Part shown: positions 1 to 64,000 of the stretch, in pieces
Layout of the letters: every line of letters starts with the position of its first letter
How positions within the stretch are numbered: the stretch's first letter is position 1
Source: Naegleria gruberi
Taxonomy: Eukaryota
NCBI GenBank assembly: GCA_000004985.1
Contig: GG738868.1
Strand: one strand, 5' to 3'
Length of the DNA stretch: 64,000 nucleotides
The notes under the pieces: model-generated
Database searches by the model: none
What the model saw: the letters and a program-made list of their open reading frames with translations, nothing else
What the model was told of the DNA's origin: nothing
Program-made: the position numbers and the translations under genes

Positions 1-253
1 TTGGTGTATAGAATAAACCGTCTCTGCATTCAAGAGCCCTTCTTGGTTTGGATTCTGTTTTTGGATCATAACTTCCGTCATCAACTTCAATACTAAACTC
101 TTTAGTTTTGCCATAGACTTCTCTCAAGTCGTGAGTGACCCATCCCAAGCCAATTGTCCAACGAAGAACATAATACAAAACAATGTCAAGCAAATTAATC
201 CCAAAAGCGACTAAAGAGCCAATAAAACTCAAAATATGCGACAAACCAGCCAT
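1..253 (-). CDS. 5' end of a gene running off the window start; hypothetical small hydrophobic protein
   Basis: Minus-strand ATG at 253-251 opens a stop-free frame to position 1 (MAGLSHILSFIGSLVAFGINLLDIVLYYVLRWTIGLGWVTHDLREVYGKTKEF...). It is absent from the ORF track because it is truncated by the window edge. No family recognised. Confidence 0.35.
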   Translation of the reverse strand, partial: MAGLSHILSFIGSLVAFGINLLDIVLYYVLRWTIGLGWVTHDLREVYGKTKEFSIEVDDGSYDPKTESKPRRALECRDGLFYTP

Positions 254-1108
254 CAAAATCAGCACTATTACACTATACTGTTAATAAATTAATTCAATCT
301 ATATAGATTCACAAGATATTGTCAATATTTGTGTTGGAGGGTATTATAGTGTACTACTACTACTGTAAAAGTCGAGATCGATGGAACTGTATAAGTTGTC
401 GATGTATTTTTTTTAACCTGTTCTAAGTTTCCGAAGGGAGAAATCTTCCATAGCAAACCAATATCTGCATATACTCCTCTCCACAGTTGTAAACGAGAGA
501 GAATCACTGGGTTGAAAACAATATATACGCTCATAATGTGATGATGACAAATGGTTGGGATTCTTTGTCATCTTTGCATGAATGTTATTGACAATGAAAG
601 ATTGAAAGATGGAAAATTTGTGAAACTGAGAGTGGAGGATAAAGGAAAAATTAAGAGATGCGAACTGGTCGGAAGAATTGAAATTTGGGTTTACAAAACT
701 GTTTAATACCTGTAGTGTTTGTTAGTATTGCACATTATAAATAAATGAACTATTATTTCTCTTACCAATTATGGACATGCTAACCAAATGGTTAGGAGTG
801 AGATTTTTTAGTAGACAGCTGGAAAAAGGTCATTACTTCTTGTATTTACATTTGATACTCTATGTTTTTCAACAACATTAAAAACATTGAAATTCAGCTT
901 GATAATTTTACTGAATTTCATATTAAATTTTCAAATAAACAGGTACTAAACGTCTTTTTAGGATTTGAGTTTGATGTGATCACCAAAGACTCGAAAAGGT
1001 GAAAATAAATTAGCCATGACTCGCTTGACTATCAAATTCTGTTGTTAAGCCATTTGTGGCTTATTGAAATAAAACATTTTTAATAATTTCTAAATATTTA
1101 AAAAAAAA

Positions 1109-4100
1109 ATGGAACGTGCACCAGAGTTTATCAGTCACGATCGTTTCAGCCACTTTATCGCCAATGATGAGTGGAATTACAACTCCAACGAAAATATATT
1201 GAAACATATTTATACTGAAAAGAAGGCTCCGATCAGTTTATTTTCATACAAGATACAAAATGATGGCTTGATCGAAGAGGGTGTTGGTTATACACAATTA
1301 TTCAAGAGACCATTGTTCAATGATGTTGTTGGAAATGGACTTTTTGAAAAGGAGAAGAAGGAATCAAAGGTTGGAGATTCATTTGGTCCAAGTTGGGCTA
1401 CTTTTTGGTTTGAGATTAATTTCCAAGTGCCAAAAGAGTGGATCGGAAAGGAAGTACATTTTTTGTGGAATAGTAATAGTGAAGCTTTATTGTTTGATAA
1501 GAATGGTGTTGTATTGCAAGGTTTAAATGGTGGCGAAGGATGGGATAGACGTGAGGAATTTTACATTGATCAAAAATTAATTGATCAAGATGGAAGTTTA
1601 AAGTTTTATATTGAACTTGCTTGTAATGAAATGTTTGGAAATGGTTTTGGTGGACAAATTAATCCTCCAGATCCAAATCGTTACTTTAAGTTGAAAAAGG
1701 CTGAAATTGCCCTATTTGACAGATTGGCCTTTGATTTGATGTATGATTTCAAGATTGTGATGGAATGTGCAAAGGAATTGGACAGTAAGAGACATAGATC
1801 AAGAGAAGCTCTCATCACAGGAAATGAGATGTTAAAGGTTTTCGATCCAAACGATAGAGATTCTTGGCAAGAAGCTAGAGATATTGCTGCCAAATTCTTG
1901 GGTAAAAAGAATGGTGACTCTACTCACAATATTATTTCTGTTGGTCATTGTCACATTGACGTTGCTTGGTTGTGGCCTTATGCTGAGACAAGAAGAAAGG
2001 CAGGCAGAAGTTGGGCTAATCAATTGAAGTTTATGGAACAAAATCCAAATTTCCAATTCATGCAATCCCAAGCTCAATTATATGATTGGGTTAAGGAAGA
2101 TTATCCTGAACTTTTTGAAAGAATCAAGGCTAGAGCAAAAGAAGGTAAATTTATTCATGTTGGTGGATCTTGGGTTGAGACTGATGGTGTTCTCCCATCT
2201 GGTGAATCATTCTGTAGACAATTCCTTTATGGACAACGTTTCTTCAAGGAAGAATTTGGCTCTTATTGTACAGAATTCAGTCTTCCAGATAGTTTTGGTT
2301 ACTCTGCTGCATTCCCTCAAATTTTGAGATTGAGTAAGATTGATTCATTCATTACTCAAAAACTTTCTTGGAATTTATTCAACAAATTCCCTAACTCTAC
2401 ATTTGTTTGGGAAGGTTTGGATGGTTCTAATGTATTTACTCATTTCCCTCCAGCAGACACATACAATGCCAGTTTGCAAGTTAAGGAGTTGTTATTCACT
2501 GAAGAAAACTTTAAAGATAAGGAAATTAGCTCATACAGCTTGTGTCTCTATGGTCATGGTAAGTTTTTTTCAAAAATCATTTTATCAATTCTATTTCACT
2601 TATATATTTATTACTATAGGTGACGGTGGAGGTGGTCCAGTTATTGATCATCTTGAAAGAATTAAGAGAATTCACGATGTTCAAGGTTTGCCTAGAGTAA
2701 TTGAACAAACTCCAAAGTATTTCTTTGATAAAGTTAAGGAAGAAAATAGAGAATATCCATTAAAGACATGGAGAGGTGAATTGTATTTGGAACTCCATCG
2801 TGGTACTTTCACAAGGTAAGTTTTTTCATTATTATTGAGCTATATCTTTTCATCTTTCACAGTCAAGCAGCTGTCAAGAAGGGAAATCGTAAGTGTGAAC
2901 TCATGTTGAGAGAAGCTGAATTATATGCCACATTGGCAAAGAATTTGGCTGGTTTCAATTATCCTCAAAAGGAATTTGAAAAATTGTGGAAGAATGTCTT
3001 ACTCAATACATTCCACGACGTTTTGCCTGGTTCTTCAATTGGTCTCGCCTATGCAGATGCAAGAGAAATTCATCAACAAGTTTTGAAACGTGCCAGCGAA
3101 ATTCGTTCTGATGCTCTTTTGGCTCTCACAAACAAGAATACCAAGACCAATGGAACTCAATTGGAAAAGGCAATAACTGTTTGGAACTCACTCCCTTGGG
3201 AAAGAAGAGAAATTGTGGAGATAGATTGTCCTCCTGAGGTATTGGGTGATAGAGTTTGTACTCAAAAATCAGCTGATGGAAAATGTTTGGCTCTTGTTCA
3301 ACTTCCATCCACTGGCTTTAAGACTGTTTCAGTTCAAGAAGCCATTGTTGCATCTGCCTCCTCTACCGAGTCTATGGTTACTTTGAACAAGAAGGGTCAT
3401 TCCTATGTATTGCGTAATCAATTTGTTGAAGTAATTATCAACGAACATACTGCCACAGTTGACATTATTGACTTGAAGAGCAATAGAAAACTTGTTCAAA
3501 ATGGTAATAGATTCGTTCTCTTCAATGATAAGTGTTTATTCTGGGACTCATGGGATGTAGAAATTAATCACTCAGAGAAAGAACTTCCAATCAAAGGATA
3601 TTGTGAAGGTTCATTAACTATTAAGGTTGTTGAGAGTGGTCCATTGAGATGTGTCTTGGAAGTTTTCCTTCCAATTAGTGAAACTAGCTCCCTTTCACAA
3701 ACCATTACGTTGAACTGTCTCTCATCAAGATTGGATATTGCAAACAAAGTTGATTGGCATGAAAAGCACAAATGCTTGAAAGTCAAGGTTCCAACTCATA
3801 TCTTCTCCGATCATGTTACCTTTGATCATCAATTTGGATTTATTAGACGTTCCAATTTGAAGAATACTAGTTGGGATGTTGCTAGATTTGAAGTTACTGT
3901 TCAAAAGTATATGGTCATTTCAGAATATGGCAGTGGTGTTGCCTTAATGCAAGATTGTAAATATGGATGCTCTGCAACACAAGACGGTACTTTGTACTTG
4001 ACCTTATTGAGAGCTCCAAAATCACCTGATGCTAATTGTGATATGGGTCATCATGAATTCACCTATGCTATTCAATCATACAATGCCTCAACATTCCAAG

Positions 4101-4501
4101 ACGCTCGTATTATGCAAAGTGCTTATGAACTCAATCAACCTGTTAATGTATTGACCTATGACAGACCAGTTCAATTGAATGAAAATGAAATTGTTGCTGT
4201 TGAGACTGAAGAATCAATTATTAGTGTCACTACAGATCAAGTTTTCTGTGAAACATTGAAGGTTTCTGAAGATTCATTGAATGATTTGGTCGTTCGTTTG
4301 CACGAATGTTACGGATCACATACAGCCCCTTACCAACTCAAAATCAAATCACCTCAAACCCCAAAGGCAGTTGTTGTGACAAATATTTTGGAAGATGAAG
4401 AAATGTTCAGACTCAAATTTACTCATGACAACTCTACACTTGTTATTGAAATGCCACCACTCAAACCATTCCAAATTTACAATATCAAGATCAAATATTA
4501 A
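1109..4501 (+). CDS. class II alpha-mannosidase (GH38, cytosolic/vacuolar Ams1/MAN2C1-like), 3 exons
   Basis: Exons 1109..2558, 2620..2815, 2863..4501. Splicing restores the GH38 motifs YGHG|DGGGGP and HRGTFT|SQAAVKKGNRKCE. GTAAGT donors at 2559 and 2816, AG acceptors at 2618-2619 and 2861-2862. About 1090 aa in total. Confidence 0.9.
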
Positions 4502-4518
4502 ATATTTTATTTACATGT

Positions 4519-5037
4519 TCAATCTTCATCCACCAATATTGGTCGAGAGGCGTTATCATTAAGTGATCTTGTTTGGATAAATTGCATAGTTGCCAAAATA
4601 CCAGCCATAAACCACCAAAGTTCCAACAAGAAAACAATAATTGATGTTGTAATGCCAACACCAATAAATTGATTTGATAATGGGTAGGAAATTAGACTTA
4701 AATAAAAGAGAAGAGCAGCACATGCACAATAGACAAAACCAACAATGAATTGAAGCCAAACTCCAAAGATTACAGCTTTCATCAATTTAGCATTTCTAAA
4801 GCTTGCCAACATCCATATAATTGAAAATATCAAGCAGGTACACTGAATGATCGCAAAGAAACCCAGCATCCCGAATAATACTTTCGAGCCGAACCCTTGA
4901 GGCATATTTGGTATAGTAAAACTATTTGGTATTAAAGCAACACCAATCGCAAGTAAGACTAAGGTTAATAGACTCGCTAAGGTTGAAAACAAATTAAGGG
5001 AGGCTACAACTTTAAACACCAATTTCGATTTTTGCAT
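4519..5037 (-). CDS. hypothetical 4-TM membrane protein
   Basis: Minus ORF 4519..5196. The likely start is the internal ATG at 5037 (MQKSKLVFKVV...) in an A-rich context, since the upstream part is low-complexity. Several hydrophobic helices; no family recognised. Confidence 0.45.
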   Translation of the reverse strand: MQKSKLVFKVVASLNLFSTLASLLTLVLLAIGVALIPNSFTIPNMPQGFGSKVLFGMLGFFAIIQCTCLIFSIIWMLASFRNAKLMKAVIFGVWLQFIVGFVYCACAALLFYLSLISYPLSNQFIGVGITTSIIVFLLELWWFMAGILATMQFIQTRSLNDNASRPILVDED

Positions 5038-5192
5038 TTTTGAAAAGAAAATTTTACTAACTGATAATACCCGTCCAAGAGATCTGTAGTACACATGTTC
5101 AACCTTCAAATTACATTCCAAAATCAAAATGATAAATAATATGATGTATTGAGCTGTGTTGGTTTCAACCTTAATGCATTCAATTAGTTGTA

Positions 5193-6665
5193 TCAAAACT
5201 TAATATCGATCTTTGGGAACAATTCTTTTAAAGTTTCCCTATCTTCATATCCTAACATTCTTGTTACAACAATTTTTTGTAGATTTGTAAAGGACTTGCA
5301 AACATCATCATTACAGTATTTGAGTGATGGAAAATTACATTTCAACAGTGAAACAGAGTTGAAAGAAGATGAGTTAAATAATGTTTCATAGAATTCTAGT
5401 GGTTCATGATACCAATGCCTAATATTTAAATTAAGCTCTTGCACAGTTAGAGCAGCTCTGAAATTTCCAAACAATTCATTTTGAGTGCAATCCAATGACA
5501 ACTTGTGTAAACTGAGACAGTTAGGTAAAAACCAACCAAAGTTGTCACAGCTTGAAATAGAAAGGTTGGTCAGTGATCTATTTGAATCCACAGTCCCCTT
5601 CCTTGATGCAGTGTTAGATTTCGAATCGCGAACCGAAAGTGTGGTTAAAATAGGACAGTTTCCTGAAAATAGTATGCTTTCAATAACAAATGAATCTAGA
5701 ACAATATTTGACAGAGAAAGAGAGCATAGCTTTGAAAATTGAACTGAAAAAACATTATCACCTGGTATATTAAGGTAGGAAAGACGTACCAAAGTGGAAG
5801 CATTCTGTTGTATGAAGCTCTTGATATTGAGGTATGAATCAAATGTTCGACAGTAGTCTAGTTCTAAGGATTCCAGCTTTCTACATGAGGATGTGAACTT
5901 TTCAGTTCCTTTGCAGCGAGCATAATGTCTTATAAAATTCATTTTGAGGTGTTTCAAATTTCTGGTGGCCCTTCCTGAAAGGAGAGTTGAAAAATATCCT
6001 TCACAATGGTCTAAATCTAATTTTGTAATGTTTTTCATGTATTTGCTTTGTGAAAAGTGGTTTGCTGCATATTCATTGATTTCTGAGACTGACAAATCAA
6101 GGCTTTTCAAATTCCTCATCCTTCTCGAGCTTGCAAGAGCTGCCAAAGCATGGCCACTAAAGTGTCGCAATTCCAGACGAGTAATATTTCTTGAGTGTAT
6201 GTAGCTAAGCATGCAATTCACTCTAGTTTCATTGATAAGACATCTCTTTAAACCTATCAAAGACACTTCCAAGTTACCAACTACTTTCAGATTTGATCTA
6301 AACGTCTTGGAGACTAATTGAACCGAATGTACCATCTCGGAAGTAGGAATGTAGCTGAAGATTTCTCCCCAAATATCAGAATTGAGTCTGTCCCAAATTT
6401 TCCATCTCCTACTAGCATTAAACTTCATCACGAAATACTCCACATTTCCAACAAACTCATTCACCATTTCAAAATTATCCAAATAGTATTGAAAATCAAG
6501 AGTATCAGCCTTTCTAATCATATCCAACATTCCATCGTTAATCAAACTCATCTTGTTGTATGCTTCATCCTTCTCAACCAAGGCTAACTTTTGAGGCTGT
6601 TCATCTTCGGTTGAGTGTTGCTGAAACTTTCTCTTCTTTGTTGTCGAAGAAAGCTTTCGAGTCAT
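5193..6665 (-). CDS. F-box / leucine-rich-repeat protein
   Basis: 490-aa ORF. N-terminal F-box-like segment (WKIWDRLNSDIWGEIFSYIPTSEMVHSVQLVSKTFRS) followed by LRR-like L-x-x-L-x-L-x-x-C repeats. Confidence 0.6.
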   Translation of the reverse strand: MTRKLSSTTKKRKFQQHSTEDEQPQKLALVEKDEAYNKMSLINDGMLDMIRKADTLDFQYYLDNFEMVNEFVGNVEYFVMKFNASRRWKIWDRLNSDIWGEIFSYIPTSEMVHSVQLVSKTFRSNLKVVGNLEVSLIGLKRCLINETRVNCMLSYIHSRNITRLELRHFSGHALAALASSRRMRNLKSLDLSVSEINEYAANHFSQSKYMKNITKLDLDHCEGYFSTLLSGRATRNLKHLKMNFIRHYARCKGTEKFTSSCRKLESLELDYCRTFDSYLNIKSFIQQNASTLVRLSYLNIPGDNVFSVQFSKLCSLSLSNIVLDSFVIESILFSGNCPILTTLSVRDSKSNTASRKGTVDSNRSLTNLSISSCDNFGWFLPNCLSLHKLSLDCTQNELFGNFRAALTVQELNLNIRHWYHEPLEFYETLFNSSSFNSVSLLKCNFPSLKYCNDDVCKSFTNLQKIVVTRMLGYEDRETLKELFPKIDIKF

Positions 6666-6844
6666 TTTTTTTTACAGAAAACAAGCCTTAAAACACAAGC
6701 AACCACAGCAAAGACTCTCTAATTATAAGAGTCAATCAGACATTGTGCTTATGTTGTATTCCAAGTAATCTTGATATTTGTGAAATCTATTGAAAGAGTT
6801 ATTGACACATAATTTTAATAATTTGTGTGTATCAAAATTCTGAT

Positions 6845-8302
6845 TTACTTTTTCTTTCTATCAAACTTTTCAGCAAGAATTCTCTCAGTATTTCTATCAG
6901 GTTTAACTGGGAATTTGCTGTAGAATAGGGCTGCTTTATCAAAACAACCAGAACGAATGTAACATAGCAGTAATGAGTTGCAAATTCTCAATTTTCCATC
7001 ATTGTCCATGGTTTCATCGTAGTATTTACGATAGAAAGCCTCTCCAAGATCTGCCTTCTTTACGAGAGCCAATGCATAAATAATATTGTGAAGGTTTCTA
7101 GTGTTAATTCTCTGTTGTTGCTCCAATTCTTGAATGTACATCATGAGATTTTCAACTCTATCTAGGGCTGCAAAACTTTGAACGAAATATCTAATGAAAA
7201 TGTAGTGATATTTTTCTTTGAATTTTCTAATATTGTTGTAAACTTCAATGACTTGCTCGTATTTTCTGGCATTGAAGAAATGGTGAACTAGTTTAGTATC
7301 GATGAATTCATTCGATTTCACACCAAAGTAATTCATTACTTTGAGGAGACTCTCGAATTTTTGTTCATCCTTAGTGTTGTGATAGGTTGAAAGCATGGTA
7401 ACGATAGTTCTTTGATTAGGTATCACACCTATTGGGCTTTTGATTATTCCCTTCTTCTTTTCAGAATCAAATTCTTCCAATTTTTCTCCTAAAATATACT
7501 GGTTGAAATAATGTTCAACCTTGTCGTATTGACCTGCATTGAAGAAACACGAAAGGAGAGCATTTACCAATTCGGTATCAATAAATTTGTGTTGGGCATT
7601 ATCAGATTGTTGAATAGCTTCTTGGAAAGTTGACTCTGCCTTTTCAATATCTCCAACTTTGAAATAGGCATCCAAGAGAAGAGAATAAGTGTAATTATTT
7701 GGTGCCATCTTTTGCCTCAAAAGTGAAACAACCTTCTCCACATTTCCAATACTTCTCTGTTTTGAATAGAGTAAAATCATGCAATTACAAATATGAATGT
7801 CAGGATACTTGATTTGTGAAAATATTTGTTCAGCCTTTTCAACATTTCCTTCATATGCATAAGCTTTTAATAATTCTGTCAAATTGAAAGAATCTGGATG
7901 TTGAATCTTTTCAAAAGTCTTTTCAACTTTAGAATAATTACATTTCTTTGTATAAAAACTCATAATAATATTATAAATATGATTGTCATATCTTTCCGAT
8001 GGGAATAAACCCAAATAATGTTCAAATTCACTTTCCGACAAGTTATTAATACGAGATTTTTCCTTCAAAATCCTAGTAAATTCCTTTATCGACAGGGTTT
8101 CATCCTGTTGTTGTGCAGATGATCGATTCTTAAAACTTCCACCCTCCAGAGTATTATTAACATTTTTATAAAATCCTCTCATAGTGATGATATTATGATT
8201 GAAGATTGAATTTCCGAGCAATGAAAATACACTATTCTTTGATTTTACAGACGATAATTGTCTCTCAGATGAGAGAAGCAATCGTTTCACTTGTTGTTTC
8301 AT
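6845..8302 (-). CDS. PPR/TPR-like helical-repeat protein (probably organellar RNA-binding)
   Basis: 485-aa ORF with repeated ~35-aa units such as TYSLLLDAYFKVGDIEKAESTFQEA, LLKAYAYEGNVEKAEQIF and LVNALLSCFFNAGQYDKVEHYF, typical of pentatricopeptide repeats. Confidence 0.6.
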   Translation of the reverse strand: MKQQVKRLLLSSERQLSSVKSKNSVFSLLGNSIFNHNIITMRGFYKNVNNTLEGGSFKNRSSAQQQDETLSIKEFTRILKEKSRINNLSESEFEHYLGLFPSERYDNHIYNIIMSFYTKKCNYSKVEKTFEKIQHPDSFNLTELLKAYAYEGNVEKAEQIFSQIKYPDIHICNCMILLYSKQRSIGNVEKVVSLLRQKMAPNNYTYSLLLDAYFKVGDIEKAESTFQEAIQQSDNAQHKFIDTELVNALLSCFFNAGQYDKVEHYFNQYILGEKLEEFDSEKKKGIIKSPIGVIPNQRTIVTMLSTYHNTKDEQKFESLLKVMNYFGVKSNEFIDTKLVHHFFNARKYEQVIEVYNNIRKFKEKYHYIFIRYFVQSFAALDRVENLMMYIQELEQQQRINTRNLHNIIYALALVKKADLGEAFYRKYYDETMDNDGKLRICNSLLLCYIRSGCFDKAALFYSKFPVKPDRNTERILAEKFDRKKK

Positions 8303-8747
8303 TTTTTTGAATTGAATTTCACCATAATTGGTTGTTTGAAAAAGGAAAATTTGTTCAGTGGTTCTTAAGAGGATTACTTTGATAAATAATTAGAGTATTT
8401 CTCTTTTGCTTCTTTTATTATTTGATAAAATTAATATCAAATTTAATTTAATTTCCAATAATAATATTTTGTTGAAATAAAGAAAATTGGTTACCACTTT
8501 AATTTATGTTCTACCAGAGAGGCATTTCATTAAAGAAATTGGATAATACACACAAATCATCATACCTCCAACTCTTGATTAATTTGAAGGTAACACGATC
8601 TCAGAGTGAACATCTTCAACTCCTTCATACTACCTCCAGCAGCCGATGAAGAGAGAAGCATCATCTTCCGAATGCACTCATCATACAACACAGATAAATA
8701 ATTTACAAAAAATAATTTAAAAAAAATAAAGCGTTTTATCTACCTCC

Positions 8748-10065
8748 ATGATGAGACCAACAAACACTGGCGACAAGCCAAATCCTCCTCCACAACCACA
8801 AGGAACTCCCTATGTTGGAAGTAAAATTAGTTTAATTTCCAAGAGCGACATTCGTTATGAAGGTATTTTGTACAATGTTGATACTGTATCTAGTACCGTA
8901 GCTTTGAGAGATGGTATGTAAAATAATTTGATAACGACGTCATATTAACCCAACACTTGTATTTGTTATTGTATTAATGATATTTATATTGATCAAATAT
9001 ATATATTAATATTATATCATATGATTTTGTATTAAACAAATAATAGTTAAAATGTTTGGTACTGAAGGAAGAAGACAAGGAGACCAAATTCCACCTCTTG
9101 ATAAGATCTATCCTTTCATCATCTTTAAAGGAAGTGATATTAAGGATCTTACTGTATGTGAACCTCCACAACAAACTCCTCCAGTTCAACCTCCAAGACC
9201 TCAACAAGGAGGAGAAACTGGTTCTCAACCACCTTCAATGGGAACTTTCCCACCTCAACCTGTTAATCAACCAGGCGGTAATATGCCAGGTATGATGCCA
9301 CCAAATCCAGGAATGATGCCTCCAAATATGCCACCTTACATGAATCCATACTTTAATCCATATATGCCGTATGGAAATCCAATGGGATTCAATCCTGGTA
9401 TGATGCCACCTAATGCTATGGTTAACATGCCACCTAAAAATCAACCTCCAGTTAATCAACCAACCCAACAACCTTCTCAACCAACAACTCAACAAAGACC
9501 AACTACAAATGGTCCAGTAGTAGGAGCTAAGTCAACACAAGTTTTAGAACAACCAAAAGTAACACCAACAATTGATACTGTTCAACAACAACCACAACAA
9601 GTAGTTGAAGAAGTTAAGCCAACCCCAATCACTCCAACAACCCCTGTTGTTTCAATCACAACAAGCACTGACAAAAAGCCAACAACACCAACCAGTGCTA
9701 CTAACGGAAAGAAGGACAAGAAATTTTTCGATGACGAATTTGATATTCAAGCTAACCTTCAAAAGCTTGACAAGTCTGTAATTGCTAAAGAATTGGAAGA
9801 AAAGCAAATTCACAAAGGATACGATAGACAAATTGGATTCTTTGATACTATCAGTCGTGAAAGTGATGAAAAGAAAAACAGAAGAACAAAACAAGAAAGA
9901 CAAGAACAACAAAGAGTTGATTTGGAAACTTTTGGTGAAACAGTGTCAAATGGTAATGGAATGCCAAGCGGTAGAGGAAGAGGAAGAGGAGGTTACCGAG
10001 GAGGATCTAGAGGATCGAGAGGAGGTAGAGGTGCTTCAAGCAGAGGAGGATATTCTCAAAGGTGA
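8748..10065 (+). CDS. LSm14/Scd6 (RAP55) family mRNP protein, 2 exons
   Basis: Exons 8748..8913 and 9047..10065. Exon 1 encodes the Lsm domain ([34 protein letters not shown]). Exon 2 continues with VKMFGTEGR...[17 protein letters not shown], a P/Q/M-rich linker, a DFDF box (KKFFDDEFD), an FFD-TFG box ([14 protein letters not shown]) and C-terminal RGG repeats. GTATGT donor, TAG acceptor. Confidence 0.85.
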
Positions 10066-10174
10066 ACTGATTAATCTTTTTGCAATAAATTATTTTTGAA
10101 GATCGACGATTAGAATAGTTGGAATTTAGTTGGAGGACTAAGAAGAATAGTTGATACGCGAAAATAAATTATTT

Positions 10175-10917
10175 TTAATGTAAAAGTAATCCTTTGGCAA
10201 CTTCTTCACTAGCATGCTTACTATCCAAAACTTCAATCAATTTAACACCAAAGTGAATTGCAGTAAAAGGACCTAATATGTTTGGTATTATTGAGTTAAT
10301 AAAGATGACACTTATTCATATTAGCTTACCTTGTGATGTTACAACATTCTTCTCCACAACAACCTTTTCATCCACAAATTCATGAGAGTTGGTAAGTTTA
10401 TCTTTAAGTGAAGGATAACAAGTAACCTAATGTTTCACCGTAAATAAATTAAAATAAATTCACTCAACTGATCAAATAAGCTTACCTTAGAAATACCAGC
10501 CAAAATCTTATGTTTTGAGAAAACCAAAGCTGGACTAGCACAAATAGCAGCACAAATCTTATCAGAATGTCTCTGTTTAACCAATCTATGCAACAATAAT
10601 TCATTGGCAGCAAATGTCTCTGCTCCTTTCATTCCTCCAGGTAAAACAATAGCATCAAACTCTTTATCAGCAACACTTTGATCAAAATGAACATCAGCTT
10701 CCAATTTGACATTTCTTGATCCGAGAACTTTGAGTGAATGATCATGTGAATCATTTGAAACTTTGGCTACTAATACATTGAATTTTGCTCTTCTAAGAAC
10801 ATCAATCACTGTGACTGATTCCATTCTATTATAATTTTGTTAAACAATTAAATAATTAGATTATTAAATTACATACTCTTCAGAACCATCAGCAATACAA
10901 AACAATACTTGAACCAT
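10175..10917 (-). CDS. DJ-1/PfpI family protein (PARK7-like), 4 exons
   Basis: Minus exons 10877..10917, 10486..10825, 10330..10426 and about 10175..10272. The spliced product MVQVLFCIADGSEEEMESVTVIDVLRRAKF...ICAAICASPALVFSKHKILAGISKVTCYPSLKDKL... is collinear with human DJ-1. Donors are GTATGT and GTAAGC. Confidence 0.8.
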
Positions 10918-11141
10918 TTTTTTTAATTATTGTTACATTAATCTTTCCAGTTTCATAAAAAGACATTATATTAATATGTTCATTGGAATTTCTATCCACA
11001 ATTTGAATGTGTTTTCAGTCTCCTTAAGCTTCATCATCACCCGATAATTTAATAATTAATAAATGTGCGATGATGAAAAAATTGAATGTGTTACGACAAA
11101 AATAAAAAATTCGAATCAAACAATAAAAAATATAAGCAACG

Positions 11142-11713
11142 ATGAGACTAGTGAGGTAGGTTTTTTCCATCATCATTATTAATTTTAATATGTGTATTTT
11201 CATAATGTTATCCTGTAATGATGATGAGTTGCGATGGAAAATTTAATGATCTTGTGGATTTTATATGCATTCTAACTTATCGGATCAATTTTGTATGATG
11301 AATAATTTAGATTTTTGATGAAACTAAGTGGTGAATCAGTAACTATAGAATTAAAGAATGGTACTGTGATTGCTGGAACTATTGTGGGTAAGTTTTTTGT
11401 TATTGGACCAATTCCGATAGATTAATAATTAATAGGAGTTGATATGAGTATGAATACACACTTGAAAGCTGTCAAGATGACACTGAAAGGAAAGAATCCA
11501 TTACCACTTGAACATATGAGTGTTAGAGGAAGTAATATTCGTTATGTAATTCTGCCAGAAACCATAAATTTAGATAATCTTTTGCAAGACACAACAGTGC
11601 ATCCAAAACCTAAGAAGAAGACTGCTGGTCAAGGACCAAAGAAAGGTGCCTTGTCAACTAGAGGTTCAGGACGAGGTGGACGTGGTGGAAGAGGAGGACG
11701 TATGCAAAAATAA
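11142..11713 (+). CDS. SMD1: small nuclear ribonucleoprotein Sm D1, 3 exons
   Basis: Exons 11142..11155, 11311..11387, 11436..11713. Product [72 protein letters not shown]... with a C-terminal GRG/RGG tail, near-identical in layout to SmD1. GTAGGT and GTAAGT donors. Confidence 0.85.
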
Positions 11714-12100
11714 TCTAAATAACAAACACAATGTATATTTATTGAAATAATTATTCGAGGATTTCTTGTGGAAGGAAATGGATTTTATGAGATTTTGGAA
11801 CAATTTTTTTCTTGAATTAACTTTGTAAAACATGGGCTTTTCACATCGATGGTTCAACGATACTATTGGTCAATTCTTTCGACTCTAAGGCATCTCATTT
11901 TGTAATCTAGTTCAATAGTTCAAATGGTTCAAAATCTCATACACAAAAGTTATTTTTACACTCAATTTCAACCAAATCAACAACTAGCTGCATGTTCAAG
12001 TGATTTGTCAACACCATCCTCAAACTTCTTGACCGTGTTGACCATTAATTTTACAACAAGCTTATTCATCAAATCTCGTTCTCAAATCTCTCTTAAAAAA

Positions 12101-13509
12101 ATGATCAAAGTCAAACACCACAAAACCAATACCGAATTAATCTCCTACAAGTTTCTATTGGAAAATTATGTCAAGGCAATGGATAAGGAACTCTATGAGA
12201 AGGTGATCTTCTCCAATACTAATAATAATACTAGTAATAACAATAATCAAAATGATGAAAAGAATATCATTGATAACAATTCAACTAATGATCATTTGGA
12301 TACATGTATCGGAATCATGTTGGGAATTGTATGTGGTGATTGTCTTGGATCTCCATGCGAATTTTATACTTTCAAGCAGATTAGAAGCATGTACTCGGAT
12401 GATTTGTTTTATAATATGATAACTGTGGATGAGGAGAGGGAGGCTGGTGTTTATACAGATGATACTGAAATGGTAAGTTTAGAGAATGAATTAAATTGTT
12501 TCGAATATTGGAATGAAAATAGGCATTGGCTTTAACAAGTTGTATCATTCACAAAAGAGAAATTAATGCAGATTTATTTACCAAGTTCTATGTCAAGTGG
12601 TTTAGAGATATTGGGCCTAGAAGAGGATATGGACCTGCAGTTTCCGTGATTTTAAACAAACTCTATAAGAATGAAATGACTTTCAGAGAGTCAGCCACAA
12701 GTTTTTATAAGGATGGAAGTTATGCGAATGGTGCACTGATGAGGATAGCTCCATTGGCTGCCATTTTGTTGAATTCTGAGGAGGCATTCAATGATGAGTT
12801 GATCTATCAATTGGTTTATACTGCATCCATGACTACCCATGTAAATATTGAGGCTGTGGATGCTGCATTCCTTCAAGTGAGAGCAATTATTGAGCTCGTG
12901 AAAAAGTGGAAAGGAAAATTGGATGAATTCAAACCACAAGAATTTCTCGAATGGATTATTTCCACATCCAAGAGTAAGGCCATGAGAGAAAAATTGGCAA
13001 TCTTACAGGATATTCTCTATGGGCCAAATGCTATACAAGATCCAGGAATGGACAATCTCAATGATCCTAAATCCATGACTCAAGAATACATTCAAAAAGT
13101 TGATCTATTACTGGAAAAAACAGTTGGAAATACTCAATTCGGATTTGGATTTCAAGTGAAAGCTGTGGATGCATTCTCAAATGTCTTGTTCATTTTCTTG
13201 CAATATTACAAGCATCCAGAGCAGGCAATTGTTAGAATGGCTACCATGGGAGGAGATGCTGATACCACATCAGCCATTTTGGGTGGGCTTATTGGAGCAT
13301 TGCATGGAACCAATTGGATTCCACAAAGATGGTTCGACAAGCTTGAAAATGATGGTGATTATGGAAGGGATGCAATTATTAGAATGGCTATCAGGCTCTC
13401 TAAATTGACTTTCAAATCGGAATTGAGCACGAATGATGATAAGGAAAAGCATGTCACTCTTTCTTCTGAAGACGTCGGATTTGAAAAGTTTAAAGAAAGA
13501 TTTGAATAA
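12101..13509 (+). CDS. ADP-ribosylglycohydrolase (ARH) family protein, 2 exons
   Basis: Exons 12101..12472 and 12523..13509. The start could alternatively be 11924, but that upstream part is low-complexity. ARH motifs GIMLGIVCGDCLGSPCEF and YTDDTEM|ALALTSC span the GTAAGT/AG intron 12473..12522. Confidence 0.7.
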
Positions 13510-13515
13510 ATTTTA

Positions 13516-14937
13516 TTAAGGTTTAACTGTTTCTTTGAGATGTGGTTCAATAATTGAAGAATTATCATATAATTTGCCAATGGAAGCCAAATATTCAACT
13601 TGTTGCAAGATGAGAACTGATTCCGTGAGAGAAGGTCTTGTCTTGAACAATGCATTGATCTTCTTATTGAAATGCTTCAATGAAAGATCGAGTGATTTGT
13701 CCTTGAAGTGATTTCTTTGTTGACTAATTGCCCATAATACTGGTGGGAATGTTGATTCATTTCTTAGGAAGGTTTTAACCATGTAAGAAGTGAAATCTGC
13801 ATCAATTTTGGAATAATATTCTTCAAATTTCTTACATGAATCAAGAAAATGTTCAGAATTTTCCATTTCATGCAAATCTTGCAAATCCAATAATAATTTC
13901 TCTTGAATATCTGGATCAAGAATCAAATCGAAAGATGTTCTATTTTCATGAATCCATCTACTGATAGTTTCTAACCAATTCAATGAGTTTCCAATAATAT
14001 TTGCCTTTGGAAATCTCTTTCTAGTTGCTTGATACAGTCCATCTTCAAATTGCTCAATTCTCAAATTCAACTTGCTGACATTCTTCAAAGATGGACTCAA
14101 TTTCTGAGTGAAATCCCAAACTTTTCCAAAGAATCGCTCATCTCTCTTTTCTCTTGACAATACGAAAAGAATAGGATAGGCATCCAAGTTTGGTTTCTTT
14201 ACGAGAAGTGAAACTAATTGAGTTGTTCCAGTTGGGCAATCTTGATAATTAACATCTAAACACAAGTGATCGCAATCTGAAATTCCATTCAAGACGGCAA
14301 CTTGTGCTGGACTGGAGTAGAATAAATTAAATTGAGGAGTGAATTCGAAAGTTCTTAAGAATTCTTCCTCGCTCACTGTTTTAGCGAGGGGTCCTTTGGT
14401 CAATTCGTCCAAGTTGAGTAGCTTGTCCATTTGCTTAATCTTATTTCGAGCAGATTCTACATGATTAGTTTTCACTTCAAAGCTTGGATTTCCTTTATGA
14501 AGTGGTGAAAGTTTCGAATTTAATACATTCACCACCTCATTAACATCCAAAGAATCGTCAGGATTCGAATAAAGCCAATCAAATACTTCTCTTCTCCTCT
14601 CTGGACACAATTTACCCACCTCTCCACTACCATAATACTTTGGTGGAGCATGTGAATGATCATGAGATTGCGTCCACTTGTTAAATTGAGGATAATAAAC
14701 AAGTTTTGCCTGACAACCACTATCTCTTGATTTACAATCAAATTCCATAAGGTTGGTCAACTTGGGATTTTCTTTGTAAATGAATTCATTGTATTGGAGT
14801 GTTGTGGTTTTCTTGTTGGAATGATGTTGAATTTCTGATTGATTAATGACTTGATCGTTGTGTTGGATCAAATCGTGGTAGAATTGTTTTTCAGATTTGG
14901 AAATTTCTAAAGGTTTAGCATTCACTGATTGACTCAT
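13516..14937 (-). CDS. Mutator-like (MULE) transposase-derived protein with N-terminal FLYWCH/WRKY-type zinc finger
   Basis: 473-aa intronless ORF. Cys/His cluster FDCKSRDSGCQAKLVYYPQFNKWTQSHDHSH, then a MULE-core-like segment (LCLDVNYQDCPTGTT...YPILFVLSREKRDERFFGKVWDFTQKL, compare the P-I-A-F-A-L-x-E-x-E-x-x-W-x-F pattern of MULE transposases). No terminal inverted repeats found by eye. Confidence 0.45.
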   Translation of the reverse strand: MSQSVNAKPLEISKSEKQFYHDLIQHNDQVINQSEIQHHSNKKTTTLQYNEFIYKENPKLTNLMEFDCKSRDSGCQAKLVYYPQFNKWTQSHDHSHAPPKYYGSGEVGKLCPERRREVFDWLYSNPDDSLDVNEVVNVLNSKLSPLHKGNPSFEVKTNHVESARNKIKQMDKLLNLDELTKGPLAKTVSEEEFLRTFEFTPQFNLFYSSPAQVAVLNGISDCDHLCLDVNYQDCPTGTTQLVSLLVKKPNLDAYPILFVLSREKRDERFFGKVWDFTQKLSPSLKNVSKLNLRIEQFEDGLYQATRKRFPKANIIGNSLNWLETISRWIHENRTSFDLILDPDIQEKLLLDLQDLHEMENSEHFLDSCKKFEEYYSKIDADFTSYMVKTFLRNESTFPPVLWAISQQRNHFKDKSLDLSLKHFNKKINALFKTRPSLTESVLILQQVEYLASIGKLYDNSSIIEPHLKETVKP

Positions 14938-15800
14938 TTTTTTTTAATTGTGCATGTTTTTTGATATTATTTGGAATATTAACAATTTTAATATATTTGT
15001 AAATATACCTTAAAAGGAGAATCTTCTTAATTATTTAAAGAAACGTTTAATCTCAAAATTAAAATATTCTTGGAATAATTTCAACAACACCAAGCAAATT
15101 AGACAAAGAAATTAAAGTTCCATTGACTCTAAATTCGTATTGATTATCTCCTCTTTAAAAATTTTTCTAAAATTCAAAATAAAATCACTAATGAAAAACT
15201 TATACTTGTTCCTTCCCAATACGAATCAAAATAAATCATAATAATTCAAATTCATTTACTTTTTTGTTGATCCGATATGTTGTTGGATCAGTTTTTTTTG
15301 AATTGCATTGTTAAATAAAAACTCATTGTTTTCAAATCATGATTTGTTAATAATCTTAACGTTCTTCTACTTCAAATAAATATTGAACATGTTGTGTCTT
15401 CAACAAGGTCGGAATTGGTCTTCCGAAGATTTGAGACACGTTTTTGATTCTCTCTCAAAAGATTAAGCAACATTCAACATACAATTCCTTTAAGGATCCC
15501 AAGTCAACTTGATTTACTGTAAATAATCGAGAGGGCTAAAAATATTTTCAGATATGAAAATTGTTCTTCATCATTCTTTCCTTCGAATAAAATTCAAACA
15601 AATCCAGCATATTCACATGAAAACAATGAAACTCAATCTCAACTTTCAACTCTACTAACAGATTGGAGCTAATGAAAAATCTGGCTAGTTTAGCTTCTCA
15701 AGTGGAAGTTCCACTCAATCTCAACACGGAAGATTTTCCTAATCCACTCAACGGTTTGTCCAAATTAACGTTCTATTAATAAAACATCAAGCACAAAAAA

Positions 15801-17635
15801 ATGACCAAAGTTGATACTGTGGCCTCTGTTCGTCCAGAAAATGATCAGCCAGTCACCACTTCAGCAAAAAAGAAGGAAAAGAAGAGAAAGCCCTACGTGA
15901 AGAGAGCATGTCTTTCTTGCCACTCTGCGCACGTAGCATGTGAGGCTGAGAGACCTTGTAAGAGATGGTAAGTATATGAATACAATGTTTTTTTTAATAT
16001 TCATGTGGTAAATTGTTATTAACATTGTATGACAATTTGAAATATAGTAAAAAGAAGGGAATTGCTTGTGTGGATTATATTCCTTCCAAGAAGAAGTCAT
16101 CATCAAAGGAGGAAGATGATGAACAAACCGATGTGAGTGATAATGAAAATCCTCTTGTTGTACAACAGCAAGAACAAGAACACACCTCTCCAAGAAAGAA
16201 GAAGAGAAGATCCCCTACTAGTGGCGAGCCATCGTGTGTTATTAGGATTTCTGCTCCATCTTCAATGGATGAACAAACATCCTCTTCCAACAAGCAACAA
16301 CAAGAACAATCGGAAGCCTTGAATAATTCTTCGAGTGCTCTCGTCAAGTCAGCCCTCACATCATCATCCTCAGCTGATATTAAGAAGAGAAAGACTTCAA
16401 AGAGAAGGAAGGATTCTTCATCGATTAAATCACCACCAGTACTACCATCCATAAAGATTGAAGATGTTCCTCTTGAAGAGGATTCAATGCATACATCATC
16501 CCCAACAATAACTTCTGCCGACCCAGTTAGTTTTGATCCTATAACCAATAATTTACCAATCTCGTCTCAAACAATACCACAACCTAATATGATTAATGCT
16601 AGTATGGTTAACCCTGACATTGCAGCTTCTGACAACAAGTCTCAAATGTCAATGTATCAACCATATTTCTGGAATCAAAATCCAATGATGCAACAATGGT
16701 TTGCTATGCAAATGGCACAATACCAAGCACACAATCAACATCTTCAACAACAAACAGGACAACCTCAACAAAATATGGTCTATCCACCATTCTTCATGAT
16801 GCCAGTAATGCCTCAACAACAAGCCCACACATTCCCAGTACAAACACCTACCTCTCCAATGCAAACAGATGTTGCAATGTCACCATCAACTGCTTTTCCA
16901 ACTATTGAGCAATCATATAATCCTGCATATGCACTTTCGTATAGTGTACCAAAACCAATCACCATGTTGGAAAATACTGATGATGGATTTTCATTCTTTG
17001 ACAATTCAGCAAACACCTATCCTGATAATGGAAATGCATTGATTGAAGAATTAGATGTAAACAATAATGGACTTGTGGAAGAACATTCTAATGATGGATA
17101 TAATAATGAAGAAAAACCAACACAAACTGTAACCACTCCTCCACCAAACAATAATACTACTGATAATCTGGCATTCTTTGAAGATGATGATTACTTTGGT
17201 ACTAGTGCTGCAGATTCTTATCCTAACTTTCCAGATTACACTTCCTCTCCACAGCCAACATTCCAAGAACCTCAAGAAAAGAAAAAACCAATTGTTGCCC
17301 CTCAAAAAGCAACAGATGATGATATTATAGATCTGATTACATCTGAGGCTTCTCTATTGACTGAAAAATCTAAAGAACAACAAAACAATCAAATCAACAG
17401 TCCAAACACAACACTGTCAAATATTGATTCTAGTGGTACTAATGGCTCATCAGACATTGACCTCACTGTGAATGACATTAATTATGTAATCAGTCAAGCT
17501 CCAGATAATATGATTTCAAAGCAAACTATTGGAGAACTCATCAAGAGAATATGGCAAACCCAAGAAAATCAAACAAAGGAAATTAACGAACTCAAACAAT
17601 TGGTTAGTGAACTCAAGAGGATGATCATTTCATAA
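15801..17635 (+). CDS. Zn(II)2Cys6 binuclear-cluster (fungal-type) transcription factor, 2 exons
   Basis: Exons 15801..15967 and 16048..17635. Splicing reconstitutes C-LS-C-HSAHVA-C-EAERP-C-KR-C-KKKGIA-C, the canonical CX2CX6CX5CX2CX6C spacing. The rest is Q/S/N/P-rich with a C-terminal coiled-coil (ELKQLVSELKRMI). Confidence 0.75.
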
Positions 17636-17836
17636 ACTTTGCACCTAAGATTTCAAAAGATAATAAACCATTAAACTTTTTTGAATAACAATAACTGAAT
17701 GAAAATATATGTACATCCGCCAAACTCTATTCTTCAAATTGAACAATAAAGCAATATGAAATTGAATCAATTTCAATCTCGAACTTGACAAAATTCACAA
17801 ATAAAAATAAAAATTAATTTCAAATACAAAAAAAAA

Positions 17837-19771
17837 ATGACGAAAAAGAAACCACAAAAAAAGTCATCACAATCCAACAATAATTCATCAGTGCCGTCGG
17901 GATCTAACAATGCAGGAAAACAATCCCTCACCGAGCACGAAATACAAATGGTTTTATTGGAGGAACAAGAAATTGATCAATTATTTTCTACCATGTCCCT
18001 GAAAAGAAAACCAATTGCAAAGGATGGAGCTTGTCTTTTTAGAGCCTTTTCTGATTTGTATTATGGAACACAAATTTATCATGATAGAGTTAGAAAATCA
18101 TGTATTGAATATATGAAAGAACACGAAAGTTTTTTTAAAGATTTTATATTTGAAATGGATTTTAATTCTTATATTAAATTCATGTCAAAAGCTACATCAT
18201 GGGGAAGTCAATTGGAATTGGAAGCTTTGGCTTCATTGTACAAGGTCAATATTACAGTATATGGTGTAAATGGAATCTTGACTGAACATAGAGGAGATCC
18301 AACTCTTGAAGCACAAGATGTGAAAAATCAATGGAGTTCTGATACTTCAATTTCTGATCTGATAAGACAAAAGAAACTGGAAAAGGTTGAACCAAAGAAG
18401 AGAAAGGAAATTAGATTAGCGTATTTGTATGGAAGTCACTACGACTCTGTTTATCCAGCAAATGAATTTATGAATACTATCATTGTTCAAGATATTATTT
18501 ATGATACCTTTATGGACCCATTTAAAAATGATTTATTTCAAAAGAAGGTTGGAACCTACAAGAATGTGGAATATGATGCTTGGTTAGATGAACTTGAAAA
18601 GATGGAAAAGAAATCTCTTCAAAAAGTTAAGGAATTATTATTTCAGAATGAGAAGAGTTATGATTTGGATGATCCAAGGGAATTCCCACAACTTGCAAAA
18701 CAAAGTTCAAACTCAATTTCACCACCAGTTGCTTCATCCTCATCAACAGATTCTGCAACACCACAAGATGGTTCTGCTGAAAATGCAGATTCATCCGTTA
18801 CAGTAGAAGAAAAACCAGTCAATGCTTGGTTGACTCAAGAGAAACCAAACTGGGCTTCAGTAGCTATAACCAAACCAGTTGAAACTCAACCGGAAGCACA
18901 ACCTGAAACTCAAACTAATGGTACCACTCCAACAATTAATGCCTCAACAAATAATAATAATAATGGAACTACCAAGTCAGTAATATCTCAATCCCACTCA
19001 TTAACAGTCAAAATGGAAACCAGTACTACTCAGGAATCCTCCAACAACAAGAAAAAAGCTAAAGGAAATCACAAATCAAAGAAACCAAAGAACACCGAAA
19101 TATCAAGTAATCAACAAGTTAAACCTAATACTAAGGATGATGTATCATTAACAAATGATGAAGTGAAACAGTCACCTCCAGTTGTGAATATTAATAACCA
19201 AAATAATTCATCTCAACAACAATCAGTGACAATTTCCCAACAACCACCATTAGTTTCTCAATTTTCTCCTCTTACTGGTTATCCTCAACAACCATTCTCT
19301 CCACCCCAATTTATGGGGCAACCTGGAGTCTTTCCTAATCAACCTCCTTTCCTTGTCATGATGCCTCCCCCAGGCACTTATCCAATGCCTCAACAAAATC
19401 CAAATAATGGAATGATTTTAATTCCAACTAATTTGGTTCCGCCAAATTTTGTTCCTCATTATCCAATGATGCCACCAATGCAACATCATGCAAATCAAAT
19501 TGTTCCTCCACCACAGCAGCCTGTTGTTGTTCAGAATCATCAACCAGTTATTCCTCAAGTTGTTACTGAACCACCTAAACCGGTCTCTGCCTGGTCCATG
19601 CCATTACAATCCAATCCAACTTCCAATTTGACTGTTTCTTCTGTTGTAAATTCACAACCAGTCTCTACTTCCACCTCAAGTAGTACTACACCAGCTCAAT
19701 CAACAACAAGTAAATCAGAACCATCAACTACACAGTCAGGCAATAAGAAGAATACAAGAAAGAAAAAGTAA
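17837..19771 (+). CDS. OTU-domain cysteine protease (deubiquitinase-like) with long Q/P/N/S/T-rich tail
   Basis: 644-aa single ORF. OTU core with catalytic Cys context KDGACLFRAFSDLYYG, SWGSQLELEALASLYKVNITVY and His motif YLYGSHYDSVYP. Confidence 0.8.
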   Translation: MTKKKPQKKSSQSNNNSSVPSGSNNAGKQSLTEHEIQMVLLEEQEIDQLFSTMSLKRKPIAKDGACLFRAFSDLYYGTQIYHDRVRKSCIEYMKEHESFFKDFIFEMDFNSYIKFMSKATSWGSQLELEALASLYKVNITVYGVNGILTEHRGDPTLEAQDVKNQWSSDTSISDLIRQKKLEKVEPKKRKEIRLAYLYGSHYDSVYPANEFMNTIIVQDIIYDTFMDPFKNDLFQKKVGTYKNVEYDAWLDELEKMEKKSLQKVKELLFQNEKSYDLDDPREFPQLAKQSSNSISPPVASSSSTDSATPQDGSAENADSSVTVEEKPVNAWLTQEKPNWASVAITKPVETQPEAQPETQTNGTTPTINASTNNNNNGTTKSVISQSHSLTVKMETSTTQESSNNKKKAKGNHKSKKPKNTEISSNQQVKPNTKDDVSLTNDEVKQSPPVVNINNQNNSSQQQSVTISQQPPLVSQFSPLTGYPQQPFSPPQFMGQPGVFPNQPPFLVMMPPPGTYPMPQQNPNNGMILIPTNLVPPNFVPHYPMMPPMQHHANQIVPPPQQPVVVQNHQPVIPQVVTEPPKPVSAWSMPLQSNPTSNLTVSSVVNSQPVSTSTSSSTTPAQSTTSKSEPSTTQSGNKKNTRKKK

Positions 19772-19927
19772 ATCAAAATTATTATTGAAAAAATTGATAA
19801 ATTTTAACAAATTGATAAATGAAAAGCTGAATAGGGCATCTTCAAAAGAATTAGAGATAGCCCAAAGATTGTCTTGATTATTTACAAATAACTGAAATGC
19901 AAATTAAAATTCTCAATAGTAATCTAT

Positions 19928-20263
19928 TTACAAATTATCTACAACTTGTCTCGATTGATAAAAACCATCTTTTGGATGATTTCTATGCCACTTTTTATGA
20001 TTGGTATCAGTGGATCGATGATACCATTGATCATTCGTCCTTCGCCTTATAATAGATTCCTGTTTCTTTGCTTCAATAAACTCTAACTTTTCCCATCCTT
20101 TTGCTGTGTTGTACTTTTCGAAAGTTACCGAAACACCTCGATCACTTTCTTTTGATCGGAATTTGTTTGTACTATACTTTGTGGAGGCTTCAGAAGTTTT
20201 AGGCACTCGAGGTGTTTGTGCCTTGACTTTGCCACTTCTTGCCAACGAACCATACATACGCAT
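19928..20263 (-). CDS. ORF whose N-terminus matches ribosomal protein eS30 but whose remainder does not (fragment or pseudogene?)
   Basis: 111-aa ORF. YGSLARSGKVKAQTPRVPK resembles the eS30 N-terminus (KVHGSLARAGKVRGQTPKV). The expected C-terminus (GRAKRR..YNRRFVNV) was not found in any frame within the 500 nt downstream. Confidence 0.3.
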   Translation of the reverse strand: MRMYGSLARSGKVKAQTPRVPKTSEASTKYSTNKFRSKESDRGVSVTFEKYNTAKGWEKLEFIEAKKQESIIRRRTNDQWYHRSTDTNHKKWHRNHPKDGFYQSRQVVDNL

Positions 20264-20498
20264 TTCAGTTAAATTAATTTGATCAGATTTTTTTCTTGTT
20301 GTTTTTCAAATCTTAAAGTTAATTTTGGAATTTATTTTTCTCTCAAATTCAAAATAGATTCAAGCTTGACTTTGAACTTGAGAGAAAAATCCAATTCAAT
20401 ACCAGAATATTATAAAACTCTTTTTCAAATATTCTTGATTATAAAGCCAGAGTTGCGAAACTCACCTTAATATCGTAATAAGTTAAGAAGAAGAAAAA

Positions 20499-23400
20499 AT
20501 GTCTCTTCCTGCCCATAATTTTCTCTACAGGGATAATCCGATAGAGACAATGAAGAGGAATGTTGAGCAGTTTTTCAGGGGAGGACCACCAAGAGGGCTA
20601 CAACAGGCTCCACCTCCACTCTTTGTTAGGAATGTTTTGCCAACATCGAGAACACCTGTGTTTGCTAATCAACCTCCTTCTCCTTCTTTGCTGACTCAAA
20701 TGAATGAACAACAAACGAGTAGTGAGGAAGGAATTGATGAAAGGAGAGATAAGACCATTCTAATGAGTAGACCCCGAGAGTATGAAGACATCAATCAAGA
20801 TACCATTAAGGACACAGCCTTAGACTTTGAACATCAACAACAATTAAAAGAAAAATCCGATGTAAATAATAATAGAGAAAATAATATTGATGATAACCAG
20901 GAGAATAGTAATAATAGTAATAATATTAACGCAAATACTTTGGGAGAATTATTTTCAAATAGTGTACTATCATCTTACAAATGGTTAAAATTTGATGGTG
21001 ATAAGGCTTGTGTTTATTCCGATCAAAACCTCACAACTATTGTGGAGACTTATGAAGTATCAAAGAGGTTGGGGAAAGGATCAGGAGGAAGTGTCTTTTT
21101 GTGTACAAAACAATCGGATAAGACTGCAATAGCATTGAAGAAAGTCCATGTTGATGATAAATACTTGTTGGAGATGGCAGTAAAGGAGTATTCACTTCTT
21201 GTAAAGCTGAATGAGGAAGGAAAAGGAAATGATAATAGAATTACACCAGTATTTGAACTGTTCATTGATATTGATTCACGGAATGAAACTTACATTATGT
21301 ATTTTACAATGCCAGTGTATCATACAGATTTAGAGAAATATATGAAACAAGCGAGGAAGGATAGTACGATTAATCAAAATATTGTTTTGTCAGTAATGAC
21401 GCAAGTCTCAAAGGCCTTGTCTTACATTCACAGGAATAATATTTGCCATCGTGATATCAAGCCAGCAAACATTTTGGTGGAAGATGTGAAACCTGAATCA
21501 ATCACTTGCGTTTTGGCTGATTTTGGATTGAGTAAGGAAATTGAGGAATCATCAAGACATTCAAATGTGGGAACTTTGAGTTTTTTTGCTCCAGAAATTC
21601 TAACAGAAGAAAGTTATGGGCTGAGAGTGGATGTTTTCGGACTAGGAGTTGTCTTGTTCCAATTGATAACTGGAGACTATTCCAAGAAGATAGCTTGGGA
21701 ACTTGTCCAAAAACCAGAAAATCTTGTGGAGCAATTAATTCAACAACAAATGAAGAATGCCCTCCCAACATTGGAAGATGATATCATTCAAATTATTCTT
21801 CAAATGTTGAAGAAATCACCTCGTCAACGAATTCACTCAACAGAGATTTATCACTTTTGTTTGATGAAGAAAACCAAATCCAAAAAGTTGCAACAATTAG
21901 AGCACAGACTTTCAAATCAGCCTAAACCAATACCTCCACTTAGAACCTCCACTTTACCGCCCAATAGACCACCTTCAAGAAGTATTCCAGAATCAACATT
22001 ACACCAAACTCCAGAAATCAAATTACATGAAGTCCCTGTGGTTTCCTCGTCAAATGATTTACCATCCATTGATAGTTCAGTAAAAGTAAGATCAAAATCT
22101 TTCAGCCAAAGGCAAGATGTAGCGCTGCATGTTATAACAGAAACTTTGGCAGGCTCTTTCAGAAGACTATTCACAAAAACAGATGAAAACTCATTTACCT
22201 CTTTAGAGAGTGCTCTAGCTTTCTGCAGATCACAAGCACAAGATGTTACTTTTACCATATTACTTCATCCAGGAGTGCATAAAATCAAGCAGGTTTTTCA
22301 CATTGATAGATCAAACATAATATTTGAAGGTATTGAAAAGAATGATGAGGAGGCAATTGTTCAAGGAGAGAAAATAATTATTACTGCCAATGTTCTCTTT
22401 AGAAAAATTAATTTTGTAGGAAAGAAGATAATCAAGGGTAGTTTAATGACCAATCCTATAATTATTCAATGTCTGAATTGTGAACCAAAAATCTTGAACT
22501 GTAGAATTAAGGGAAAGGTGTCAATACATTCTAAAGTTCCAAATCTCTGCCCTCACATTGAAGGAACAGAAATATTTGGTAACAGTGATAAATTAAAAAC
22601 AGATCCTCACGAGAGACTTGGGAAAGAAGCATTGTACATTGAAAACTGCTTGCCAATTGTGACAAAGAATAGAATCCACGATAATGGTAAGTAATTTCTT
22701 TGACAAAACATTTTTTACATGAAACAGAAAGTGCAGGAGTGGGGTTGAAGAATTGTGGAGGAATATTCTCAAATAATCATGTGTATAATAACTTTATTTC
22801 AGAAGTACCGGCTGTAATTTTATCGAATGGATGTACAACAAGATTAGTTTCCAACATGTTTTATGACAATATTGCATGTATGTCTATTTCCAATTCTGAC
22901 TGCTGTTGTGAAAACAATGAGCTAAGATCGAGTAGAATTGGAATCAATGCCATTAATTCTTCTGTAATACTAGAAAATAATGAAATTGTAGGAATGAATG
23001 ATTGGGCCATGACTTTGAAGAAGTGTTCTAATTTTGTAAGTTCTCTTTGAGAATATAGCTAATCCACAGATTAGAAAATCACCAATAACAAGTTACACAA
23101 TAACAGGATAGGATTGTTTATGGACGAAATTAATGGAGAAGGGTTAGTGTCAGGAAATAGGTTTAGCTCTTGTAATTCAAAACAATTTTCATCCATTTCG
23201 ATAACTCACCTTTCAAAGATAACAAGTGTTTCTCTACAAGAAAATATGTAAGTGTAATTCAATTTAATGAAATATTTAATGAAATATGAGTCTAGATTTT
23301 TCCAAAACATTGGTGGGGCAATTAATATTTCTGGAAAGGAAGACCTCTCAGAGAATTACATGATCAAGTTGAATATTTCAAAGAATCAAATTTTCAATAA

Positions 23401-23793
23401 TTCAATGTATGGAATAAGGGTTCTTAATGCCATGGGAATTTTCATTTTGGACAATAATATCTTTTCTAATATGGACTCTGGTATAATATTGGATTCACAT
23501 CATGCTGTCACTGTTGAATACAACATTATTAAGGATCATGTTCAATCCCCAGCAATCAGTAAGTTGAAATTACATCTCTCTAATAACTTTGTTCTTTAGG
23601 TATTTTGAGAAATTCTAATCATTTAATTGTAAATAATTCACTTTCAGGAAATGCAAAATACGATTTATTCATCAAAGAACCATTATCAGAGGAATTCCCC
23701 ATGGTTATCAAAGACAACAAGCTATCTAATTCTGAAATAAGAAAGTCCATTCATTACGAAGGAAAAGATGAACAATTTTCAGAAAATGAATAA
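20499..23793 (+). CDS. Ser/Thr protein kinase fused to C-terminal right-handed parallel beta-helix (PbH1/CASH-like) repeats, at least 5 exons
   Basis: Proposed exons 20499..22686, 22728..23035, 23107..23247, 23296..23558, 23600..23793. Kinase motifs HRDIKPANIL, DFGLS, APE. After an S/P-rich linker come beta-helix repeats (NCGGIFSNNHVYNNF, SNGCTTRLVSNMFYDNIA, ISKNQIFNNSMYGIRVLNAMGIFILDNNIFSNMDSGIIL). Junctions 1/2, 3/4 and 4/5 are frame-consistent. The 2/3 junction is off by one nt with the obvious GTAAGT donor. Confidence 0.75.
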
Positions 23794-23813
23794 AAAAACA
23801 ACAATTAATTTGT

Positions 23814-24716
23814 TTAAATTCCTGAAGATAAATCTGAATCACTACTATATGTTCTCATTTCTTCCAACTGAGCAACATTTTGAGAGGCAACAGTCTTGAA
23901 TCCAATTTCGTCTTTCATATCTTCATCAGTAAGGAGGCACCGTTGAGATTTATCCTTCTTTGAGTAGCTAGTCATACCATTCAGTAAATCTCGTCCTTTA
24001 ACACCATTTGTGATAACAGCCACAGAGATACCAACAAATACAATACAAGCTGCTCCAATTATAATAATGTACCAATAATTCTGTAAGAACCATATGAACC
24101 CTCTTCCGTAACTGTATTTCGTTTCGACATTAATCGTCAAGAGAGATGAATTCTCCTGATTTAAATTCACACTAACAAAAACATAAGAATCAGAGGTTGT
24201 AATGTAAACGATATGAGTGTCTTGGCTATCAGTTTCGTTCAAAACTTGAATATTCATAGCCTTTTGTCGTAATGTTCTAAGTGAAGGATCTTTAATAAAT
24301 TCAAAATAACCAGACCTGGTAACTATCATAAAATTGCATTTGACAGTTGCACAATTAGCTGATATTCTCAAGTTATCCAACATATTTTCCTCCGTAATAT
24401 TAAAAGGTATCGGAATGAGAGATGAAGCCGGTATTGTGTTATTAAATGAAAATAAAAGCTTCTTTCCATTACTAGTTGAATTTTGTTGAGGTGAAACATC
24501 ATTAAGGTTTGCCAAATCCAATGCTTCTGTAACACTATTTCCTAATACTAATACAGCTATTATACATGCTATCAATAATCCTAGATTTGATGAAACCCTA
24601 GAGTTTTGAATGTGACGGAAAATTATGCATTTTCCTAGCATTGTTTTGTTCAGTTTTTTTTGGGATGCGTTGTTAGTGCCCTTAATATACAGGATCGGAT
24701 CTCTTATTAGCTTCAT
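23814..24716 (-). CDS. hypothetical single-pass (signal-anchor plus C-terminal TM) glycoprotein
   Basis: 300-aa ORF with N-terminal hydrophobic segment (LGLLIACIIAVLVLG), many N-x-S/T sites and a TM helix (YWYIIIIGAACIVFVGISVAVI) before a short cytoplasmic tail. The real start is probably an internal Met. Confidence 0.4.
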   Translation of the reverse strand: MKLIRDPILYIKGTNNASQKKLNKTMLGKCIIFRHIQNSRVSSNLGLLIACIIAVLVLGNSVTEALDLANLNDVSPQQNSTSNGKKLLFSFNNTIPASSLIPIPFNITEENMLDNLRISANCATVKCNFMIVTRSGYFEFIKDPSLRTLRQKAMNIQVLNETDSQDTHIVYITTSDSYVFVSVNLNQENSSLLTINVETKYSYGRGFIWFLQNYWYIIIIGAACIVFVGISVAVITNGVKGRDLLNGMTSYSKKDKSQRCLLTDEDMKDEIGFKTVASQNVAQLEEMRTYSSDSDLSSGI

Positions 24717-24810
24717 TCAACAACAACGGCTACCAATCTTTTGATTCGCTCATTTATAGTAGTTAAGGGAATTGTAATATTGGGTTGATTAAAATATATT
24801 CACAAATAAT

Positions 24811-26990
24811 TTATTTGAATTGGACTTTGTTTCCTTCGAATTCGATAAGCAATTCTTCAATAGTCTTGACACCTTGTTCCTTATCGCTATCTCTAATTCT
24901 AATGTTAACACTGTCACTTTCCATTTCCTTAGGACCAACAACCAAAATATAGTTGTATTGAGACAATTGAGCATTTCTGATCTTCTTGTCAATTCTATTG
25001 CTGCTCAAATCAACATCAACGTAGTACTTGGCTTCATGGAGCCTCTTTTGAACCTTTTCAGCATATTCGTTGCACTTGTTGGAAACTGGAACAACGATAG
25101 CTTGTCTTGGTGAGAGCCAGAAAGGCCACTTACCACCAAAGTGTTCAGTAGCAATAGCCAAGAATCTTTCCAATGAACCAAAGATGGCTCTGTGGACAAT
25201 AACTGGTCTAGATTCAGTCTTATCTTCAGCAGCATAAGTCAAATCGAAACGAATTGGCAATTGGAAATCCAATTGAACAGTAGCACATTGATGTTCTCTC
25301 TTCAAAGCATCAGAAATGAGAATATCAATCTTTGGACCGTAGAAGGCACCATCACCTTCATTCTTTTGCCAAGAATGACCGAATTCATTCAAAGCAGCTT
25401 CCAATTGACCTTCAGCTTCATCCCATTGACTAATTTCACCGAGATACTTTTCTGGTCTAGTAGAAAGGAAAAGTCTGAATCCGAAACCAAAGATCTTGTA
25501 AATGTCTTGCATCATACGCAAAGCACCCATAATTTCACTCTTAATTTGATCTGGACGACAGAAAATGTGAGCATCATCTTGTTGGAATTTTCTTAAACGA
25601 GTCATACCAGTCAAAGCACCCTTCAATTCATTACGATGCAAAACACCAAAATCAGCAAAACGAATTGGCAATTCTCTGTATGATCTAGTTCTATGTTTGA
25701 ACATGAGACAATGGCTAGGACAGTTCATTGGCTTCAAGCTGTGTTGAGCCTTATCAATTTCCAAAACAAACATATTTTCAGCATACTTATCCCAGTGACC
25801 AGAAGTCTTCCATAAATCACTGTGGAAAACATTTGGAGTTTGAACTTCAGAGTAACCACGATGCCAATATTCATTTCTCATCAATGATTGAATGCTATTG
25901 AACAAACGTTGACCGTGAGGTAAGAAGAAAACCATACCAGGAGCATATGGATGGAAGAACCACAATTCTTGATCCTTACCAATGATACGATGGTCACGTT
26001 TCTTAGCTTCTTCCATCAAAGTTTGCCATTCCTTCATGAGTTTCTTGTCTGGGAAAGACATAGCATAGACACGTTGCAAAGTTTCCTTGCTAGCATCAGC
26101 TCTCCAGTAAGATGATGAGTTCTTAGTGACTTCAAAAGTGGTAACTTTACCAGTATTCAACAAGTGAGGACCCTTGCAAGGATCGATCAATCTACCACAA
26201 CGATAAACACTACAATAGTCTCCTTCCTTGACCTTTTCAGACAAGATTTCAACCTTGAACTTGTTATCAGCGAACAATTCAAGAGCTTCAGCCTTGGTGA
26301 TGAGCAATCTTTCGAAAGGTTGCTTTTCATTGATAATCTTGGTGACAGCATCCTTGACTTTTGGATAATCAGTTTCGGAGACAGAACTATTCATGATGAA
26401 ATTTGTTGTTGTTAATTATATTGATGTTATATTTCATAGAGTGTCATGTTGTTAATATTCAGTAGTTGTTATTATTATAATAATAATAGAGGAAGAATTA
26501 GTGTAGATAATAATAATTAGTATCATCATCATACAATAAAAACTTACTTATCACCCATGTAGGCTTCATAGTAGAAACCACCATCTTCCAATGGAGGTCC
26601 CTTACAGAGGAAGCATTTGAAAACATCTTCCATAGCTTCACCCATAACGTGAGAAGAACTGTGCCAGAAAACTTCCTTGGCTTCTGGGTGGTCAAACTTT
26701 AACAATTCCAAAGTACAATCACCTTCAAGAGCTCTACCCATATCCCACAATGCACCATTGACTTTAGCAACGACACAATTAGCAGCAAGACCAGCAGAGA
26801 TGGACATGGCAATATCGTGTGGAGTGGTTTCGTAAGCCTTACCAGGTCTAGTACTATTATCTGGGAGAGTAATAGTGATTTCCTTTCCAAGGACATCACC
26901 TAATTCTTGTCTTCTTCTTTCCTTGAATTCTTCAAAGAGTTTATTTCTCTTAGCATAGTATTCATCAATCTTTTCAAAACTGACGCTCAT
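24811..26990 (-). CDS. threonyl-tRNA synthetase (class II), 2 exons
   Basis: Minus exons 26548..26990 (TGS domain: ITLPDNSTRPGKAYETTPHDIAMSIS...VFWHSSSHVMGEAME...GFYYEAYMGD) and 24811..26386 (catalytic core, motifs FQQDDAHIF, PMNCPSHC, and anticodon-binding domain). GTAAGT donor, TAG acceptor, phase-2 junction giving ...YMGD-N-SVSETDYPKVKD. Confidence 0.9.
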
Positions 26991-27390
26991 TTTTTTTTAA
27001 ATAATCAAATTTAATATTTTAAAATTATCTTGTTTTTTTGCAATACCCAATTGAAATCGATAAAGTATTTATAGGTTTGAGAATCTGGATTTCTGGTCGA
27101 AGATATTGTTATCTGCACTGTATTTGATGAATTTGAAAGAAAACGGTGCAAATTCATAAGTGAATTTGAAACAAGAGTTAATTTGAAGGAGGTTCATATT
27201 CAGATTTATATTTAGGAGTGCAGCAATAATATTGCATTTGAATACGGTTCAACTTTATGAATGAACCAGTAACTTGTTGACCATGTTACAAGAGTAGCTA
27301 CTCATTTGAATTTATCAAATACACAATATCTTTGTATAAAATTAATGCAAATAGAAGATTGAAATAAATTAGATTTATTAATGTACAATA

Positions 27391-29335
27391 TTAAGCTCTC
27401 TTATTTGGCTTAATTTTCATATTCTTGAAATATTCACAAACTTGACCTGGGATTTCCTTCAAGGTTTCTCTTGCCAAGAGTTGATAATTTTGAGAATTAT
27501 ATTTACGGAATGGAACAAATTGAACAATGTCACGAGAGGCAATTTGTGAACCACTTGAAAGTCTTCTGTCATCTCCATCAAGAGTTTCCATCGAATCGAA
27601 ATTGGCAGCACCAACACCAACAATGACAATTGAAAGAGGATAGTTTGAGGCCTTGACAATTTCTCTGATAGTATCATTCATATCGGTAATAGCACCATCT
27701 GTAATGATGAGCAAGATGAGATACTTTTGATTTTGTTGGCTTTGTTCCATTGAAGCTTGTGAAGCATAGGCAATAGCAGTTTGAATGGTTGGTGAGAAAT
27801 GGGTAGGTCCATATAATTCTATATTGTTTCAAATGTTTGAAAATTGGGGAAAGATAAATAATGGTTAAATATTTTCTGACTAATATAATTCATGAATACT
27901 TACCACAATTGTTCAAAGCTTGACGATAATCACGTAAAATACCATCAACACCTTGACTATTTGGATTATTTGGATTACCATTCAATGCAAAACAGTGTGA
28001 AATAATGTTACCTGGTAATTTTGCTCCAAAACCATAAGATGGGAATAGTTTGTCTGAATCATAGTATGAGAGAATGTCACCAATAGATCTAATAGCCATT
28101 TCATATTCATTCATTTTACCACCAAAATGCAATGAGCTTGGGTCGTTAGGATTACCGTTTGAAGCAGTAAAGTCAACAGCTACTAACAAGGAAACTTCCA
28201 ATCCACCTCCTAAATAATCCAAGAATGAATATTCCTCTTCTGGTAAGACACTTCTAATTCCTCTAACCTGAATTTTACCAGTATTCTTTGGTGCCTTCTT
28301 TTTCTTGTGATAGGAACCATCATCAATTAATGCAATAGATTGTCTATCTCTGTTAACTTGTTCCAATTGAGCAAGAGTTGTTTCAACACTTCCAATCTGT
28401 TTTGTGATCATAAGCTTTAGATGATTCTTTTAACTTCAACTTACAAAGTCTGGATCAGAATTCTTGTCCCAATCAAAGACTTGAATTCTAATTGGTAAAT
28501 TGGCATCACCATTGCACAATTTTTGCATTGGAATTGAAAATCCTTTCCATACAGGATTTAAATTATTCATAATTGTCTCGGATTTGTAAATATCAACAAA
28601 TTCATTTCCGACCTTTTTAGCCAAAATGAAATATCTAATATCCATCATCCACATTATTTCTCATTACTATTAATTTATGGAATACTTACGGATCACTGAT
28701 AATAATTATTGATTATTAAATTTACAATCAATATTATACAAACCTCTTTCCGAAAAAGTCCTTCTTTGCAAGATCTTTACCATCCAATTCCAAAGTATAA
28801 ATTGGATCTCTAACCTTAGATTTTTGTTCACTTCTGATGGTAATACTTCCCAAGTCTTTGCTTGTGTCACCATTTAGAGCTGTTAATTTTCTAGTAATGG
28901 CTCCGTTCACACCACAAACAATGTCAGACAATTTAACTTCACAACAACCCAAGAAATCATCATCGGCCAATGAAGCAGTTTCATTATCAATATCATAAAC
29001 CAAAAACTTGAGTGGTTGAATTTCTTCAAACTTGTACGAAACAATAAAAGTTTTAACAAACTTTGGGTTGACTGATCATACTATGTTAAATAATAAATGC
29101 ATCAAAAAAACCTACGATTATCTTTTTGAACTTCTGTTCTACCCAAATCACTCCAGAAAACCTCACCACTCTGTTGTCTCTCTCCCATTCTCACAAGACA
29201 TGTCGGATCCGACTTGGACAATAAATCTTTATTCTTCAAATGTGTACATGAAATGTACAATTCAACCTTGGATTCCAATTGATTACTAATTGACAAACCA
29301 GCCATTTGTTGTTGCAAACCTCCAGTGCTGTACAT
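27391..29335 (-). CDS. copine (C2A-C2B-vWA) calcium-dependent phospholipid-binding protein, 6 exons including a 6-nt micro-exon
   Basis: Minus exons 29116..29335, 28744..29071, 28690..28695, 28445..28634, 27904..28396, 27391..27818. The spliced protein is collinear with copines: LSKSDPTC...GRTEVQKDN|LNPKFVKTFIVSYKFEEIQ...FFGKR|SD|PYFILAKK...NLNPVWKGF...DWDKNSDPDF|IGSVETT...VAVDFTASNGNP...|ELYGPTHF...LILLIITDGAITD...VQFVPFRKY. Confidence 0.85.
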
Positions 29336-29648
29336 TTTTCTATATTGTATAAATAGATGATTCAAAAGATGTCGATTATTTTTTTTTGGTTTTTAAATTC
29401 GCCATCACAATGATGCTCAAGTCCATCATCTTTTGGGTGATGAAAAGATTAAGTTCCTACGGTCATCATGAGGGAGCGACCTTACTATTGATCGATATTA
29501 CAACATTTCTTCAAGTTACTTTCCAAAAGGATGGCAAATTAATATCAAATTGTAATGGTTTTAAACAGTACAGATAGAGCTTTGTTTTTGTGTGGCTTTT
29601 GAAAAACGTTCTGGCGCCTTTTTTAGATTTGAGGCTAAATGGAAAAAA

Positions 29649-31281
29649 ATGCTCAACAAGGGTTTGAAGGCAACCTCGCGATCATCTGTGATGGTTAATC
29701 AAATATTTGGCAAATTGATTCGGAGACAGAATAATGGTGTTGTTGTTGGTGGAGGACGAGTTGGAAATATTTTGCAAAAGCAGCAGCTGGATCATGTATG
29801 GATGGGAGGAGTGAATAGTAAACAGGATTATCATTGGAGCAATAGAGTTTTGATGGAGGAAAATAGTGATGAAGCATTGGGTAGGAAGGAATTGCCACTT
29901 TCTCATTTGAGAGTTTTGGATTTATCTAGAGTATTGGCTGGTCCATATTGTACACAATTGTTGGCTGTATGTAATTATCTTTCTCATATTTACAATTTGA
30001 TGTGTAAATAATAGGATTTGGGAGCAACTGTTATTAAAATTGAACCACCAAAGGTCGGTGATGACACTCGTTCTTGGGGTGAGTTTTGAAATTTATTCGA
30101 AATTATATGAATTATTAATAATAGGACCACCTTTCATGAAGATTGAAAATGGAAAAATGGAAGAAAATCAAAGTGGATATTTTCAATGTGCAAATAGAAA
30201 CAAAAAATCACTCACAATTAATTTAAAATCAAAGAATGGACAAATGATTTTACACAAGCTTGGTATGTGTTTGAATTTTTGGCTTATCTGACATGTCAAT
30301 TATTTAGTGAAGAATAGCGACATTTTAATTGAGAATTTTAAAGTTGGATCTCTTGAAAAATTTGGATTGGATTACAAAACTGCCAAATCAATTAATCCTG
30401 ATTTGATTTACTGTTCTATCACAGGTTATGGACAAGATAGCTCTAAAGCACATCTGCCAGGTTATGATTATGTAATGCAAGCTTTGAGTGGTGTAATGTC
30501 AATAACTGGAGATGTGTCAACACCACCGTTTAAGGTCGGTGTAGCTATTACAGATGTAATGACAGGCATGTATGCAGCTGTCGGTATTTTATCAAAAGTT
30601 ATTGAAAAACAAAAGAATGGTGGTAAATCTAATAGTGATAAGGATTGGATTGACCTTTCACTTTTGGACTGTAATTTGGCTTATTTGGTAAATCAAGCCA
30701 CAAATTATCTGCAAACAGGAAATTCTCCAAAGAGAATTGGTAATAAGCATCCAAATATTGCACCATACGACCTGATAAAATGTATTAATGGAGATATTGT
30801 CGTTGCAGTTGGAAATGATGCCCAATTTTTGAGATTTATTTCAGTTATTTCTAAGGATCAACCATTTAAAGATTTGGACAAGTTCACAACAAATCAACAA
30901 AGAGTTGCCAATAGAACACAACTTATTCAACAAATTGAAGAAATCACATCCCAACAATTTACAAAAGAGGAATTAATTAGAGAATTGAGCAAGTTTGAAG
31001 TTCCATGTGGTGCTGTCAACACAATTGGAGAGGCATTAAATGACCCACAAGTTTCTGAAAGAAATATGGTTTGGAGTTTTGACAATGAGATTAATGACAA
31101 ACCTGTAAAAACAATTGGAAATCCACTCAAATTTATTAATGAAAAGCATGAAGAATTGAACCTTAGACAATTTGCTAAACGCCCTCCAATCTTATCTGAA
31201 CATACCAATGAAATTTTAAGTGAAATGATTGGTGCCACGAGTGAGGAAATAGATAATTGGAGAAAGGAAGGAACTATCTAA
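29649..31281 (+). CDS. family III CoA-transferase (CaiB/BaiF; SUGCT-like), probable mitochondrial presequence, 4 exons
   Basis: Exons 29649..29966, 30015..30078, 30125..30262, 30308..31281. Motifs LRVLDLSRVLAGPYCTQLLA|DLGATVIKIEPPKVGDDTRSWG|PPFM...SGYFQCANRNKKSLTINLKS...|VKNSDILIENFKVGSLEKFGLDY...CSITGYGQ. The N-terminus MLNKGLKATSRSS... looks like a targeting peptide. Confidence 0.85.
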
Positions 31282-31315
31282 GATATTTCTACAATAAATA
31301 ACTGTTAAATTTTAA

Positions 31316-34300
31316 TTATTGATTTTGAGGAGTTGGAGGAAGGACAAGATCATCCAATCTGAACATGAACTGAGATGGTATTCCGTTCTGTACTGCTGTA
31401 TTATTATTACTAGACATTCTGCTCCAGTTACGAATTTGTTGCACTCTTTCAATTTGAGCTCTTCTATTAAGTTCCACTAACTCTGCTTGATGACTATCCT
31501 CTTGAATATCATCAGCTTCGTTACAAAACAATACATCATGATCTGATACACCAACTACAGATGGAAGCCCTTTCAGGAATTTTTCAATATGTTCCTCCAA
31601 TCCGTCAGCATCTCTTCTATCCTTTTCATGAATCTTATTAAACCTTTGGCAGGTATCTGATTTAGTTGTATCTCCCAGAGTGAACATTTCCAATAAATCA
31701 GAGTGTCTCAAATATCTGTATTGGTTTGATGCAATGACAGCAGTTCTTGAGACTGTTGTTTTGCTTACTTGTCTATTTGTATTAATAATGGAGTAATTAA
31801 TACAATCGTACAAAAATACTAACCTTTTGTAAATGTATTCCTCAATTGTGGATGAGCAAATAAGACGATAGACGATAACATTTTGTCTCTGGCCAATTCT
31901 ATAAGCTCTGTCTATTGCTTGCTCATCAATGCTTGGGTTGAAATTTGGTTCCACGATAATAACCCTACTTGCTGCTGTCAAATTGAGGCCAACTCCTCCA
32001 GCTTGTTGCAAAGTTTCATAGTTGCATGAGTTCCATAATCAAATATTCAAAAAATAATTGCTTACCTTGTGAAGACAGAAGGAAACACTTGATATTCTTT
32101 TTTTGATTAAAACTGTCTACAAGACTTAATCGTTCTTGGTATTTTGTTACACTGCCATCAATTCTATTATATTTGATATTCATACTCTTAAGAATGACGC
32201 CAATAATATCCAACATTCTTGTATATTGAGAAAATATTAGAACCTTGTGTCCATCATCAATACTCTTCTCTACGAGCTGCTTTATCATTTGGGCTTTGGT
32301 ACTTTTGGCCAAAATGTTTTCTATAGGCTCCTCTCTAATTCTTTTCTTGATCATTTCTTCTTGGGCTTGTCTTAATTTTCTTTGTAGAGCTCGCTGTCTC
32401 TTTTCATCTAAATCACTCATATCAAGAGTCATGGATGGCAATGCAGCCTCACTTAATAAATTATCTTCACTGTCATCAATGAAATCTTCTTCTGACTTTT
32501 CCTCATTTTCATCTTGTTCCATCATTTCATTTTTAAGTTCCTCTTTCTTTTGTTTCAGTAATTCATCATAACCTGTGCACAACAAGGTATGATCACAAAT
32601 CTGTTTCAAAATAATAATACCGACAAGAGGATTCAAAGTTCTGTTCAAAACTTGTTTGACTTGATCACTTAAAAGATAATCCTTGTACCAATTAATTTGG
32701 TCCTCAGTAAGACTACACCAAACCACCAAATCATTCTTCTGGCCAATTTTGGCTGTAGTCGATTGATCCTCATTCTTGTACAATTGATTATCGATTGATA
32801 ATACTGATTGTTTGGTTCGCATCATCATGTAGGGTTTGATTGTTTCTCGAAGGGAATCTGCTGCGTTATTTCCCATTAATTTTTCGAAAGGTGTAGCATC
32901 TCTTTTTGTAGAGTGGTTGATAGGAATTGTGTACGATTCATTGAATTCTCTTTCAGAACCTAGCAATGTTTCTCCAAATATCCAAGAATAAAGAGCATAA
33001 AGCTCTGCAAGCCGATTCATTATCGGAGTGCCAGTAAGAGCAAATCTAGAGTGTGATGGTAATGTTTGCAGAGCCATAGAACATTTGGCATCTCTATTCT
33101 TAATTTTGTGAGCCTCATCTAATACAATTGAATCCAGTAGTAAATCATCAGAGAACTGTTCCTTTAAAAAGTCCACATGATTTGAAATGGTTTGATATGT
33201 TGAGATCATTACAGCTCCTCCATTATTTGCGTATCTATTGAACTGATTGACTAGACTCATCCTCTTCTTATTTCCTGATTTGTTACCTCCAACTTGGTGA
33301 AAGACTACAATACCCTGTAGACAATTATCTGTCCAAGCTAACAATTCTCTCTGCCAATTACCAATGACAGAATTAGGGCAAATAATTAAAACTCTAGAGG
33401 CTTTTTCAGAGAGGAAGAGCCCGTGGATAAGTGCAGATATTTGAATAGTTTTTCCTAATCCCATTTCGTCAGAAAGTATACCACCACGAAATCTTGTATC
33501 TAAGTGTCTTTCTGCCAACCATTTCAAACCAATTTGTTGATGATGGTATAGTTTTTCAAAGATTGTGGCTGATGTCACAAATGATACAATATCGTCATCT
33601 ACTGGAAGCACATAATGATCATTGACTACATCATATGACCATCCATTTTCAGAGCTCTTTAATTGATCTGCACTGACAGGGACACGTTTCTTCTTTTTTG
33701 TCTTTTTTGACTTGAATTCTACCTCACTCAACTCTGAATCAGAGTCAATTACCTCTTGATCATCCGACTCCTCATTCAATACTATTTCCTCTTCTACCAA
33801 TCCTTCCAAATATTCATCATCGTCATCTTCTGATAACTCTTGTTCGTATTCTTCCTCTTCTTCTGGTTCTTTCTTAGTGGTTTTACCAGTTGTTTTCGCC
33901 TCTTCCTCTTCCTCTTCTGAGAGCTCATATTCCTCCTCTTCTTCTGACTCTTCTTTCTTTTGTTTTTTATATCTTGGTGCATATTCTTCTTCGTCTGATG
34001 AGATAATGATTGAATCTGAAAGAAATGAATTGTTAGGCTCTTTTTTTTTGGGTTGTGGGATTTTCACTTCGTTATCATCACTTTCACTCAAATCTCCTTT
34101 AGGATTTGAAACTTTTTGTGTGAAAAGGTTTCGGTTCTTTCTTCTCATTGGTACATTGTTAACAATAGTTTCATTACTTGGAGTAGGGTTTGGTTTTAAA
34201 GGTGCCACAACTGAATTATTACGAGACTGCCTTGTTGGATATTTCTTAACTCTCTCATCCTCTTCATCATCTGATGATTCACTATCTTTCCCACTACTAG

Positions 34301-34586
34301 ATTGGGAATAGTTAATAACAATTTTTGTACCAACCAATGAAATGTCAGATTCTTCTTCTGAGGACTCCTCTGAGGAGGATGATAGTTCATTTTCTCTCAC
34401 CGATGACCAAGCCACTCTCCTTGTCCTAGTAGTTGATTTTGAATTTAGGCTCTTGTTGTGGAATGAGGTTTTTTCTTTTATCGGATCTTGTATTTTTGTA
34501 CTAGTGTTAGATAAATATGATGACGATCGTGTTATTCTCCTCTTTAATTCCATTTGTGGGTGTGATGTTTTATTGTTCGTTGGCAT
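31316..34586 (-). CDS. SNF2-family DNA-dependent ATPase (ERCC6/Rad26-like), 2 exons
   Basis: Minus exons 32066..34586 and 31316..32001, joined at ...KCFLLSSQ|[38 protein letters not shown] (helicase motifs V and VI). Walker A is [17 protein letters not shown] box is LDEAHKIKN. Long acidic/Ser-rich N-terminus. Confidence 0.85.
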
Positions 34587-34948
34587 GTTTAATAAATTAA
34601 TAAATTAAATATTTAACTAGCTGCACTGTTGCGTGTTGTGAGCTTTTTTTTTTGAGTTTTTAAATTTATAATTTTGGCGCCAAACATGAATTCTTTCAGA
34701 ATTTGGAAGTGATACTTTTAAATTTGTTTCAACACAAAAACAGATAGAAATGTTATTGGATATAGAAATTGAACAATTGCTCCAGAGACCTTTTCAAATG
34801 AAATGCCAATTACTTATTCTTGTTAGATTCTAAAATGGTTTATCAATAAGATGAAGTTTTGAGATGCTCTTTTGATTGCTTAATACTGTTAAACTGTTAA
34901 ACATAATAACAAATCTGTTGAAAGTAACTCAGATTTTTGATATCATTC

Positions 34949-35047
34949 TATCTTCAATTTAGTCAGAGTCGTGATCAAGTGCATATTCTGGATATTCAGT
35001 TTCTTGTTCAAGTATTTATGACCACGACTCTGACTAAATTGAAGATA
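34949..35047. repeat. perfect 25-bp inverted repeat with ~49-nt spacer (hairpin-forming)
   Basis: Left arm 34949..34973 is TATCTTCAATTTAGTCAGAGTCGTG. Right arm 35023..35047 is CACGACTCTGACTAAATTGAAGATA, its exact reverse complement. It lies in the intergenic region between the divergent SNF2 and WD40 genes. Confidence 0.7.
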
Positions 35048-35506
35048 CTAATGATCTAAATTGAACATTGAGAATCCTTAAAAAAGCTTCCTTACTGATG
35101 ATCATCCAAGAGGAAATACAATTCCTCTCACACATGAATAACAATTTAAACACCTAGGACAAACGAACATTAAATATTCTAATCGAACATAATTAGTGCT
35201 TTCTCCCTACCCTGTTTTTCTATGGAAACTTTCAGGAACAACAATTCTCTACTCCTCTGTTTGAACGCCATATGCGTGCGTATTATTTAGGATTTAAAGA
35301 AAAATTTGTCTCAACAACGATCTGCAGTGTGTTGCTTCATCTCTCAATAATTACGCATCACACAAATATTAACGATAATTGGCACATTCGTGTTGTTATA
35401 TAGTATTTAGAGTATTGAATAGACTTCTTCCGAGAACAGTTGTGATATATAGTATTATTTATTCTATAGTATATAGTGTTGTAAATTTGTAAATAGTACA
35501 AGAAAG

Positions 35507-37303
35507 ATGAGGCGTATGTTTCAAGTATACTTGACACAATACTTGCGTGCCTTGGAGGATAATGAAGATGAGGAGGAAGTAGATGCAAATCAAATGTTAG
35601 ATGATGACGATGAAAACGGAGGTAATGATAATATGAGTGATGATGATGATGACGATGACTCTGATGATGAGGAAACTTTACAACCTGTAATATTGACACG
35701 TGGAGGTGGAAGGACTTCATCTCGATTGAGTACACGATCTGCTCAATCACGTCTTAGAGAAGAGGAAAAGGAAAAACAATTCCAGGATAAATTAAGTGAA
35801 TTACTGAAAACCCTCAATGAACACGATATTGCTCAAACCATTAGAGCACATACAGGGCAATACTGCAAAAATAGTGAGGAATTAGTAGAAAAAATTGAAA
35901 AGATTAATTATTATAGTGGTGTAAATTATACTCAAAAGAAGGGATTAATCTACCAATTGCATAGAAGAAAGATTGGTAACTGTACAAATGGAGCCCTTCA
36001 TAGAAATACAGCCTTAACATCGCCCAGTGACTTGCCAAGCATGGCCTCACGTTTCTTGCCCTCTCTTAATAGAGGGCCAATTGGGAAATCTGAAGCTTAC
36101 ATGTTTTGTGGACAATTCTCTCTGGATGGAAAATTTTTCATGAGTGCCTCTCAAGACCAAGTTATTCGAATCTATGATGTAAATACTATTCTCCTCAAAA
36201 AATCTACAATATCAACCGCAAGTAAACCAAACAATGACAGTCAGTCGTCAAGAATGGAGGATGATGACGTTTGGGACTCTGAGGATGATGAAGAAAATTC
36301 AACAAACGATCAAACAGATTTTGGAAATAATTCAACTGTGAAACATATTCGAGAAATCCATGCTAGAGATGTTGGATGGAGTATTATTGATTGTAATCCA
36401 TCCCCAGATAATAAGTTATTAGTGTACAGTAGTTGGAGTCCATATATTCATTTGGCAACCTTTGCTCCTCAGGATTATGATCCAAATGAAGATATTGATA
36501 AGAGACTCAAATATATAGAAAAGCATGAACAATTATATCTCAATCCAGGAAATTACAGATTTTGTGCTTTTGCTGTTCGTTTCAGTCCTGATGGAAAGGA
36601 AATCCTGGCAGGTTCTAACGATGACCATCTCTATATTTATGATTTGGAGAAGAATGTAAGAACTGAAAAAATACATGCTCACAAATCTGATATTAACACT
36701 GTATGTTATGCAGGCTCATCATGTCCAAACCTATTCTATTCTGGCAGTGACGATGGATTATGTAAGGTTTGGGATAGACGTCAGTGCTCAACATCATCCT
36801 CAACACCTGTAGGTATATTGGCAGGCCACTCTGATGGTATTACATGTGTCACTTCAAAAGGAGATGGCAGATATTTTATCAGTAATGGTAAAGATCAAAC
36901 CTGCAAGTTGTGGGACATTAGAAAGATGGCTGACTCTGCCCCACAAATTCCAAGAGCAAGTAATTTATGGGACTACAGATATGAAGCTGCTCCTTCACGA
37001 CATGCCAGAGTGATACACCCACATGATCAATCCTTAATGACCTACACTGGTCATCACGTCCTGCAAACCTTGATTAGATGCTACTTTAGTCCAATGAGTA
37101 CCACCGGACAACAGTACATTTATACAGGTAGTCATGATGGTATTGTATACATTTTCGATATTCTAACTGGACAAATAGTCAAACGACTTTATGGACATTC
37201 TCACATTGTCAGAGATGTCAATTGGCACCCATATTTACCTGTTTTGTTCTCTTCCTCTTGGGACGGCACATGTTTAATGTGGTCTCACAATAATCTTAAT
37301 TAA
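35507..37303 (+). CDS. WD40-repeat protein, DCAF11/WDR23 (LEC14B)-like
   Basis: 598-aa single ORF with acidic N-terminus (DDDENGGNDNMSDDDDDDDSDDEE) and WD repeats (AGSNDDHLYIYDLEKN, SGSDDGLCKVWDRR, SNGKDQTCKLWDIRK, SSSWDGTCLMWS). Confidence 0.7.
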   Translation: MRRMFQVYLTQYLRALEDNEDEEEVDANQMLDDDDENGGNDNMSDDDDDDDSDDEETLQPVILTRGGGRTSSRLSTRSAQSRLREEEKEKQFQDKLSELLKTLNEHDIAQTIRAHTGQYCKNSEELVEKIEKINYYSGVNYTQKKGLIYQLHRRKIGNCTNGALHRNTALTSPSDLPSMASRFLPSLNRGPIGKSEAYMFCGQFSLDGKFFMSASQDQVIRIYDVNTILLKKSTISTASKPNNDSQSSRMEDDDVWDSEDDEENSTNDQTDFGNNSTVKHIREIHARDVGWSIIDCNPSPDNKLLVYSSWSPYIHLATFAPQDYDPNEDIDKRLKYIEKHEQLYLNPGNYRFCAFAVRFSPDGKEILAGSNDDHLYIYDLEKNVRTEKIHAHKSDINTVCYAGSSCPNLFYSGSDDGLCKVWDRRQCSTSSSTPVGILAGHSDGITCVTSKGDGRYFISNGKDQTCKLWDIRKMADSAPQIPRASNLWDYRYEAAPSRHARVIHPHDQSLMTYTGHHVLQTLIRCYFSPMSTTGQQYIYTGSHDGIVYIFDILTGQIVKRLYGHSHIVRDVNWHPYLPVLFSSSWDGTCLMWSHNNLN

Positions 37304-38330
37304 CCAAGTGTTAATGAAATTCTTCACTACTCCCATATAAAAAACTAAATTATTCTTCTATGACATTACAATTTTGAATTAACAACAATTAATTGATCAA
37401 TCTAAAACAGCAAAACAACGAGGTTGATAGAACGTTGCAATTAATGTGATGAAGAATTTGATTAAGAAACATCTGTAATCCATGTAATCACATTGAATCT
37501 TGTAACCTTCATTGTATTAAGATTTGCATTAGAATTGATCAAGAAATGTTCATGTAGCGTATTGGCTACTTTTGAATCAGACTTGCCTTCTCAATTCCCG
37601 TACTTGAAGTGAACACGTTATTGAAGATCTTTAATTTTTATTAAGGAAAATTTTTATCAAAAAAAACTTGTCCTACTGTTTGATTACAGGGTTTTTCCAA
37701 AAGTAATTTCTCCTTACTTTTATGGATCTGATACAGCAAACAAACACTTCAATCACCCTCAAGTATGATTGCAAGTTATTTTTAATGTTGAACAAACTCT
37801 CACTCCCTGTCAACTCCTCTCAAAATCCACATAAAAGATTAAGAGAGATGAGAGTATCACCTCCAATAAGACTTCATATCACTTGTCCAGCTAGAGATTT
37901 GTTCCAAAAAACTCAATTACAAAACCTTTAGTAGAAGATTTTTCATGAGAACAATTCGTAGTTCACTACACAACTTAAAATATAGCCATTATTGTATCCG
38001 TAAATGCCAAACCTCAAATATCTCTCACTGAAAGAGTCTCCCATATCTCCAAACCAGTTATGTTTTCTTCCTTATTCATCAGAAGAGTTTTTTTCAATTT
38101 GCCTACTCACTGTTCGTCTGGTCTCAACAAGGAGTCTAAGAGCGCATCGTCGCGTGGATCCCTTACAGTATATTAGAGGTTCGACGAATATTATATTCAT
38201 GAGACCGAACAAAGCTACATTATTTTAAAACAAAAACACCACAACAAAAAAAAACCTCAAAATACCCAACTCTAAGAGAGATTAAAACAACAACCCGATA
38301 TCACTCACTACCACAAACAAACCCTCAGAA

Positions 38331-39005
38331 ATGTTATTTCAACTGAATTGGAGAAAGAAGGAACAAACAGGCAAGGATTCTACCTCAGCAAGTTCGACAC
38401 CTACTAATGTATCGATAGGTGGAGGAAGATCAAGAAGTGTTAGCGCACCTATGGAATATAACCCAGACTCGAAAGAACACAGATTGCGAATCATCTTTAA
38501 TATGTTTGATGGAAATAATGATGGAAAGCTTACAGCAGAAGAAGTTAAGGACTTTTTGTCATCCGTATACGATAAAAAGTACATTGAAAACTTATCCTCG
38601 ACATGGAATTTGAGCAAGGGTTTGACCTTTAAGGAATTCCTAGAAATTTGCGGCAGAACCGAACAAGAAACAGAAAATGATGAAAAACAACAAGAATCAT
38701 CGGGATCAAATACATTTTGGAAGTTTAAACCATTTAGTGCTTTGAAGAAGAAGGATAAGGAGCAAGAAATTGTTCTGTCTCAAGATTTTGATGAAAATGA
38801 ATTAAGGAGAGCTTTTGAAGAAGTTTTTGATACAAATCGAGATGGTGTTCTCACCAAGAATGAATTTAAAAAGGTTTTGAAAAATCTCAGAATTGGTGAA
38901 GCATTTAACGATGAAGAAATTGAACAATTGTTTGATTCTGTAGTGACGAATAATGTACTCAAATTTGAACACTTTATGGCTTTATTGAAAGATATTACTA
39001 ATTAA
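38331..39005 (+). CDS. EF-hand calcium-binding protein
   Basis: 224-aa ORF with EF-hand loops FDGNNDGKLTAEEV and FDTNRDGVLTKNEF. Confidence 0.75.
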   Translation: MLFQLNWRKKEQTGKDSTSASSTPTNVSIGGGRSRSVSAPMEYNPDSKEHRLRIIFNMFDGNNDGKLTAEEVKDFLSSVYDKKYIENLSSTWNLSKGLTFKEFLEICGRTEQETENDEKQQESSGSNTFWKFKPFSALKKKDKEQEIVLSQDFDENELRRAFEEVFDTNRDGVLTKNEFKKVLKNLRIGEAFNDEEIEQLFDSVVTNNVLKFEHFMALLKDITN

Positions 39006-39052
39006 TCATCTAGGTTTTGTAAATTATAAATGTACATTAAAATAAATTAAAA

Positions 39053-40267
39053 CTATCTATTCTTTTCGAAAACAACTTTCCCTAATAAAAAGTCAACTAG
39101 TTTCTGAACTGTTGCCTTTCCACGAAGGCAATTTACATCCGTTATATGACTTTCCTCACTTTCATTGTCCTTAATTTGGAATTGAATAGTATTATTTCTC
39201 TTCTTGATTGTGACAATATCAAAATCCATCTCTGCAAGTTCCTTCTCCGAAATAAATGATTTGTTCTTTGAACGTTTTGATGAAGAGGATTGAGATGTTG
39301 GTGGTGGAATTTCAATGTCATTATCTTCTGGTTCGATCATTTGATTTTTCTTAGAGGAGGATGATCTTGTTGAGCTAGCTTCATCATCACTACTGAAAAC
39401 CATTGTATCACTTGGTGTGGATTTTACAGAACTACTTGAAGGTAATGAAGAGGTCTTGCTTACCACAACCTTCTTATAGGATGTTGTTGATTTGTTATAC
39501 TTGGAAATGAATTTGAATGGCACTTCATTCTCTGGTTCCCAAGTATTAATTGGAAAATCTCTCCACTGCACTAAATATTCTGTCGAATTTTTGTATTTTC
39601 TTGAATTTAGAACCTTGTCATGCACAAATTTACACTGTCCTCGTTTATATTCACTGCTAAAGTTTGGATAAATATCATTCTCAAACTTGTTCAGCATTTC
39701 TGTAAGCTTTTCCAAGTGTGCATGAGGTTCCCATGAAGAATCTTTAATTGACCAATGTTTCCACTTTACAAGATAGTTTGCTTTTGAATTCTTTGTTTTT
39801 TTCAACAGAATAGCTTCCACCTCATACTCATCCTCAGCTTGATCGGAATCTTCATCCTCTTCTGCTTCCTCAGATTGAATTTGTTTACTTCTCTTTTTAT
39901 CAATCATTCTCCTAGTAGGTTTTGATTCGGATGATGGTTCACTCTTAGATTTAGAACTGCTACTTCTAGTAACTCTCTTAGTGGATGATTCCTCCTCCTC
40001 CTCACCATCATCATCATCTGAATCTTTTTTTCTCCTCTTTGGAGTTGTTATTGCTGTTGGTGTTGATTTATCATTCAAGTCTCTCTTTCTTTTACTCCCA
40101 GAATCAGATTGTTCATCATCACTTTCTGGAATTGTTTGTTTAGATGATGATCCGCTACCACTACTACTACCCACACCACCTGATGATGATGACGATGCTG
40201 CAAACGATGAAGTGATGGGATCGCTGTCATACTCCTCATCCATATTGACTTCACGAGAGAGTCGCAT
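39053..40267 (-). CDS. chromodomain protein with two chromo-like domains
   Basis: 404-aa ORF. EYEVEAILLKKTKNSKANYLVKWKHWSIKDSSWEPHAHL (chromodomain) and a second chromo/chromo-shadow-like EYLVQWRDFPINTWEPENEV. Flanked by Ser- and acidic-rich low complexity. Confidence 0.65.
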   Translation of the reverse strand: MRLSREVNMDEEYDSDPITSSFAASSSSSGGVGSSSGSGSSSKQTIPESDDEQSDSGSKRKRDLNDKSTPTAITTPKRRKKDSDDDDGEEEEESSTKRVTRSSSSKSKSEPSSESKPTRRMIDKKRSKQIQSEEAEEDEDSDQAEDEYEVEAILLKKTKNSKANYLVKWKHWSIKDSSWEPHAHLEKLTEMLNKFENDIYPNFSSEYKRGQCKFVHDKVLNSRKYKNSTEYLVQWRDFPINTWEPENEVPFKFISKYNKSTTSYKKVVVSKTSSLPSSSSVKSTPSDTMVFSSDDEASSTRSSSSKKNQMIEPEDNDIEIPPPTSQSSSSKRSKNKSFISEKELAEMDFDIVTIKKRNNTIQFQIKDNESEESHITDVNCLRGKATVQKLVDFLLGKVVFEKNR

Positions 40268-40402
40268 TTTTTTTTGTGTTTTTTTTAAATTTTAAAAAAT
40301 ATTTTTCCGTGTAACGGAAATTGTTTTGAGAATCATTTTCAAACATTTACAGTTTTACTGAGGAATACATAATAAGAGATGATGAAAGGAATAAGGTGAT
40401 AA

Positions 40403-42196
40403 TTATTCTGAGAGATCTATGAGGGGAACGTTTAAAAAGTTCAATTGTTCAAAACAATGATCAAGACCATTGAGAATGGCTTGCTGTTTTTCTCTCAATT
40501 CTTCATTCGAAAGTTTTCCAATAAATTGTTCAATTCTGAAGGAAATCAAGTTTGAAACGTGTGGTAGGAGCATTACATATATGGGATATACAATATTTTT
40601 CATTTGATTGTAAACTGGTTTTTGAACTATTCCCATGTGAAAGAAAAAGTGTGAAAAGAGTTTTGAAAACTTACTAGAAGTGAAACTGCATGATTTTGTT
40701 GCATCTGAAAGAGTTGGCTCACAGAAAACATATAAATATAAATATCTTCTCAAACACTTATCAATTGCTCTGATTAAGAAACCATCCACTTTAAAAGTTC
40801 CTCTGTATGAATTTTTAAGTTTTGTTCTTTGAGATTCAAAATTTTTCATATACTCATTGGCATCATTGGGATTTGAAACACTTTCGAATAGCTTGGTAAC
40901 AGGTGTCTGAAGTAAATGTTCAACCTCACTCTTGGATGGGAACTTAGCCAATTGGTTACAAATGAATTCCTCACTAATTCCATTACCTTTGAAACTTTCA
41001 AATACATGTTTTGCGTACTTGTCAACTTGTGATTGAAAGTAAATTCTTGCGCTTGTACTTGGATTCACACATTTACTTCTTCTAAAGTGGTGATGAAAAA
41101 CTGTCTGGTCTTTCACATAGCCAATATAACTATCTAGTCCTAAATATCTTTCCAATAAGCCAGTAATCACGAATGAATAATATGTTTCATCAATGGAGGC
41201 ACAATAACTTTCAAACAATGATATCATCCTGTTAGAATCTCTTGGATAGACCAATGAATATTCCTCATCCGTTGAAACAATAGTACAATCAAATTCCTTC
41301 ACCTCAGAATCAATCTTATCCAATGGAACATGTGGATAAACCCTAAAAGATGGTCCTGGCAACCCTGTCTCCATACTAAAATCCACATATGGAAGTGAAT
41401 GTATACCCTCTTGTTCCTCTCTCAAAAATCTATCTTTACCAGAATATCCTCTCGAAAACAGAAAATAGGCAGAACATGGACAACTGCTCTTAAAATTCAA
41501 ATCAGTTACCAAATTCTTGAATAGCCTCTTAATGCTCTTGTTTGGTAGATTAACTTGATTGATAATATCCATTAAGAATGTGTTGTTAGTATTTCCTAAT
41601 TGTCTTGTTTCAGTCAACAAGTAGAAAAGTTTGAATATTTTCAAATAGATGGAATATTGTACTCTGTGATATTTGAAACTGGATAACGAATTCTGATTCC
41701 ATGTATATTCAGAATTGAAATTAGTTTCACAAAACATGTGATCCATGATGATTGAGCTCATAAAATGAACCATTTGACTTTTACAACTTATCTTGACAAT
41801 ATTAAAATCCCTTTCTTCCACTTTTCTAACAGTATTCGAAAATAAGTCCTTAAACCAAAACGAATCATCTTTCAAAAAGGTCCTTATTCTTTCCTCTCTC
41901 TCATCATTCCACAATTTCATCTGAATCCAATCCTCAATCAGTCCAATCAAGTTAGGATACATGTATTCAAATTGTTTTTTCCACAATTTTGAATTTTGTA
42001 AAATTAATTTTCTCATATTTCGATTCAAAATTGTAAAATTCATAATCAACTCTTTAGGATGAAAAAACTCTGCCATAAAATAACCAACAAAAAACTCAAC
42101 TCCAAAATCATTGATCATGAAAGAAAATTCGTTCTTTGCCTTCATACGATCGTTCACAACACTTGTTGGTGTTGTGTGGCATTGTTTTGAAGGCAT
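40403..42196 (-). CDS. hypothetical protein (597 aa), no recognised domain
   Basis: Long intronless minus ORF with coding-like composition. No motif I can assign. Confidence 0.4.
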   Translation of the reverse strand: MPSKQCHTTPTSVVNDRMKAKNEFSFMINDFGVEFFVGYFMAEFFHPKELIMNFTILNRNMRKLILQNSKLWKKQFEYMYPNLIGLIEDWIQMKLWNDEREERIRTFLKDDSFWFKDLFSNTVRKVEERDFNIVKISCKSQMVHFMSSIIMDHMFCETNFNSEYTWNQNSLSSFKYHRVQYSIYLKIFKLFYLLTETRQLGNTNNTFLMDIINQVNLPNKSIKRLFKNLVTDLNFKSSCPCSAYFLFSRGYSGKDRFLREEQEGIHSLPYVDFSMETGLPGPSFRVYPHVPLDKIDSEVKEFDCTIVSTDEEYSLVYPRDSNRMISLFESYCASIDETYYSFVITGLLERYLGLDSYIGYVKDQTVFHHHFRRSKCVNPSTSARIYFQSQVDKYAKHVFESFKGNGISEEFICNQLAKFPSKSEVEHLLQTPVTKLFESVSNPNDANEYMKNFESQRTKLKNSYRGTFKVDGFLIRAIDKCLRRYLYLYVFCEPTLSDATKSCSFTSSKFSKLFSHFFFHMGIVQKPVYNQMKNIVYPIYVMLLPHVSNLISFRIEQFIGKLSNEELREKQQAILNGLDHCFEQLNFLNVPLIDLSE

Positions 42197-42765
42197 TTTT
42201 TTGGTTGACTGAAGTTAGAGAGTTACAGTTTTGAGGCAAGAAATACTTCGATTAATGAAAACTGATTATTGCGATACTCCCGTTTAGATTGTCGTAGTGG
42301 AAGCAACAATTTCTAGTTCAAAACTGTGTGAAATCATCTAAAACATAATTTATATTTTTGTAATTTTTACTGTTAGTAAGATTGCTATAACAATACTGGA
42401 GGTTACTTGATTTAAGTGGTTTTCTTAGAATTGAATTGGTTGAACAGTTGTGGACAGTTTTATTGAGAAGTAAGAATGAGAAATGGTAACACCTCAATAT
42501 CTTCTCACTATCGAAAATGAAAGGATATTAGTTTACAACACTCCATGTAACTTCTGTAAAACCTTAACTGGACAATTACTATTCCATACCATCACCACCG
42601 TTTGACAGATAGGTGAATGACACCAGCTATATAACAATACTCTGAAGAACCAATTCATCAGAAGCAGTATTGATCTTGGTGTATCCCACAGACAGTAAGT
42701 AGTGAGAAATACATTGTAAAAATGTTGTAAGAGATGAGGTTTATGTCTAATGTACACAATCCACC

Positions 42766-43475
42766 TTGACTTTAAAGAAGATTGATGAATATGAAAGATA
42801 TATTTACGCTGTACTATTATCCCAACAAGTTTATTGCCCATTCTTGCCACATGTTCTCAAGTATGGTACTGATTATATGGAATTAGAAAAGTTGGAACAA
42901 ATGGATCACGAGAGCAACTGGGATCATGATCAATTGATTAGCCTACTTTTGGACGAGTCTTGTGCTTTGAAATATTTACATTCTATCAATACTATTCACA
43001 GAGATGTCGAACCAAACAATATCCTGTTGAGAACAGGGGAAGATGACTATTGCCTATGTGTTGATCGATTTCGGTTTATCCTGCCACTTTGAAAGAAAAG
43101 AAAACGGCTTGCTAAACAAACAAACAAATTTAATGATTAAGGAAAACTTGGGTACATCCATATTTAGAGCTCCAGAAGTTGCCAACCAAGAAAACTATTC
43201 AGAAAAAGTGGATATCTTTAGCTTGGGAATGACTGCAATGTATTTATTTGATTTTGAGAAAATGGAAAGAGAATTCAAGAAGAATAGAAAATGTAATTGG
43301 TCTGATCTTTTAGATGAATTAATATGGAAGAGTCCTTTAATGATATTACAGGACAAATGATCGATACAGACGTTACAAAAAGACCAACAGCTGTACAATT
43401 AAAGAAACTGCTTGATGATTTGAATGACAAAAATGTTATGCAAATAAATGATTTTTGAAATGGAGGATTATACAA
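42766..43475 (+). pseudogene. protein-kinase-like fragment with frameshift (lacks N-lobe)
   Basis: HRDVEPNNILL catalytic-loop remnant in one frame, then DFGLS ... APE ... DIFSLGMT in the +1 frame (shift near 43035-43050). No GxGxxG/VAIK region upstream. Too short a gap for an intron. Confidence 0.5.
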
Positions 43476-43692
43476 TAAAATGATTAAGAATTGCTTTCAT
43501 CCAACAAACGATGTCAGATATTCCTAACCAACACATTTGTTGTTTAAAACCGTAAGTGATTCATATAGTTTTTTACTGGAATTTGAATTTCTTTGAACAT
43601 GCTTGAGATACTTTGTAAATGTTTTCACAAATTTTTATTAGAATACTGTTTTGGATTGTATTACAAGTCAGTTAGATATGAACCAAGCTGTT

Positions 43693-44094
43693 TTATTGAA
43701 GCTGAAATGTTTCGTTTTGTTTGTTAAATGAGTATAGTCCTTTTTCTAATTGAATTTCTTCCTGGAAAAAGTTATCTTCCTTCCATGTCTTGATTCCAAA
43801 CATGAAAGATATTGAGGCTATGCCCATGAACACGACTCCCAACAATATCAGGATTAGGTAAGTATTTCCTCCTAACCCAACACAACTTCCTATTAGAAAT
43901 AAACTAATTGTACAAGAGAAACTGGGCACCATTTCTATCAAAATTGAAAAATGTGACTTTCTCAATGTAATTGGATTTTCCTCATGGTGTGTTTCATTCA
44001 TGTTCGTTATTAAAGTATTCGAAACTCTCCTCCCTTTTGCAAATTCTTCCTCGGCAATATCAGTCATTGAATCGGCATGTTTTCCTTCTTTCAT
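43693..44094 (-). CDS. hypothetical small 2-TM membrane protein
   Basis: 133-aa ORF with two hydrophobic helices. Weak evidence. Confidence 0.3.
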   Translation of the reverse strand: MKEGKHADSMTDIAEEEFAKGRRVSNTLITNMNETHHEENPITLRKSHFSILIEMVPSFSCTISLFLIGSCVGLGGNTYLILILLGVVFMGIASISFMFGIKTWKEDNFFQEEIQLEKGLYSFNKQNETFQLQ

Positions 44095-44370
44095 TCTTTA
44101 TTGTTTGAATAGTACCTGTCCTTCTTTACAACATTAAACCACTTTCGAATAAACGGGAAAATCCTTCTCGAGTAGGCCCGTCTGTGTTTTTTTAATAAGA
44201 AGTTTCTTATTGAAATTCCCAAGGTAAAATTAGATTTCTGACATTTTGCTTTGTCCGTTTAAGATAATCAATTCTTTGATTTGCCCATTAAGGACAAATT
44301 TCCAAAGACAAAATGTTGTATAAATAAGATTTTCAATATTCTTTCTGTTCATTGTAATTGGTAACTTAAT

Positions 44371-44489
44371 GACTACGGCCATATCACGATGAATGCACCT
44401 CATCCCTCCGATTTGAGAAGTTAAGCATCGTCGAGCCACATCAGTACTGAGGTTGGAGACAACTTGGGAACCTGTGGTGCTGTAGTCTT
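44371..44489 (+). rRNA. 5S ribosomal RNA gene (119 nt)
   Basis: GACTACGGCCATATCACGATGAATGCACC...TCCCTCCGATTTGAGAAGTTAAGC...GGTGCTGTAGTC. Conserved 5S blocks (GCCATA, GAAxGCACC, CCGATC-like, AAGTTAAGC, GGTGCTGTAG). Helix I pairs 5' GACUAC with 3' GUAGUC. Followed by a T-run (TCTTTTCTTTTTT), a Pol III terminator. Confidence 0.8.
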
Positions 44490-44659
44490 TTCTTTTTTAA
44501 GTTCATCACACATGCCATTCAACTTCTTAACTTCTTGTCTTTATTTTCAGTGAACAAAATGAAAGTGCAATAAACTTGTGAATAATCAAGGATTTTAAGA
44601 ACGAAGACTTTTTTTGTTCATGTTTTTTTCGCTTGTTAGTAAAATTGTTGCATGAAAAA

Positions 44660-46735
44660 TTACTGTTTATTCAAAGTGAGGGAACAATAATCAGAAAGCT
44701 TTCTCATTCCATACAAGTTAGCATAATCAAGTAAGGAATTCTTAACAGGAGGAGATTTGATAGCAGAAATCATTAATAGGTCGTAACAGTACTTGATAAT
44801 CATTTCAGATATCTTTAAATCTTTGCATTCGACCATCTCATAAAATGTATCCTTTTCATTATTCTTATTTTTGAATAATTCCTCAAAGAAATGACTGTTG
44901 GAGGATAGAACAGTCTTGTGGCAATAGAATTTCTCCTTTCCAATAATTATGGTAACATCACTCGACGTTTTATCATTGAAAAGAGACGATAGATTCTTCT
45001 TTTCGCTCGCATTCTCTTGGATGTGGATATTTGGAGTTGTTCTCTCACTAATTTTGTAAGCAATTAGAGTTATATGTTTAAGAATGTTGGAATGTTGAAG
45101 AATTTGAGGTGAATCTCTCAAAAAACTAGCTGCCATGCAAATGCAATACTCAAACAATTGATTGAGGATTATATTATCAGGCAGTATTTCAATATATTGC
45201 TCTATCTTTTCCATCATAAAGTGAATATTTTCTTGACAACAAGTTTTCTTAATCTTTTTTACAAGTGACTTTTTCATTTCTATAAATTCACATCCTTGAA
45301 ATAATCCTAAAATTGACAAGATATCTATTGGATCGTAATTGTCTTGCCAATTTTTGACAGGTTCATAAATTATATCATCGATTAAATATTGTACAATTTC
45401 ATGTTGAGTTGTGCTCATCTTCTTCAGAATGTCACATTTCAACACTGATTCATAAAATTGGGGTGAAGCCATCTTGATGAGATAGCTCACTCCCTGAATA
45501 TTAGTATTATCCACACGATCCCAATAATACTTTTTCATTCTTCCACCTGAATTCAGATATTTGGTAGTTGAAATCTTTCTAATATAATTATTTCCTCCAT
45601 CGACCACATAGACATCTCCAGTTTCATTATCAATTGCAATATCTGATGGATTATTGAATTTAGCCATTCTAACTGGACCATCCTGATAACCCTCCTCGGT
45701 TGTTCCAGCAATAGTTACCAAAGTTCTATCCCTATTAATCTTACAAATTCTATTATTGTAAATGTCAGTAAATAGAATTTCACCTTCTTGACTGATGGCA
45801 ATTCCAGATGGACCATTCAACATGACATCTAAGGCATCCATTTGATCTCCATTAAATCCCTTCTCTCCTGTTCCTGCAATAGTGGTGATTATTCCACAAG
45901 TTGATATCTTTCGAATAACATTATTACCCGAATCTGAAAAATAGACATCCCCTCTCTGATTCACTGCAATTCCAGTTGGACAACGAATTCTAGCATAAAA
46001 TGCAAACCCACCATCTCCATCATACCCCTTCTCTCCAAAACCAGCCACGGTGTGAATCAATCCATTCCTTAGAGAAACCCTTCTAATTCTATTATTGTGA
46101 TAATCTGAAATGAAAAGTTCCTGTTCTCTCTCATCAATGGCAATTCCTGTTGGAAAGTACAAGTCAGCATGAATGGCTGGTATTCCATCTCCATTGTAAC
46201 CTTCTCTGCCAGTTCCTGCAATAGTTGAAATACTTCCATCCACAGCAGAAACCTTACGAATTCTATGATTGTGTCTATCAGCAATGTATAAATCACCATT
46301 CTCACATCTGGCAATTCTTGTTGGATAGCTCAACTTGGATACAGTGGCTACACAGCCATCTCTATTAAATCCTCTCTCTCCACAACCAGCAATGGTTGTA
46401 ATAATGCCTGATTTGATTCTTCTAATCTTGTGATTTCCATAATCTGAAACAAGTAATTCCCTCTCACCATTTGGTGTCCTTTCTCCCAATGCAATACCAG
46501 CTGGCGAATTGAATGGTGTCAAATGACTCGATGATTCACTATCTGAACCATAACCTTCATGGTCTATTCCTGAAATTGTACTCACATTCAATTCTGTATT
46601 AGTGTGTTCGTATTCATCAGTGATGTCATCATTAATAGCCAATGAGGAGTTGTTGACATTATTTGTTAAAATAGACAATCCTGATGATGGTGCTAATGTT
46701 CTAAATGTGGCAGCTCGAGCAAATAGTGAAGTCAT
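44660..46735 (-). CDS. NHL-repeat beta-propeller protein with C-terminal BTB/POZ domain
   Basis: Minus ORF 44660..46882. The likely start is ATG 46735 (MTSLFARAATFRTL...). Six NHL-like blades (LYIADRHNHRIRKV, LFISDYHNNRIRRV, VYFSDSGNNVIRKI, ILFTDIYNNRICKI, VYVVDGGNNYIRKI) and a BTB (DVTIIIGKEKFYCHKTVLSSNSHFFEELF). Confidence 0.7.
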   Translation of the reverse strand: MTSLFARAATFRTLAPSSGLSILTNNVNNSSLAINDDITDEYEHTNTELNVSTISGIDHEGYGSDSESSSHLTPFNSPAGIALGERTPNGERELLVSDYGNHKIRRIKSGIITTIAGCGERGFNRDGCVATVSKLSYPTRIARCENGDLYIADRHNHRIRKVSAVDGSISTIAGTGREGYNGDGIPAIHADLYFPTGIAIDEREQELFISDYHNNRIRRVSLRNGLIHTVAGFGEKGYDGDGGFAFYARIRCPTGIAVNQRGDVYFSDSGNNVIRKISTCGIITTIAGTGEKGFNGDQMDALDVMLNGPSGIAISQEGEILFTDIYNNRICKINRDRTLVTIAGTTEEGYQDGPVRMAKFNNPSDIAIDNETGDVYVVDGGNNYIRKISTTKYLNSGGRMKKYYWDRVDNTNIQGVSYLIKMASPQFYESVLKCDILKKMSTTQHEIVQYLIDDIIYEPVKNWQDNYDPIDILSILGLFQGCEFIEMKKSLVKKIKKTCCQENIHFMMEKIEQYIEILPDNIILNQLFEYCICMAASFLRDSPQILQHSNILKHITLIAYKISERTTPNIHIQENASEKKNLSSLFNDKTSSDVTIIIGKEKFYCHKTVLSSNSHFFEELFKNKNNEKDTFYEMVECKDLKISEMIIKYCYDLLMISAIKSPPVKNSLLDYANLYGMRKLSDYCSLTLNKQ

Positions 46736-46954
46736 TATGTTCTTTGTGTGGAAGTGAGAATAGGGTATTGTGTTTTTTTTTTTGATGTTGAATTCAATCA
46801 CTTCCAATGCCTGATCGAAGTCGATTTGTTTATTGATTGGCGCCAAAAAGGTGTTGAACACAAGAACATGAATCATTTTCATTTGCTACTATTATGGCTC
46901 GCCAACACAAAGACTGCTAAGGGGTGAATAGAGAAATAGATTGGCAAATTATTT

Positions 46955-47614
46955 TCAATCAAAATCAATGAGTGAGTGCACAAAGTTTGCAATTGTTTCC
47001 ACTGAAGCTAGAGCACCATTTCCTGTATCTCCACAAGCTAATAATTTACAAATAGGTTGAATAGTATAGACATTCAATTCCAATTCTAGAATTGACAATT
47101 GTTTGGCTGTGAATGGATGTTCATGCATGAGAGTATTCATGGCTGGAGCCACAACAAATGGAAAATTCTTCAAATCCCAAGCTCTGGCTACACATGTCAC
47201 TAAATTATCACAAATTCCATTTGAAATCTTTGCCAAAGTATTACAATCCAATGGAGCTATCAACAGTATTTGAGCCCATTTACGTAGTTCAATATGTAAG
47301 ACAGGATCTCCTCTCTTACTCCACATACTCCACTCATCTTCATCAGTGAAACATTCAATGGAATTGTCAACTTGATGAATTTGTTCCTTGGTTATGAAAT
47401 GTTGTGCTCCCTTGGTTAAAACAATTCTCAATTTGAATATTTTCATAGAATTGAATTGTCGTATCATGTCTGGTATTTTGATTGCTGCTACGGAACCTGT
47501 TGCACAAATTAATAAATTAATTAATAATGACGAAGAGGGTGGAATATTATCTTCTGTTGTTTGATCGGAAGGTGTTCGTTTTAATCTAGGCTTGTTATTA
47601 TTAGTATTGTTCAT
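46955..47614 (-). CDS. phosphopantothenoylcysteine decarboxylase (HFCD flavoprotein)
   Basis: CATGSVAAIKIP..., DEDEWSMWSKRGDPVLHIELRKWAQILLIAPLDCNTLAKISNGICDNLVTCVARAWD, PAMNTLMHEHPFT and CKLLACGD are collinear with PPCDC. Confidence 0.8.
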   Translation of the reverse strand: MNNTNNNKPRLKRTPSDQTTEDNIPPSSSLLINLLICATGSVAAIKIPDMIRQFNSMKIFKLRIVLTKGAQHFITKEQIHQVDNSIECFTDEDEWSMWSKRGDPVLHIELRKWAQILLIAPLDCNTLAKISNGICDNLVTCVARAWDLKNFPFVVAPAMNTLMHEHPFTAKQLSILELELNVYTIQPICKLLACGDTGNGALASVETIANFVHSLIDFD

Positions 47615-48098
47615 TGATGATGGAACTTCTGATGGTGGTTGATGAAAGGCAATCGTTGTTTGATTTTTTAATTAAAGAATAACATGTGTTCTCGAAGAGA
47701 GAAATCACAAATAAGAAGCAGAAAAACAGAAAGATGAGAAGAAGAATTGCATTACTACATAGGCCACTGGTCTTATACTAAGGAATAAAATTTTAGTCTT
47801 GACTTTCAAATCCTTCCCTTGTAAATATTGATATTATTATATTATAATATTTACAACATTTCCAAGTTATTCATGATGATGGTTCTTCTAAATAATTGGT
47901 ACCAATGATATCATTCATTAGACAAGCACAGAGAGTGAAGAGGTATTTCTTCTATTAAAAATGAGGATAAAAAATTTTATTGTAAAAAGTCCATAGACTA
48001 GACAACCTAAAATTATTAATTTTGTTTCGAAAAAAAAAGTCAAACAAGTAAGTGTCATCCACCGTTATTTACCAACAACATTTTTCTTCAACAGCAAG

Positions 48099-48668
48099 AT
48101 GTTCACTTCTCTTAGAAAGATCAAGAAGGGTAAGGACCAAGAAGTCTCCGAACTCGAAAAGCAAGTTGCTCAAGCTATCTTCGATTTGGAAGTCTACAAC
48201 AAGGATTTGAAGGCTGATCTCCAACCACTCCACTTTGTTGCTGCTCAAGAAGTCGCTATTGGTAAGGAAAAGCAATCTTTGGTCATCTTCGTCCCAGTCA
48301 GACAAGTCAAGGAATGGAGAAAGGTCCATGGTAAGGTTGTTAGAGAATTGGAAAAGAAGTTCAATGGTAAGCACGTCTTGATCGTTGGTCAAAGAAAGGC
48401 TGTCTCCAAGCCAACTGACCCAACCAAGGAACATAGACCAAGAGCTCGTTCTTTGGCTCAAGTCCAAGAAAGATTGTTGGAAGACGTCTGTTATCCAGTT
48501 GAAATCGTTGGTAAGAGAACCAGAACTCGTGTTGATGGATCTAAGCTCACCAAGATCTTCCTCGAAAATAAGGAAAAGTCTAACTTCGACCATAAAATCA
48601 AGACTTTCAACAAGGTTTGCAAGAGATTGACCGGAAAGAAGGTTTCCTATGAATTCGCCAATCTTTAA
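48099..48668 (+). CDS. RPS7: 40S ribosomal protein eS7
   Basis: 189 aa. IFVPVRQVKEWRKVHGKVVRELEKKFNGKHVLIVGQRK...RPRARSLAQVQERLLEDVCYPVEIVGKRTRTRVDGSKLTKIFL. Noticeably higher GC and biased codons compared with its neighbours. Confidence 0.9.
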   Translation: MFTSLRKIKKGKDQEVSELEKQVAQAIFDLEVYNKDLKADLQPLHFVAAQEVAIGKEKQSLVIFVPVRQVKEWRKVHGKVVRELEKKFNGKHVLIVGQRKAVSKPTDPTKEHRPRARSLAQVQERLLEDVCYPVEIVGKRTRTRVDGSKLTKIFLENKEKSNFDHKIKTFNKVCKRLTGKKVSYEFANL

Positions 48669-48932
48669 ATCTTTCTAAACATAAATATAAACAAAAAATT
48701 CTTCAAAACCTAATTTATTTAATATTTTTGTTATTATTCTTTCATCAGATAATTTGATTATATTTAAATATCTTGCCTTTCCAAGTTAAATCTTTGTTGA
48801 AAAATATCATTTCTTACTCCGTTGTGTGTTTTGTTGTTCATCAAATTATTATTAATATTATTGGTTCTTGATATTTATTGAAGAGGCAAAAGCTGAGGAA
48901 GAAGAATAACATTAAAAAAATTGAATTAAAAA

Positions 48933-50796
48933 ATGAGTGAATTGAAACTTGTTGCCGATTTGACCAATGCAGGAAACGTAGTAAAGGAAGTGTGTATATC
49001 AACAACTCATGCAGAAGATTCCGTATGTCATATTTGGGATGTTCAAACAGGAAATATCATCAACACATTAAAAAGAACAAGAAATAATCGTGGCTGTATT
49101 AGTTTTATTCCCGAACATTTATGTTTAATATCTGCTCAATCGGATAAGAGTAGAATTTTCATTTACGATATCAGAAAGGAACAACCATTATATGAATGTC
49201 CAGTTGCTGAAAAAATCACTAGTTTAGCCACTTATGGAATTTGGTGTTTTGGTGGAGGTGAAAATGGTACTGTTTATGTTTGGAATATTCTTACAGGAAA
49301 ATTATTGAGAATTTTCAATGCTCACTTGAAGACAATTACCTGTATGGATGTAAATAATGATTTCCTTGTTACTGGATCTCTTGATACACTTATTCAAGTT
49401 TGGAATTTGGCAGAGTATGTTTGTTCTTTATCTTGTTGTTAATCATCATGTATTATTTTCATTATATTTACTTCTATTCCTCATATGAATGGTATTGAAT
49501 CAATAATTTAATTGTGAATGAATGAAATCATAGCTTATTGGATATTAGAAATGATGAAAGACAAGTCACTCCAATCTATTCTCTTTCAAGTCACTCATTG
49601 GCTGTTACAAGTGTTAAATTCTCATCATCTAGTCATACTAAATTAATTACCACAAGTTTGGATAGAACATGTAAAATTTGGGATATTTCATCAGGCATTG
49701 AAATTACTTCAATTGTTTACCCATCAAGTGTTTTGTGTGGAGTTTTATGTAAGAATGAACATGATTTATTTGTTGGTTGTTCCAATGGATGCATATATCA
49801 AATGAATCTCTATCCACATAAACCTCAATATTTGGATGAAAGTAATCAAGATATGTATGACGATGATGAATATGATCCATTATTGAGTGGAGCTAGAATG
49901 GTGGTCAGTGAATTGGGAGCCAGTTCAAGTGGAACAAAGAATCTTACATTGGAAAGTGATACATCGAGTGATGGTTCCTCAACAAGAGGTTCAAGATATA
50001 TGTGTTATACATTTAAGGCCCACAGGTAGGTTTTCAAATTCAATTTTGGTTGAATTATCATTTAATAATTAGTAATGCTGTTACAACTTTGGAATTAACT
50101 CAAGATGGATTAATTATTGTCAGTGGTTCTAAGGATGGTAAATTAATTACTTGGGATGTTAAATCAAGACAACCTCTTGTTACTTTCAAGAAGCATTCCA
50201 TTGCTGTTGATACTGAAATTTCCAACTCTGTAATTTCCACCATCAACATGACTCAATTCTCCTCATTCCACAATAATGAAAATGTCAAGCAACACTCAGA
50301 TCAACAACAAAAACAAGCCAGAAATACATCATCCCTCTCTATTAAGCCATTGAAAAAGTTTGTTGATACACAAGGTCTCTTATTAGAAGTCAACTCAACC
50401 AATGACACTTGGAATACTCTCTTTGCTGATTCTGATTTTGATTTGAAACTTTCACAACATTTCAACACTCCTGAAAGCTCACTTACTTCCTCATTGGTTC
50501 ATCAATCCCTCTCCAAGATTAAGTACAAACCAAAGACAGTCTCTAGAGGCATTCAAAAGAAGGAATCTTTAATGGTTAAGAAACTTGTTGCATTACAAAA
50601 GAGATTTGCTGAAACTGAACAATTGTACAATCAACAAAAGTCTATCAATGATGATCTCCTTGAAATTGTTGAAAAATATCAAATGAAGGAAGAACAAGAA
50701 GCTGCTGCTGCTGCTGCTGTTGAGGAAAAGAAAAAGACATCATCAGCCAAGAAGGCTTCTTCTGGTGGCGGTTTCTTCCATAGAAAATTCCAATAA
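48933..50796 (+). CDS. WD40 protein, WDR18/Ipi3 (Rix1-complex)-like, 3 exons
   Basis: Exons 48933..49414, 49534..50025, 50073..50796. FKAH|SNAVTTLELTQDGLIIVSGSKDGKLITWDVKSRQPL matches WDR18 [44 protein letters not shown] and GTAGGT donors. Confidence 0.75.
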
Positions 50797-51388
50797 ATTC
50801 ACCTTAAACTTTAGATTCAAACTTTAAATAAATCACCACAATAAATACAATTTTGTTGATACTTTATCGAGAATAGTCAGCTTTAAATCCTTAGGAAATT
50901 AATTTTGTGATACGACGCAAATTTTACCAGCGACTGCATTTTGTTTGTGATGTGTTGTTGCTCTCTGCATTTTGCTTCCGTGGCAAATAATTCAACGGAC
51001 AATGGCAAAAAATCAAGCTGTCAAATGTTAAAAAATTTATTTGGTGGAGAAGCAGTAACACTTTTTTCCTTTTCCTTCAAGATATCATTGCATTTTTGTC
51101 GCAATGCACTTTGTCCATAGTAATAAACACACTCTATTTCATCATCTCATCTTATATAGTCCAATGCTGACTCTATTTTTTGGTTGTTTTACATCTTGCC
51201 GCTTGGCATAACACTTATTTTTCCGATTTCAGAAGAAAGGTGATTGGGTATCAAGTCATCAGAGTGACAGTAACATGTGTATTGCAAAATACCAGGAGCA
51301 AAAGCAAAGGCAACGGCTTTGAGTCGTATCACATTTTAATTTTCTAAAGAAATTATGGAAAAAATTTATGAATGAATTGTTTCACTTT

Positions 51389-52132
51389 TTAAAGATTTTT
51401 CGAGTCAATATTCCAACATGAAAATCCTTCAACAATTTCTAGTAAGGATCTTTCCTCAATTCTAAATGAATTTTCCCTGAATATTTGTAAATTGAAATTA
51501 GATGGTGAATGCAAAATATCTGAAACTCTCACTCCTAAAATATCCTTTCCAACTGCAATGAAAATGATCGAATTGATATCAGAAACTTGCTGAAGAGCTG
51601 GATATTTACAAATCATATCTAATGATTCAAGTTTTGAGAATCGAACAGGACCAGAAATAATGTTGAGTTTCGGATTTAGAAATTTTCTGTCAGCATCCCA
51701 TTCGAAACCATGGACAAACTCCAACAATGAAGGTGGAATAACCAAATTCAAATCATAATATTGCTTAATATTTCCGTCAAAATTGGATCTAAAAGGAATA
51801 GTTTCCTTTATCATTGCGACTATTCGATTGTCTAGAATTCTCTTATAGGGATTTTGTGTTTTAGGGAGAGGTGGGAGAGTTCTTATAAGAATCTTTCGTA
51901 TTTCATTTTTGTCCAGTTCGCAACTCTCATCATTAAGTAATTCGTCCAACGGTGATGAAGAGGAAGAAAAGTTTTCTATCGAATCGTAACTGTTAGAAAT
52001 GTTTCGTTTCATATAGGAATCCTTATCAATATGACAAGAGCTTATTGAACCATTGGATGAACGATGAAGAAGTGAACCAACACTCGAAGAAGCAGATCCC
52101 AAACAAACTGCAGATGAGGTAATTGCTGGCAT
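51389..52132 (-). CDS. hypothetical Ser-rich protein
   Basis: Minus ORF 51389..52216. Likely start ATG 52132 (MPAITSSAVCLG...). No family recognised. Confidence 0.35.
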   Translation of the reverse strand: MPAITSSAVCLGSASSSVGSLLHRSSNGSISSCHIDKDSYMKRNISNSYDSIENFSSSSSPLDELLNDESCELDKNEIRKILIRTLPPLPKTQNPYKRILDNRIVAMIKETIPFRSNFDGNIKQYYDLNLVIPPSLLEFVHGFEWDADRKFLNPKLNIISGPVRFSKLESLDMICKYPALQQVSDINSIIFIAVGKDILGVRVSDILHSPSNFNLQIFRENSFRIEERSLLEIVEGFSCWNIDSKNL

Positions 52133-52262
52133 TTTATTGTAAATAAAGAAATGAAATTGACACTTATTGATGTGATACTTTACAGATAATGAATAATTGT
52201 TCGTGTAAAGATACATCTTACAAGTATATTTTCATTTTATTAGTTTGAGAAATGAATGTGTA

Positions 52263-54491
52263 CTATTTTCTATCCCAGCGCTTAAAACGAAGAGCCAGAT
52301 AAATGGCAATTCTCATAATAATGAGCATTCCAAAGAGAATTAGGACATTGCCCCAGATTGGAATGTGATTGCTACCTTCAAAATAATAATTGAGGGCATC
52401 TTCTCCAGATTTAAAACAAGTAGAGGAGGTAAGTGTGGCAACAGTTTGATTCCAATTCAATTCCGAACATAATTGCTCTGTATATGGCTCAATAGATATT
52501 TGAGAGCTTCCATTGATAGGGATTGAAGTTCCATTTCTGAATGAGCAAATATCAGTCATGTTAACGGTAGAGAGGATCTTATTAGTAGAAGAGCATTCAA
52601 AAGACATTCCACTCAATTCGGCTTGTGCCAAAGCATGAACTGAATATCTGAATAAACTGGTATATGAGAATGGATAAAACCATCCACCAATTTGAGTATT
52701 TCTAATAAGGAAACCGCTGAAGCTCCTAAAAGATGAAAATAGTTATTAATTTGCTTAGAAATTATTAAACTAAACTTACATCCAAATTGTAATGACAACA
52801 GAGAGAATCAAGTTGCCAACACCAACAGACTCACAAAGAGCTCCAATAAACAAACCAATTGATTCACTCAACCACTGAACAAGAATCATAATTGCACAAA
52901 AAATAAAAAAGTTGCCTGGATTGTTCTGAAAACCAACCAACCAATAGGCACAAATTAAGTTGACAATTGGGAAAATTGCTTCAACAGGAATGTGGACAAT
53001 AGTGTATGATGTGTAGTATGTGAGAGTGCTGTACAGATTCGATTCTCGTTCTCTTGTGAAGAGTAATCTCTGTTGAGGGAAGGTAGAAACAACAGATGTT
53101 GCAGGAACAATAGCAAAACAAGTAACAAGGAAAAATAAGGCAGAAATTCTATCTGTAATGCCCTGTTGATCTGCACTGAGCTTAAAGTAGAGAAGTCCAC
53201 AAAATAGTCCCAGAAATACTGCTTGAACAAGTTCAGAAAGGACCAACAAAGGATCTCTAAAGGTGGATCTCAGATTTCTATAGGTTAAAACGAGTAACTT
53301 TAGAAAACCTTCAATGAGGATGGATTGAATATTTCTTCTTTCATCAGAGTCTGTGAGAGGGTTATCCAACACACTACCAGTACTAGTTTGAGAGGAATTA
53401 TATTTGGATTTGTAAAATGAAGAGAGCAAATCAATCCTATTCTGAATGATTTCAAGTTGTTGTTCCATTGTCTTTTCTCCATCATTATCGATACAAATTT
53501 CAATACAAGATCCACTCTTTGCAACAACAGCTTCTGAAACAGAGGAGGTCATACTTTTTTCTTGTCTCAAATATGGATCCGAGACAATGGAAATAAGAAA
53601 ATCAGCTGGATTTGTGTCTTCTGGAATTGGATAATCAATCTTTTTCAAATAACTTTTAACCTGTGAAACTGGGCCACAGTAAACAAGTTTACCCTTGGCA
53701 AGAAGAATCACATTATCAAATATGCCAAATAACTCTGACGATGGTTGGTGAACGGTGGCTACAATTGTCTTGCCTTGCTCATGTGCCAATCTCTGCAACT
53801 TTTTTCCAATTTCTAAAGAAGTATACGAATCCAATCCTGAACTATATTCATCCAACAATAGTAAATCAGGATTGTTGATCAATTGAATAGAAAGAGAAGT
53901 TCTTTTTTTTTGACCTCCTGAAGCACCCTTCTTTTGTTCAGTACCAATTTTAACATTTCTATGAGGATATAATCCAATATCATTCTCAACCTGGAAGGTT
54001 CTTTCGCTACACATTTTCCAAATATCTGACAACTTGTTACCCTCCTTGTGTTTGTACTTTAACAGAGAAGATTCTAACAGGATTTCATGAATAGTGTCTG
54101 TGGATAATAAAATATCATCTTGATAGACATAGCCTCCTTGTTTGTGAAACAACTTTTTGGTTAGGGGTTGTCCTTTGAAAGTGATGGTTCCAGAACATCC
54201 CTTCCTTACACGTTTAGAAATAATGTCAAGCAAAGAGCTCTTTCCTCCTCCACTCCCCCCAATTATCATCGTTAATTGTCCAGAGGGAATGGTGCATGAA
54301 ATGTCAGACAGAATTTGTTTTTTCTTTCTTTTGAATCCAATATTCTCCAAAATCAAGGCTTGAGAAGCATTCGGCAATTCATGATGAAATTGCTGGGTTA
54401 AAAAAGCATCCTCCATTGACAATGTAGTACTAGTTGAAGATTCAGCAATTTGTAAAGCTTGTTGTGTTTGAAATTCGTTCATATTTGTCAT
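52263..54491 (-). CDS. ABC transporter, G-family (white-type) half transporter, 2 exons
   Basis: Minus exons 52780..54491 and 52263..52725. Walker A GGSGGGKSSLL, signature GASGGQKKRTSLS, Walker B LLLLDEYSSGLDS, then a 6-TM domain. Junction ...ITIWM|SFSGFLIRNTQIGGWFYPFSY (GTAAGT donor, TAG acceptor). Confidence 0.85.
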
Positions 54492-55478
54492 TATAATATT
54501 TTGTTATTTCTTTTTCCATTAGTAATACGAGGAGGTAGGTTTGATTTTATAGCAAACAAGGCAGCCAACCATCTCTATCGAAAATAATGCTTTGATTCCT
54601 CTTGTGATTGGTCCTCGGGTTCTGAAAAATGATTGAAGTCCAATGTCCACTCCACTGTTCATTTTCAAAAAACCACTCCAACTTGCCGCCAATTTTTAAG
54701 AATCACATGTACCTTTTTTTAATATCCATCATCAGCAAGGTCGAATTTTTCCAAATCATCATCAAATTATTTAATAGTAATTTATATTATTAAAATATTG
54801 ATCCACCATTTGTAGCACATTAATTGAATATCATCAAATTTTTGTTTAATTTTGTTCTCGTGTGTTTGTCGCTGCAATTCATGAAAAAAGATTTAAGAAA
54901 CTATGATCGCACCCGAGTATTTTAGTTTTGGTCATTTTTTTTTTGAAAAGAAAAAAAAGGTAAATTGAATGGCGGGTAGCTTTTTGAAATTGAAACGTAA
55001 CTAATTCAGCTTCGACTAGAACAATCTAAAGACAGATATCATTGTGAATAAAAATTTAAACACAGGAGTGCGTTTGTTACTAGACAATTAAGTGTGTGTA
55101 CTGTTTGAATTGAGTAAGGTGAGTGAGGTTAATGAGTGAGGTTTCAATTTCAAATCTATTCGAAATATTAAAGCTGAAAAGAGAACTGCATGTGCAACTT
55201 TGGTGAAAACCAAATTTCTTACAGCAACTATTGTACGACAATATGACTTAGTTTTAGATTCTGTTCATGTAATTATGATTCAGTATAGAATTATTGATCT
55301 TTGGGGAAATAGTCTATCATTTAACACGTGAAAAAGAGTACATCCACTTCTAAGGGTCAGTAAATATCTTTGCACCAGTCAGTCAATGCTGGATAGAATT
55401 TGGTGTTGAGGTTTGATCTGTAACCAAAGTGCAAGATTATAATTTTCTGTGGTTTTCATTGGATTCACGATCAAAAAA

Positions 55479-57050
55479 ATGTCAACAATTCATAGAATTG
55501 GGTTGTCAACAAGGTTGTTAATGATATTGTTGATTACAATCTTGTCAATCAATTCAATTGACTCATATCAACATTACAACAATATTTCAATATATTACAG
55601 TAGTGATATTTATATAGATCCATGCAATAATAACACAACACCTTATCCATGTTTTAACAAGGTATTAATACTTGACAATTCCCAAATATCTTTCTTTCGA
55701 TCACAATATCAAACTCTCTTTTTATTCAACAGTTATTTGGATTTATGTGAAATTTACACAATACAAGATACAAGTTATTGTCTTGAATGGGAAAATTACA
55801 CATTCAGTCCGTCCTTTCAAGACTATTGCATGTATTGTAATAAGGTTGACAATGAGTTGAGAAGAAAACTATGGAACGATTTCCCATTCATTCATCGAAA
55901 TGTAATCAACAACTCATCAATGGAATTGTGCAAAAGTGAGAGAGCTACACCAGTGCTGACGAGTTTTATTGGTGCTAACTTTACAATTCCAGATATTTTG
56001 TGTTATTGTGAAAAGGATCAGTTTTGGGCGAGTGATTGTAATCAAGTGCATTCGTATAGAACTTTCTATGCTTTTCAGTATTTGATTGAGATATTTTCGT
56101 TCATTGTGTCGACTGTGTCGATTATTGTGTTATTAATACCAACAGTGTTGCATTTGAGAATATTTAAATGGGTGAGAGTGCACATTAAGAAATTTAATAC
56201 CAAAATTAGAATTTTGTGGAATGGAAATGGAAATAATGAAGTGGGATTTTTAAATGATGATGAAATTTATTTGAAAAACCATTTGATTTGGTTCAATGTC
56301 AAGCATTTAGTATTATTTTTTAAAATAATAATTCCAATTACCATTTTAGTATATTCTATAGTTAGAACAGTTATTTTATTTGGATTTAAGGAATATTTTT
56401 CTGTAAGATATGTACAAGCAGTTGTATATTATATTACTTTATTATGTTTATTTACAATAACTATTATTTGGATGAATTTTGTTTTGAAAGAAAAGAAAAA
56501 ACAAGAAAATGATAATTTGTTAATTTATTTAAGAATTGTTTTTGTGATTGGAATTGTATTACTATTGAGTGTTGCTATTGCATTCACTGCTTTATCCCTT
56601 TCAGGAGAATCTATGGGAAGTGGAATTTTATTGATAATTCTAGTTTCCATTTTTATAACTTTGAGCATCTTACTTACTATATTTGGGTTAAAATTATTTA
56701 TTGATTTAACAAGAAGCAAAACGATTAAAGACCGAGCATCCTCGTTCAAATCATTGAAATTCACCAAATTTATACTTCTCATTAACATTTCCTTTATCGT
56801 TTTGTGTTGTTTCTTTTTGGCATTTGCTGTAGAGAACTTGACACAAGGTAGTTTTGAGAGAGGAACTGAATCACCAATGATATTTATTGTAATCATGGAG
56901 CCAATAGTCGAAATATTAATCATTTGGTTGTTATTGTTATTGACCTTTTACATGTCAAGTGTAAAATCAGTTTTAGATATTTATGAGTTTGTGTATTGGC
57001 CATTAAGAAGTTTAACTTGTAATTGTTTTGGAATAAGTTTGGAAAATTAA
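55479..57050 (+). CDS. 7-transmembrane receptor-like protein with Cys-rich N-terminal ectodomain
   Basis: Signal peptide (LLMILLITILSINS), a ~170-aa Cys-rich N-glycosylated ectodomain, then seven hydrophobic helices (IEIFSFIVSTVSIIVLLIP ... IFIVIMEPIVEILIIWLLLLLTFYM). No family-specific motif recognised. Confidence 0.5.
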   Translation: MSTIHRIGLSTRLLMILLITILSINSIDSYQHYNNISIYYSSDIYIDPCNNNTTPYPCFNKVLILDNSQISFFRSQYQTLFLFNSYLDLCEIYTIQDTSYCLEWENYTFSPSFQDYCMYCNKVDNELRRKLWNDFPFIHRNVINNSSMELCKSERATPVLTSFIGANFTIPDILCYCEKDQFWASDCNQVHSYRTFYAFQYLIEIFSFIVSTVSIIVLLIPTVLHLRIFKWVRVHIKKFNTKIRILWNGNGNNEVGFLNDDEIYLKNHLIWFNVKHLVLFFKIIIPITILVYSIVRTVILFGFKEYFSVRYVQAVVYYITLLCLFTITIIWMNFVLKEKKKQENDNLLIYLRIVFVIGIVLLLSVAIAFTALSLSGESMGSGILLIILVSIFITLSILLTIFGLKLFIDLTRSKTIKDRASSFKSLKFTKFILLINISFIVLCCFFLAFAVENLTQGSFERGTESPMIFIVIMEPIVEILIIWLLLLLTFYMSSVKSVLDIYEFVYWPLRSLTCNCFGISLEN

Positions 57051-57144
57051 TAAACTACTGTGGAGTGTTCATTCTAAGCAAGTTTTCTAAATATCATAAT
57101 ATACATATTTATTTAAATTGGAAACTACAAACCCTCGTATTCCT

Positions 57145-59143
57145 TTACTCACTGATAGCAATATATCTATCTCCCATATCATCACCATCCTCATCATCCT
57201 CATCATTAACTTGCACATCCCACTCATTATCAGCTGGTTGTGTATCTACAATAATTGGAAGTTCCAACAATCTGTTTCTCATAGATTTGCTAAGATAACA
57301 ACGATTCATATCTAGAACCTCAAGTCCCATAAAATCTGTTGTCAAACCTCCTTCTAACTTGTCAATAAATTTTGAAACTCCCTTATCTGATAATGTTCCT
57401 AAGGAAATATCAATAATTTTCACTCTCTTTGAAATTGAGCTATCGAAAATATCACCACAAATCTTATCAATAGACTCATAGTTTCTCAAACCCAAATATT
57501 CCAATGATGGGAAGATGCCATTCTCTTTTGGACTTAATAATTTTTCCTTTAGGAGTTCTGGTTGAAAGTCAGCTCCTTGATTGCTTGTTCCCAAGAAAAG
57601 CTCTAAGTGTGCTAATTTTGGCAAATAAGCTGTGAATAAATTACGTAAGAAAACCTCACTCAATCCTGCGGAAATAAAAGTGATTGATCTCAAATTGTGA
57701 TGAGAGAAATTGGCAGAGAGAGCAAGTTGGATTGACCCTTTTGACATCCAAAAATTTAATTTTGGCATGGCATTCAAAACTGGTGTAATATCATCAATGC
57801 AAATCCAAGAGACTTCAGCATCACTTTGATCGATATCTAAATAGTAGATACTTTTGATATTATTCAAAATTTCACTATTTTTGACGATCCAGTTTGAATA
57901 TGTCTTTGGAGGAGTATCCATTGAATCTTCAGTATAACGACCAAAGTTGATTTCATCAAAGCTTTCAATATGTTGCTTGAGTAATCTCAATTGCTTTTTA
58001 AGGCCTCCCTTAAATGTTGGACCATTATTTTCTCCAGCATTGTCTTCATCAAAAGAATGACTGAAATTTTCACCATTCGTAATCTTGGCAGTTCTTAATG
58101 AGGAAAGTAAATTTTGATCGTAGGCATATCTAAACTTGATTGATTCCAATAAACTCAAGGTAGATGTGAATTCTTCCTTCTTTGCATTAGGATAGAATTG
58201 GAGAGCCTTTTCAACAGAAATTGATTTTCTGTTAACCATTTCCTTAAACTTTTCAAAATTTAAGGAGTATCTCTGTAATTTGTCTTCACTAATATTCACA
58301 GCAACATTTGCTTCCTGTTGTTGTTCTCCTTCAGTTGGCACATCGACAGGTCTATTATCTGAGTATTGCTCATCATGGAGAAGAGAAAAGAATTTGTATG
58401 GTTCTGACACTTTTCTTGTTGATCTAATGTAATTATTCATTGTTTGAATGAGGAAAGTAATGGTTGACTCATTATTTTCATTAGTAATCATATCATTGAA
58501 ACGTTTACAAACTCTTGACAAGAGTAATAGTTCATCAATGGTTACATATTTGAAAATTGAAAATAACAAATCATCTAAAAGAGGAAAATTGGTAAATTTA
58601 ACAATATTCACCACCTCACTCTCATCAATTTTTCTCTTTTTAGCGAGAGGTTGAAAGTCTAAATCATCTTGACCATCATCAGCTTCATCGTCATCATCTT
58701 CTTCTTCCTCTTCTTCATCTTCATTATCAAATGAATACTTGGTAGCAGGTTGAAGCTCACCCAATTTAACAGAATCCCAAATAAAATCCTCCTTCACAAT
58801 GATTTTCTCCTTTTCCTTAGCGGCTGAAACTTTTGTTGTTTCCTCCTCAAATTCCTTTTCTATCAACACATCATATCACCATAATCATCATCAAAATATT
58901 ATCAAATTATTAATAAATTGTTATCATTATAGTGCGCATCATGGATCAAAGTATTATTATTCAATTAATTATCATCATCATCAATAAATTACCTGTTGTA
59001 ATCAAGTGAGTGACTGCCTTGGTAATGGAAGCAGCAGTTTTACCACCATACTTTTTAATTTCATTTTCAACTTCTTTCCGTCCCTTGCTTAGGGTACCAG
59101 AGATGCAAAATACCAATGAATTGAAAAGTTTCTTGTTGGACAT
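57145..59143 (-). CDS. BRCT - F-box - LRR protein, 2 exons (BRCT domain split by intron)
   Basis: Minus exons 58993..59143 (FNSLVFCISGTLSKGRKEVENEIKKYGGKTAASITKAVTHLITT) and 57145..58859 (EKEFEEETTKVSAAKEKEKIIVKEDFIWDSVKLGELQ completes the BRCT; then an acidic tract, F-box FPLLDDLLFSIFKYVTIDELLLLSRVCKRFNDMI and C-terminal LRRs). GTAATT donor, TAG acceptor. Confidence 0.65.
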
Positions 59144-59400
59144 TTTTTTGTTTCTTTCTAATTAGAAAGCTCTTCTCAGATTATCTTTGCATGGAAGGGT
59201 ATAATAATAATTGTAAATTCGGAGATTGGTTCCTCCACCAATTTCTGGAAAAAAATTTGGCGCCATAAATTCTATTGGCCAATTCAACGGAGTTAATGAA
59301 GCAATCCTTACTAAACCAGATTCAAATTATTGAACTTTAGAGTCCAATACCACTCAACATTCGAAAGAACTTACAAAGTTTCAAAAAGAAGCAGAAAAAA

Positions 59401-61913
59401 ATGCTGAATGTTCTTCCTCCCGAAAACATTCATCAAATTTTCAGCTATTTAGATTATTTTCATGATGTTTTTCGGCATCGAAAATTAGCAGTCCCCGATT
59501 TTAATATTATTCACGAATGGACCACTGATGATTTTAGTGCTACAATGGATTTGGAATATTCGGAAGACTTGTTAGATAACAACACTTCATGGGAACCTCT
59601 CTTTCTTACATGTAAATCATTTTATGAAGCCTTTGAACTGTTTCAGCCTTCAGAAATTAAAATACAAATGGTGAATGGAGAGAAAAAGAATTGGGCAAGA
59701 TTTTCAATTGATAGGGATTATTTGCAACTAGTGCGGAGTCTTAAAATAATTCCTATTCATGATAACAAGCAGTGCACAGAGGTGTGAGATTACAAGATAG
59801 GAATTATGTGGAGAAGGCATTGGAAAGGATTATGAAAAGGTATGAAAATGTATTTGATCGAGTTGAATATGTCAACTGTTTTGCACCTTTGGGGAGGAAT
59901 TATTGGACTAAGAGTGGAGTGAATTATAATTTGAAAAAGATTTTTAGAAATGTGAAATATCTAGTTTCAAATTATAGTTTAGCCCAAACTACTATCTCAA
60001 GTTTTCTTAATAGATCATTTTTTATTGAAACTGATCATATTGAACTCAATCACTACAATTCTATTTATTACACAGAGGAAAGGGAAATTGAGCATTTGAG
60101 TTTGGCTCAAAAATACCTTGGTAAACGATCATTTCACATAGAGATATTTCTTGCCAATTCAATATTTTATGAACGTTTTGATACTTGTAAATATATTATC
60201 AAAAATTTCAATATTGACATTGGATACTTTCAACATTTTTGGAATACTGTCTTTTCGAGCTTTATCAATATTCATGACAAGCATTTAGATATTTTACGTT
60301 TAATTTATATGAAATACAGATCATTTAGGATTTTTATTGCAAACATGAACAGCTTGAAACAGTTGAAAATGCTTGAAAAACATCAATTTATTAACTTTGA
60401 TCTAAAAAGATGTTTGAACATTAGTTTAATCAAAGATTTATACTCTAGTGATATTGTTATGTCAAAATTCAGCAAAAAGTACAACATTAATTTTAACAAA
60501 ATTGGAAAGTATGGTTTTTCATTGTTGAGCTTGGATGGAATTGACAGTTTTTATTCTTGTAAATGGGGCAGTCCTGATGTTTTTGGTGTGACACCTTTTA
60601 TGCACAACTTTACCAAAGATATTTCACAAACTGTACAGCACATTATGATGAAGGATAATTTTGGAAATAATTTTTTACACTACTTGTTTTCGAATGATCA
60701 AAACAGAGGTCGATCTTATTTAGTAACATATTCGGACATTCGATTTGCTAAAAAAATTCCTAAAGACGTGTTACTTAAATTGGAACAAGAAGAGAATGAT
60801 ACAGGATTCACACCAGCAGAAATAGGTATTGCCAATGGGTGGAATATGTTCCAGTTTCAACCTTTACCCTCAAAAATATTCCGTTACAAAAGAATTGAAA
60901 TGTTAAATGATAAGTTATCTCGTCCATTTGCACTATTAGATGGACTTGAGGTGAATATGGCTATACTAATGGCTGTAGGTTCTGGAAACAAACATCCACA
61001 TTTGGATTATACTATATATCAGGATATCAATTATAGAGATGTAAATGGAAAGCACTTAATTCATTATTTTACTGAGTATGATACCAGTAAAATCTACAAT
61101 GCCACACAAATTAGATCATGTCAGCAAATATTACAGACACCAGACCAAAATGGAACCATTCTGTTGCAGACATGCAATAATTGGTATGATCATTTATTAT
61201 ATGCAACTACTTGCTATTGGAAAGGTTCTCCTACTATCAACATTTCTGGTTACTTTGATAATTTAGGATTTAACAGGATTATGTATGGCATGTTAAAATT
61301 CACTTCTACTACTTTCAAATATCTCATTTCAGAATCTATTGTACTTGGATTTGATTACTCTAATGAAAATTATCCAAGACTATTCCATATTACCTTTCAA
61401 AATAAGGATGATAATATTCACTTTGAAATTGACAGTGGATTAATTCCAAGAATAACAGGAGGTTTTCAATGGTATGACGGAGAGGAAGGAGATGAATTTT
61501 CACACTTTGTAATCAGATTGTGTATTCAACAATTCTTGAAAGACAACCATTATGCCTTTCAGTCGGTGGTCAGTTGCTTGGTTGCAAGAGGATTGAAATT
61601 TGATGTTGTGAAAAATTCCAGAGGAAAGACAGCACTTGATTTACTGAACGAATTTAAAGAAAATAATCCTTCAATTGACTTGGGAAGTATTTGCAAACAG
61701 GTAACCAAAGGATCCACTAAAAAATCACAAGCGCTGGTTGAGTTTAAAATCAAACATACCAAATGCCCAGAGGAGGTAATTATTTCCCAAACAAATACTT
61801 CATTAGTGGTGAAGAATAGTTTTCTTTTATATTACCACGTTTCTATCAAAAGGAGTCTTTACTTTGCACAAAAAGAAATGAGCACCGATAACAAAGGAAT
61901 GATTTCTCAATAA
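59401..61913 (+). CDS. F-box-like N-terminus plus large uncharacterised domain; two ORFs offset by one frame (frameshift or pseudogene?)
   Basis: ORF 59401..59787 (LPPENIHQIFSYLD F-box-like) and ORF 59772..61913 (713 aa) overlap by 16 nt in different frames. No intron can be fitted in the overlap. Confidence 0.45.
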
Positions 61914-61931
61914 TTTCTACTGAATAGATTA

Positions 61932-62897
61932 TCAACACCTATGTCCTCCAAAAAACAAAGCAAAATCGTTATTGTAAATCAAATATCCTGTGCAACCACT
62001 GAATGTCAGAGAAGCTGTAAATCTAATTCTACCCATCATTTTTTCATTTTTCATTAAGGAAAGTAACTGCTTGAGGCATCCCCAAGCAATTCTCAATCTT
62101 CTTGGTCTTTCATACGAACAAAGCCATACTTGTGGTGGTTTGAACTGTATTTTCCATTGGTCATACATGTATGGTAAATAATTGCAACTGGTTGGTTGAC
62201 TATCAACACATTTACCAATAATTTCCAATATCTGCTCATCATTGTCATTATTAAAAGCGTCATTCAGTGCATTGACAGTTTGAGGTTCATCCACCAGATA
62301 ATTCCAACAAGATCCTATTGTAAAATATCCTGAACAATTCATTGCAGAGGTAGAATCATCCAATAATTGTGAGATCATTAACTTTTCATAAGTATTCGTA
62401 TAGAAATAGTGAAGCATCTTTTTCCAGTTAATTTTAGGATTCGTCCTGTAGAATTCATCCAACACTCCAACCATCCACTCATTCCCACTTCCCAATTTTC
62501 TATATTTGGACTTGCAATTTTTAGGTAATCTCTCAATTAGCTTTTCCCAAACATTTTTCCTCACACAAACCACCTCCTCATCAATTTGTGTACTTGTGAA
62601 ATGGTGATAATAGTAATTCAAGTCTTTCCAATTTAAATTTAAATGAAATTCTTTAAATTTTAAAAACCAAAAGTAACAAGAAAGAAGCAACGAATCGGAA
62701 GGATTTGCAATTATCACTTGACCATGATTTCTCGATATTTCCTGATGATGAAACAATATGGAGCCAAATTGACGACAAACTAAGCCAATGGGTAAAAGTT
62801 TTTTAATGGGAATAAATTTGAATATTTCCACAAGCAAGTAATCATCATGGAGTAGCAGTTGAGACATTTTTTGGGATCTTTCCACAACCTCCTTCAA
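61932..62897 (-). CDS. F-box-like hypothetical protein
   Basis: 321-aa ORF with N-terminal LLHDDYLLVEIFKFIPIKKLLPIGLVCRQF (F-box-like). Confidence 0.5.
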   Translation of the reverse strand: MKEVVERSQKMSQLLLHDDYLLVEIFKFIPIKKLLPIGLVCRQFGSILFHHQEISRNHGQVIIANPSDSLLLSCYFWFLKFKEFHLNLNWKDLNYYYHHFTSTQIDEEVVCVRKNVWEKLIERLPKNCKSKYRKLGSGNEWMVGVLDEFYRTNPKINWKKMLHYFYTNTYEKLMISQLLDDSTSAMNCSGYFTIGSCWNYLVDEPQTVNALNDAFNNDNDEQILEIIGKCVDSQPTSCNYLPYMYDQWKIQFKPPQVWLCSYERPRRLRIAWGCLKQLLSLMKNEKMMGRIRFTASLTFSGCTGYLIYNNDFALFFGGHRC

Positions 62898-62962
62898 ACT
62901 GGAATAGCTGTCAAAAGTTAAAAAAGTGGTAGATATTTAACAGTTCACAGATTTATTGTGTG

Positions 62963-63367
62963 TTATGAGGAAGAAGTGCTGTTTGTAGTGTTGGAAGAAG
63001 TAGTTACTACAGTGAATGTATCGACAGATTCAAAAGTTGTTTGAGAAACTTTCACAGAAATTGTTCCACTTGTGGCCAAAGGTGGAACCTTAACTAATAA
63101 TACTGTGCTATTGGCAGACGAAACTGTAGCAGAAACTCCATTAAACTTGACAATGTTATAAGTTGTTTGAGTAGAATTGAATCCACTTCCATAAATAACA
63201 ACTGTAGAGTTGACACTTCCACTTGAAGGTGAAAAACTTTCAATTTTCAATTGACTGGATGTGTAAAATTTAACATAGAGACCAAAAGCAATGGCAACAC
63301 CAATAAGGAGAACAATGGCAGCCAAGCAGCAGATGGTAGACACAACAGAACAAGATTTAGACGACAT
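62963..63367 (-). CDS. small type-II membrane protein with IPT/TIG-like domain
   Basis: 134 aa. N-terminal TM (CCLAAIVLLIGVAIAFGLYV), then FSPSSGSVNSTVVIYGSGF...VKFNGVSATV...LLVKVPPLATSGTISVKV (IPT/TIG pattern), then an S/T/N-rich tail. Confidence 0.45.
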   Translation of the reverse strand: MSSKSCSVVSTICCLAAIVLLIGVAIAFGLYVKFYTSSQLKIESFSPSSGSVNSTVVIYGSGFNSTQTTYNIVKFNGVSATVSSANSTVLLVKVPPLATSGTISVKVSQTTFESVDTFTVVTTSSNTTNSTSSS

Positions 63368-63565
63368 TTTTTGAATTATTAAAGTGAAAGAGTTTCGTAT
63401 CGGCTTTTAATACTTGTTGGTAACAGTTCTGAGGGAGGAACACAAATATTGATGTTTGTTTCTAATAGACTTGTTCCAAACAATGTTTTAAATGTCCTCT
63501 TCCTTAATGAACTGTTTTCCGTTGCAGAACACATCTAAAAATGGATAAGTATCTCCGTAAAAGAA

Positions 63566-63639
63566 TGCCTCCCTTGGGAATCGAACCCAAGACCTCTGTC
63601 TTACTAGGACAGCGCTACTGCCAACTGAGCTAGGAAGGC
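63566..63639 (-). tRNA. tRNA-Thr (anticodon AGU)
   Basis: Minus-strand 74-nt sequence GCCTTCCTAGCTCAGTTGGCAGTAGCGCTGTCCTAGTAAGACAGAGGTCTTGGGTTCGATTCCCAAGGGAGGCA. 7-bp acceptor stem, anticodon stem CTGTC/GACAG with loop CTAGTAA (anticodon AGT), T-arm TTGGG-TTCGATT-CCCAA. Followed by a T-run. Confidence 0.85.
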
Positions 63640-63699
63640 TTACGCTTCACAATGAAAAAGTTCTTAATGTATGTGTAACTCCAACCCAAATACTTTTGT

Positions 63700-64000
63700 T
63701 TAATAATCCTCGTCCGTCCTATTGTTCTCTACTCTTTGTGCACATCTTAGTTTGGCACTTCTACTCCTCACATTGAATTCAACTTCTGCATCATCAGGTA
63801 TGATTGTTCCTTTTGTAATCTTTTTAAAGGAATCTTGGTTCTCTTTCATGAAATCTTTTGTAATACGATCTTCTAATGAATGATAGCTCACCACAACCAA
63901 TCTTCCTGTTCCAATCTTTAAAATATCTTTGGATGCATAGAGAGCATTCTGTAAAGCACTCAACTCATCATTCACAAAAATTCTAATAGCTTGGAATGTC
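63700..64000 (-). CDS. 3' end of 16S rRNA (cytosine-N4) methyltransferase RsmH/MraW (METTL15-like), gene continues beyond window
   Basis: The C-terminal peptide GRLVVVSYHSLEDRITKDFMKENQ...SRSAKLRCAQRV matches the RsmH C-terminus (GGRLxVISFHSLEDRIVKxF...RARSAxLRVAEK). The reading frame is open to the window edge. Confidence 0.7.
   Translation of the reverse strand, partial: TFQAIRIFVNDELSALQNALYASKDILKIGTGRLVVVSYHSLEDRITKDFMKENQDSFKKITKGTIIPDDAEVEFNVRSRSAKLRCAQRVENNRTDEDY

What the first reader, a model, noticed from the sequence alone, without database searches (positions are those of the whole stretch)
13516..14937. Mutator-like (MULE/FAR1-like) transposase-related gene with FLYWCH/WRKY-type zinc finger
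A 473-aa intronless ORF, unusual here where most genes have introns. It has an N-terminal C/H cluster (CKSRDSGCQAKLVYY...HDHSH) and a segment matching the MULE transposase core pattern (PILFVLSREKRDERFFGKVWDF). It may be an active transposase, a domesticated FAR1-like regulator, or a relic. Its identity bears on genome dynamics in this lineage.
Basis: partly seen in the sequence, partly recalled or inferred. Interest (0 to 1): 0.5.

Follow-up and report, generated by a model that had tools for sequence, protein, structure and literature searches.

The report
Catalytically dead MULE transposase gene, Naegleria
This Naegleria gruberi gene descends from a Mutator-like "jumping gene" enzyme: it keeps the DNA-binding zinc finger and overall fold, but has lost the cutting residues and the transposon ends, so it is an immobilised and probably co-opted transposase, a known kind of thing.

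Summary
The 473-aa ORF at 13516-14937 (minus strand) is real. The window is Naegleria gruberi; the public model XP_002677197.1 is a 225-aa truncation of this gene.

It is not an active transposase:
- The family's D..D..CxxH..E signature reads D228, E295, N317/N320, K421 here.
- Its flanks hold no terminal inverted repeats, whereas the N. lovaniensis homolog has a significant one.
- Its stop codon lies 6 nt from a conserved host gene.
- No second copy is in the window.
- None of 32 checked hits is a N. gruberi paralog.

The zinc ligands, W402 and most structural columns are kept, and the reading frame is intact. Its nearest relatives elsewhere carry stops and deletions.

Best reading: a domesticated, DNA-binding MULE derivative (about 0.55). 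Main rival: an undisrupted relic (about 0.25). This is a new member of a known kind, of modest interest.

The parts
13516..14937 (-). Intronless 473-aa ORF: MULE-transposase-derived protein of Naegleria gruberi (locus NAEGRDRAFT_67606, publicly modelled as only 225 aa)
   Evidence: ORF list. Organism and accession come from the cluster look-up of P0001. Full-length homology to the MULE/FLYWCH family.
14650..14823 (-). N-terminal FLYWCH / WRKY-GCM1-type zinc finger (aa 39-96). Ligands: C68 (14734-14736), C75 (14713-14715), H94 (14656-14658), H96 (14650-14652)
13942..14268 (-). RNase H-like core equivalent to the Pfam MULE domain (aa 224-332), with degenerate catalytic positions. D228 is kept (14254-14256). 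The second D is E295 followed by an inserted Q296 (14050-14055). The C..H of the (C/D)xxH motif are N317 (13987-13989) and N320 (13978-13980)
   Evidence: Family alignment columns. Model topology b1 224-228, b2 240-247, b3 254-261, a1 267-280, b4 291-294, b5 313-316. MULE domain limits in homologs. Codon coordinates.
13582..13914 (-). All-alpha insertion domain and the helix that should carry the catalytic E (aa 342-452). The conserved W402 is kept (13732-13734). The family motif TNNxxE reads LDLSLK here, so the E is K421 (13675-13677)
   Evidence: The roles of the W and the E in the MULE transposase Muta1 come from PMC5499845.
14256..14301 (-). 46-nt GT..AG stretch that the public gene model splices out. 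Removing it shifts the frame and ends the protein at 225 aa. This is probably an annotation error
   Evidence: Exon 14937..14302 plus exon 14255..14214 reproduces P0001 / XP_002677197.1 exactly. Homology and the confident structure model continue through and beyond this stretch in the unspliced frame.
14938..15800 (.). 863-nt region upstream of the ORF, shared with a divergently transcribed Zn2Cys6 gene. It contains no terminal inverted repeat partner
   Evidence: The best inverted local alignment of the 5' flank against the 3' flank scores 24, and 81 of 200 shuffles reach that score. Repeat scan. The neighbour's ATG is at 15801.
11924..13509 (+). Convergent host neighbour, an ADP-ribosylglycohydrolase gene. 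Its stop codon lies 6 nt from the ORF's stop, leaving no room for a 3' transposon end
   Evidence: Pfam PF03747. Its C-terminus is conserved to the last residues in the Willaertia magna ortholog.

Best explanation
The gene descends from a Mutator-like (MULE) DNA transposase of the FLYWCH-finger type, the kind represented by Muta1 and Phantom. It has the same layout: an N-terminal FLYWCH zinc finger, then an RNase H-like DDE core with an all-alpha insertion.

In N. gruberi it is no longer part of a mobile element. It has no terminal inverted repeats, it is wedged between host genes, and no second copy was found. It can no longer cut DNA, because two of the three metal-binding residues are replaced (second D to E295, E to K421) and the (C/D)xxH motif has become NxxN.

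The zinc ligands, the conserved W402, most structural positions and the whole 473-codon frame are preserved. The most likely present role is therefore a host-retained (domesticated), sequence-specific DNA-binding protein. It could act as a transcriptional or chromatin regulator, or as a binder or repressor of related transposon ends.

Shown: the ancestry, the fold, the loss of catalytic residues, the absence of TIRs and the intact frame. Inferred: catalytic inactivity, purifying selection and the DNA-binding role.
For: Ancestry:
- 40 homologs, with E-values down to 2.8e-34 over aa 25-450.
- 17 of 18 homologs match PF10551 MULE and 9 match PF04500 FLYWCH. All six homologs scanned individually clear the MULE cutoff, and the three of them with a FLYWCH match clear that cutoff too.

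Loss of catalysis:
- The second-D column is D in 34 of 34 homologs but E295 here. The C and H of GCxFH are 94% and 91% conserved but N317 and N320 here. The E of TNNxxE is 93% conserved but K421 here.
- These residues sit where the triad belongs in the model: the end of beta1, just after beta4, and on the late helix.
- In Muta1, the changes D214A, D283A, E419A and W401A each abolish cleavage and joining (PMC5499845).

Not a mobile element:
- The flanks have no inverted repeat above shuffles (81 of 200 shuffles reach the observed score). The same test gives 0 of 200 for the N. lovaniensis homolog and 1 of 200 for a metagenomic homolog.
- The stop codon is 6 nt from a conserved host gene.
- There is no other copy or fragment in the 64-kb window.
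- None of the 32 checked hits is a second N. gruberi protein.

Retention:
- The intact frame has a chance probability of about 1e-16.
- Consensus is kept at 52 of 75 non-motif conserved columns but only 4 of 16 catalytic-motif columns (Fisher p=0.0015). Constraint was therefore lost selectively at the active site.
- C68, C75, H94, H96 and W402 are kept.
- Codon usage is within the host range.
- The nearest relatives (about 30% identity, contigs L007 and L006) still have D..D..CxxH but carry an in-frame stop and deletions. That is what real decay looks like in this clade.
Against: - No ortholog was found, so there is no dN/dS and no conserved synteny. The nearest named relative, in N. lovaniensis, is 26% identical and sits at an unrelated locus.
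- The ARH neighbour's orthologs in Willaertia magna and in a metagenome contig have no such gene beside them, although no other gene is syntenic there either.
- Expression was not tested.
- The motif and non-motif column classes were defined after looking at the alignment.
- Copy number in the whole genome could not be measured. The proteome proxy can miss masked or unannotated TE copies, and copies hidden inside 50% identity clusters.
- The high pLDDT owes much to the homolog alignment and does not prove that this diverged sequence folds.
- D to E at position 295 is conservative and might retain metal binding by itself.
Confidence: 0.55

Rival explanations
1. It is a fossil: a dead, immobilised MULE copy that is decaying neutrally, whose reading frame has simply not yet been hit by a stop or frameshift.
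For: The gene looks lineage-specific. No ortholog turned up among the 1.84 billion representatives of about 15 billion proteins, or in the metagenome contigs. There is no conserved synteny. The catalytic residues are gone and there are no TIRs. The public annotation treats it as an anonymous 'predicted protein'.
Against: A sequence that has replaced 12 of 16 catalytic-motif positions and about 31% of the other conserved positions should also have picked up stops or indels across 1,419 nt of 34% GC DNA, yet it has none. Loss is concentrated at the active site rather than spread evenly (p=0.0015). The zinc ligands and W402 are intact. The related true relics L006 and L007 show stops and deletions while still keeping the triad.
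Confidence: 0.25
2. It is an inactive transposase variant that still serves a transposon family. For example, it could be a DNA-binding repressor or dominant-negative regulator of active MULE copies elsewhere in the N. gruberi genome, rather than a host-function gene.
For: It has a retained DNA-binding finger and a dead active site. The family includes elements with TIRs in a sister species, so intact MULEs occur in Naegleria.
Against: No other family member from N. gruberi appears among the 32 checked hits. The closest relatives are only about 25-31% identical, too far to share end-binding specificity with any sampled element.
Confidence: 0.12
3. It is an active, autonomous MULE transposase.
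For: The full-length ORF has the complete domain layout. The first D (D228) and W402 are present, and E295 is a carboxylate.
Against: K421 replaces the catalytic E, the C and H of CxxH are both N, and DGTF has become DVNY. There are no TIRs, no room for a 3' end and no second copy in the window. Alanine changes at the triad abolish activity in Muta1 (PMC5499845).
Confidence: 0.03

Closest known systems
Muta1 / Phantom-type MULE transposases (FLYWCH finger + DDE core; Aedes aegypti Muta1, 504 aa)
   Same: Both have an N-terminal FLYWCH zinc finger followed by a DDE core, and they are similar in size. Key positions nearly coincide: Muta1 has D214, D283, W401 and E419; here the equivalents are D228, position 295, W402 and position 421. 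The (C/D)xxH site lies 22 aa after the second D, within the stated 15-45 aa.
   Different: Here the second D is E, the E is K, and CxxH is NxxN. There are no TIRs or subterminal repeats, and a target-site duplication cannot be placed without ends.
Naegleria lovaniensis XP_044552297.1 (P0002) and the metagenomic relatives P0003-P0010
   Same: These are the best sequence relatives, at 24-28% identity over nearly the whole length and in the same family. P0002 comes from the same genus.
   Different: P0002 keeps DGTFD / D-FD / GCQFH / TNTHAE and is 694 aa long. It is flanked by a significant imperfect inverted repeat of about 45-54 nt that fits exactly between host genes. It is therefore a bona fide element, at an unrelated locus.
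ISCth4 / IS256-family bacterial transposase (PDB 6XG8, 6XGX)
   Different: Sequence identity is 11-13%. It is bacterial, has no FLYWCH finger and has an active DDE.
FAR1/FHY3 and MUSTANG (plant domesticated MULE transposases)
   Same: These are the same kind of outcome: a MULE transposase retained as a TIR-less host gene that uses its WRKY-GCM1-type DNA-binding domain.
   Different: They have an independent origin. No FAR1 or SWIM Pfam match was seen here. Their conservation and function are demonstrated in plants, whereas neither is shown here.
FLYWCH transcription factors (human FLYWCH1, C. elegans FLH-1/2/3)
   Different: As described, those proteins are FLYWCH-finger factors with no transposase core mentioned (from memory, not checked here). 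This protein keeps the whole, inactivated, core.

Membership tests
MULE (Mutator-like) transposase superfamily, by homology | Significant match to the MULE transposase domain profile (PF10551) | tested here: not met
   There is no PF10551 hit for the window protein even at E<=10. However, 17 of 18 of its homologs hit PF10551, and the six scanned individually score above the gathering cutoff. Membership by descent therefore rests on transitive homology.
MULE (Mutator-like) transposase superfamily, by homology | RNase H-like fold of the Mutator/IS256 type, with an alpha-helical insertion before the E helix | tested here: met
MULE (Mutator-like) transposase superfamily, by homology | N-terminal WRKY-GCM1 / FLYWCH-type zinc finger | tested here: met
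Functional (active) MULE transposase | Intact DDE catalytic triad | tested here: not met
   D228 is kept. The second D (100% conserved in 34 sequences) is E295, with Q296 inserted after it. The E (93% conserved) is K421.
Functional (active) MULE transposase | (C/D)xxH motif 15-45 aa after the second D | tested here: not met
   The family motif GCxFH reads GNSLN here, so the C is N317 and the H is N320. The motif definition comes from PMC5499845.
Functional (active) MULE transposase | Conserved W upstream of the catalytic E | tested here: met
   W402 sits in a column that is 93% conserved.
MULE transposable element (mobile unit) | Terminal inverted repeats flanking the transposase gene | tested here: not met
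   The best inverted alignment of the flanks scores 24, and 81 of 200 shuffles reach that. The only candidate from the repeat scan (I12, 16 of 19 nt) overlaps the conserved end of the ARH coding sequence. The positive controls L001 and L005 pass the same test. Some MULE families lack TIRs altogether (PMC6446971), so this absence is not decisive alone.
MULE transposable element (mobile unit) | 8-10-bp target-site duplication | tested here: inconclusive
   Without ends there is nowhere to look. The flanks of the I12 candidate show no duplication.
MULE transposable element (mobile unit) | Multiple copies in the genome | not testable with these tools
   There is one copy in the 64-kb window. No second N. 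gruberi protein appears among the 32 of 40 hits whose source was checked. The full genome was not available.
Domesticated transposase gene | Orthologs conserved in synteny across species under purifying selection | tested here: inconclusive
   No ortholog was found. Loci around the ARH orthologs in Willaertia magna and in a metagenome contig lack it, but share no other gene either. Indirect support comes from the intact frame and the active-site-specific loss.
Domesticated transposase gene | Expression and a host function | not testable with these tools
   There is no transcript or functional data. The exact-protein look-ups found nothing on record.
FAR1/FHY3 family | FAR1 DNA-binding domain and SWIM zinc finger | tested here: not met
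   There is no FAR1 or SWIM Pfam hit at E<=10. Across the members of the 19-sequence alignment A1, the only ZSWIM-type match is a single hit to the ZSWIM1-3 RNaseH-like domain.

The most novel reading that the evidence does not exclude
This would be the first domesticated MULE transposase described in Heterolobosea/Discoba: a FLYWCH-finger, catalytically dead transposase kept by N. gruberi as a sequence-specific DNA-binding regulator. It would be one of several independent co-options in this protist MULE clade. A second TIR-less, triad-degenerate, tightly embedded 466-aa member (P0024) sits in an unrelated uncultured eukaryote.
Probability: 0.45. Interest if true: 0.4.

Novelty: new member of a known kind. 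Interest (0 to 1): 0.3.

Why it matters
The finding corrects a mis-modelled N. gruberi gene from 225 aa to 473 aa and gives an anonymous 'predicted protein' an identity.

It also shows that FLYWCH-type MULEs exist in Naegleria, a host genus that is not mentioned in the 2019 eukaryote-wide MULE survey (PMC6446971). One TIR-bearing element occurs in N. lovaniensis and one immobilised, active-site-dead derivative in N. gruberi.

If the derivative is truly domesticated, it adds a Discoba example to the recurrent theme of transposases becoming DNA-binding regulators. It would also give a tractable protein for asking what such a factor binds in a free-living amoeboflagellate. This does not open a new category of biology.

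Tried and rejected
- The word-indexed homolog searches gave nothing useful. The single-protein search returned no hits, not even the 98%-identical P0001. The profile search returned only P0016.
- PDB sequence searches found nothing significant, either with the single protein or with the family profile.
- AlphaFold without an alignment was useless, at pLDDT 35.
- The afdb50 fold library was unavailable.
- Exact-protein look-ups of the window ORF and of P0001 found no contigs.
- A scan of metagenome contigs for close relatives found none.
- The synteny test through the ARH neighbour was uninformative. The Willaertia and metagenome loci share only ARH with the window, and no N. fowleri or N. lovaniensis ARH ortholog was returned.
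- I considered the 19-nt inverted pair I12 (13499-13517 / 15586-15604) as a TIR and rejected it. Only 16 of 19 bases match, it is no better than shuffles, its left arm lies in the conserved ARH C-terminal codons, and it has no TSD.
- The Pfam ARM_TT21_2nd hit (E 4e-4, below the cutoff) falls in the helical insertion domain, and I dismissed it as a helical-repeat chance match.
- The codon-usage index is host-like, but it discriminates poorly: an intergenic control scored 0.71 against 0.74 for the ORF. It therefore counts as weak evidence only.
- A viral or laterally transferred island is not suggested, since composition is uniform and the neighbours are ordinary host-type genes.

Full report
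**Observation**

The minus strand of 13516..14937 carries one uninterrupted ATG-to-stop ORF of 473 aa.

- The local stop-codon probability is about 0.074 per codon, so a 473-codon open frame has a chance probability of about 1e-16.
- Shuffles of the whole window never exceeded 164 codons.
- The remark that an intronless ORF is unusual here does not hold. The window has 24 open frames of at least 250 aa, alongside genes with short introns.

**Source organism**

The one close match in the exhaustive protein search, P0001, is 98% identical over aa 1-216. It is EFC44453.1 / XP_002677197.1, NAEGRDRAFT_67606, a 'predicted protein' of Naegleria gruberi on a 427,589-bp scaffold.

- Joining 14937..14302 to 14255..14214 reproduces that 225-aa model exactly.
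- The public model therefore removes a 46-nt GT..AG stretch (14301..14256), shifts frame and stops early.
- Homology to the family, and a confident structure model, run on in the unspliced frame to about aa 450.
- The 473-aa intronless ORF is thus the better model, although RNA data were not available to exclude real splicing.

**What the protein is**

Direct profile evidence is weak. There is no Pfam MULE hit at E<=10, FLYWCH scores E 0.037 (14.6 bits against a cutoff of 23.6) while covering the whole profile, and nothing turns up in PDB by sequence.

An exhaustive phmmer search of 1.84 billion representatives gave 40 hits, 27 of them below 1e-10. The best cover aa 25 to about 450 at 25-29% identity.

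- Of 18 full-length homologs, 17 match PF10551 MULE and 9 match PF04500 FLYWCH. All six homologs scanned individually clear the MULE cutoff, and the three of them with a FLYWCH match clear that cutoff too.
- Named sources are Naegleria lovaniensis, Arcella intermedia and the planthopper Nilaparvata lugens. The rest are metagenome or Logan contigs.

With the 39-sequence alignment, AlphaFold gave pLDDT 89.3 and pTM 0.69.

- Foldseek agrees, with 6xgx_B at E 1.4e-7.

The layout matches Muta1, an experimentally characterised 504-aa MULE transposase with an N-terminal FLYWCH finger and the triad D214/D283/E419 plus W401 (PMC5499845). The corresponding positions here are 228, 295, 421 and 402.

**Active site**

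In the family alignment the four signature motifs are strongly conserved: DGTF, D-FE, GCxFH and TNNxxE. The window protein reads as follows.

| Family motif | Window sequence | Consequence |
|---|---|---|
| DGTF | DVNY | First D (D228) kept; G, T and F replaced |
| xxD-FE | IEQFE | Second D, invariant in 34 of 34, is E295, with Q296 inserted after it |
| GCxFH | GNSLN | C is N317 and H is N320 |
| TNNxxE | LDLSLK | E is K421 |

- In the model these positions fall at the end of beta1, just after beta4, at the start of the helix after beta5, and on the late helix. That is where an RNase H-like transposase places them (PMC5499845).
- Alanine substitutions of any triad residue abolish cleavage and joining in Muta1. 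A lysine in place of the metal-binding glutamate should do the same; this step is inference.
- The zinc ligands C68, C75, H94 and H96, and W402, are all retained.
- Over columns that are at least 60% conserved in the family, the window protein keeps the consensus at 52 of 75 non-motif columns but only 4 of 16 motif columns (Fisher p=0.0015).

**Is it a mobile element?**

The ORF's stop codon is 6 nt from the stop of a convergent ADP-ribosylglycohydrolase gene. That gene's C-terminus is conserved to the end in Willaertia magna, so there is no space for a 3' transposon end. Upstream, 863 nt separate the ORF from a divergent Zn2Cys6 gene.

| Locus | Best inverted alignment of flanks | Shuffles (mean, sd) | Shuffles reaching it (of 200) |
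|---|---|---|---|
| Window ORF | 24 | 23.3, 2.4 | 81 |
| N. lovaniensis homolog (L001) | 35 | 21.1, 2.5 | 0 |
| Metagenomic homolog (L005) | 31 | 20.0, 2.4 | 1 |

- In L001 the imperfect repeat is about 45-54 nt (9878-9922 / 12193-12246) and fits exactly in the gap between host genes. In L005 the ends carry GTTCCG repeats.
- The family therefore includes real elements, and the window copy lacks their ends.
- No other copy or fragment is in the window, by DNA, by the protein itself or by 39 family members.
- Of the 40 hits, I could trace 32 to a source, and only P0001 is from N. gruberi.
- Whole-genome copy number could not be measured.

**Relic or domesticated?**

No ortholog exists in the searched collections. 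The synteny test through the ARH neighbour was uninformative. Selection therefore cannot be measured directly, but three indirect points favour retention.

- The frame is intact despite heavy divergence.
- Loss is concentrated in the active site, while the finger and structural core are kept.
- The nearest relatives (about 30% identity, contigs L007 and L006 from one ENA metagenome) show the opposite pattern. They keep D..D..CxxH but carry an in-frame stop, a 9-aa deletion and an internal deletion.

Codon usage is host-like, but that index is weak.

A parallel case exists. P0024 is a 466-aa member with a deleted first D, GSLFY in place of GCxFH and R in place of the E. It lies with no TIR (166 of 200 shuffles reach its score) among host genes on a 166-kb eukaryotic contig, with a convergent gene one base after its stop. 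Its nearest relative, P0008 at 39% identity, is an intact element.

I put domestication as a DNA-binding protein at about 0.55, an undisrupted relic at about 0.25, a transposon-family regulator at about 0.12 and an active transposase at about 0.03.

**Comparison with what is known**

By descent and fold this is a member of the MULE superfamily, of the FLYWCH-finger type represented by Muta1 and Phantom. It fails the tests for a functional transposase (triad and CxxH) and for a mobile element (TIRs).

Functionally it resembles domesticated MULE genes such as FAR1/FHY3 and MUSTANG, but it is not a member of those families, since there are no FAR1 or SWIM hits.

The 2019 survey of MULEs across eukaryotes does not mention Naegleria (PMC6446971). 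The presence of this clade in the genus is therefore a small addition.

**Verdict**

The object is ordinary in kind: an immobilised, catalytically dead transposase-derived gene. It has modest local interest and corrects a gene model.

Noticed in passing
window 14214-14937 (-), intron call 14256-14301: The public N. gruberi model XP_002677197.1 (225 aa) is reproduced exactly by splicing out 46 nt, which shifts the frame. Homology and the structure model support the unspliced 473-aa ORF, so the public model is probably mis-annotated.
   Followed up: yes
window 15801-17635 (+), intron 15968-16047: The divergent neighbour encodes a protein whose spliced N-terminus matches the 'fungal' Zn(2)-Cys(6) binuclear cluster domain (PF00172, 30.6 bits against a cutoff of 21). 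The cysteine spacing is the canonical CX2CX6CX5CX2CX6C. This is a fungal-type transcription factor domain in a heterolobosean.
   Followed up: partly
L001 9878-12246 (N. lovaniensis PYSW02000010.1): The N. lovaniensis homolog (694 aa, triad intact) is flanked by a significant imperfect inverted repeat of about 45-54 nt that fills the gap between two host genes. It appears to be a compact MULE element of about 2.4 kb. No clear target-site duplication was seen.
   Followed up: partly
L005 9846-9885 and 12102-12139 (JGI metagenome 3300062135): The ends flanking homolog P0008 carry inverted arrays of GTTCCG/CGGAAC units. These look like the subterminal transposase-binding repeats of a MULE.
   Followed up: partly
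L007 344-1345 and L006 1862-2828 (ENA ERZ27315067): The closest relatives of the window protein (29-31% identity) are broken copies, with an in-frame stop, a 9-aa deletion and an internal deletion. They nevertheless still have the D..D..CxxH residues, the reverse of the pattern in the window gene.
   Followed up: yes
L008 6001-7401 (JGI 3300037860, 166-kb contig): P0024 is a 466-aa family member with degenerate catalytic motifs and no TIR. It is packed among host genes, with a convergent gene starting one base after its stop. This may be an independent immobilisation or domestication in another protist.
   Followed up: partly
window 11924-13509 (+): The search with the ADP-ribosylglycohydrolase neighbour returned orthologs of 50-52% identity in Willaertia magna and in one metagenome contig, but nothing from N. 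fowleri or N. lovaniensis at E<=1e-20. This reflects either gene loss in those species or a limit of the word-indexed search.
   Followed up: no
tool behaviour: The word-indexed protein search did not return P0001 (98% identical and present in the collection) or most family members. Negative results from that tool on this AT-rich, low-complexity proteome should not be trusted.
   Followed up: no

What the first reader, a model, noticed from the sequence alone, without database searches (positions are those of the whole stretch)
20499..23793. Ser/Thr kinase fused to a right-handed parallel beta-helix (PbH1/CASH-like) domain
A complete eukaryotic protein-kinase domain (HRDIKPANIL / DFGLS / APE) continues through an S/P-rich linker. 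It then runs into about 450 aa of parallel beta-helix repeats (N/G/I-rich ~22-aa turns) spread over 4-5 exons. Beta-helix (CASH) domains are usually carbohydrate-binding or glycosidase modules, for example in FBXO11 or pectate lyases. A kinase-CASH fusion is not an architecture I know from characterised proteins and could be a lineage-specific signalling receptor.
Basis: partly seen in the sequence, partly recalled or inferred. Interest (0 to 1): 0.6.

Follow-up and report, generated by a model that had tools for sequence, protein, structure and literature searches.

The report
Naegleria kinase fused to beta-helix domain
This is one real, spliced Naegleria gruberi gene encoding a soluble protein kinase joined to a beta-helix repeat domain; the same uncharacterised fusion occurs in related amoebae, but it is not a membrane receptor.

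Summary
Window 20499-23793 (+) is one five-exon gene with four introns of 39-48 nt, all GTAAGT...AG. It encodes 1041 aa.

- Domains: Pkinase at aa 185-451 (E 2e-44), with all catalytic motifs intact. Beta_helix (E 5e-16) and NosD (E 8e-11) lie in aa 786-1022.
- Organism: Naegleria gruberi. Two other window ORFs are exact NAEGRDRAFT proteins.
- Orthologues: collinear kinase plus beta-helix proteins exist in N. fowleri, N. lovaniensis, Willaertia magna, Acrasis kona and an uncultured eukaryote.
- Intron 1 sits at the same codon and phase in N. fowleri.
- Repeat type: NosD/FBXO11 "CASH" (hhalign 97%).
- No signal peptide or transmembrane segment, so the "receptor" reading fails.
- The architecture is not unique: bacterial kinase, TIR and caspase fusions to beta-helix exist, but their kinase domains are unrelated, so they arose independently.
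- Residues invariant across the beta-helix are structural only, which argues for a binding or targeting module rather than an enzyme.

No N. gruberi protein model for this gene turned up in the public collections. Verdict: a real, heterolobosean-restricted, uncharacterised family. Moderate interest.

The parts
20499..23793 (+). Whole gene: five exons, 1041-aa product, stop TAA at 23791-23793
   Evidence: Spliced CDS is 3126 nt, in frame, with no internal stop. It is collinear with N. fowleri P0001 and N. lovaniensis P0002 across all four junctions.
20499..22686 (+). Exon 1 (aa 1-729 plus the first base of codon 730). Holds the N-terminal low-complexity region, the kinase, the linker and the first ~190 aa of the beta-helix domain
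   Evidence: ORF list, sequence and alignment.
20499..20963 (+). N-terminal N/Q/S/P-rich low-complexity region (aa 1-155). Not conserved in orthologues, so the true start could be a downstream Met
   Evidence: Alignment A1 is gapped against both orthologues over this stretch.
21051..21851 (+). Eukaryotic protein kinase domain (aa 185-451). GKGSGG 192, Lys214 in AIALKK, HRDIKPAN 317, DFG 341, APE 364
   Evidence: Pfam Pkinase E 2.4e-44; motif scan; best solved relative is a calcium-dependent protein kinase, 3is5, E 7e-22.
21852..21896 (+). Conserved basic segment directly after the kinase (HFCLMKKTKSKKLQQ, aa 452-466)
   Evidence: Nearly invariant in the three Naegleria sequences.
21897..22088 (+). 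S/P-rich, poorly conserved linker (aa 467-530)
   Evidence: Alignment.
22089..22103 (+). Invariant RSKSF motif (aa 531-535), a basophilic-kinase-type Ser site just before the beta-helix. A regulatory role is inferred only
   Evidence: Present in N. gruberi, N. fowleri and N. lovaniensis.
22116..23790 (+). Right-handed parallel beta-helix domain (aa ~540-1041, introns excluded). It has an N-terminal cap helix (FTSLESAL) and then roughly 17 rungs of NosD/FBXO11-type PbH1 repeats
22687..22727 (+). Intron 1 (41 nt, phase 1, inside the Glu codon after HDN)
   Evidence: N. fowleri has a 42-nt intron at the same codon and phase (L001). Fragment P0126 reads into the same intron ('IHDNGK').
22728..23035 (+). 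Exon 2
23036..23074 (+). Intron 2 (39 nt, phase 0)
   Evidence: Only the acceptor at 23073-23074 keeps the frame open; the one at 23068-23069 runs into a stop (sequence).
23075..23247 (+). Exon 3
23248..23295 (+). Intron 3 (48 nt, phase 2)
23296..23558 (+). Exon 4
23559..23599 (+). Intron 4 (41 nt, phase 1)
23600..23793 (+). Exon 5 with the stop codon

Best explanation
Shown: 20499-23793 is a single five-exon Naegleria gruberi gene. Its 1041-aa product has no signal peptide and no membrane segment, so it is soluble. The kinase domain carries every catalytic motif and is presumably active. It is joined by a disordered S/P-rich linker to a C-terminal right-handed parallel beta-helix of about 500 aa and about 17 rungs, built of NosD/FBXO11-type (PbH1/'CASH') repeats. 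The whole architecture is an orthologous family conserved across Heterolobosea: Naegleria, Willaertia, Acrasis and an uncultured eukaryote.

Inferred: the beta-helix is a non-catalytic binding platform. It would recruit substrates or partners, or localise or regulate the kinase, much as the CASH repeats of FBXO11 recognise substrates for an SCF ubiquitin ligase. The invariant basic segment after the kinase and the invariant RSKSF site before the helix are candidate regulatory or (auto)phosphorylation elements. The ligand is unknown.
For: Gene model:
- In-frame splicing with four GTAAGT...AG mini-introns.
- Intron 1 is at the same codon and phase in N. fowleri.
- The beta-helix domain begins about 190 aa before the end of exon 1, so a split at 22694 would cut a domain in two.

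Domains:
- Pfam Pkinase, Beta_helix and NosD all score above their curated cut-offs.
- Catalytic motifs are intact.

Organism:
- Exact matches to NAEGRDRAFT_67601 and NAEGRDRAFT_67619.

Conservation:
- N. fowleri E 1e-192 and N. lovaniensis E 7e-160, both annotated Pkinase plus Beta_helix plus NosD.
- W. magna, A. kona and JGI contig proteins have the same domains.
- The JGI contig is eukaryotic.
- The kinase domains are mutually orthologous: 51%, 45% and 37% identity.

Fold:
- AlphaFold model pLDDT 83.9, pTM 0.82.

Repeat type:
- hhalign 97% to the FBXO11-like CASH region.
- The family profile hits FBXO11-like proteins at E 2e-31.

Soluble:
- Maximum 19-residue hydrophobicity 1.49, located inside the kinase.

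Non-catalytic helix:
- The columns invariant across five orthologues within the rungs are Asn, Gly, Pro, Cys, Ser, Ala and hydrophobic residues. The only invariant charged residues, K21 and E31, lie in the N-terminal cap.

FBXO11 precedent:
Against: - No transcript data were available, so splicing rests on sequence logic and orthologue collinearity.
- The binding or targeting role is by analogy only. No ligand, partner or substrate is known for any member.
- Most solved beta-helix neighbours are polysaccharide lyases, epimerases or tailspikes, so a glycan ligand is not excluded.
- The family profile scores bacterial TIR- and TPR-beta-helix proteins (about 150 bits) slightly above FBXO11 (127 bits), so FBXO11 is not a specific sister.
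- The structure model is of the N. fowleri orthologue (37% identical over this domain), because the spliced N. gruberi sequence was not accepted by the tool.
- The N-terminal 155 aa are unconserved, so the start codon is uncertain.
Confidence: 0.6

Rival explanations
1. The beta-helix is a carbohydrate-recognising or carbohydrate-modifying module. Either the kinase is switched by binding a cytosolic glycan or glycoconjugate (for example cyst-wall precursors or glycosylated proteins), or the C-terminus is itself a lyase, epimerase or hydrolase.
For: The nearest solved folds are polysaccharide lyases, mannuronan C5-epimerases, glycosidases and phage tailspikes. The CASH/PbH1 class was originally defined on carbohydrate-binding proteins and sugar hydrolases (my own knowledge).
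Against: No conserved acidic, basic or His constellation exists in the rungs across five orthologues. Sequence identity to the enzymes is only 8-16%. The protein is cytosolic, with no signal peptide or transmembrane segment. The repeat type is the one FBXO11 uses for protein substrates.
Confidence: 0.2
2. It is a cytosolic sensor of foreign or danger molecules. On this reading it is analogous to the bacterial proteins that couple the same repeat type to TIR, caspase or kinase effector domains: the beta-helix senses and the kinase signals.
For: The weaker hits of the beta-helix domain include TIR plus Beta_helix (P0130, P0145), Peptidase_C14 plus PG_binding plus Beta_helix (P0150), TPR plus Beta_helix (P0135) and bacterial Pkinase plus Beta_helix proteins without transmembrane segments (P0137, P0149).
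Against: This is purely an architectural analogy. None of those bacterial proteins was shown here to be a defence protein, and PADLOC was not run. The heterolobosean gene is single-copy and conserved as an orthologue, unlike typical fast-expanding immune sensor families. The kinase is not related to the bacterial ones (about 28% identity over partial alignments).
Confidence: 0.1
3. There are two separate genes: a kinase ending near 22694 and a beta-helix gene starting near 22728.
For: Exon 1 runs into a stop three codons after the donor site. Prokaryote-style gene calls on an identical metagenome contig split the region into fragments.
Against: The beta-helix N-cap and first rungs are already inside exon 1. 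Exon 2 has no initiator near its start. All four junctions restore frame and match the orthologue sequence. The intron is conserved in N. fowleri. Single-protein models exist in four other species.
Confidence: 0.03
4. It is a transmembrane receptor kinase with an extracellular beta-helix ectodomain.
For: None beyond analogy with receptor kinases.
Against: There is no hydrophobic segment of transmembrane quality and no signal peptide. The kinase lies N-terminal to the helix with only a polar S/P linker between them. Most orthologues likewise lack a transmembrane segment; the one 2.07 peak in N. fowleri lies inside a predicted beta-helix rung.
Confidence: 0.02

Closest known systems
Heterolobosean orthologues: N. 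fowleri FDP41_012159, N. lovaniensis C9374_001435, Willaertia magna ABK040_005783 (KAL9644322.1), Acrasis kona KAL0480882.1
   Same: Same collinear architecture: kinase, then linker, then capped beta-helix. Kinase identity is 51%, 51%, 45% and 37% in the order listed. Intron 1 is shared with N. fowleri. All are annotated only as hypothetical or generic kinase.
   Different: N. gruberi has an extra ~150-aa low-complexity N-terminus. RSKSF is conserved only within Naegleria. The A. kona helix carries an S/P-rich insertion.
FBXO11 (and FBXO10) CASH/PbH1 repeat region
   Same: The beta-helix repeats are homologous (hhalign 97%; profile E 2e-31). The motif type '..P.I..N.IHDN...GI.L' is shared. Both are intracellular, and the FBXO11 helix serves as a protein-substrate recognition surface.
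   Different: The Naegleria protein has no F-box and no UBR zinc finger. Its partner domain is a kinase rather than an SCF adaptor. FBXO11 is not a specific sister, because bacterial repeat proteins score equally well or better.
Bacterial Hanks-type kinase plus beta-helix proteins (metagenomic P0137, P0149)
   Same: Same domain order (N-terminal Pkinase, C-terminal NosD/FBXO11-type repeats), with no transmembrane segment.
   Different: The kinase domains are unrelated beyond the superfamily level (about 28% identity over partial alignments). The bacterial repeats are near-perfect tandem copies, while the Naegleria rungs are highly diverged. Independent fusion is the likely origin.
NosD, mannuronan C5-epimerases (AlgE4/AlgG), PL6 lyases and phage tailspikes
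   Different: These are periplasmic, secreted or virion proteins with defined catalytic or metal-handling sites. Identity is 8-16%, and no conserved catalytic residues are seen here.

Membership tests
Eukaryotic protein kinase superfamily (Pfam PF00069) | Profile score above the curated cut-off | tested here: met
   152.2 bits against a cut-off of 31.7, aa 185-451.
Eukaryotic protein kinase superfamily (Pfam PF00069) | Catalytic motifs: Gly-rich loop, beta3 Lys, HRD..K..N catalytic loop, DFG, APE | tested here: met
   GKGSGG 192, K214 (AIALKK), HRDIKPAN 317, DFG 341, APE 364. All are invariant in the orthologue alignment.
Eukaryotic protein kinase superfamily (Pfam PF00069) | Phosphotransferase activity | not testable with these tools
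   Needs a recombinant protein assay.
Right-handed parallel beta-helix / PbH1 repeats (Pfam PF13229 Beta_helix, PF05048 NosD) | Profile scores above the curated cut-offs | tested here: met
   Beta_helix 59.1 bits against 25.9 (four stretches). NosD 42.2 bits against 23.6.
Right-handed parallel beta-helix / PbH1 repeats (Pfam PF13229 Beta_helix, PF05048 NosD) | Three-dimensional beta-solenoid fold | tested here: met
FBXO11/FBXO10 family | CASH-type repeats homologous to those of FBXO11 | tested here: met
   hhalign probability 97%, 203 aligned columns.
FBXO11/FBXO10 family | F-box domain, and in FBXO11 a UBR zinc finger | tested here: not met
   There is no F-box or zf-UBR hit in the Pfam scan at E up to 1. 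The protein shares the repeat module only and is not a family member.
Transmembrane receptor kinases | Signal peptide and/or membrane-spanning segment between the sensor and the kinase | tested here: not met
   Maximum 19-residue Kyte-Doolittle mean is 1.49, inside the kinase alpha-F helix. The N-terminus is polar.
Carbohydrate-active beta-helix enzymes (PL1/PL6/GH28/alginate epimerases) | Conserved catalytic acid/base or Ca-binding residues on the helix face | tested here: inconclusive
   No invariant Asp, Glu, His, Lys or Arg within the rungs across five orthologues. With only five diverged sequences and no residue-level superposition, this is suggestive rather than decisive.
Bacterial Pkinase plus Beta_helix fusions | Common descent of the whole fusion, meaning the kinase domains would be each other's closest relatives | tested here: not met
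   P0137 and P0149 align at about 28% identity over 108-166 residues (E 1e-10 to 1e-12). That is weaker than several unrelated eukaryotic kinases.

The most novel reading that the evidence does not exclude
The heterolobosean kinase plus beta-helix proteins would be a eukaryotic counterpart of a prokaryotic design, in which an FBXO11/NosD-type beta-helix acts as a cytosolic ligand sensor wired to an effector domain (TIR, caspase or kinase). On this reading the Naegleria protein would be a pattern- or metabolite-sensing kinase, a signalling mode not described in eukaryotes.
Probability: 0.1. Interest if true: 0.7.

Novelty: new variant of a known kind. Interest (0 to 1): 0.38.

Why it matters
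Protein kinases gain specificity from their accessory domains. A beta-helix of the FBXO11/NosD type has not, to my knowledge or in the papers searched here, been described as one. A family conserved from Acrasis to Naegleria implies a maintained function in a lineage that includes the lethal pathogen N. fowleri. Because it has no orthologue outside Heterolobosea, it could be a lineage-specific drug or marker target.

It also adds a second eukaryotic context, besides F-box proteins, in which CASH repeats sit inside the cell next to a post-translational modification enzyme. That supports the view that these repeats are general protein-binding or ligand-binding platforms rather than carbohydrate modules.

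On the practical side, the gene appears to be missing from the public N. gruberi protein set, so it is an annotation gap.

Tried and rejected
- **Word-indexed search with the C-terminus alone:** it found nothing. This was an artefact of the word prefilter, which missed even the 38%-identical N. fowleri orthologue, so I did not treat it as evidence of absence.
- the exhaustive search would not accept the spliced N. gruberi protein. I used the N. fowleri C-terminus instead.
- **Exact look-ups:** the neighbouring 644-aa OTU ORF found nothing. The 300-aa ORF and the ThrRS ORF found only an identical metagenome contig with prokaryote-style gene calls. None of these showed the NCBI gene models across 20.5-23.8 kb.
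- **afdb50 fold library:** unavailable, so I could not survey predicted structures for the same architecture.
- **Literature searches:** kinase plus PbH1 or beta-helix, the Naegleria kinome, the Stentor kinome paper and the locus tags gave no description of this architecture.
- **Synteny with N. fowleri:** the neighbours differ (arrestin, PPR and GH38 genes there, against OTU, RPS30 and ThrRS here).
- **FBXO11 as specific sister:** rejected, because bacterial repeat proteins score as well or better.
- **Acceptor at 23068-23069 for intron 2:** rejected, because it leads to a stop.
Full report
**1. What is in the sequence**

The window is AT-rich (about 34% GC) and eukaryotic. On the + strand a 731-codon ORF opens at 20499 and stops at 22694. 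Downstream, four shorter ORFs in shifting frames continue to 23793.

Reading the DNA, each frame change coincides with a GTAAGT donor and an AG acceptor. Joining 20499-22686, 22728-23035, 23075-23247, 23296-23558 and 23600-23793 gives a 3126-nt CDS with no internal stop, encoding 1041 aa. The introns are 41, 39, 48 and 41 nt. For intron 2, only the acceptor at 23073-23074 keeps the frame open.

**2. Domains**

Pfam places the following:
- Pkinase at aa 185-451 (E 2.4e-44, 152 bits against a cut-off of 31.7).
- Beta_helix in four stretches, the best at aa 786-936 (E 5e-16, 59 bits against 25.9).
- NosD at aa 916-1022 (E 8e-11, 42 bits against 23.6).

GKGSGG, HRDIKPAN, DFG and APE are all present, so the kinase should be active. 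The best solved relative is a calcium-dependent protein kinase (3is5, E 7e-22). The best non-orthologous database hits are RSK/MSK- and CAMK-like kinases at about 26% identity. The kinase therefore belongs to no established subfamily.

The highest 19-residue hydrophobicity is 1.49 and lies in the kinase C-lobe, and the N-terminus is polar. There is no signal peptide or membrane anchor.

**3. Organism**

Two other window ORFs are exact matches to Naegleria gruberi proteins. ORF 5193-6665(-) is NAEGRDRAFT_67601, and ORF 40403-42196(-) is NAEGRDRAFT_67619.

**4. Orthologues and the single-gene question**

With the full spliced protein as query, the two top hits were far ahead of everything else:
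- N. fowleri FDP41_012159: 980 aa, E 1e-192.
- N. lovaniensis C9374_001435: 914 aa, E 7e-160.

Both carry precomputed Pkinase plus Beta_helix plus NosD. The three-way alignment is collinear from the pre-kinase segment to the C-terminus and runs straight through all four of my splice junctions.

An exhaustive phmmer search of 1.84 billion representatives, using the N. fowleri C-terminal domain as query, found only 33 proteins at E <= 0.001. The family-type hits among them were:
- Willaertia magna KAL9644322.1.
- Acrasis kona KAL0480882.1.
- A JGI metagenome protein.

These were identified, and all three contain Pkinase plus Beta_helix plus NosD. The JGI contig is eukaryotic, with PTEN, PPR and LITAF neighbours. 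The N-terminal half of its kinase is called as a separate ORF directly upstream.

N. fowleri has a 42-nt intron at exactly the same place and phase as N. gruberi intron 1, inside the Glu codon after HDN. A 109-aa fragment from another Naegleria-like assembly reads into the same intron.

The beta-helix domain, including its N-terminal cap helix and first rungs, starts about 190 aa before the end of exon 1. A kinase gene ending at 22694 would therefore carry a truncated beta-helix. Together these results make the two-gene alternative very unlikely.

No N. gruberi protein appeared in either search, although the N. gruberi proteome is in the collection. The gene therefore seems to be unannotated there.

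**5. Fold and type of the C-terminal domain**

An AlphaFold2 model of the N. fowleri domain, built with five family sequences, has mean pLDDT 83.9 and pTM 0.82. It consists of about 49 short strands in triplets, or roughly 17 rungs, behind an N-terminal helix.

At sequence level:
- The family profile matches NosD weakly in the PDB.
- It hits FBXO11-like proteins at E 2e-31 in the large database.
- hhalign gives 97% probability over 203 columns of the FBXO11 CASH region.

A local hmmsearch shows that bacterial TIR- or TPR-beta-helix proteins (about 150 bits), a Cyanophora protein (142 bits), FBXO11 (127 bits) and bacterial kinase-beta-helix proteins (116-122 bits) all score similarly. The module therefore belongs to the broad NosD/FBXO11 PbH1 class, with no identifiable sister.

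**6. Is the architecture unique?**

It is not. Two metagenomic, bacterial-looking proteins (P0137, P0149) have an N-terminal Pkinase and near-perfect FBXO11-like tandem repeats, and no transmembrane segment. Their kinase domains match the Naegleria kinase only at the superfamily level (about 28% identity). The heterolobosean kinases, by contrast, are 37-51% identical to one another. The fusions are best explained as independent events. The same repeat type is also joined to TIR and caspase domains in prokaryotes.

**7. How it probably works**

Shown: this is a soluble two-domain protein with intact kinase motifs, conserved across Heterolobosea.

Inferred: the helix is a binding or targeting surface.
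- Across five orthologues, the invariant positions in the rungs are Asn (the ladder), Gly, Pro, Cys, Ser, Ala and hydrophobic residues. The only invariant charged residues are in the cap helix. This argues against a conserved active site.
- The nearest intracellular precedent is FBXO11, whose CASH domain recognises protein substrates (PMC13394945).
- The invariant HFCLMKKTKSKK segment and the RSKSF motif flanking the linker are plausible regulatory or phosphorylation elements.

A glycan ligand, or a sensor role by analogy with the bacterial TIR/caspase fusions, cannot be excluded.

**8. Verdict**

This is a new, uncharacterised variant of the multi-domain protein-kinase theme. Orthologues are already in the databases as hypothetical proteins, and no paper describing them was found. 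Interest is moderate.

Noticed in passing
window 20499-23793: No N. gruberi protein model for this gene was retrieved by either database search, although neighbouring NAEGRDRAFT proteins are in the collection. The gene appears to be missing from the public N. gruberi annotation.
   Followed up: partly
window 19928-20263 (-): The first ~29 codons of this ORF match ribosomal protein S30 (Pfam Ribosomal_S30, E 1e-6), and the ORF then diverges, presumably at an intron. This exon lies head-to-head with the kinase gene, about 235 bp from its ATG, which suggests a shared bidirectional promoter region.
   Followed up: partly
window 17837-19771 (+): A 644-aa single-ORF OTU-family cysteine protease (deubiquitinase-like) with a long Q/P/N/S-rich low-complexity C-terminal half. 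The exact sequence is not on record in the collection.
   Followed up: no
L002 (ENA ERZ929261, contig k127_15021, 7140 bp), corresponding to window ~21550-28690: A contig from a 'metagenome' assembly (run ERR1078381) encodes products identical to the two N. gruberi window ORFs looked up there (the 300-aa ORF and the ThrRS ORF), and was gene-called as if prokaryotic. The kinase-beta-helix gene, the threonyl-tRNA synthetase and a copine gene are chopped into fragments. Either N. gruberi was in that sample or the sample was contaminated.
   Followed up: no
window 24811-26394 (-) and upstream: The threonyl-tRNA synthetase core (tRNA_SAD, tRNA-synt_2b, anticodon-binding) is a 527-aa ORF. On the identical contig L002 its TGS domain lies in a separate 148-aa ORF just upstream of the core, so the gene is split by at least one intron.
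   Followed up: no
window 23814-24716 (-): A 300-aa ORF with no Pfam match. Its translation contains two long hydrophobic stretches, so it may be a membrane protein. It converges tail-to-tail on the kinase gene, with only about 20 bp between the two stop codons.
   Followed up: no
P0130, P0145, P0150, P0135 (metagenomic proteins): Prokaryotic proteins join the same NosD/FBXO11-type beta-helix repeats to TIR, to caspase (Peptidase_C14) plus a peptidoglycan-binding domain, or to TPR domains. These look like effector-plus-sensor architectures and may merit their own study.
   Followed up: no
P0128/P0173 (Cyanophora paradoxa, ~1955 aa): A very large glaucophyte protein carries many copies of the same repeat type (142 bits to the family profile). 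Its other domains were not examined.
   Followed up: no

What the first reader, a model, noticed from the sequence alone, without database searches (positions are those of the whole stretch)
55479..57050. 7TM receptor-like gene with Cys-rich ectodomain
A 524-aa intronless ORF with signal peptide, a ~170-aa N-glycosylated Cys-rich extracellular region and seven predicted TM helices. This is a GPCR-like topology with no family motif I recognise. It is a candidate for a lineage-specific sensor.
Basis: inference. Interest (0 to 1): 0.5.

Follow-up and report, generated by a model that had tools for sequence, protein, structure and literature searches.

The report
Orphan Naegleria seven-helix receptor-like gene
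This is a real, intact gene of the amoeba Naegleria gruberi that encodes a membrane protein with a disulfide-rich outer domain and seven membrane helices, from a small family found only in Naegleria and close relatives; it is built like a G-protein-coupled receptor but belongs to no described receptor family.

Summary
Window 55479..57050 (+) is an uninterrupted 523-codon ORF with a signal-peptide-like N-terminus, a 166-residue ectodomain (10 Cys, 7 N-x-S/T sequons) and seven hydrophobic helices. Charge bias puts the N-terminus outside and the C-terminus inside.

The window is Naegleria gruberi: the neighbouring ABCG gene is 100% identical to NAEGRDRAFT_67626. This ORF itself is absent from the public protein collection, so it is apparently unannotated.

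An exhaustive HMMER search of 1.84 billion representative proteins found only six relatives. Four come from N. gruberi (tandem pair NAEGRDRAFT_75571/75572), N. lovaniensis and Willaertia magna; two are metagenome proteins. Pfam and PDB sequence searches found nothing.

Conservation is highest on the cytoplasmic loops and tail (0.40-0.51) and lowest on the extracellular loops (0.14-0.20). That pattern fits a receptor coupling to a conserved intracellular partner.

Verdict: a lineage-restricted, undescribed 7TM receptor-like family. Signalling function is inferred, not shown. Interest is moderate.

The parts
55479..57050 (+). Complete single-exon coding sequence (523 aa plus TAA stop) of the 7TM receptor-like protein
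   Evidence: Open frame. Full-length collinear alignment with N. gruberi paralogue P0001. A metagenome contig (L004) covering the 3' 579 coding bases shows 11 substitutions and no indels there, while the 94-bp downstream spacer carries two 11-bp indels.
55479..55565 (+). Signal-peptide-like N-terminus, residues 1-29: n-region with H5/R6/R12, h-region LLMILLITILSI, then small residues S23/S26/S29
   Evidence: Hydropathy peak at residues 7-25. Helix 4-21 in the model. A hydrophobic N-terminus is also present in P0001, P0002 and P0007. The cleavage site was not predicted with a trained tool.
55566..56063 (+). Cys-rich ectodomain, residues 30-195, with 10 Cys, 7 N-x-S/T sequons and the family motifs NNTTPYPCF and CYCE..W...C
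   Evidence: C90, C151, C175, C177 and C187 are invariant in the family. C49 and C58 are both replaced by Ser in N. lovaniensis P0004, which suggests a C49-C58 disulfide. The predicted fold is mixed alpha/beta at pLDDT about 50-76.
56064..56150 (+). TM1 (residues 196-224), with invariant P221
   Evidence: Hydropathy peak at 202. Model helix 187-224. Invariant columns.
56151..56294 (+). Long cytoplasmic loop 1 (residues 225-272) with a basic amphipathic helix and the family motif KFNTxIRxLWTG. Invariant residues: K230, R233, N240, R244, G249, D260, F272
   Evidence: helix 227-248; 9 K/R; mean pairwise identity 0.42.
56295..56381 (+). TM2 (residues 273-301), with invariant H276, Y292 and R296
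56403..56483 (+). TM3 (residues 309-335), ending in the invariant W331-x-N333 at the cytoplasmic end. There is no DRY motif
56484..56516 (+). Cytoplasmic loop 2 (residues 336-346), basic (EKKKQ); K341 and D345 invariant
56517..56594 (+). TM4 (residues 347-372), with invariant L347, L351 and R352 at its cytoplasmic start
56619..56693 (+). TM5 (residues 381-405), with invariant G382, L385 and G403
56694..56762 (+). Cytoplasmic loop 3 (residues 406-428) with the family motif S-F-x-S-L-K-F-T-K-F. S422, S425 and F428 are invariant; the motif's T429 and F431 fall at the start of TM6
   Evidence: 8 K/R; identity 0.43.
56763..56834 (+). TM6 (residues 429-452). No CWxP motif
56880..56954 (+). TM7 (residues 468-492), with membrane-embedded acidic residues E474 and E478 (E or D in relatives). 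No NPxxY motif and no Lys
56955..57047 (+). Cytoplasmic tail (residues 493-523) with a predicted helix after TM7, the invariant motif D-x-Y-E-F-x-Y-W-P and a C514-x-C516 cluster. This is the most conserved region of the protein
   Evidence: helix 495-516; identity 0.51.

Best explanation
The ORF is a functional gene of Naegleria gruberi. It encodes a type-I-oriented membrane glycoprotein with seven transmembrane helices, from a small, previously undescribed family restricted to vahlkampfiid heteroloboseans (Naegleria, Willaertia).

Shown here:
- an intact ORF;
- a signal-like N-terminus;
- a conserved Cys framework in a 166-residue ectodomain;
- seven TM helices oriented N-out/C-in;
- a predicted helix bundle that superposes best on G-protein-coupled receptors;
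- conservation concentrated on the cytoplasmic face.

Inferred mechanism:
- The disulfide-stabilised, glycosylated ectodomain and the variable extracellular loops bind an external cue, such as a prey, surface or soluble ligand.
- Binding rearranges the 7TM bundle.
- The strongly conserved cytoplasmic surface then engages a conserved intracellular partner. That surface comprises the basic amphipathic helix in loop 1, W-x-N at the end of TM3, the basic loop 2, S-F-x-S-L-K-F-T-K-F before TM6, and a post-TM7 helix with DxYEFxYWP and a Cys cluster that could be palmitoylated.
- The most plausible partner is one of Naegleria's many heterotrimeric G-protein alpha subunits or an arrestin-like protein.

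In short, it works like a GPCR with a ligand-binding ectodomain, but it is not a member of any described GPCR class.
For: - Real gene: 523 stop-free codons in 33% GC DNA, chance about 2e-18.
- Paralogues and orthologues at 29-45% identity align over the full length.
- Constraint in a 95.5%-identical metagenome contig: no coding indels against two 11-bp indels in the 94-bp spacer, and dN/dS about 0.47 from only 11 differences.
- Topology: one signal-like peak plus 7 hydrophobic peaks. K+R is 24 on the predicted inside against 4 on the outside loops. 7 of 9 sequons and 10 of 15 Cys lie in the ectodomain.
- Fold: AF2 with 8 sequences gives pLDDT 61, pTM 0.57 and TM helices mostly at 70-84.
- Foldseek PDB and BFVD top lists are dominated by cellular or viral GPCRs, although none is significant.
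- Conservation: cytoplasmic loops and tail 0.40-0.51 mean pairwise identity, extracellular loops 0.14-0.20, ectodomain 0.33. 24 of the 27 invariant residues after the ectodomain lie in the cytoplasmic loops or the cytoplasmic halves of the helices.
- Context from the literature: N. fowleri has many G-alpha subunits, including slow-exchanging ones that presumably need a receptor GEF. It has only one cAR-like GPCR candidate plus unclassified 7TM proteins, and it has arrestin-like genes (PMC9283941).
Against: - No sequence similarity to any GPCR family. Pfam gave 0 hits at E<=1 and only noise at E<=10 for all 8 members. PDB sequence profiles gave nothing.
- Outside the family, nothing reached E<=0.001 among 1.84 billion representatives.
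- DRY, NPxxY, CWxP and a GPS-like motif are absent. ECL2 has no Cys, so the TM3-ECL2 disulfide cannot form.
- The structural model has only moderate confidence. AF2 may default to a GPCR-like packing for any 7-helix protein.
- Foldseek E-values are all 0.1 or worse.
- The 48-residue cytoplasmic loop 1 is atypical for GPCRs.
- No expression, localisation, ligand or coupling data exist.
Confidence: 0.5

Rival explanations
1. It is a non-signalling 7TM membrane protein of the secretory or endocytic pathway, in the manner of the GOLD-domain seven-transmembrane (GOST) proteins TMEM87, GPR107/108, GPR180 and Wntless. In that case the luminal Cys-rich domain would bind cargo or lipid, and the 7TM bundle would act in trafficking or lipid handling rather than G-protein coupling.
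For: - The architecture is the same: signal peptide, a luminal domain of about 170-200 aa with disulfides, 7TM and a short tail.
- No G-protein-coupling motifs are present.
- Many 'GPCR-like' orphan families have turned out not to signal through G proteins (general knowledge).
Against: - The Pfam families for this group (Lung_7-TM_R, GpcrRhopsn4) give no hit for any of the 8 members, even at E<=10.
- The predicted ectodomain is mixed alpha/beta with six short helices, not an all-beta GOLD sandwich (moderate to low confidence).
- GOST proteins are pan-eukaryotic, whereas this family is confined to Heterolobosea.
Confidence: 0.2
2. It is a 7TM channel, transporter or membrane enzyme rather than a receptor. 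Candidates are SWEET/PQ-loop-type carriers, microbial-rhodopsin-type proteins and CREST/PAQR-type hydrolases.
For: - Conserved acidic residues lie inside TM7 (E474, and E478 with D at the same position in relatives) and invariant R296 lies at the outer end of TM2. These could line a polar pathway.
Against: - There is no 3+1+3 internal repeat: hhalign of TM1-3 against TM5-7 gives probability 0.2%.
- TM7 has no Lys for a retinal Schiff base.
- Only one invariant His (H276) is present, whereas CREST/PAQR enzymes need a multi-His/Asp metal site, and PAQRs have the opposite orientation (family features from established knowledge).
- No Pfam transporter family is hit.
- Conservation is concentrated on the cytoplasmic loops rather than within the membrane core.
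Confidence: 0.12
3. It is a surface adhesion or recognition glycoprotein. The ectodomain would mediate contact with prey, substrate or other cells, and the 7TM part would serve mainly as an anchor.
For: - The ectodomain is Cys-rich and sequon-rich, and its Cys number varies among paralogues (10-15).
- The family has expanded to three copies in N. gruberi, including a tandem pair. This is typical of surface-interaction genes.
Against: The strongest conservation is on the cytoplasmic face and tail. A mere anchor would not need this. A single TM helix or a GPI anchor would be enough for adhesion.
Confidence: 0.13
4. It is a chance ORF or a decaying pseudogene copy of the annotated tandem pair NAEGRDRAFT_75571/75572, which would explain why it is not annotated.
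For: The exact protein is absent from the public protein collection although its neighbours are present. dN/dS against the metagenome relative is only moderately low (about 0.47), and rests on just 11 differences.
Against: - 523 codons without a stop in AT-rich DNA, chance about 2e-18.
- All 10 ectodomain Cys, all family motifs and the start Met are retained.
- Only 45% identity to the nearest paralogue with the frame intact means long survival under constraint.
- Indels occur only outside the coding region in the 95.5%-identical contig.
Confidence: 0.03

Closest known systems
Class A (rhodopsin-like) GPCRs, delta-branch and MRGPR-type (e.g. MRGPRD 9dqj, OXGR1 8yyw, P2Y1 7xxh)
   Different: Identity is 8-13%, with no 7tm_1 Pfam hit. 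DRY, NPxxY and CWxP are absent, and ECL2 has no Cys for the TM3-ECL2 disulfide. Cytoplasmic loop 1 has 48 residues instead of about 5-10. The N-terminal domain is large and Cys-rich. Foldseek E-values are not significant.
Frizzled/Smoothened (class F) receptors
   Same: A signal peptide, an extracellular domain with 10 conserved cysteines, and then 7TM.
GOST proteins (TMEM87A/B, GPR107, GPR108, GPR180, Wntless)
   Different: No Pfam hit to Lung_7-TM_R or GpcrRhopsn4. The ectodomain is not predicted as a GOLD beta-sandwich. The taxonomic range is narrow, whereas GOST proteins are pan-eukaryotic.
Naegleria 7TM-RGS proteins and the cAR-like GPCR candidate NF0059410 (Bosch et al. 2022, PMC9283941)
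   Same: They occur in the same organisms and are 7TM proteins. Some have complex Cys-rich extracellular N-termini and are proposed to feed into the expanded G-alpha repertoire.
   Different: This family has no RGS domain: the tail is only 31 residues. It has no EGF, lectin or GPS motifs and no Dicty_CAR Pfam hit. Direct sequence comparison with those proteins could not be run, because none was retrievable here.
N. gruberi NAEGRDRAFT_75571 / 75572, N. lovaniensis C9374_003314, Willaertia magna ABK040_013750 ('predicted/hypothetical proteins')
   Same: These are true homologues at E 1e-59 to 1e-140. They align over the full length and share the NNTTPYPCF, CYCE..W...C, KFNTxIRxLWTG, SFxSLKFTKF and DxYEFxYWP motifs.
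   Different: Identity is 29-45%. The window copy has the smallest ectodomain Cys count (10, against 12-15 in the full-length relatives). It lies in a different genomic neighbourhood, between an ABCG gene and an F-box gene; the N. lovaniensis, W. magna and metagenome copies lie beside an importin-5-like gene. None of these proteins has any functional annotation.

Membership tests
Class A (rhodopsin-like) GPCR, Pfam 7tm_1 | Significant match to the 7tm_1 profile | tested here: not met
   No Pfam hit at E<=1 for the window protein. No 7tm family among hits at E<=10 for the 8 members.
Class A (rhodopsin-like) GPCR, Pfam 7tm_1 | Hallmark motifs: D/ERY at the end of TM3, CWxP in TM6, NPxxY in TM7 | tested here: not met
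   The pattern scan found none in TM3, TM6 or TM7 of any of the six members. The two stray matches lie in a loop and in an ectodomain.
Class A (rhodopsin-like) GPCR, Pfam 7tm_1 | Seven-helix bundle with GPCR connectivity, N-out/C-in | tested here: met
Class A (rhodopsin-like) GPCR, Pfam 7tm_1 | Guanine-nucleotide exchange on a heterotrimeric G protein upon ligand binding | not testable with these tools
   Needs biochemistry.
Frizzled/Smoothened (class F) | Fz cysteine-rich domain (PF01392) and Frizzled 7TM profile (PF01534) | tested here: not met
Adhesion/secretin GPCR (class B) | 7tm_2 profile and a GAIN/GPS autoproteolysis motif before TM1 | tested here: not met
   No Pfam hits. No C-x-C...HL-type motif.
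cAMP-receptor-like (Dicty_CAR), Git3, Stm1/PQ-loop and PTH11-type fungal/amoebal GPCRs | Match to the respective Pfam profiles | tested here: not met
   No Pfam hits at E<=10 for any member. No 3+1+3 internal repeat of the kind found in PQ-loop proteins.
GOST proteins (TMEM87 / GPR107 / GPR180 / Wntless) | N-terminal GOLD-like beta-sandwich domain plus a Lung_7-TM_R or GpcrRhopsn4 7TM profile | tested here: not met
Microbial rhodopsins | Lys in TM7 forming the retinal Schiff base | tested here: not met
   TM7 contains no Lys.
Heterolobosean orphan 7TM family (NAEGRDRAFT_75571-like; defined here) | Full-length homology with a conserved Cys framework (C90, C151, C175-x-C177, C187) and the motifs NNTTPYPCF, KFNTxIRxLWTG, SFxSLKFTKF and DxYEFxYWP | tested here: met
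   E 1.5e-112 to P0001. All six hits have E<1e-59.

The most novel reading that the evidence does not exclude
This family could be a previously unrecognised, Heterolobosea-specific class of true G-protein-coupled receptors, unrelated in sequence to classes A-F and cAR. A disulfide-rich ectodomain would capture the ligand, and the unusually long, conserved cytoplasmic loop 1, loop 3 and tail would form a new kind of G-alpha or arrestin docking surface. It would then be a candidate for the 'missing' exchange factor for the slow-exchanging G-alpha subunits of Naegleria, including the pathogen N. fowleri. The copy in this window would be an unannotated third N. gruberi paralogue.
Probability: 0.25. 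Interest if true: 0.65.

Novelty: new variant of a known kind. Interest (0 to 1): 0.42.

Why it matters
Naegleria has an unusually large set of G-alpha subunits, 7TM-RGS proteins and arrestin-like genes, but almost no recognisable GPCRs. Bosch et al. 2022 (PMC9283941) report one cAR-like candidate in N. fowleri. A conserved, lineage-restricted family with a GPCR-like fold and a strongly conserved cytoplasmic face is therefore a concrete candidate for the upstream receptors of that system.

The family has at least one member in N. lovaniensis, the closest non-pathogenic relative of the brain-eating N. fowleri. No relative outside Heterolobosea, human proteins included, was detectable by sequence. 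If these proteins are functional receptors, they would be parasite-specific surface targets.

On a practical level, the gene appears to be missing from the public N. gruberi protein set, and the Willaertia magna model is truncated. Proteome-based surveys of Naegleria receptors have therefore probably under-counted this family.

If it turns out to be a non-signalling 7TM protein, it is an ordinary orphan membrane protein of limited wider interest.

Tried and rejected
1. Pfam scans of the window protein (E<=1) and of all 8 family members (E<=10) gave no meaningful family.
2. PDB sequence searches with 2- and 8-sequence profiles gave only noise, at E 0.6 and 8.6.
3. The word-indexed search of 5.8 billion proteins found only P0001, then P0001 plus the fragment P0003 when given the profile. 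That tool missed relatives which the exhaustive search found.
4. The exhaustive HMMER search found nothing outside the six close relatives.
5. AlphaFold2 with 2 sequences was unusable at pLDDT 41.7. The 8-sequence run was used instead.
6. Foldseek against AFDB50 was unavailable. Foldseek against PDB and BFVD gave no hit below E 0.01.
7. Three attempts to find more relatives in metagenome contigs failed: one gave an error because the alignment was too divergent, and two scans found nothing.
8. Context look-ups for the window protein and for the N. gruberi paralogues P0001 and P0002 returned 'not on record'. Synteny with the tandem pair therefore could not be examined.
9. There is no synteny between the window and the N. 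lovaniensis, W. magna or metagenome loci apart from the gene itself.
10. The test for an internal repeat, which would point to a SWEET/PQ-loop-like origin, was negative.
11. Literature searches for the locus tags and accessions of the paralogues found 0 papers. They are also not listed in the supplementary tables of the N. fowleri genomics paper, which lists candidate adhesion GPCRs. The N. gruberi genome paper is not held.
12. Rejected: a Frizzled-like CRD (10 Cys, but no profile hit and different spacing); a rhodopsin-type protein (no TM7 Lys); and a CREST/PAQR hydrolase (only one invariant His, and PAQRs have the opposite orientation).
Full report
**1. The observation**

Window 55479..57050 (+) is an uninterrupted reading frame of 523 codons plus TAA. 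An in-frame GTG at 55449 is irrelevant for a eukaryote. The first ATG (55479) aligns with the start Met of the closest homologue. The window has 30-36% G+C. At that composition a 523-codon stop-free run has a chance of about 2e-18.

Kyte-Doolittle hydropathy shows an N-terminal hydrophobic segment at residues 7-25, preceded by H5/R6/R12 and followed by small residues. It shows exactly seven further peaks, centred near residues 202, 277, 314, 353, 383, 431 and 470.

The region between the signal-like segment and TM1 (about residues 30-195) holds 10 of the protein's 15 Cys and 7 of its 9 N-x-S/T sequons. No sequon falls in a predicted cytoplasmic loop. K+R counts are 9, 5, 8 and 2 for the predicted cytoplasmic loops and tail, against 3, 0 and 1 for the extracellular loops.

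The '524 aa' figure includes the stop codon. No trained signal-peptide or TM predictor was available, so the cleavage site and glycosylation remain inferred.

**2. Where the window comes from, and the gene's annotation status**

- The neighbouring minus-strand ORF 52776..54491 is an ABCG half-transporter. It is 100% identical to N. gruberi NAEGRDRAFT_67626 (P0008, on a 427,589-bp scaffold). The window is therefore Naegleria gruberi.
- The 7TM protein itself is not in the 15-billion-protein collection by exact look-up.
- No near-identical full-length entry was returned by either homology search. It appears to be an unannotated gene.
- Only a 192-aa metagenome fragment (P0003, 96% identical) matches it closely.
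- The DNA of that fragment (L004) is 95.5% identical to window 56450..57248. It has 11 substitutions and no indel in 579 coding bases, but two 11-bp indels in the 94-bp spacer that follows. Crude dN/dS is about 0.47, from 7 non-synonymous changes over 455 sites and 4 synonymous over 121. This is weak but consistent evidence of coding constraint.

**3. Relatives**

A profile of the window protein plus P0001 was scored by HMMER against 1.84 billion representative proteins. It gave six hits, all with E<1e-59, and nothing else at E<=0.001. The hits are identified:

| Protein | Source |
|---|---|
| P0001, P0002 | N. gruberi NAEGRDRAFT_75571 and 75572; consecutive tags on the same 174,974-bp scaffold, so a tandem pair |
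| P0004 | N. lovaniensis C9374_003314 |
| P0006 | Willaertia magna ABK040_013750 |
| P0005 (cluster-mate P0007) | metagenome protein |
| P0003 | metagenome fragment |

- Pairwise identities split the family into two groups: an N. gruberi group (window, 75571, 75572; 35-49%) and a group of N. lovaniensis, W. magna and the metagenome protein (41-44%). Identity between the groups is 26-35%.
- For scale, the ABCG neighbour is 54% identical between N. gruberi and N. fowleri or N. lovaniensis, and 48% to W. magna. The 7TM family therefore evolves faster than this neighbouring gene.
- The N. lovaniensis, W. magna and metagenome copies all sit divergently next to an importin-5-like gene. Two of them have a GCN2-type kinase downstream.
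- The window copy sits between the ABCG gene and an F-box gene, and shares no other gene with those loci.
- The W. magna gene model is N-terminally truncated, because homology continues upstream of its annotated start.
- Two further scans of metagenome contigs found no additional relatives.
- No paper mentions the paralogues.

**4. Family anatomy**

The alignments show these conserved features:

| Region | Conserved feature |
|---|---|
| Ectodomain | NNTTPYPCF near its start |
| Ectodomain | Invariant C90, C151 and C187, plus a membrane-proximal C-Y-C-E-x4-W-x3-C |
| Cytoplasmic loop 1 | K-F-N-T-x-I-R-x-L-W-T-G within a 48-residue loop |
| End of TM3 | W331-x-N333 |
| Loop 2 and start of TM4 | Basic loop 2, then D345-x-L-L-x-P-L-R |
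| Loop 3 into TM6 | S-F-x-S-L-K-F-T-K-F |
| Tail | D-x-Y-E-F-x-Y-W-P followed by a Cys cluster |

- C49 and C58 are both replaced by Ser in N. lovaniensis. This argues that they form one disulfide.
- Ectodomain Cys counts vary between 10 and 15 among the full-length members.
- Mean pairwise identity by region is 0.40-0.51 for the cytoplasmic loops and tail, 0.31-0.44 for the TM helices, 0.33 for the ectodomain and 0.14-0.20 for the extracellular loops.
- 24 of the 27 invariant positions after the ectodomain lie at or near the cytoplasmic face.

**5. Family searches**

- Pfam gives no hit for the window protein at E<=1, and only scattered noise at E<=10 for all eight members. This covers 7tm_1/2/3, Frizzled/Fz, Dicty_CAR, Git3, Lung_7-TM_R, GpcrRhopsn4 and the other 7TM families in Pfam.
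- PDB sequence profiles give nothing.
- D/ERY, NPxxY, CWxP and GPS-like motifs are absent from the relevant helices. ECL2 has no Cys. TM7 has no Lys.
- TM1-3 and TM5-7 are not repeats of each other (hhalign probability 0.2%).

**6. Structure**

- AlphaFold2 on two sequences failed, with pLDDT 41.7.
- With the eight-sequence alignment the model reaches mean pLDDT 61 and pTM 0.57, and most TM blocks reach 70-84.
- The model shows helices 187-224, 274-301, 307-339, 346-375, 378-413, 416-456 and 467-492. It also shows an extra helix in loop 1 (227-248) and one after TM7 (495-516). The ectodomain is mixed alpha/beta at lower confidence.
- Foldseek against PDB and BFVD lists mainly cellular or viral GPCRs, but with E>=0.1 and E>=0.027 respectively. 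AFDB50 was not available.
- I read this as a GPCR-like seven-helix arrangement at moderate confidence. It is not evidence of homology to any GPCR class.

**7. Interpretation**

- Shown: the gene is real and conserved. It encodes an N-out 7TM protein with a disulfide-rich ectodomain, from a family confined to vahlkampfiid heteroloboseans, with the cytoplasmic face as its most constrained part.
- Inferred: the protein is a receptor. Its ectodomain and variable outer loops would bind an external cue, and its cytoplasmic surface would engage a conserved partner.
- The inferred partner is plausibly a component of the large Naegleria G-protein system. That system has many G-alpha subunits, some of them slow exchangers, arrestin-like genes, and only one recognisable GPCR candidate (PMC9283941).
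- Rivals are a GOST-like trafficking protein, a channel, transporter or enzyme, an adhesion protein, and a pseudogene. They are listed with their evidence in the rivals section. None is excluded except, in practice, the chance-ORF or pseudogene reading.

**8. Novelty and score**

- The kind (7TM, GPCR-like architecture with a ligand-binding ectodomain) is known.
- The family is undescribed: it has no Pfam model, no literature, and only 'predicted' or 'hypothetical protein' labels. It fails every tested membership criterion of the described GPCR classes. I therefore rate it a new variant of a known kind.
- Lineage-specific orphan 7TM families are common in protists, so a specialist would not be very surprised.
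- The interest lies in the shortage of GPCR candidates in Naegleria, the unusually conserved cytoplasmic face, and the apparent annotation gap. Interest is 0.42.

Noticed in passing
window 55479-57050: The window is N. gruberi, because the neighbouring ABCG gene is 100% identical to NAEGRDRAFT_67626. Yet this 523-aa ORF has no identical or near-identical full-length entry in the public protein collection, so it looks like an unannotated gene in the reference annotation.
   Followed up: partly
window 44371-44488 (+): A complete 5S rRNA gene (Rfam RF00001, 97.6 bits) lies alone between protein-coding genes, just downstream of an NHL-repeat/BTB gene at 44660-46882 (-).
   Followed up: no
window 63566-63639 (-): A tRNA-Thr (anticodon AGT) gene was found by both ARAGORN and Rfam.
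   Followed up: no
window 52266-54491 (-): This ABCG half-transporter gene is NAEGRDRAFT_67626 (721 aa). The mechanical ORF stops at 52776, but the annotated protein continues to 52266, which implies a short intron or a frame change near 52776. About 1 kb of non-coding DNA (54492-55478) separates it, divergently, from the 7TM gene.
   Followed up: partly
window 57145-58869 (-), 59401-59787 (+) and 59772-61913 (+): Two F-box-containing genes lie immediately downstream of the 7TM gene. The first is convergent, only 94 bp from its stop, and has acidic tracts at both ends. The second seems split over two overlapping ORFs (intron or frameshift). Its large ORF has no Pfam hit.
   Followed up: no
L003:7851-9606 (Willaertia magna JBEGDK010000122.1): The W. 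magna family member (KAL9646890, 464 aa) is modelled without its N-terminus. tblastn with the window protein extends homology about 150 bp upstream of the annotated start, and the gene has introns (three separate matching pieces).
   Followed up: partly
L001:3745-14451, L002:104-7795, L003:4089-9606: There is conserved micro-synteny in N. lovaniensis, a JGI metagenome contig and W. magna. The 7TM gene is divergently paired with an importin-5-like gene and, in two of the three loci, followed by a GCN2-type kinase. The N. gruberi window copy does not share this neighbourhood.
   Followed up: partly
L004:1-821 (ENA ERZ929261 metagenome contig) vs window 56450-57248: This environmental contig is 95.5% identical to the 3' part of the gene and the spacer, presumably from a close N. 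gruberi-complex strain. It carries TTG (Leu) where the family-invariant W331 (TGG) stands, and the gene caller started the fragment at the next Met.
   Followed up: partly
window 56525-56923 (-): A 132-aa antisense ORF lies inside the 7TM gene. It has no support and is most likely a by-product of the codon composition of the sense strand.
   Followed up: no
(tool behaviour): The word-indexed protein search with the single query missed the 96%-identical fragment P0003 and all relatives except P0001. The exhaustive search found six. Absence from the indexed search alone should therefore not be read as absence from the database.
   Followed up: yes
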